Shown here: positions 1 through 20,000 of the stretch, piece by piece | How positions within the stretch are numbered: the stretch's first letter is position 1 | Layout of the letters: each line of letters starts with the position of its first letter | DNA from: an uncultured virus (IMG/VR IMGVR_UViG_3300031857_000030) | Lineage: Duplodnaviria > Heunggongvirae > Uroviricota > Caudoviricetes | Strand: one strand, 5' to 3' | Length of the DNA: 20,000 bases | IMG/VR virus record: IMGVR_UViG_3300031857_000030 | The notes under the pieces: generated by a model | Databases searched by the model: none | What the model was told of the DNA's origin: nothing | Seen by the model: the letters and a program-made list of their open reading frames with translations, nothing else | Made by a program: the position numbers and the translations under genes

Positions 1-443
1 CTCATTTTTGCAAGTTCATCATTGAAAGATGATTTTTGATACTTATCTTTAGTGATTGAAATTGACATCAATACTTCTTCAAAAGTTCTGTCTTTAATCA
101 AAAATACAACAACTCCTTCTTCAAGTCCTGTATCAACTAATTCAACTACAAACTTATTTTTAAGATTTCCAGTAGATAAAGTTGCGTAACCTGGATGTTT
201 GAATTGGCCTTCTGCACCAGCAACTGCACTACTAACCATTTCTTGTAGTTTCATTGTAATTTGTTTTACAGCTGGAGAAACCATTGCTTGAATGCTTTTA
301 GCCATATTAGATTTAATCAAGCTATCCAATGCTTGTGGGTCTTTAGAGATTTGAACCATTTTGTCATATGCTCTCTTTTGTAACTCTGGAGATAATTCCT
401 CATTAACTCTACCAAAAGTATTAAATTTTTTGAGATGTTTCAT
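1..443 (-). CDS. Hypothetical protein with N-terminal MKHLKKFN tag (3' end runs off window)
   Basis: Not in the ORF track. Manual translation from ATG at 443 gives MKHLKKFNTFGRVNEELSPELQKRAYDKMVQISKDPQALDSLIKSNMAKSIQAMVSPAVKQITMKLQEM...; TTAATATATA motif upstream. Confidence 0.8.
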   Translation of the reverse strand, partial: MKHLKKFNTFGRVNEELSPELQKRAYDKMVQISKDPQALDSLIKSNMAKSIQAMVSPAVKQITMKLQEMVSSAVAGAEGQFKHPGYATLSTGNLKNKFVVELVDTGLEEGVVVFLIKDRTFEEVLMSISITKDKYQKSSFNDELAKM

Positions 444-465
444 AAATATCATTTTATTTTTTAAT

Positions 466-475
466 TATATATTAA
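466..475 (-). promoter_or_regulatory. TTAATATATA putative phage late promoter
   Basis: Recurring motif, 22 nt upstream of ATG 443. Confidence 0.55.
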
Positions 476-487
476 CTAAAAAAAGTG

Positions 488-520
488 AAAAGTTCAATTT
501 TATAAAAAAAGTTCAATTTT
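488..520. repeat. 14-bp direct repeat AAAAGTTCAATTTT x2
   Basis: Copies at 488-501 and 507-520 in a divergent intergenic region. Confidence 0.7.
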
Positions 521-549
521 GACTCATACTCAATATTTAAATTAAAATA

Positions 550-559
550 TTAATATATA
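550..559 (+). promoter_or_regulatory. TTAATATATA putative phage late promoter
   Basis: 15 nt upstream of ATG 575. Confidence 0.55.
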
Positions 560-574
560 CAATAAACGAAAATT

Positions 575-1030
575 ATGGCAAGAAGATTATTATTAAAAGA
601 AGACCAATTAACATCAACTGGTAATCCACCAAGTGGTTATCAATGGATTGGATATAACGGTGCAACTTTTTCTGAGAGACAATCAGATGGTGATATTATT
701 AAAACTGGTAATCCAAGGCCGTATAAAGTATATACTGCTTTATTAAATCAAGGTTTAACAGCCTCACCTGTTCCTACAGTATTAGAGAATACCATTGGTA
801 ATATTAATTGGACAAGAATTACTGATGGTGAATATAGAGGAGAACTTAATGATGGTTTTGTTATAGGTAAAACAACAATTTTTATTACAGCTAATACAAG
901 TCAAGGAAGTAGTGTATTATTTTCTATTATAGATACTAATACAATAGAATTAGCCACATCCAATACAACTGATGCATTAGTAGATGATTTATTATCCGAA
1001 ACACCAATAGAAATAAGAGTGTATAATTAA
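575..1030 (+). CDS. Putative virion structural or fibre-associated protein
   Basis: N-terminus MARRLLLK..P.GY is shared with 15628..17511. The beta-rich C-terminal domain YKVYTALLNQ...VLENTIG.I.WTR...IEIRVY resembles, from memory, C-termini of Bacteroidota phage fibre-like proteins. Confidence 0.5.
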   Translation: MARRLLLKEDQLTSTGNPPSGYQWIGYNGATFSERQSDGDIIKTGNPRPYKVYTALLNQGLTASPVPTVLENTIGNINWTRITDGEYRGELNDGFVIGKTTIFITANTSQGSSVLFSIIDTNTIELATSNTTDALVDDLLSETPIEIRVYN

Positions 1031-1458
1031 CCTATTTTCCAAACTGCTTTAATCTGACAACGCATTCTAGTAGCATCATTCCAATTACCACCAACAACTA
1101 CACCGTCTTTAATAGTGAAAGCGTGACGTGAAATAACAATGATATAAGTTCCCCTATCATACCACTTTACGAACTGACCAACTGTTTTGATACCTGGGTC
1201 CGTAATAGGTTTGATTGACTTACGACCTAATTTACGACCTTCTGAAACCATTTGATTCATAGTCGGTATAAATCGTTTAGTTCCGCATTTTGGTTGTCTT
1301 AGAAACTCTTTAGCAACGAACCGGTGAGTCTTATTATAATCCCAATCTAAGGCAGAAGCAAATGCCCTAACAACACAATCTTTGGTTTCTGTACGGGCTA
1401 ATAGTGATTCTGAATATCCTTTAATAGAGTCTTTAGCTGATTGGAATTGAAGTGACAT
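1027..1458 (-). CDS. Conserved phage hypothetical protein (DCVVRA...HAFTIKDG; possible Cys/His catalytic fold)
   Basis: Start moved from TTG 1479 to ATG 1458 (MSLQFQSAK) because the TTG lies inside the TATCTTTG promoter element. Confidence 0.65.
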   Translation of the reverse strand: MSLQFQSAKDSIKGYSESLLARTETKDCVVRAFASALDWDYNKTHRFVAKEFLRQPKCGTKRFIPTMNQMVSEGRKLGRKSIKPITDPGIKTVGQFVKWYDRGTYIIVISRHAFTIKDGVVVGGNWNDATRMRCQIKAVWKIG

Positions 1459-1476
1459 ATTGTAGTGATTAAAAGA

Positions 1477-1484
1477 CAAAGATA
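1477..1484 (-). promoter_or_regulatory. Bacteroidota sigmaA -7 element TATCTTTG
   Basis: Matches TAnnTTTG, 18 nt upstream of ATG 1458; no clear -33 TTTG. Confidence 0.6.
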
Positions 1485-1496
1485 CGGAATTTTAAT

Positions 1497-1506
1497 TAAA
1501 TATATA
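1497..1506 (+). promoter_or_regulatory. TAAATATATA putative late promoter variant
   Basis: 4 nt upstream of ATG 1511. Confidence 0.45.
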
Positions 1507-1510
1507 CTAT

Positions 1511-1804
1511 ATGAATAAATTAAAAGGTATAGAAGATTTTGCAAAAACTCGTGGAGCAGGAGCTGAGAAGATTGCAACTGGTGCAAAAGAAAAAGGAGGA
1601 TTAGCTCTTCTTACTTGGAGACACTTCAAAGTTAAACTTCCCTATTATGAAAAGGCATCTAAAGGAGAATTAGATGAGGTAGAAGCTAAAAAAGAATTTA
1701 ATAAGACCTTAAACTCTATTAGTTTAGATATGACACAAACTGAGTTTCAAACTGAAATGGGTAGATTAGAAGTGTTAGGTGAATTATTAATTAAAGGAGA
1801 ATAA
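1511..1804 (+). CDS. Hypothetical helical protein with N-terminal tag variant (MNKLKGIEDF)
   Basis: 97-aa ORF with ATG start, directly downstream of the TATATA motif. Confidence 0.8.
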   Translation: MNKLKGIEDFAKTRGAGAEKIATGAKEKGGLALLTWRHFKVKLPYYEKASKGELDEVEAKKEFNKTLNSISLDMTQTEFQTEMGRLEVLGELLIKGE

Positions 1805-1808
1805 ACAT

Positions 1809-2303
1809 ATGAAAAATATTAAATCATTTAAATTATTTGAGAGTGGGCTTCCTTACTCATATTCTCAAGATATGCAAATTGCAATAAATAGTCTTCTTTC
1901 GGAAATGAGATTTCAACCACATATTAATCAACTCAATAGATGGACTGGTAATATGAGAAAGTTTAATGTTGGTGTAGTTGCTAATGAATCTAAATGGGGC
2001 ATACAATATGAAGTAGGATTTAGATTGGATGAACCAGTTGATATTAGTTTAGTCAATAGTGAAATCAAATCATGTTGGAGAGATATTATGGAAGTAATAA
2101 TGGATAGATCTAAATCACAAGGTGAAGTTAAATTAACTAAGTTTGATTATTTTGGACATTCTGCTGTTGGTAGAAAAAATGGCCACACTAAAGAAATTGA
2201 AGATATAACTGATAGGTTAGAAGATGCTATTGAATTAGCTGAGGTTGATCCTAAACCAGGTCCATATTGTCCGATTATGTTTCAATTTACGGTAGTAAAT
2301 TAA
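1809..2303 (+). CDS. Hypothetical protein with N-terminal tag (MKNIKSFKLFES)
   Basis: 164-aa ORF starting 4 nt after the previous gene. Confidence 0.8.
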   Translation: MKNIKSFKLFESGLPYSYSQDMQIAINSLLSEMRFQPHINQLNRWTGNMRKFNVGVVANESKWGIQYEVGFRLDEPVDISLVNSEIKSCWRDIMEVIMDRSKSQGEVKLTKFDYFGHSAVGRKNGHTKEIEDITDRLEDAIELAEVDPKPGPYCPIMFQFTVVN

Positions 2304-2307
2304 TTAC

Positions 2308-2451
2308 TTATTTTGGTTTTTTACATTTAAGAAGTCCATTCTTTTGGGCAAAGTCTAATTTCTTTTCTATCTGATAAACTTGATAACTTTGCCCGGCAAT
2401 CATTGAGGCAATAATAGTAAGTATAATTAATTTAAGTTTGTTGTTATTCAT
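2308..2451 (-). CDS. Small single-TM or signal-anchor protein, 47 aa
   Basis: Not in the ORF track. MNNNKLKLIILTIIASMIAGQSYQVYQIEKKLDFAQKNGLLKCKKPK*; it fills the gap and has its own consensus promoter. Confidence 0.7.
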   Translation of the reverse strand: MNNNKLKLIILTIIASMIAGQSYQVYQIEKKLDFAQKNGLLKCKKPK

Positions 2452-2455
2452 CCCA

Positions 2456-2487
2456 CAAAGATAAGGATTATTTTTAATATAAACAAA
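2456..2487 (-). promoter_or_regulatory. Bacteroidota sigmaA promoter TTTG-N20-TATCTTTG
   Basis: -33 at 2484-2487 and -7 at 2456-2463, only 4 nt before ATG 2451. Confidence 0.75.
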
Positions 2488-3165
2488 TTAACTTTGATGT
2501 TTTAATATACTTAAATGAGTATTTAACAAATAGTCGTAGTTTTCATTTGGAACAACACCATCTGATGCCATTTCTTCAACCACATCTAACCCAATAAAAA
2601 CACTTTCTAATGTCTTTGAATACTTACTTCTATTCATAGATAAATAATCGACTAATTCATCTCTTTCTAATTCGGTTAGTGGTAATTTATTTCTTAACTC
2701 AGACTTCATTGATTCAATCTTATTAATCTCATTTTGATAAGTATTGGTAAAGTATTCTTTATATGACATCTCACCACTTGGTAAAACTCCACCTTTAATA
2801 ATCCAATCATTTTTAACATCAACTCCAAATACATAGTGCCAATCTATTTTCTTTCCACTAGTTCCACTTGATGAAAAGTAAAATGGCATTACCCATTTAC
2901 CTATCTTAACAAAAACAAATAACCTGCCATTGTAGTTAAATAAGAATTGACCTTGAAAATTACCTATTGAAGTTTTTATAAAATCTTTATCCCAGTTTTT
3001 AGTTATTGATAAAACTTCTGGTATCATTTCAATATCTGTATTGAAACTTAAATTAGTGTAATCAATTTTCCCAACACCTGCTATTGTAATTACTTTACCA
3101 CTAACTGATATTGTTCCTTTCTTAACTCCACTATCAAAGTCTTCAAATAACTTGATGAATCTCAT
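2488..3165 (-). CDS. Hypothetical protein with N-terminal tag (MRFIKLFEDF)
   Basis: 225-aa ORF; contains MPFYFSSSGTSGK..WH.VFG. Confidence 0.8.
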   Translation of the reverse strand: MRFIKLFEDFDSGVKKGTISVSGKVITIAGVGKIDYTNLSFNTDIEMIPEVLSITKNWDKDFIKTSIGNFQGQFLFNYNGRLFVFVKIGKWVMPFYFSSSGTSGKKIDWHYVFGVDVKNDWIIKGGVLPSGEMSYKEYFTNTYQNEINKIESMKSELRNKLPLTELERDELVDYLSMNRSKYSKTLESVFIGLDVVEEMASDGVVPNENYDYLLNTHLSILKHQS

Positions 3166-3169
3166 AAGT

Positions 3170-3179
3170 TATATATTAT
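3170..3179 (-). promoter_or_regulatory. ATAATATATA putative late promoter
   Basis: 4 nt upstream of ATG 3165. Confidence 0.5.
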
Positions 3180-3263
3180 TTTAATAATACAAATTAATAT
3201 ATATCTTCTTTTGTATTGAATAATTAAAAAATACAGAAAAATGTTCATTTTTTTGTAACTTTA

Positions 3264-3294
3264 CTTGACTTTTTACGTCTATATAGTATATTTA
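3264..3294 (+). promoter_or_regulatory. Bacteroidota-like promoter variant CTTG-N19-TATATTTA
   Basis: Same spacing as the consensus promoters, with the final G of the -7 element replaced by A; 6 nt before ATG 3301. Confidence 0.45.
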
Positions 3295-3300
3295 TATTAT

Positions 3301-4116
3301 ATGAGACCACTAAAGATAACACAATCAATCACTACAAGAGAAACTGAATCCTTTGTTAAGTATTTAGAATCAGTAAGTAAGTTAGACCTTATCAATGGAG
3401 ATAAAGAAGTCGAACTTGCTAAACGCATTAAATTAGGTGATCAAAAGGCACAAAATCAATTAATCGAAGCCAATCTTCGGTTTGTTATATCTGTTGCAAA
3501 ACAATATGTCGGACGGGGACTTTCCTTAGAAGACTTAGTAAGTGAAGGAAACATCGGTCTAATAAAAGCTGCCCAGAAATTTGATGACACCAAAGGTATT
3601 AAATTTATATCATATGCCGTATGGTGGATTAGACAATCTATTATCCAATCACTTGCAGATAACTCACGTATGATTAGACTTCCTGTCAATCAAATCGCTA
3701 ACTTAAATAAAATAAAAGGAGCTGAAAATGATTTAGAATGTCGATTGGGAAGACCGGCTACTTCAGAAGAATTATCCGAGTACCTACAAATTGATTTAGA
3801 TAAGGTAGAGTTATCACTTATATCATCTAAACCTGTAACATCACTAGATATAACAATAGGTGAAGATGAATTAACTATATTAGATACAATTGCATCAACC
3901 AGTGATACTAGTGATTTAGTTAATTTAAGTGATAGTAAGTTACAAGTTTTAAGTTTAATGTCTAAGTTAAATGTGAGAGAAAGAATAGTAATAGAAGGTT
4001 TGTTTGGTTTATTAGGAAAAGAAAAGACACTCTCTGAGTTAGCAACTGAATTAGAAGTATCTCAAGAAAGAGTAAGACAGATTAAGAAGTCAGCATTAGC
4101 TAAGATGTCTAAATAA
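3301..4116 (+). CDS. rpoD: RNA polymerase sigma-70 factor, RpoD/SigA family, Bacteroidota type lacking region 1.1
   Basis: Region 2 ANLRFVISVAKQY...DLVSEGNIGLIKAAQKFD...KFISYAVWWIRQSI, SRMIRLP, and region 4 HTH TLSELATELEVSQERVRQI. The N-terminus MRPLKITQSITTRE resembles Bacteroidota sigmaA, which supports ATG 3301 as the start. Confidence 0.93.
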   Translation: MRPLKITQSITTRETESFVKYLESVSKLDLINGDKEVELAKRIKLGDQKAQNQLIEANLRFVISVAKQYVGRGLSLEDLVSEGNIGLIKAAQKFDDTKGIKFISYAVWWIRQSIIQSLADNSRMIRLPVNQIANLNKIKGAENDLECRLGRPATSEELSEYLQIDLDKVELSLISSKPVTSLDITIGEDELTILDTIASTSDTSDLVNLSDSKLQVLSLMSKLNVRERIVIEGLFGLLGKEKTLSELATELEVSQERVRQIKKSALAKMSK

Positions 4117-4145
4117 AAAAACCTCATCTTAATTGATGAGGTTTT
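4115..4145. terminator. Bidirectional intrinsic terminator
   Basis: AAAACCTCATC-ttaatt-GATGAGGTTTT between convergent genes, with A and T tracts on each side. Confidence 0.85.
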
Positions 4146-4148
4146 AAA

Positions 4149-4955
4149 TTATAACATTGAAGTATAACTTAATATTCTAAATCCTAAGTCTTCAAATGCA
4201 ATTAACTTACCTCCCCATTTCCTACCATTAGAAGTTGAGAAATAACTCTTAATATTATTATCCGATAATAATGGAGAAATAAACTCAAAGAAGTCGAGTA
4301 GAGCTTCTGTTAATGGATTAGCATCTCCGTGTTGATTCGAGCGTACTGCAGTCCATTGAATTTTTTCAAGTTTTTGTTTTACATCTGATGCAAAAATTTC
4401 TCTATCTGATTGCTTTAAACAATTTAGATAAGCTTCTAATAATCTATCGAAGCTAACATAAAGAATATCATTTAATTGTATAATTAAAAATTTAAGTTCA
4501 TCTGTTCCTGTTGGAGCAACCTTTTTAGGATCACAAGTCATTGTTTCTGGATTCCAAATTTTATCTGGAGGACATTGACTGTCAAACGAGTAAGCTACTT
4601 TGAATAACTTTTGTTTTTTATCTTCACCAACATTATCAGGAACACACTTGCCCTGTTTAACATCCCAATGAGAACCCAGAGGACATTTTGGATTATCAAT
4701 ATTGGATGCTATCTTATTATCATACTGAGGCCCATTTAAATAATAACCATCTGGTAGTTTAGTGTCACCAGTTAAAACATCTACTTTTTTTCCAACTGTT
4801 AAATCACATCTATCATTCTCACAATGATCTCCATAACTAGGTTTTGAAGGTTGTTTTTGACCGCATCTACCACAATAATAATTTGCATTCTGAGGAGACT
4901 GGTCTAAAGATATTATCTTAGTATTAAATTCTTCAAATAGTCTTAAGTATTTCAT
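4149..4955 (-). CDS. N-terminally tagged (MKYLRLFEEF) Cys-rich protein; partial paralog of 9823..10779
   Basis: CGRC..C...C cluster, two CP-x3-W-x6-C motifs, and a helical C-terminal domain similar to the N-half of 9823..10779. Confidence 0.8.
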   Translation of the reverse strand: MKYLRLFEEFNTKIISLDQSPQNANYYCGRCGQKQPSKPSYGDHCENDRCDLTVGKKVDVLTGDTKLPDGYYLNGPQYDNKIASNIDNPKCPLGSHWDVKQGKCVPDNVGEDKKQKLFKVAYSFDSQCPPDKIWNPETMTCDPKKVAPTGTDELKFLIIQLNDILYVSFDRLLEAYLNCLKQSDREIFASDVKQKLEKIQWTAVRSNQHGDANPLTEALLDFFEFISPLLSDNNIKSYFSTSNGRKWGGKLIAFEDLGFRILSYTSML

Positions 4956-5050
4956 GTTAATTATTTTTTTTTATCTGAAAGAGGTATTCTTTTTAATTAT
5001 ATCATATCCTTTTTCACTATCTTCTTTTGTTCTATAAACGTAACAATCTT

Positions 5051-5632
5051 TTATTTTTTAAATTTCCAACTCATAAATTCATAGAATCTAAGAATATTGG
5101 TTTGGTTATCTACCTCATCATGTGTTGTAGCATTGACAATCTTTATCTTAACATCTTTACGGGATTTAGCCCAATCAATGAATCTTTGGTGGTGATCTTT
5201 CCTATCATCATAAAATACCACTTCATTTGGTTTTAATTCAGATATCCTATCTTCCATAGTTTTAATCTTATAACTAAATGTTTCACCTGTCTCTGGTTTG
5301 AAATGTAGTTCATCAAATGTTAATCCTTTCGATTCTAATATCTCAATAACATCATTTCTAAGTGATTCAACTCTACCAGTCATCATAATAAGATAGTCTC
5401 CTCTCTTTTTGCACTTTTGGTATTCACTAATAATCCAATCATTAGTTTTAATATCAAATACGTCTAAGTCTAAAGATTGTGGAGACTTCCACCAGAAATC
5501 TGAAAAGTTTCTGTATCCAGGAGGAACTTGAGGAAATGGTTTTCCCGTTTTATCTTCCCATTCTTCTTTACCACCTTGTTCTAATGGAGTGTAAAAAAGA
5601 GTATCGTCAAAATCAAAAAATGCTAATCTCAT
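5051..5632 (-). CDS. HAD-superfamily phosphatase (Swiss-Army-Knife RNA-repair / PNKP-like)
   Basis: Motif I FDFDDTLF, motif II MTGR, FDELHFKP..TFSYK, motif IV FYDDR..H, and WW..P..L. Confidence 0.8.
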   Translation of the reverse strand: MRLAFFDFDDTLFYTPLEQGGKEEWEDKTGKPFPQVPPGYRNFSDFWWKSPQSLDLDVFDIKTNDWIISEYQKCKKRGDYLIMMTGRVESLRNDVIEILESKGLTFDELHFKPETGETFSYKIKTMEDRISELKPNEVVFYDDRKDHHQRFIDWAKSRKDVKIKIVNATTHDEVDNQTNILRFYEFMSWKFKK

Positions 5633-5637
5633 AAAAT

Positions 5638-5647
5638 TATATATTAA
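5638..5647 (-). promoter_or_regulatory. TTAATATATA putative late promoter
   Basis: 5 nt upstream of ATG 5632. Confidence 0.55.
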
Positions 5648-5712
5648 TTACGAGAATTAAAAAAATGATTTAATCGTTTATTAAATTACTATTTCTTCTA
5701 AAACTTTATTTC

Positions 5713-6096
5713 TCATAGGATGTTATTTATTTTATTATCTCTATTATAAGCAACAACTAAAGGATTTGTTTTTTTAAACTCCGCTATCTTTTCTTCTTCA
5801 GTTTTAGTTTTAATATCATAGTATCCTTTTACATTGACTATATTCCATGATTCAAATAACTTTTCAATCTCATCATCTATTTCACCTTCATTACCTGAAC
5901 AATAAAAGTCCATATAGTCCTCACCTAATTGTCTTATCCCAGAAACAAACCCACCAGAACTTCTCCAAGAAAAATCTATAACCTCATCATTAACATAATC
6001 ATACCAAACCAAGTTACAAAGATTTGCGTATATCTTCTGTGCAAAATCATAATCTTTTATCTTATCATATGATTCTAATCTTTCTTTAAATGTCAT
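5713..6096 (-). CDS. Conserved phage hypothetical protein with C-terminal tag (RDNKINNIL)
   Basis: FAQKIYANLCN...SWRSSGG...DYMDFYCSGNEG motifs; ATGA overlap with the upstream gene. Confidence 0.8.
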   Translation of the reverse strand: MTFKERLESYDKIKDYDFAQKIYANLCNLVWYDYVNDEVIDFSWRSSGGFVSGIRQLGEDYMDFYCSGNEGEIDDEIEKLFESWNIVNVKGYYDIKTKTEEEKIAEFKKTNPLVVAYNRDNKINNIL

Positions 6097-6518
6097 AATA
6101 TCTTTTCTAATATGTTATCTCTTTTCCATCTTTTTATTTCATCAGACTTTCTATCATCATAATATTTTATACCTTCAATTAACTTTTGATTTTTTATACT
6201 ACCTAACCAATCAACAATAATATGGTCATTGGTCCAATCACTAACCATTAATCGACTTCTAAGCTGAACATATACTTTGTATCTGGTATTCACTCTTTCA
6301 ATTGTAAGAACATTTACTTTATCTAATTTCCACCATTTAGGTATAAGTTTTTTAACTTCTCTACGAACTCTAAACCAAATAAATAGTTTGTGTATAAGTA
6401 ATGATTTTGTAAGGAATAAAAAAACCATTTCTAATACAAAGTAGGTGATAAGTAAAAACCCACCCCAACCGTGTAGTGAGATACCTATATTTGATCCGTG
6501 TTGATAAACATCTATCAT
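6093..6518 (-). CDS. Membrane-anchored hypothetical protein with C-terminal tag (RDNILEKIL)
   Basis: N-terminal hydrophobic segment; ATGA overlaps at both ends. Confidence 0.8.
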   Translation of the reverse strand: MIDVYQHGSNIGISLHGWGGFLLITYFVLEMVFLFLTKSLLIHKLFIWFRVRREVKKLIPKWWKLDKVNVLTIERVNTRYKVYVQLRSRLMVSDWTNDHIIVDWLGSIKNQKLIEGIKYYDDRKSDEIKRWKRDNILEKIL

Positions 6519-6871
6519 AAGTAGTGTTTTATAAATAATAAACTTAAAAAAGTAATTGATACTATAGCATCAAACTTTCTTCTTCTGAGTCTTTTAATAA
6601 AATCTTCTGTTTTATAAAGATTAGCTACTAAGGTACTAAAGATAATAAATATTAAAAAGATTATCCAATATTGAGTGAATAAACCAAAAATCGACCAAAT
6701 AAAATATATCATATTGAATATAATAAACGGTCTATCATTTGGATTTAAATAACCATTTTTTAAATCACTTTTAATTTTAGTGATTTGTTTATCATATTCT
6801 ACAGTGTAGAAAAGTGTTTTGATTTCATGAATCAAAAATACTATACTAAGTAATAAAATTATATTTGTCAT
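6515..6871 (-). CDS. Multi-pass membrane hypothetical protein
   Basis: 3-4 hydrophobic segments. Start placed at ATG 6871 (MTNIILL) because it forms an ATGA overlap with the upstream gene. Confidence 0.75.
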   Translation of the reverse strand: MTNIILLLSIVFLIHEIKTLFYTVEYDKQITKIKSDLKNGYLNPNDRPFIIFNMIYFIWSIFGLFTQYWIIFLIFIIFSTLVANLYKTEDFIKRLRRRKFDAIVSITFLSLLFIKHYL

Positions 6872-7203
6872 TTTAGTTTTATATTTTTTTGTTTCCAAAC
6901 TTCTAAACTATCAAAGTCCGGTCTTTGAGTATGATCTTCTTTAGTATAGTTTGGTGGGTAAAGTTCATCCTTAACCAATTCTCTGAGTATTTTTAATTCA
7001 ATCCTACTTTCTTGATATTCATCAGAGTCGGTTGATCTAAAGTTTTTATCACTTATAATTCTTTCAACTATTGGAGTTTCCAACTCTATTATTCTGGATA
7101 TAATTTCACTTTTTGTCATATCGTTATATATAGATTTTTGTTGGTAAGCCATTGGTGACGGCATATCTGAGTAGTGACACCAATCATCATCTAAAGTTCC
7201 CAT
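6868..7203 (-). CDS. Hypothetical protein (N-terminal DWCHYSDMPSPMAY motif)
   Basis: 111-aa ORF within the overlapping gene array. Confidence 0.7.
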   Translation of the reverse strand: MGTLDDDWCHYSDMPSPMAYQQKSIYNDMTKSEIISRIIELETPIVERIISDKNFRSTDSDEYQESRIELKILRELVKDELYPPNYTKEDHTQRPDFDSLEVWKQKNIKLK

Positions 7204-7274
7204 ATTGATTTTCTTTTTTTCTTTTGATACTTAAAATAAAAATAGAATACTATTTTTTGTAATAATCTTTTCAT
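7191..7274 (-). CDS. 27-aa basic/hydrophobic peptide
   Basis: Not in the ORF track. MKRLLQKIVFYFYFKYQKKKRKSIWEL*; begins at the ATGA overlap with 7271..7615 and bridges to the next gene. Confidence 0.55.
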   Translation of the reverse strand: MKRLLQKIVFYFYFKYQKKKRKSIWEL

Positions 7275-7615
7275 AGGACTAAGTCTAATTTAAATTGTCT
7301 AATATCCTCTGGTGTAAGTTTCATCTGTTCAATGTAAGCCTCGATATAATCAGAAACTCTACTTGGATTATTCTTCATAAAATCAATCCAATATCCATCA
7401 CCGTGTTTATATTGGCAATTTTGTTTAAATTCTTCTTTAGTGAATTTTTTTAGTTCTAGATTACTGTTAGGTCCCTGTATAACAGTCAATTTATCTCCTT
7501 CTACACGGATAATGACTTTCCAATTAGATAGCATTTCAGAGAAGATATCACCTGGTTTAAAATCCCCTGACTCAAACTTTTCATCGGTCTTATTTTTGAT
7601 TTCTTTATAATTCAT
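7271..7615 (-). CDS. Hypothetical protein with C-terminal tag (IRQFKLDLVL)
   Basis: 114-aa ORF with an SH3-like beta pattern, FKPGDIF...WKVIIRVEGDKLTV. Confidence 0.8.
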   Translation of the reverse strand: MNYKEIKNKTDEKFESGDFKPGDIFSEMLSNWKVIIRVEGDKLTVIQGPNSNLELKKFTKEEFKQNCQYKHGDGYWIDFMKNNPSRVSDYIEAYIEQMKLTPEDIRQFKLDLVL

Positions 7616-7680
7616 TTCTCTTCTCTTATGATTTCGTTAGCAACAGATAGTATAATTCCGAAAATTAAAAATACAGCCAT
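7612..7680 (-). CDS. 22-aa hydrophobic peptide leading the array
   Basis: Not in the ORF track. MAVFLIFGIILSVANEIIREEK*; ATGA overlap with the next gene. Confidence 0.5.
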   Translation of the reverse strand: MAVFLIFGIILSVANEIIREEK

Positions 7681-7693
7681 ATTAATTTTTTTA

Positions 7694-7724
7694 TAAAGTT
7701 ATTAATTTAATTTTAATTACCAAT
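7694..7724 (-). promoter_or_regulatory. Bacteroidota-like promoter variant ATTG-N19-TAACTTTA
   Basis: Heads the 7680-5681 array; same spacing and G-to-A variant as upstream of the sigma gene. Confidence 0.4.
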
Positions 7725-7737
7725 CTAAATTAAAAGA

Positions 7738-7747
7738 TTTATATATA
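7738..7747 (+). promoter_or_regulatory. TTTATATATA putative late promoter variant
   Basis: 7 nt upstream of the paaA ATG. Confidence 0.4.
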
Positions 7748-7754
7748 ATCCTAT

Positions 7755-8684
7755 ATGAATATAGAAGAATTAGAGAAAAAGTTTCAACAAAAAATTGAAC
7801 AAGATATTAAGATTGAACCCAACGATTGGATGCCAGATGAATATCGTAAAACATTAGTTCGTCAAATATCACAACATGCTCATTCTGAAATTGTTGGAAT
7901 GCTTCCAGAAGCCAACTGGATTACGAGAGCTCCTTCACTGAGAAGGAAAGCTGTTCTTTTAGCTAAAGTTCAAGATGAAGCAGGTCACGGTCTTTATCTT
8001 TATAGTTCAGTAGAAACATTGGGAAGTGACAGAGAAAAGTTAATAGATGACTTACATATTGGAAAGGCTAAATACTCTTCTATCTTTAACTATCCTACAC
8101 TAACTTGGGCTGATATGGGTGCTATTGGTTGGCTTGTTGATGGAGCAGCTATTATGAATCAAGTTCCACTATGTAGATGTTCTTATGGACCTTATGCTAG
8201 ATCGATGGTTAGAATATGTAAAGAAGAATCATTTCATCAAAGACAGGGTTTTGAGATTATGACTAAGTTAGCAAACGGTAGTAGAGAACAAAAATTGATG
8301 GCTCAAGATGCTTTAGATAGATTTTGGTGGCCTTCACTTATGATGTTTGGTCCAAGTGATTCAGATTCAAAGCACACCGAACAATCTATTAAGTGGAAGA
8401 TTAAACGCCATACTAATGATGAATTAAGACAACAGTTTGTAGATGCCACGGTTCCACAAGCTAAGCTAATTGGATTAACGATTCCAGATAAAGAATTGAA
8501 ATGGAATGATGAAAGAGGACATTATGACTTTGGACAAATTGACTGGTCAGAATTCTGGGAAGTTGTTTCAGGAAATGGACCATGTAATAAGGAAAGAATA
8601 GATGCACGTAGAAAGGCAAAAGAAGATGGTCAATGGGTAAGAGAAGCAGCCATGGCTTTTGCTGAAAAAAGAAAGTCTAAATAA
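7755..8684 (+). CDS. paaA: 1,2-phenylacetyl-CoA epoxidase catalytic subunit A (di-iron, ferritin-like)
   Basis: Hallmark sequences [93 protein letters not shown]. Confidence 0.96.
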
Positions 8685-8686
8685 TA

Positions 8687-9109
8687 TTAATAGAAGTTAG
8701 ATTTGATTGTATGCCAAATAGCAACAAACTCAATTAGTGATGGTTTATTATCAAAGTTAAATTGGATGTCTTTATTTAGATTAGAGTTTTTATAAAACAA
8801 TTGTTTTCCTCTAATGTTTGCAACAATATCTCTGGTCATAGTTGATTGACCACGGTAGATGATGTCTCCTTTAATAGTAAGAAGTAAGTCTTTAGTCATA
8901 GTTGATTGACCTTTATAAACTTTACCATCTACGATAGTGTAAAGAAGATCTTTGGTCATTTGAGAGTTTAGGTTGTAGATTTTATTTCCTACTATATTAC
9001 AAACAATATCCCTGGTCATTCTACCAAGTTTATTATAAACCTTACTGTCGTTAAGATTGCAGATTGCATCTCTTTGTAGATTTGATATTGATTCGAATAC
9101 TTTAATCAT
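8687..9109 (-). CDS. 20-residue tandem beta-hairpin repeat protein
   Basis: About 5.5 repeats such as KDLLYTIVDGKVYKGQSTMT and KDLLLTIKGDIIYRGQSTMT; DNA GTCATAGTTGATTGACC recurs 60 bp apart (8835, 8895). Confidence 0.8.
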   Translation of the reverse strand: MIKVFESISNLQRDAICNLNDSKVYNKLGRMTRDIVCNIVGNKIYNLNSQMTKDLLYTIVDGKVYKGQSTMTKDLLLTIKGDIIYRGQSTMTRDIVANIRGKQLFYKNSNLNKDIQFNFDNKPSLIEFVAIWHTIKSNFY

Positions 9110-9124
9110 TTTAATCAGTTTCTA

Positions 9125-9155
9125 CAAAGATAATAAATATTAATTAAATATCAAA
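9125..9155 (-). promoter_or_regulatory. Bacteroidota sigmaA promoter TTTG-N19-TATCTTTG
   Basis: Exact consensus: -33 at 9152-9155, -7 at 9125-9132, 15 nt before ATG 9109. Confidence 0.8.
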
Positions 9156-9791
9156 TTATTTTTTCTTGATAAAGATTGGTATAAGAAAAGCAAGTAAAGT
9201 AAATACCGAAAAAAGAATATCTACTGATTCTAAATTAAGTAATGGTAAGAAATAAGAAAGTGCTAATTTTAATCCTAATAAACCAATAACAACATAAGCT
9301 ATCTTTTCAATTATAGGATTACTATTAATTATATTGATAAACTTAGTTGTTGCGAATCTAATTGCTAATATACCAATTCCAACTCCAAACATTATTATCC
9401 AAAGTTCTTTTGTAAAAGAAACTGCAGCAAGTACATTATCAATGCTAAATACTAAGTCCATAATCTCAATTGAAATTACTGTTTTCCAAAAAGAAGATTG
9501 TGAATTATTAATATCTGATTCTTCTGATTTAAAAAATAAACTTTTAATACCTAAGTAAATTAAATAAAGACCGCCAACTAACTTTAACCAAGTTATTGTT
9601 AAAAGGAGTGAAGCAAATAAGAGAGCTAATCCTCTAAATAAGTAAGCTCCGATGATTCCCCAAGTCAATGCCTTTTTTTGTTGAGATTCAGGTAATGATT
9701 TTACCATAGTAGCTAAAACAGCAGCATTGTCAATACTTAAGATGATTTCTAAAAGAACAATGTTTAAGATAATAAGTGCAACTGCAATCAT
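9156..9791 (-). CDS. terC: TerC-family integral membrane protein
   Basis: LEIILSIDNAAVLA..VK.LP..QQKKAL.WGI.GAY.FRG and IEIMDLVFSIDNV.AAV; 6-7 TM segments. Confidence 0.92.
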   Translation of the reverse strand: MIAVALIILNIVLLEIILSIDNAAVLATMVKSLPESQQKKALTWGIIGAYLFRGLALLFASLLLTITWLKLVGGLYLIYLGIKSLFFKSEESDINNSQSSFWKTVISIEIMDLVFSIDNVLAAVSFTKELWIIMFGVGIGILAIRFATTKFINIINSNPIIEKIAYVVIGLLGLKLALSYFLPLLNLESVDILFSVFTLLAFLIPIFIKKK

Positions 9792-9796
9792 AGAAA

Positions 9797-9806
9797 TTTA
9801 TATTAA
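9797..9806 (-). promoter_or_regulatory. TTAATATAAA putative late promoter variant
   Basis: One mismatch to TTAATATATA, 5 nt upstream of the terC ATG. Confidence 0.35.
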
Positions 9807-9822
9807 ATTGAGAATGATAAGT

Positions 9823-10779
9823 TTATTCTACAATTTTAATATCAACACGCATGTTTTTGTTATACCAATTTCCGCCTGGATCTCTTTGTCCCTCATCTTC
9901 TGGATATAATAAAGATTGGCCTTTACCGATTGCTAATATTCTATTACTATCAATTCCTTTAGATACTAAGATTTGTTTAACTGCATTAGCTCTATCTTGG
10001 TGTAGATTTTCATATCCTCTTTCTTTTGCATATTCTAGTGAATAATTCATCCAACCTTCAACTTCAACTTTAATTTGTGAGTATTTTTGTAGTATCTCAA
10101 CTATTTTATCTAATTGTTCTTTGGAGTATTCTCTAATTCTTGTTTGATTGCTATAGAAGAATATATTACTTGAAAGTTCATCTAATTTTAATTGTATTTC
10201 TTCTTTCTCTTCTTCTTCTGATTTCATTGAAGCATCAACTGGTTCATCAACTAAAAGTTCTAAGTAACATTCAAATCTACCAAGTTCTGGTCCTAATTGA
10301 ACTCCTTCTGGAGATTTCAACCAAGAACTTTTTACTGATGATGATATAATAGGTGTTATAAATTCAAACCAAAGTCTAGCAAAGTCTTTTATTCTTAAAA
10401 CGAATGTTGGTCTTTGTTGAGCTGATGCAGTTGATACTGATTGAAACTCTCTTGCTAACTTTTGAATCCAATTTAAAATTTCAGCATGTTGTTTAAATTT
10501 TTCGTTTCCTGTTTCAACTAATGATTTCTGATAAACATTTACAAACTGTTTAGTATTTGCTTTTAACATACGGTTAATCTCATTAATAAGATATGCTTCA
10601 GTTGGCATAAATTGTGGAAGATTTAACTTTTTAATAAAATCTGATTTTAATTCAGCTGTTCCTGTTTCAGGATTCCAAATTTTATCACCACCATATATTT
10701 GATGTACTTCTGCAAATTTATAATATAAACCAGATTGTGTATTAGTAAATTCTTCATTAAATCTTTTCAAGTATCTCAT
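9823..10779 (-). CDS. N-terminally tagged (MRYLKRFNEEF) protein with C-terminal OmpA/MotB-like domain
   Basis: NIFF..NQTRI...SKEQLDKIVEIL..Y..IKVEVEG...NL..DRANAVK..LV.KGID.NRI.AIGKGQ...NMRVDIKI; no signal peptide or TM segment. Confidence 0.85.
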   Translation of the reverse strand: MRYLKRFNEEFTNTQSGLYYKFAEVHQIYGGDKIWNPETGTAELKSDFIKKLNLPQFMPTEAYLINEINRMLKANTKQFVNVYQKSLVETGNEKFKQHAEILNWIQKLAREFQSVSTASAQQRPTFVLRIKDFARLWFEFITPIISSSVKSSWLKSPEGVQLGPELGRFECYLELLVDEPVDASMKSEEEEKEEIQLKLDELSSNIFFYSNQTRIREYSKEQLDKIVEILQKYSQIKVEVEGWMNYSLEYAKERGYENLHQDRANAVKQILVSKGIDSNRILAIGKGQSLLYPEDEGQRDPGGNWYNKNMRVDIKIVE

Positions 10780-10800
10780 ATAGATAATTTAATTTTTATT

Positions 10801-10810
10801 TATATATTAA
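10801..10810 (-). promoter_or_regulatory. TTAATATATA putative late promoter
   Basis: 21 nt upstream of ATG 10779, overlapping the stop codon of the upstream gene. Confidence 0.5.
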
Positions 10811-11415
10811 AATTTGTAATTAAAATATTCAATGTCTCTTTGATATAATTTTGAAACGTTTTCTATATCGATTTGATTATAACAATCACTGTAGTGTTTA
10901 TGTTCAAATTTATTTAAGTGATTTAATTCTAGTTTTATATTTAACATTTGTGATAAAATATTAAAATCATTACTTATATTTTCAAATCTTCCGATAAAAT
11001 CACATTGTATTTTTCCCAGTTTATCTGTAATATAATCCAGTTGATTAAATGAAATAGATTTTGGATAATCTATTGTTGATTGTAATTCTAAGGGATTCTT
11101 CTCAATTACTATATCGGTCAATTCTAAAAACTCAGAAAAATTGGTTGAGTTTTCTAGAATATATTTACTCCAGTCATTATGAAATCCCTTTTTCAATATC
11201 ATATTATACCAAGATAGTAATCTATCAAATGGATTTCTAACAAAGCAAAATTTAAAATAATCAACATATTCACCATCATCTAATAAGTTAATCATAGAAT
11301 GTGAATGATATAGATTATTAGTTTCTGGTAAATTATAAAGTGCGTTGGTGATAGAAGTACCTGCTGTCTTTTGTATGTGAATAAAAATGAATTGGTATTT
11401 GTGATTTATTATCAT
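10807..11415 (-). CDS. Sulfotransferase family 2 protein
   Basis: 5'-PSB FIHIQKTAGTSI, 3'-PB FVRNPFDRLLSWY, DFIGRFENI..DF, and Y..DIE.FNY. Confidence 0.9.
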   Translation of the reverse strand: MIINHKYQFIFIHIQKTAGTSITNALYNLPETNNLYHSHSMINLLDDGEYVDYFKFCFVRNPFDRLLSWYNMILKKGFHNDWSKYILENSTNFSEFLELTDIVIEKNPLELQSTIDYPKSISFNQLDYITDKLGKIQCDFIGRFENISNDFNILSQMLNIKLELNHLNKFEHKHYSDCYNQIDIENVSKLYQRDIEYFNYKF

Positions 11416-12056
11416 ATTTTATTTAAAATTTTGTAGTATAAGTTATAATCATCACTGTGATAATTTTTAATCTTATCTAAAAGATTTGGTTCTATATCGT
11501 AAATATTATTTGATTTTTCACTATTTTGATTTTCAGTGTATTCAATAAAATTCATATTTAATAATTCTGATATTTTTAGTAAGTCTTCTTTATATCTTTC
11601 TACTATACCAATAAAAAAATAATCTTCTACCACAAAGTTATAAAAGAATCTTTGATAGAAATTTCTAACTTTTGGTAGAAAAACAAAATCCTCGAATGAT
11701 AGATTATTATCAACTAAGAATTTACCAATTTCATTTGTTTTCGAGTCTCTAATTAAGTGTAAGTAATGTGAGTATAATCTTTGAGATGGTTCTCTCAACC
11801 AAGTTATAAACTTCCAATCTAAGTCATAAAGTTTTTTATATCTTATTGGAAGAATATGACCTGATATACAGTTTATAGATTTGTAATTATTTACAATTAA
11901 ATTTCTATTGAAGTCATCAAACTCTGATATTAATTCATTTGTATCTCTTAATATTTTATGTCCATAGTCATAAGACAAGTTTTTATAATTTTTTTCTAAA
12001 GACTTTCTAAATGAAGTTCCTGCTGTTTTGGGAATATGTATGTTAATCAATTTCAT
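11412..12056 (-). CDS. Sulfotransferase family protein
   Basis: IHIPKTAGTSF, ISGH, TWLREPSQRLYSHY, FIGIVERY, D..LY. Confidence 0.88.
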   Translation of the reverse strand: MKLINIHIPKTAGTSFRKSLEKNYKNLSYDYGHKILRDTNELISEFDDFNRNLIVNNYKSINCISGHILPIRYKKLYDLDWKFITWLREPSQRLYSHYLHLIRDSKTNEIGKFLVDNNLSFEDFVFLPKVRNFYQRFFYNFVVEDYFFIGIVERYKEDLLKISELLNMNFIEYTENQNSEKSNNIYDIEPNLLDKIKNYHSDDYNLYYKILNKI

Positions 12057-12600
12057 AATAGTCTTTTATTCTTTTAATTTGTATTTCAGATGCTTCTATA
12101 TCATCTACAAATGACATCTCATGAAAATTTGATAATCCATTTATTCCTAAATAGTCTTCAATTTTTTTAATATCAAAAAAATTGATTATTTCTAACCTAT
12201 CACTTATGCAACCAGTCTCATCGATTAAGAATTCTTTGTTGGAAAGATTATGAAAGTCAAACATTAATGAATTATCTTTATTGAGGAATAAGTCTAAAAA
12301 TCCGTCAAAGTTATTAAATTTAGAAGATATATCTGGTCTCATATTCTTTACATACTTATACTCTGAGATAGTTCTATCAACTTCATTTCTTACTACTGTA
12401 AATACTTTATTGGTAATCAAATTAAGTTCATTTAACTCACGATAAGTACAATGCTGCGGTGTGTGGCCATTTATAAAAATAGAACCAGTTGATGTAAAGA
12501 GACTCATTTTATAACCTTTGCTTTGTAAAAATCTTTCTATAGTTGTGCCACCACTTTTAGGAATGTGAATAAATGTTATTTCGTTATTGAATATTGGCAT
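12043..12600 (-). CDS. Sulfotransferase family 2 protein
   Basis: FIHIPKSGGTTIE, PQH.T, FTVVRNEVDRTISEY. Confidence 0.85.
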   Translation of the reverse strand: MPIFNNEITFIHIPKSGGTTIERFLQSKGYKMSLFTSTGSIFINGHTPQHCTYRELNELNLITNKVFTVVRNEVDRTISEYKYVKNMRPDISSKFNNFDGFLDLFLNKDNSLMFDFHNLSNKEFLIDETGCISDRLEIINFFDIKKIEDYLGINGLSNFHEMSFVDDIEASEIQIKRIKDYYEID

Positions 12601-13531
12601 TGTATTTATTATTTAAATAATATATTAAATTCCCTTTATTAGAATCTTTATTTGTTTCTGATAACATAGAATCTTCTTTGACTAGGTATCTACTTAATGA
12701 TTTGTTAATAAATCCAACTTTTTTGTTTAAGTATCCTAATCTTAGCCACAATTCAAAGTCTTCCCATCCTACGCCAAATTTACTTAAATTTGTATCATAC
12801 CCACCTACATCAATTAGTTCTTTTTTATTAAACATTGCCATAGCATCAATATAATTTCCAAATTTAAGAAGCTCATAATTGAAAGTTTTATTTGATATTT
12901 TTTTTATAAGTTCTCCTTCTTCATTAAAACAATCAATGACTCCATAACAAGCAACCAGGTTGTATTTTGTAATGTAATCCAGATGTTCCTGAAGGCAATT
13001 TTTATAAATTGTGTTATCAGCATCTAAAATAAAAACATATTCACCTGAACAGATTGATATACCTATGTTTCTTGAATCAATTAGTCCGGTGTTATTATAC
13101 TTTTCAATAAGTGTAATTTTATGATTTGTATTTAGAAAAGATCTTGATAATTTTAATGAGTCGTCGGTTGATTTATCATCTACTATAACTATTTCAACAT
13201 CTATATCATTTTCAATTACTGAATTTATTGCATCACAAATGAACTTATCGTAATTAAAAACAGTTATAATTACAGATATAATTATTTTTTTAGAATTATG
13301 ATTTTTTAAAATATTAAAATATTGTGAATGTGTAAATGTTTCAGGTTTTATTTTATTATCTAAGTTGATATTGTTATTTATGTTAAACTTTTTATAAAAC
13401 CTATTCTCTAAGTATCCATGATTTAAATAATGATTGATAGCATCTTTTTCCGTTTTTAAACCAGCATCTTTTAAATCTTGATAAAAATCTAAATAAAAAT
13501 TCCAATCAAAGTCTTTAGGTAATTTTTTCAT
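12584..13531 (-). CDS. Glycosyltransferase family 2 with N-terminal FDW.FY...Y.DL...HY..HG..E.R module
   Basis: ISVIITVFN, IVIVDDKSTD, NTGLIDSRN.GI, FILDADN (DxD), GGYD, WEDFELW. Confidence 0.9.
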   Translation of the reverse strand: MKKLPKDFDWNFYLDFYQDLKDAGLKTEKDAINHYLNHGYLENRFYKKFNINNNINLDNKIKPETFTHSQYFNILKNHNSKKIIISVIITVFNYDKFICDAINSVIENDIDVEIVIVDDKSTDDSLKLSRSFLNTNHKITLIEKYNNTGLIDSRNIGISICSGEYVFILDADNTIYKNCLQEHLDYITKYNLVACYGVIDCFNEEGELIKKISNKTFNYELLKFGNYIDAMAMFNKKELIDVGGYDTNLSKFGVGWEDFELWLRLGYLNKKVGFINKSLSRYLVKEDSMLSETNKDSNKGNLIYYLNNKYNANIQ

Positions 13532-14619
13532 TGTTTAAAGTCAAACCTATCAAAGTCTGATTGATAGTATTTTAGTATTTTTTCTTTTGTTTTAAGTTTT
13601 ATATTTATAGGTTCATACTTAATAAACGGTTTTTGATATTTTATATAATCAGTATTTGTTATTTCAAAAATATATTCTAAACTGTCTTCGAAGTCTTCTA
13701 TTTTTGATATCAAATTGACCTTATTTGTAGATACTATATCAGATTGTTTTTCTAAAAGATTATTATCCATTATATCATCAACAAAAGAATTAAAATCAGT
13801 ATTTTTTTCTTGTCTATATTTTGTAATTAATCTACTAACTGGATTATTAATGAATGTAAATATAAAATGTTTTTCATAGTCTTTAATCTTTTTTAAATCA
13901 TCTGTAATTATTACACTTTTAAACTTAGACAGATAATCCACAATTGAATTATCCACACCGGTATTTAAAAAAATACATTTACCGTTAAAGTCGTCTGGCC
14001 AACTTATATTCCAAAGTATTTCTTTTTCTAAGTAACTTAAACAAGTCAAAACTCTCTCCATAGAATGTGTCCAAGTTGATTCTTCTATATCACTACAGAG
14101 TTCTATTTCCATAAGATTATAGATATCCATTCTTTTATCATAAATCCATTTGAATAAAATGTCTTTTCTTATACAAAAAATTGTTCCTGCAATAAATCTT
14201 TTATCTGGGTATTCAAATCCTAACATTTGGCACAGTTTGAATATTTTATCACTTTTATAAAATGTTGGATCTTTATAAACCCAATTTTGAGAACCATAAA
14301 CTACTTTACCATCTGGATTAATAGGAAGTCCTTCAAATAGTTCTCTTCTCCACTTATGGTCTTTTTTAGTATGTAGTTTATAGATATATTTACAATTTTC
14401 TGGGACCTTATCTAAACTGAGTAAAAAAGGACCAATATCCATTCCCCTATTCTCAACTAATGATATTTCTAAATTTTTAATATTCTTATCATTAACATAT
14501 TCTAAAATAGTAACATTACAAGTAGTTGCAATTATTTTTTCAACAGGTAGCTCTAAGGTTTTATTTATGACTTCATCTACAAGTTCTGGATAAAATAAGT
14601 GTATTATAGCTACATTCAT
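13528..14619 (-). CDS. RgpF (rhamnan synthesis F)-like glycosyltransferase fused to a degenerate sulfotransferase-like domain
   Basis: N-half AIIHLFYPEL, VENRGMDIGPFL, KLHTKK, FIAGTIF, HSMER; C-half FTFINNPVSRLITKY, KIEDFEDSL, YYQSDFDRFDF. Confidence 0.78.
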   Translation of the reverse strand: MNVAIIHLFYPELVDEVINKTLELPVEKIIATTCNVTILEYVNDKNIKNLEISLVENRGMDIGPFLLSLDKVPENCKYIYKLHTKKDHKWRRELFEGLPINPDGKVVYGSQNWVYKDPTFYKSDKIFKLCQMLGFEYPDKRFIAGTIFCIRKDILFKWIYDKRMDIYNLMEIELCSDIEESTWTHSMERVLTCLSYLEKEILWNISWPDDFNGKCIFLNTGVDNSIVDYLSKFKSVIITDDLKKIKDYEKHFIFTFINNPVSRLITKYRQEKNTDFNSFVDDIMDNNLLEKQSDIVSTNKVNLISKIEDFEDSLEYIFEITNTDYIKYQKPFIKYEPINIKLKTKEKILKYYQSDFDRFDFKQ

Positions 14620-15146
14620 TTCTTTGGAATTTTTGATCTAAATTTAAGATTTTGCTTTGCTAAAGTTGGAACAATGGTATATATTTTATCAAATATCTTT
14701 GAGTAATAGTGGTCTATGTATCCGAATTCCTTAGTCATAAAAGATGAACTTACAAATTTATTAGCACCTGATATCGATATTATATAACAATGTGTTTGTA
14801 AAAACTTATCCGACTTTTTATAATACTCCGACTCCTCAGTTATATCTTCTGGGATTCCACCTATTAATATTATATCAAAATCCAATGTATTTATCAATTT
14901 ATCTAAAATGTCTTCTGGTATTTGATTTTCTATTAAACAATCATCTTCAAATACTAAGCAGTGTGTTTCGCCACTTTCTAAAAAGTCTTTTATAATTTCT
15001 AAATGACCTATTGAGTTTGATTCTCTTTCTGATGTAATTTCAGGTCCCCAAAATATCTTAGGAGAATAACCAAAATCTTTTAAATGACTTTTAGTAAATT
15101 CGAATCTTTCAATTGTTTTATTAGATGTGAGTAAGTAACTTATCAT
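14616..15146 (-). CDS. Glycosyltransferase family 25-like
   Basis: S..GH..II..F.......LVFEDD, DIILIG, THCYIISISGANK, IDHY, P.LAKQ. Confidence 0.78.
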   Translation of the reverse strand: MISYLLTSNKTIERFEFTKSHLKDFGYSPKIFWGPEITSERESNSIGHLEIIKDFLESGETHCLVFEDDCLIENQIPEDILDKLINTLDFDIILIGGIPEDITEESEYYKKSDKFLQTHCYIISISGANKFVSSSFMTKEFGYIDHYYSKIFDKIYTIVPTLAKQNLKFRSKIPKK

Positions 15147-15160
15147 ATCTAATATTTATT

Positions 15161-15610
15161 TTAATAAACTCTTTGTCTATTTATAATCATATAAGATCCC
15201 TCTGGTGAAGGAACTGTTCCAAAGTTATAAAAGTTATCACCATCAAAAGTTGAACCCCCTATCACTAAATCTTTACCAGATAACGAGGTATCACCAAATG
15301 TTCTGACACCGATCAAAGGATAGTCTCCAGACTCATTACTATTTTCTAAAATAACTGCAGAATCGTGAGACACCCAAAGTGCTGAGTTATCTCCTGATAT
15401 TCTATTCCATCTATTAAATCTTGCAGTAGTTTGAATTACTTTAGCTGATTTTTTCATCTCACGTGTTGTTAAATTGTAGCAATCTATCATTAAAACTCCT
15501 CCATTGAATGCTCTTCCTTGAGATGCTTCAAATTCACCAACTTTTGCCTCAAGTCCATCGATTCTACCTTTTAATACTGCCAATTCTTTTTCAAAATCGT
15601 TACCTGCCAT
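15161..15610 (-). CDS. Hypothetical protein with N-terminal coiled coil (possible fibre-associated or chaperone)
   Basis: Heptad ELAVLKGRIDGLEAKV followed by a beta-rich domain; directly downstream of the fibre-like gene. Confidence 0.6.
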   Translation of the reverse strand: MAGNDFEKELAVLKGRIDGLEAKVGEFEASQGRAFNGGVLMIDCYNLTTREMKKSAKVIQTTARFNRWNRISGDNSALWVSHDSAVILENSNESGDYPLIGVRTFGDTSLSGKDLVIGGSTFDGDNFYNFGTVPSPEGSYMIINRQRVY

Positions 15611-15627
15611 TTTATTATAATTTTTTT

Positions 15628-17511
15628 TTAAACTCCATACATCAATGGATTAATGAAGTAAATTTTATCACTAGTGTTTAACGGAGTAATACTGTAGTCA
15701 TTAAATTTGTTATCTCCAAACTTTCTAATGGATGGAGAACCTTGTGTATCTATCAAATAACTTTCATTGGTATATGCATAGCTACTCGGTAAATTAAGAC
15801 TAGTTAAGATCATTGGCCTTGATGGATGTGATAAGACGCCTCCTTTAAAACCTATTCTGTAAGTATTTCCGTCTAAATCTACAGAAAAAGGAATGTCTGT
15901 ATTTTGACCCCACCAAGTTTCTATATCTTCAATATAAACAGTTACTTGATTTGTTATTACATCAAATTGACAAAGATCATAAATATAAGTGTCTGTTTCC
16001 AATGTGATATCAGTTACGTTAAACTCAGTGACATCTCCAGTTGCTCCTACATTCACTACCTTGACTATTATAGTATTTCCACCTGATTCTTGAACAGTTA
16101 TTAAATCATTTGCTTGATAATCCTGTCCATTAGGTGAGATAAAAGTAGTACCACTTGGATTACCTAAAGAATCAAAAACTTGTAGATATTGGAATCCGGT
16201 ACCTGTTCCTGTGGTTGATTGTTGTGTGAAGTTAAAACTACCATCTGCAAATTCAACTCGTGGGAAATTATTCGATCTTGGCTTAGAACTTCTTACATAG
16301 TTTACTTTAGTAACATCCCACCAACTGTCTTCTATATTTCCGCCTGATACATTATATTCTATTGGTCCAGAATCATTTACTTCTTCTAAAGTTCCACTGT
16401 CAATAGAGTCTAATTTTCTTGATCCAACTTCGGTGTAAGCGATAATTTGACCATCATTATTTAATTCTACACTATATCTTAAATATCTGTTGTTAGTATC
16501 GGCATTCCAAGGTAATAACGTAAATACAAGATTTGTTACCTCAGAAACAACCACTTTTTGTGGATTCAACCAAAAGTTATTAATTAAAAAGCTATTACTA
16601 TTTGAATTAATTTTAAGGGTAGCTAAACCATCACCAGCATCTACTGTTACAATATCTCCAGATGTGTAACCAGTTCCTGGATTATTTACTATTGGATTAT
16701 TTATGATGCCTGAAATTTCAGAAATTCTTACTTTAATCGATCCAGCATAAGGATCATTTGTTGTAATAACTTCATCAATTACAAAGTTACCACCACCAGC
16801 TGTTATTGAGTAGCTTGAAATATTTCCAATTGAGTCAAATATCACGTCAAATCCTAATGTCCCACCATTTCCTGTTGTAGATGCTTGTGTAAATGTTACT
16901 GTTTGATTAGCATAAGCCTCTAGTGGGAAATTATTAGAAGGAGTGACATTATCAAAATCTAATTGAACAGCGATTGCGCCATTAATATCAACAGTTAATC
17001 CTGTACCTGAACCACCAATTGTAGGAACATTATTTTCACTAGTATAATTTTTACCTTCTGTAATGATCTCAGATATATCATTAACTGTTCCAAAATCTGA
17101 ATAATAGTCTGTGACATCTATATTAAATTCTTTAATAGGATCAAACCCATCAACAAATCTTAGGTAAGCTCCGTCTTCTTTGAATATTCCTATAAATATT
17201 GGCGTTGTTAAATTTTCATTGAAATAGTCATGATTTTCTAACTTAGCTCTCATATAAGTTAGATGAAAATTAGAATTTCCTATCTTAAAACTACCATAAT
17301 AGTCCGTTGGATAAGCACTATAAGTTCCAATTGTGTAATTTTGTTGATCCGAAATTAGAGTTGTTGATTCAACATTTTTATCATATCTGTATTCTACTAA
17401 TTCATCATCGACAAGTGAAATCTCATTTTTGTCGTTTAATTTTAAATATTTGAATCCATCTGGTGCTAAATCTCTATCAACTCCTTTTTTTAATAAAATT
17501 CTTCTAGCCAT
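15628..17511 (-). CDS. Putative virion structural protein (fibre or baseplate-like; Gly/Thr/Asn-rich beta repeats)
   Basis: TIGGSGTGLTVDI, NPGTGYTSGDIVTV and NGQDYQANDLITV repeats typical of T4-like structural proteins; MARRILLK N-terminus; late-type motif upstream. Confidence 0.6.
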   Translation of the reverse strand: MARRILLKKGVDRDLAPDGFKYLKLNDKNEISLVDDELVEYRYDKNVESTTLISDQQNYTIGTYSAYPTDYYGSFKIGNSNFHLTYMRAKLENHDYFNENLTTPIFIGIFKEDGAYLRFVDGFDPIKEFNIDVTDYYSDFGTVNDISEIITEGKNYTSENNVPTIGGSGTGLTVDINGAIAVQLDFDNVTPSNNFPLEAYANQTVTFTQASTTGNGGTLGFDVIFDSIGNISSYSITAGGGNFVIDEVITTNDPYAGSIKVRISEISGIINNPIVNNPGTGYTSGDIVTVDAGDGLATLKINSNSNSFLINNFWLNPQKVVVSEVTNLVFTLLPWNADTNNRYLRYSVELNNDGQIIAYTEVGSRKLDSIDSGTLEEVNDSGPIEYNVSGGNIEDSWWDVTKVNYVRSSKPRSNNFPRVEFADGSFNFTQQSTTGTGTGFQYLQVFDSLGNPSGTTFISPNGQDYQANDLITVQESGGNTIIVKVVNVGATGDVTEFNVTDITLETDTYIYDLCQFDVITNQVTVYIEDIETWWGQNTDIPFSVDLDGNTYRIGFKGGVLSHPSRPMILTSLNLPSSYAYTNESYLIDTQGSPSIRKFGDNKFNDYSITPLNTSDKIYFINPLMYGV

Positions 17512-17518
17512 AAATTTA

Positions 17519-17552
17519 GTTTCAATTTAAATGTATATATTAAAATTGAAAC
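17519..17552 (-). promoter_or_regulatory. TTAATATATA putative late promoter (17534-17543) enclosed by a perfect 10-bp inverted repeat
   Basis: GTTTCAATTT (17519-17528) and AAATTGAAAC (17543-17552) with a 14-nt loop, 7 nt from ATG 17511. Confidence 0.6.
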
Positions 17553-17560
17553 AAATATTT

Positions 17561-18022
17561 TCATATACCTAAATCTTTTAGTTTCATTTGTCTTAACCAA
17601 TCTTTTAAACCATACTTTTTTCTATTCATATTAAATCCTGACATAAAACCATCATGATTGAAATGGTATTTCATATTATCAATTAGTGACTCTATTTCTT
17701 TATCTAACTCTTCTTCGGTTTCTTTTTCGATAAACGGTCTATAAATATTATAAGTTATTGGTCTATCTCCGTTTTGGTGTATTTGATCTCCGCAAGTTAT
17801 CTCAATTCTCCAAAGGTGTCCAAATTCCCAATATCTAGTATCCATAGAACGTATAAGAAAGAAAAGTCCTTCGGTATCTTTTTCATCAGAATAAAAGAAA
17901 AGACAAGCACCACCCCAATCTGATTTAATCTTATCAAATGTATGAGATAAGTTATGACCGTTCAAATCGATACCTGGAAGTGAGTTAATAGTATCAACTA
18001 ATCGTTTATATAAATCTTTCAT
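17561..18022 (-). CDS. Hypothetical protein with C-terminal tag (LRQMKLKDLGI)
   Basis: 153-aa ORF, last gene of the ATGA-coupled array. Confidence 0.8.
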   Translation of the reverse strand: MKDLYKRLVDTINSLPGIDLNGHNLSHTFDKIKSDWGGACLFFYSDEKDTEGLFFLIRSMDTRYWEFGHLWRIEITCGDQIHQNGDRPITYNIYRPFIEKETEEELDKEIESLIDNMKYHFNHDGFMSGFNMNRKKYGLKDWLRQMKLKDLGI

Positions 18023-18228
18023 AATCCTAAATCATTTAATCTTTTATCACGCATTTCTTCAATAGTAATAAAATGTGTATCTAAAAACTCCCTGATATAA
18101 CCATCATCACATTTTATCTTGTACCAAGTTGCATTAAATTTTCTTTCAACTATTTCGGCAATATACTCCTTACCATTTGTAATATGGTAATCTTTAAGAT
18201 TAGTACCCTTTTTTAATTTAACAATCAT
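18019..18228 (-). CDS. Small SH3-like protein with C-terminal tag (MRDKRLNDLGL)
   Basis: ITNGKEY...WYKIKCDDG...F; similar to its two upstream neighbours. Confidence 0.8.
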   Translation of the reverse strand: MIVKLKKGTNLKDYHITNGKEYIAEIVERKFNATWYKIKCDDGYIREFLDTHFITIEEMRDKRLNDLGL

Positions 18229-18428
18229 ATACCTAATTCATTTAATTTATCTTGTCTTAATTGACTTACTATATTAAAATTCCAATAACAAAAAAGTGTG
18301 TTATCAAATCCACTTAGTTTATAATAAATTTGATTATGAACACATTCAACTCTTTCAACGAAATAGGTTTTACCTACTTCTAAAACTTTACCACCATTTG
18401 GTTCATTATTTCTACATACTACAAGCAT
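18225..18428 (-). CDS. Small SH3-like protein with C-terminal tag (LRQDKLNELGI)
   Basis: VVCRNN...LEVGKTYFV...YYKL...F. Confidence 0.8.
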   Translation of the reverse strand: MLVVCRNNEPNGGKVLEVGKTYFVERVECVHNQIYYKLSGFDNTLFCYWNFNIVSQLRQDKLNELGI

Positions 18429-18637
18429 AATTCATTTAGTTTTTCTTCTCTTATTTCATCTATTGTTTTAAAGTAAGACTTAGATAGGTTTGCCTCATAT
18501 CCCCCTCTCCAATCAATAGTATAGTAAGTATCATGTTCTTCTAATACCTCATACCACTGACCAATCGTTAACATATCGTATGCACTGAAAGAAGACCATT
18601 CACCACTATAATCATTAGTAACACAAATGACTTTCAT
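18419..18637 (-). CDS. Small SH3-like protein with C-terminal tag (IREEKLNELCL)
   Basis: KVICVTN...LTIGQWYEV...YYTI...YF. Confidence 0.8.
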   Translation of the reverse strand: MKVICVTNDYSGEWSSFSAYDMLTIGQWYEVLEEHDTYYTIDWRGGYEANLSKSYFKTIDEIREEKLNELCL

Positions 18638-18930
18638 TTTAATATCTTTTCTAATTTACTATCACGACATTCATACACCTTTATATCTTCATCTTTGAAG
18701 TCACCGTTTTGTAGTTTCATTTGGACTTTGATGTAATCTTCTGCTTCTTTTAAAGTATTTCGACTTACAGGTTCCCCATTCCAACTATCATAAGAAGAAT
18801 AAGTCCTTTCTCTACACCATCTCCAAACTGGTTCTTTTTTCCACCATACTTTTTTCTCATACATCACATAGTAATTATTAACTGGTTTATCACTTGAAAT
18901 GTATGTTTTCTTTACTACTTTATATCTCAT
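18634..18930 (-). CDS. Hypothetical protein with C-terminal tag (RDSKLEKILK)
   Basis: 98-aa ORF with ATGA overlaps. Confidence 0.8.
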   Translation of the reverse strand: MRYKVVKKTYISSDKPVNNYYVMYEKKVWWKKEPVWRWCRERTYSSYDSWNGEPVSRNTLKEAEDYIKVQMKLQNGDFKDEDIKVYECRDSKLEKILK

Positions 18931-19160
18931 ACAATACCTTTTAATTTAAATTCTCTTATATTATCAGTTCCTATTATTAGTTCATCTTCTGGGTATTCAA
19001 TACCATCAGAAAGAACATAAAACCTACCTAAAGATTTATTCTTAAATTCTTTTGTTTCTAAATCATCAAAGCTAAAACTGGAAGTAACCTGTGATTTCAT
19101 CCAGTTTTCTTTTATATCTAAAATCTGACCGGTTTCTTTTATAAGTGCTTTTTCTTTCAT
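18927..19160 (-). CDS. Hypothetical protein with C-terminal tag (IREFKLKGIV)
   Basis: 77-aa ORF with ATGA overlaps. Confidence 0.8.
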   Translation of the reverse strand: MKEKALIKETGQILDIKENWMKSQVTSSFSFDDLETKEFKNKSLGRFYVLSDGIEYPEDELIIGTDNIREFKLKGIV

Positions 19161-19501
19161 AGTATTTTGTTTATTTTATTATCTCTTAAAAAGGATTTAA
19201 AAGCTAACTTAAATTGTTCCTGTGAAGTTATTGTTGTGATAATCATATTCTTTACTCCTTCTTTTCCTATTTGGTAGACCAATTCGCTATATTGCTCATA
19301 AAGATTAGTTAGGTTAATTTGCAACTTACCATACTCAAAAGTAAGTTTATCGTTTTCTAATACCATATGATTATAAAGAAAAGAGAGTTCAATCATTTTA
19401 TCTAATTGTTCTTTACTAAACCCATGAGCATTATTACCAGCTAATATCCAGTCTAAGTTATCTTTTATAAAAAGATCTGTATCATCTAAAAAATGTTTCA
19501 T
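19157..19501 (-). CDS. Hypothetical protein with C-terminal tag (LRDNKINKIL)
   Basis: Start moved from TTG 19534 to ATG 19501 (MKHFLDD), which forms the ATGA overlap with an upstream tag remnant. Confidence 0.75.
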   Translation of the reverse strand: MKHFLDDTDLFIKDNLDWILAGNNAHGFSKEQLDKMIELSFLYNHMVLENDKLTFEYGKLQINLTNLYEQYSELVYQIGKEGVKNMIITTITSQEQFKLAFKSFLRDNKINKIL

Positions 19502-19594
19502 ATTCCTAGTTCTTTTAATTTCTTTTCTCTCCAATCATCCTCTTAAGTCTAATTGTAGGTGACCTATTGCTGTTTTTAATTCTTCTACATTCAT
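19498..19594 (-). pseudogene. Out-of-frame gene remnant: MNVEELKTAIGHLQLDLRG* joined to DDWREKKLKELGI*
   Basis: ATG 19594 opens 19 codons. A perfect C-terminal tag follows in the +1 frame with no start of its own. Confidence 0.65.
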
Positions 19595-19599
19595 AACCA

Positions 19600-19607
19600 C
19601 AAATATA
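19600..19607 (-). promoter_or_regulatory. Bacteroidota sigmaA -7 element TATATTTG
   Basis: TAnnTTTG just downstream of a terminator and 5 nt before ATG 19594; heads the tagged array. Confidence 0.65.
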
Positions 19608-19624
19608 ACAATTATATTTAAAAT

Positions 19625-19656
19625 AAAAAAACCTCACTGATTATTCAGTGAGGTTT
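19625..19656 (-). terminator. Intrinsic terminator after the SPFH gene
   Basis: AAACCTCACTGA-ttat-TCAGTGAGGTTT, ending in a T7 tract on the minus strand. Confidence 0.88.
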
Positions 19657-19675
19657 ACTATAATTTTTTTTATTA

Positions 19676-20000
19676 TTACTTAATGTTTAAGAATGTTCCA
19701 CTTGAGCCAGCAATTGTAGTTGGAAGTTTCCCATCCCACGCATTTGCTTTCAAGTATTCGATGTATAGTGGAGACAACTCAGTTTGTTTAATTCTAATAG
19801 CTTTTGCTGCTGCTTGTGCGTTGATAATAGTTTCTGCACTATCTGCTCGAGCGACTGCTACTTTTCTTTCACCATCTGCTTTAGCTGCGATTGCTTGTTG
19901 ACGAGAAGCTTCAGCTTGTTGAATAGCTTTTGTTTTAGCGACAATAGATTCTTGAAGAGCCTCTGGTGGTGTGATATTAGTTCTTAACTGAGAAACATCA
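19676..20000 (-). CDS. SPFH/Band 7/prohibitin-family protein, C-terminal part (5' end outside window)
   Basis: Not in the ORF track. ...DVSQLRTNITPPEALQESIVAKTKAIQQAEASRQQAIAAKADGERKVAVARADSAE...LSPLYIEYLKANAWDGKLPTTIAGSSGTFLNIK*; Ala/Glu-rich coiled coil and WDGKLP signature. Confidence 0.88.
   Translation of the reverse strand, partial: DVSQLRTNITPPEALQESIVAKTKAIQQAEASRQQAIAAKADGERKVAVARADSAETIINAQAAAKAIRIKQTELSPLYIEYLKANAWDGKLPTTIAGSSGTFLNIK

Follow-up and report, generated by a model that had tools for sequence, protein, structure and literature searches.

Many small proteins of a giant freshwater phage share a ten-residue C-terminal ending, which we tentatively read as a portable peptide tag, likely clipped from or mimicking helix 1 of the rhomboid-tail domain DUF6576, that docks its carriers on a host AAA+ protease. 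The tag is common to about one in eight proteins of the genome piece under study (contig G000, 217 genes), nearly all of them small and with bodies that are otherwise unrelated. A first-pass annotation had described it from an array of seven consecutive genes in the window, the whole 20,000-nucleotide stretch analysed here, and all seven terminal strings were recovered, on the minus strand between positions 17561 and 19501 (Table 1). The motif is real but not particular to the array, since 21 of the 210 other genes on the contig carry it in strict form.

The strict pattern was defined as R-[DE]-x-K-[LI]-x-x-[LI], with the Arg as position 0 (Arg0), and was scored in G000 within three residues of the protein end. 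The internal rate of the same contig (8 matches per 39,488 positions) predicts 0.17 matches where those 21 were found, and shuffling the last 15 residues of each protein gave at most 4 matches in 2,000 shuffles; the motif is thus far rarer internally and in shuffled ends. In total, the tag is found in 28 of 217 genes of G000 and in 100 of 995 (1.0 expected) of a complete 635-kb relative genome, W01, with C-terminal enrichment, making it a genome-wide feature of which the array is not the sole place. Among sampled genes of other giants it ends 60 of 444 in W02 and 17 of 284 in W03, while two further megaphages are nearly tag-free (1/243 and 1/304 sampled genes), and in bacterial loci it was seen in 1 of 790 ORFs. 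A profile search of host genes in 19 Bacteroidota genomes gave nothing significant (best E 0.03), the tag profile had no match among PDB sequences at E ≤ 10, and no description of the tag was found in the open-access literature. An internal match in an acyl-CoA dehydrogenase was treated as chance.

Table 1. Tagged genes and neighbouring elements in the window.
Feature	Position	Strand	Description
Tagged gene outside array	5713..6096	-	127 aa; ends RDNKINNIL
Gene with looser tag	6093..6518	-	141 aa; ends RDNILEKIL
Tagged gene outside array	7271..7615	-	114 aa; ends RQFKLDLVL; tag also present on two homologues
AT-rich inverted repeat, 20 nt	17516..17555		directly after last array gene
Array gene 7	17561..18022	-	153 aa; no Pfam family; RQMKLKDLGI-stop at 17561-17593
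Array gene 6	18019..18228	-	69 aa; predicted small beta domain and final helix 56-66; RDKRLNDLGL-stop at 18019-18051
Array gene 5	18225..18428	-	67 aa; RQDKLNELGI-stop at 18225-18257
Array gene 4	18419..18637	-	72 aa; REEKLNELCL-stop at 18419-18451; orthologue in L022
Array gene 3	18634..18930	-	98 aa; RDSKLEKILK-stop at 18634-18666
Array gene 2	18927..19160	-	77 aa; REFKLKGIV-stop at 18927-18956
Array gene 1	19157..19501	-	114 aa; RDNKINKIL-stop at 19157-19186
Deletion remnant	19498..19594	-	gene start 19594; first 19 codons of tagged 130-aa gene, then out-of-frame stub W-R-E-K-K-L-K-E-L-G-I-stop at 19498-19533
TAnnTTTG element	19600..19607	-	5 nt before start of remnant
Terminator-like hairpin, 12 pairs	19629..19656		between SPFH gene and array promoter

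Pfam and PHROG returned nothing above cut-off for the seven array proteins, and the ESM Atlas only unnamed viral clusters. The structure model of the array gene 6 product has four strands and a final helix (mean pLDDT 66), and its fold search gave no match at E ≤ 0.001. The tag is kept in all 22 aligned homologues of this gene (25 found, three near-identical ones left out); a related-locus search with it found none. A homologue of array gene 7 in metagenome locus L329 is likewise tag-ended; in the related locus L022, an unrelated 88-aa gene stands in place of array gene 3. Three array proteins had been called SH3-like paralogues: without the tag, the three small paralogues are only weakly alike (E 0.01, 0.06 and 0.89), and the SH3-like label is unproven. 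Three further window genes outside the array end in the tag or a looser form.

The array follows an SPFH gene. The upstream remnant ending in REKKLKELGI, also proposed in the first-pass annotation, is a genuine out-of-frame stub whose gene is intact and tagged in L022 (130 aa), and the remnant form is present without a difference in public contigs from three runs. The start codon of array gene 1 overlaps the stop of this stub, and such ATGA overlaps occur at five of the six junctions of array and remnant. The suggestion that the last codon and stop usually provide the next start codon therefore holds for the array; genome-wide, the overlap is enriched in tagged genes yet confined to a minority of them (10/28 tagged against 5/85 small untagged genes in G000, 28/100 against 44/489 in W01). 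The inverted repeat after array gene 7 may mark the end of the array unit.

Early, non-virion expression, which had been thought probable for the array, is supported in W01 on two counts. The TAnnTTTG element, which we take to be the Bacteroidota housekeeping-promoter consensus, stands ahead of 36 of 94 tagged and 161 of 672 other units (p = 0.005), and the tag coincides with an N-terminal virion-type motif in 2 proteins against 13.7 expected; the promoter bias in G000 is not significant (12/28 tagged against 48/151, p = 0.28). Only 5 of 545 tagged bodies matched a much longer untagged protein, and Pfam families were matched by 6 of 310 scanned tagged proteins, plus one more elsewhere, with one of these scans covering 30 of 139 metagenome proteins.

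Selection acts on the tag peptide: both members have Arg0 in 57 of 59 orthologue pairs, and its codons follow the genome average (AGA 77 against 75.6 expected). These pairs come from a set of 61 independent ones chosen by the body alone; position +3 is identical in 47 of 59, and the bodies in 61%, while the Arg0 codon has changed synonymously in 14 of the 57. Of 126 complete frames matched by a codon-free DNA pattern, 118 had the match at the ORF end, and GC reached 0.50 in some of them (a second pattern matched two loci and was left out). The earlier view of conservation at the peptide level is borne out by these data, but its dismissal of a DNA repeat was too simple, as tag DNA is also a crossover site and a frequent source of the next start codon. 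Array gene 1 has a body that resembles one L022 gene and a last ∼45 nt that resemble another, placing a crossover inside its tag-coding DNA near 19200, and tag-coding ends within the array are 78-83% alike. Judging from alignments, the tag has been added to bodies that are untagged elsewhere: in a DUF6011 family, the L348 member is tagged and the W01 member has a near-tag, but three of three aligned alphaproteobacterial-phage homologues have none. Recombination between tag-coding gene ends would be the means by which the tag spreads.

The tag is predicted to be helical, and its sequence shares the register of the first helix (consensus [IL]-D-x-I-L-D-K-I) of DUF6576 (Pfam PF20216), the C-terminal domain of Bacteroidota rhomboid proteases, at positions 0, +3, +4, +5, +7 and +8, a likeness that is new here. 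In a 47-member phage family the full tag continues directly into DUF6576 as its helix 1, with K+3, I+7 and L+8 invariant. These proteins begin with an amphipathic helix; the family was modelled as a long helix followed by another (pLDDT >90), and a fold search with the model gave nothing at E ≤ 0.001. The corresponding residues of 52 distinct host rhomboid tails are [RTQ]-Q-x-[RQE]-I-D-x-I-L-D, and two small membrane-anchored host proteins, a TM segment plus DUF6576, read R-E-x-E-[IL]-[DN]-x-L-L. Of 20 Bacteroidota genomes 18 encode DUF6576, as does one of 14 control genomes; about ten DUF6576-like proteins are encoded by W01 and three by G000, and another megaphage, W05, has DUF6576 and UVR proteins and no tags. 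The UVR motif was rejected: it has L-R-D in common but is one residue out of register.

It is likely that the ten-residue ending is a clipped copy or a mimic of this helix. Profile comparison links tag and host DUF6576 only weakly (probability 10%, E 0.003, 14 columns). Scored with the tag matrix, 18 of 18 host DUF6576 helices fall within the top 2% of 162,574 host windows. Their scores are nevertheless low (-11 to 9, where the tag median is 21.8), and among windows of equal hydrophobic pattern their ranks start at the 83rd percentile, so that amphipathic helices may simply have converged. Arg0 and Lys+3, fixed in the tags, are only frequent in host tails (Arg0 in 25%), and the host +1 residue is Gln where 80% of 290 tags have Asp or Glu. 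The tags also lack the Gly-x-x-Ser-Leu turn and helix 2: array proteins end 0-2 residues after +8 without a DUF6576 match, and the Gly turn, S-L-[ST] cap and helix 2 (E-E-K-x-x-L) occur only in the fused family. A split domain with helix 2 supplied in trans was rejected, no helix-2-only protein being found. The best 120 longer DUF6576 matches were rhomboids or fragments and gave no pointer to a partner, and no paper using the term was found in the open-access literature.

The amphipathic C-terminal helix had been proposed as an address tag; its helical nature is supported by prediction, and docking is the best reading, with a partner that is so far a candidate. The face formed by Arg0, Lys+3 and the Leu/Ile residues at +4, +7 and +8 probably binds one groove, and the prediction is that through it a large set of small early phage proteins docks on one partner. 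That this partner is a host protein seems to us close to an even call; that it is an AAA+ protease recruited by the rhomboid tail is possible but rather doubtful, with the ClpC N-domain in particular a long shot and FtsH a longer one. A host partner is favoured by use of the tag in four related 26-32 kb phages, which carry one to four strict tags each, no ClpC and no DUF6576. What makes the ClpC N-domain the lead candidate is its absence from the ClpC that the giants themselves encode. ClpC is encoded by W01, W02, W03 and all six near-complete tagged IMG/VR giants; Clp_N is absent from the ClpC of W01-W03, and the 12 loci read begin at the linker, whereas the ClpC of untagged W05 keeps its N-domain and W04 has no ClpC. 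In a 50-row FastTree phylogeny, the 12 N-domain-less ClpCs form one clade, indicating one event, and that of W03 is an unplaced long branch. In 37 Bacteroidota-type ClpC N-domains, E30-H31 of the first repeat (with the T-E-H glutamate) is invariant and the Glu of the second repeat is not. A phage tmRNA tag was considered as a possible origin of the motif; ARAGORN detected no tmRNA in 12 ClpC loci, ten of which had only 1.5 kb flanks.

The main alternative partner is a phage-made hub, such as the N-domain-less ClpC, a phage DUF6576 protein or another conserved phage protein, with the small phages parasitising giants. We consider this unlikely, but the ubiquity of N-domain-less ClpC in near-complete tagged giants, the ClpP of W01-W03 and the phage DUF6576-like proteins all speak for it; moreover, the four small phages are a single family, three of which have a protein in common with W01, and dependence on a giant helper is possible. 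They nevertheless encode head, tail and terminase-like proteins themselves and have little in common with giants beyond that protein, methylases and a few others, with no reader gene evident among them, and the failure to find DUF6576 helix 2 alone does not support a split domain. Less probable again is a degron function, in which the tag would shorten the life of early proteins and the tagged protein would be a substrate rather than an adaptor. It would suit an early, non-virion class, the investment of phages in Clp proteolysis and the 215 of 290 tags for which the protein ends exactly ten residues after Arg0. However, terminal residues vary, extensions of 0-9 residues are common, internal copies exist, and one family has the tag as the first helix of a folded domain; with a stricter pattern, 13 of 97 W01 matches lie at least ten residues from the end, some ahead of a further domain, although the chance share of these was not computed. 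Because of the internal matches and the variable terminal residue, a degron read from the free C-terminus, one of the roles first suggested, is disfavoured, and the tags lack the fixed free-end residues of ssrA-type or PDZ-read degrons.

Slightly less probable still is that the helix binds membrane or self-associates in the manner of SHOCT, concentrating early proteins at a membrane or in a condensate without a protein reader. The amphipathic pattern, the membrane-anchored host DUF6576 proteins, the initial amphipathic helix of the fused family and the SPFH gene before the array fit this, but an invariant Arg and near-invariant Lys argue for a specific contact, and aromatic residues make up 2.5% of the tags, whose hydrophobic moment has a median of 0.22 (no control computed). 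SHOCT had no match in G000 at E ≤ 1 and did not oligomerise when tested (PMC3581485). Two other explanations are very improbable. Conservation of DNA or mRNA, as a recombination repeat or translational-coupling end with the peptide as by-product, would account for the alike tag-coding ends, the crossover within one, a deletion stub that retains tag end and ATGA, and overlaps enriched about threefold or more; as the main role of the tag it is largely refuted by genome-like codons, synonymous Arg0 changes, the motif kept at GC 0.50 and the lack of an ATGA overlap in most tagged genes. Binding to a sliding clamp or RNA polymerase, like the tails of T4 gp43, gp55 and gp33, would agree with the C-terminal position, the hydrophobic end and the T4-type topoisomerase and Gp23 of relatives. 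This analogy, drawn in the first-pass annotation, fails on membership: the W01 PolB halves and both G000 sigma factors are untagged, and none of 136 tagged W01 proteins (139 pattern matches minus three judged spurious) matches a replication or transcription family.

Under the preferred reading of docking on a host protease, each variable body would grip its own target and the tag would bring that target to the protease; alternatively, the tag may occupy the protease's adaptor site. The phage's own N-domain-less ClpC would be deaf to it. In its fullest form, which we regard as a long shot, giant and small Bacteroidota phages clipped the protease-recruiting helix of the host rhomboid tail to build at least 100 interchangeable adaptors that hand host targets to host ClpCP, ignored by the phage ClpC. 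Bodies in such a library would include capsid-protein pieces, a ClpC M-domain piece, a tRNA-synthetase anticodon domain and many unknown folds, and new adaptors would arise by recombination at tag-coding DNA.

Several known systems resemble this one in part. In T4, a C-terminal peptide shared by gp43, gp55 and gp33 docks unrelated proteins on a clamp hub; those are three replication and transcription proteins, whereas the tag is on at least 100 small unknown ones. The capsid-targeting sequence known from internal proteins of T4-like phages is N-terminal on late packaged proteins and was rejected, given the C-terminal position of the tag and its avoidance of virion-type proteins. SHOCT (PF09851; PMC3581485) is likewise a short helical module at the C-terminus of diverse unrelated proteins, frequently together with SPFH domains, but has two helices and about 30 residues. 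The rhomboid RHBDL4 recruits p97 through an Arg-rich helix, the VBM, a short basic helix that brings unrelated proteins to one AAA+ N-domain (PMC5389986); its spacing recalls the tag (E-h-R-x-x-[RK]-L-x-x-h), but it contains four consecutive Arg residues, whereas tags carry Asp/Glu at +1. The VBM consensus EhRRRRLxhh itself does not fit tags with 80% Asp/Glu at +1 and a variable +2, and a Cdc48/p97 partner was rejected, CDC48_N being absent from five of five phage genomes and a Bacteroides control. The ClpC N-domain binds adaptors and phospho-arginine (PMC12583610), and its phage ligand SPO1 Gp53, adaptor-like and needing an Arg-Leu pair (PMC6873191), hijacks ClpC. Arg-centred recognition is a point of likeness, but these ligands, MecA included, are single proteins, while the tag is on about a tenth of a proteome and its binding to ClpC is a candidate only.

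One handle is common to 10-14% of the genes of these megaphages, almost all without known function, and knowing its reader would place hundreds of uncharacterised proteins in a common step at once. The DUF6576 link, if true, would give a function to a near-universal uncharacterised Bacteroidota domain, and a ten-residue host-protease handle, if true, would be a targeted-degradation tool in Bacteroidota. Eukaryotic viruses use F-box and PRANC-type adaptors, in which a variable body is joined to a constant short helical handle for the host proteolysis machine. The parallel is one of analogy, with no ubiquitin and no sequence relation, and the adaptor mechanism here is putative; such a library would be the bacterial counterpart of the viral F-box libraries.

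All seven genes of the array carry the C-terminal strings reported in the first-pass annotation, and the ten-residue tag that they represent, R-[DE]-x-K-[LI]-x-x-[LI] (positions counted from its first residue, Arg0), is real and goes far beyond chance. The pattern R..[KR][LI]..[LIV], counted no more than three residues from the protein end, was matched by 21 of the 210 genes outside the array in the whole virus record (G000), where the internal rate predicts 0.17 and a shuffle control gave 4 matches at most. Comparison genomes were chosen by topoisomerase similarity, independently of the tag. Tag-ending genes numbered 100 of 995 in the whole genome of the megaphage W01, 60 of 444 in W02 (240 of 642 kb, from non-random regions) and 17 of 284 in W03 (200 of 636 kb), and one each in two other megaphages with AT-rich genomes, W04 (243 genes, 160 of 462 kb) and W05 (304 genes, 200 of 735 kb); bacterial loci gave 1 match in 790 ORFs. 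A few strict matches are probably due to chance, such as that in a 423-aa virion-type protein. The logo of 290 tags, a set skewed to the LGI subtype through the way in which the loci were found, reads [EI]-[LI]-R-[DE]-x-K-[LI]-[NK]-x-[LI]-[GL]-[IK].

The window forms the end of G000 (139,941 bases, GC 0.295, approximately 44% complete), which was found in freshwater runs. Its topoisomerase shares 79% identity with that of LR745206 (W01) and 76% with that of LR756502 (W02), both megaphages that are placed in the Mar_Mega_1 paper, as far as its excerpts go (PMC9723777). G000 encodes T9SS-signal proteins, a TonB-dependent receptor and DUF6576 (Pfam PF20216, the C-terminal domain of Bacteroidota rhomboid proteases), and the ClpC of its relatives nests within Bacteroidota, from which we infer a Bacteroidota host.

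Location of the array and of other features in the window, G000 and related phages
Feature	Location	Strand	Remarks
Tagged array, seven genes	window 17561-19501	-	
Array gene 6	window 18019-18228	-	tag kept in 22 of 22 aligned homologues
SPFH/Band 7 gene, terminal part	window 19676-20000	-	directly upstream of array; same position in the related locus L022
PaaA phenylacetyl-CoA oxygenase subunit, phage-borne	window 7755-8684	+	Pfam E 2.5e-95; cut to 48 codons in L022
Sulfotransferase and glycosyltransferase gene block	window 10807-15146	-	
Acyl-CoA dehydrogenase	L005:663-2426 (G000)		internal pattern match at residue 392, in conserved C-terminal motif; probably chance
Two neighbouring paralogues	L003:2045-3222 (G000)		tag or degenerate form mid-protein, helical domain after it
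TM+DUF6576 gene near tail-less rhomboid gene	L001:7725-9384 (G000)		separated by one tagged and one short gene; resembles a host rhomboid-DUF6576 that has been split
N-domain-less ClpC with UVR M-domain	L104:3224-5329 (W01)		also in L151-L162; one clade of giants
418-aa protein without Pfam family	L094:2381-3637 (W01)		homologues in 26-32 kb phages
Tagged proteins derived from major capsid protein	L093:7176-7907, L095:15010-15237 (W01)		
tRNA-synthetase anticodon-binding domain plus tag	L295:7651-8025 (small phage G031)		
DUF6576-like modules directly after N-terminal virion-type leader	L089:13378-14001, L089:8646-9155, L094:120-569 (W01), L137:7594-8595 (W05)		

Conservation of the tag is at the peptide level. 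Among 61 independent orthologue pairs picked on the protein body, 45 partners matched the full pattern; Arg0 was identical in 57 of 59 pairs and position +3 in 47 of 59 (bodies, 61%), and a different codon was used at 14 of the 57 identical Arg0 positions. Codon counts at Arg0, Lys+3 and Leu+4 are in line with genome usage, while those at Ile+7 lean to ATA (41 vs 29 expected in W01). A codon-free DNA pattern had approximately 1,100 holders in metagenomes, and 118 of the 126 complete frames ending in it were at least 50 codons long, contigs with a GC of 0.50 included.

The tag is also portable. In the DUF6011 family it is present in the locus L348 and as a near-form in W01, and three homologues from alphaproteobacterial phages end after the zinc finger without a tag. 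In L022 the corresponding site, after the SPFH gene, has a longer array with partly different genes; array gene 1 combines the body of one L022 gene with the last ~45 nt of another, which indicates a crossover within tag-coding DNA. The remnant upstream of the array is an internal deletion, also present in public contigs, in which 19 codons from one tagged gene are followed out of frame by the end of another, and a second haplotype departs from the window sequence at 19539. Taken with the selection on the peptide, the crossover and the deletion remnant indicate that DNA similarity aids the spread of the tag, whereas selection keeps it as a peptide.

Tagged proteins have a median length of 98 aa and are nearly all without known function. 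Pfam matches were obtained for 4 of 136 in W01 (a Gp23 piece, a UVR protein and two marginal), 2 of 144 others (riboflavin kinase and BtpA) and 1 of 30 in a further set. In W01 the tag also occurs on one fragment of the ClpC M-domain; bodies matching a much longer untagged protein make up 5 of 545, so decoy fragments are a minority. TAnnTTTG, which we take to be an early motif, stands at the start of 36 of 94 tagged vs 161 of 672 other units in W01 (p=0.005), a bias that was not significant in G000. The TAATATATA-type motif, presumably late, lies upstream of 12 of 94 tagged vs 91 of 125 virion-type W01 units. Under this motif stands a second signal, an N-terminal leader of the type M-K-x-[LI]-K-x-F-x-x-F (39 of 217 genes in G000, 136 of 995 in W01), and the C-terminal tag and the N-terminal virion-type motif are almost mutually exclusive.

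In two phage proteins the full tag runs straight into DUF6576. The family of these two proteins has 47 members, in which Lys+3, Ile+7 and Leu+8 are invariant and position 0 is Arg or Lys; its predicted model places the tag within helix 25-49, followed by helix 56-64. In hosts, DUF6576 is the rhomboid tail and is also found on small proteins anchored in the membrane, in which the sequence is R-E-x-E-[IL]-[DN]-x-L-L. Small host TM+DUF6576 proteins were seen in L243 (a Chryseobacterium genome), where the gene adjoins others resembling, by eye, ileS, a DksA/TraR protein and lspA, and in L244. The domain is expanded in these phages, with three copies in G000 (one of them two genes from a rhomboid) and approximately ten in W01, and is present in W05, where tags are absent. 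The tag matches the host DUF6576 helices weakly, though in register, so the likeness may reflect descent or convergence. The proteins with a DUF6576-like module after the leader suggest injection, with the module exposed. No paper found by open-access literature search names DUF6576. Rhomboids are recruiters of AAA+ ATPases. RHBDL4 binds p97 through an Arg-rich helix, according to excerpts of PMC5389986, and YqgP is reportedly an FtsH adaptor, going by a title in the reference list of PMC12615303.

Whether the tag is read by a host or a phage protein can be weighed on four related tagged phages of 26-32 kb, G009 and G027 (rated 100% complete), G031 (with terminal repeats) and G020 (81%). These carry 1, 4, 4 and 2 strict tags, respectively, one of those in G031 probably by chance, and encode neither ClpC nor DUF6576, which favours a host reader. 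However, the four are one family, and three have a protein in common with W01. No tag was found on host genes among 19 genomes. The tagged giants themselves have genes for ClpP, for UVR proteins and for a ClpC lacking the N-domain and starting at the linker; the ClpC of W03 is divergent. Excerpted sources describe the ClpC N-domain as the binding site of adaptors and phospho-arginine (PMC12583610) and SPO1 Gp53 as hijacking ClpC with an Arg-Leu pair (PMC6873191). This N-domain is a candidate tag-binding hub, and the Arg followed by Asp/Glu in the tag could mimic phospho-arginine. Against ClpC as the hub, the N-domain loss is a single event across 12 genomes. A library of adaptors, in which each tagged body would catch a host target that the tag hands to host ClpCP, seems improbable.

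The open-access literature searched does not describe the tag, and the words 'C-terminal' and 'motif' are absent from the main text of the Mar_Mega_1 paper (PMC9723777). Membership failed for VBM, the T4 clamp tail, SHOCT, ssrA-type degrons and full DUF6576; the tag would work like a hub-docking helix.
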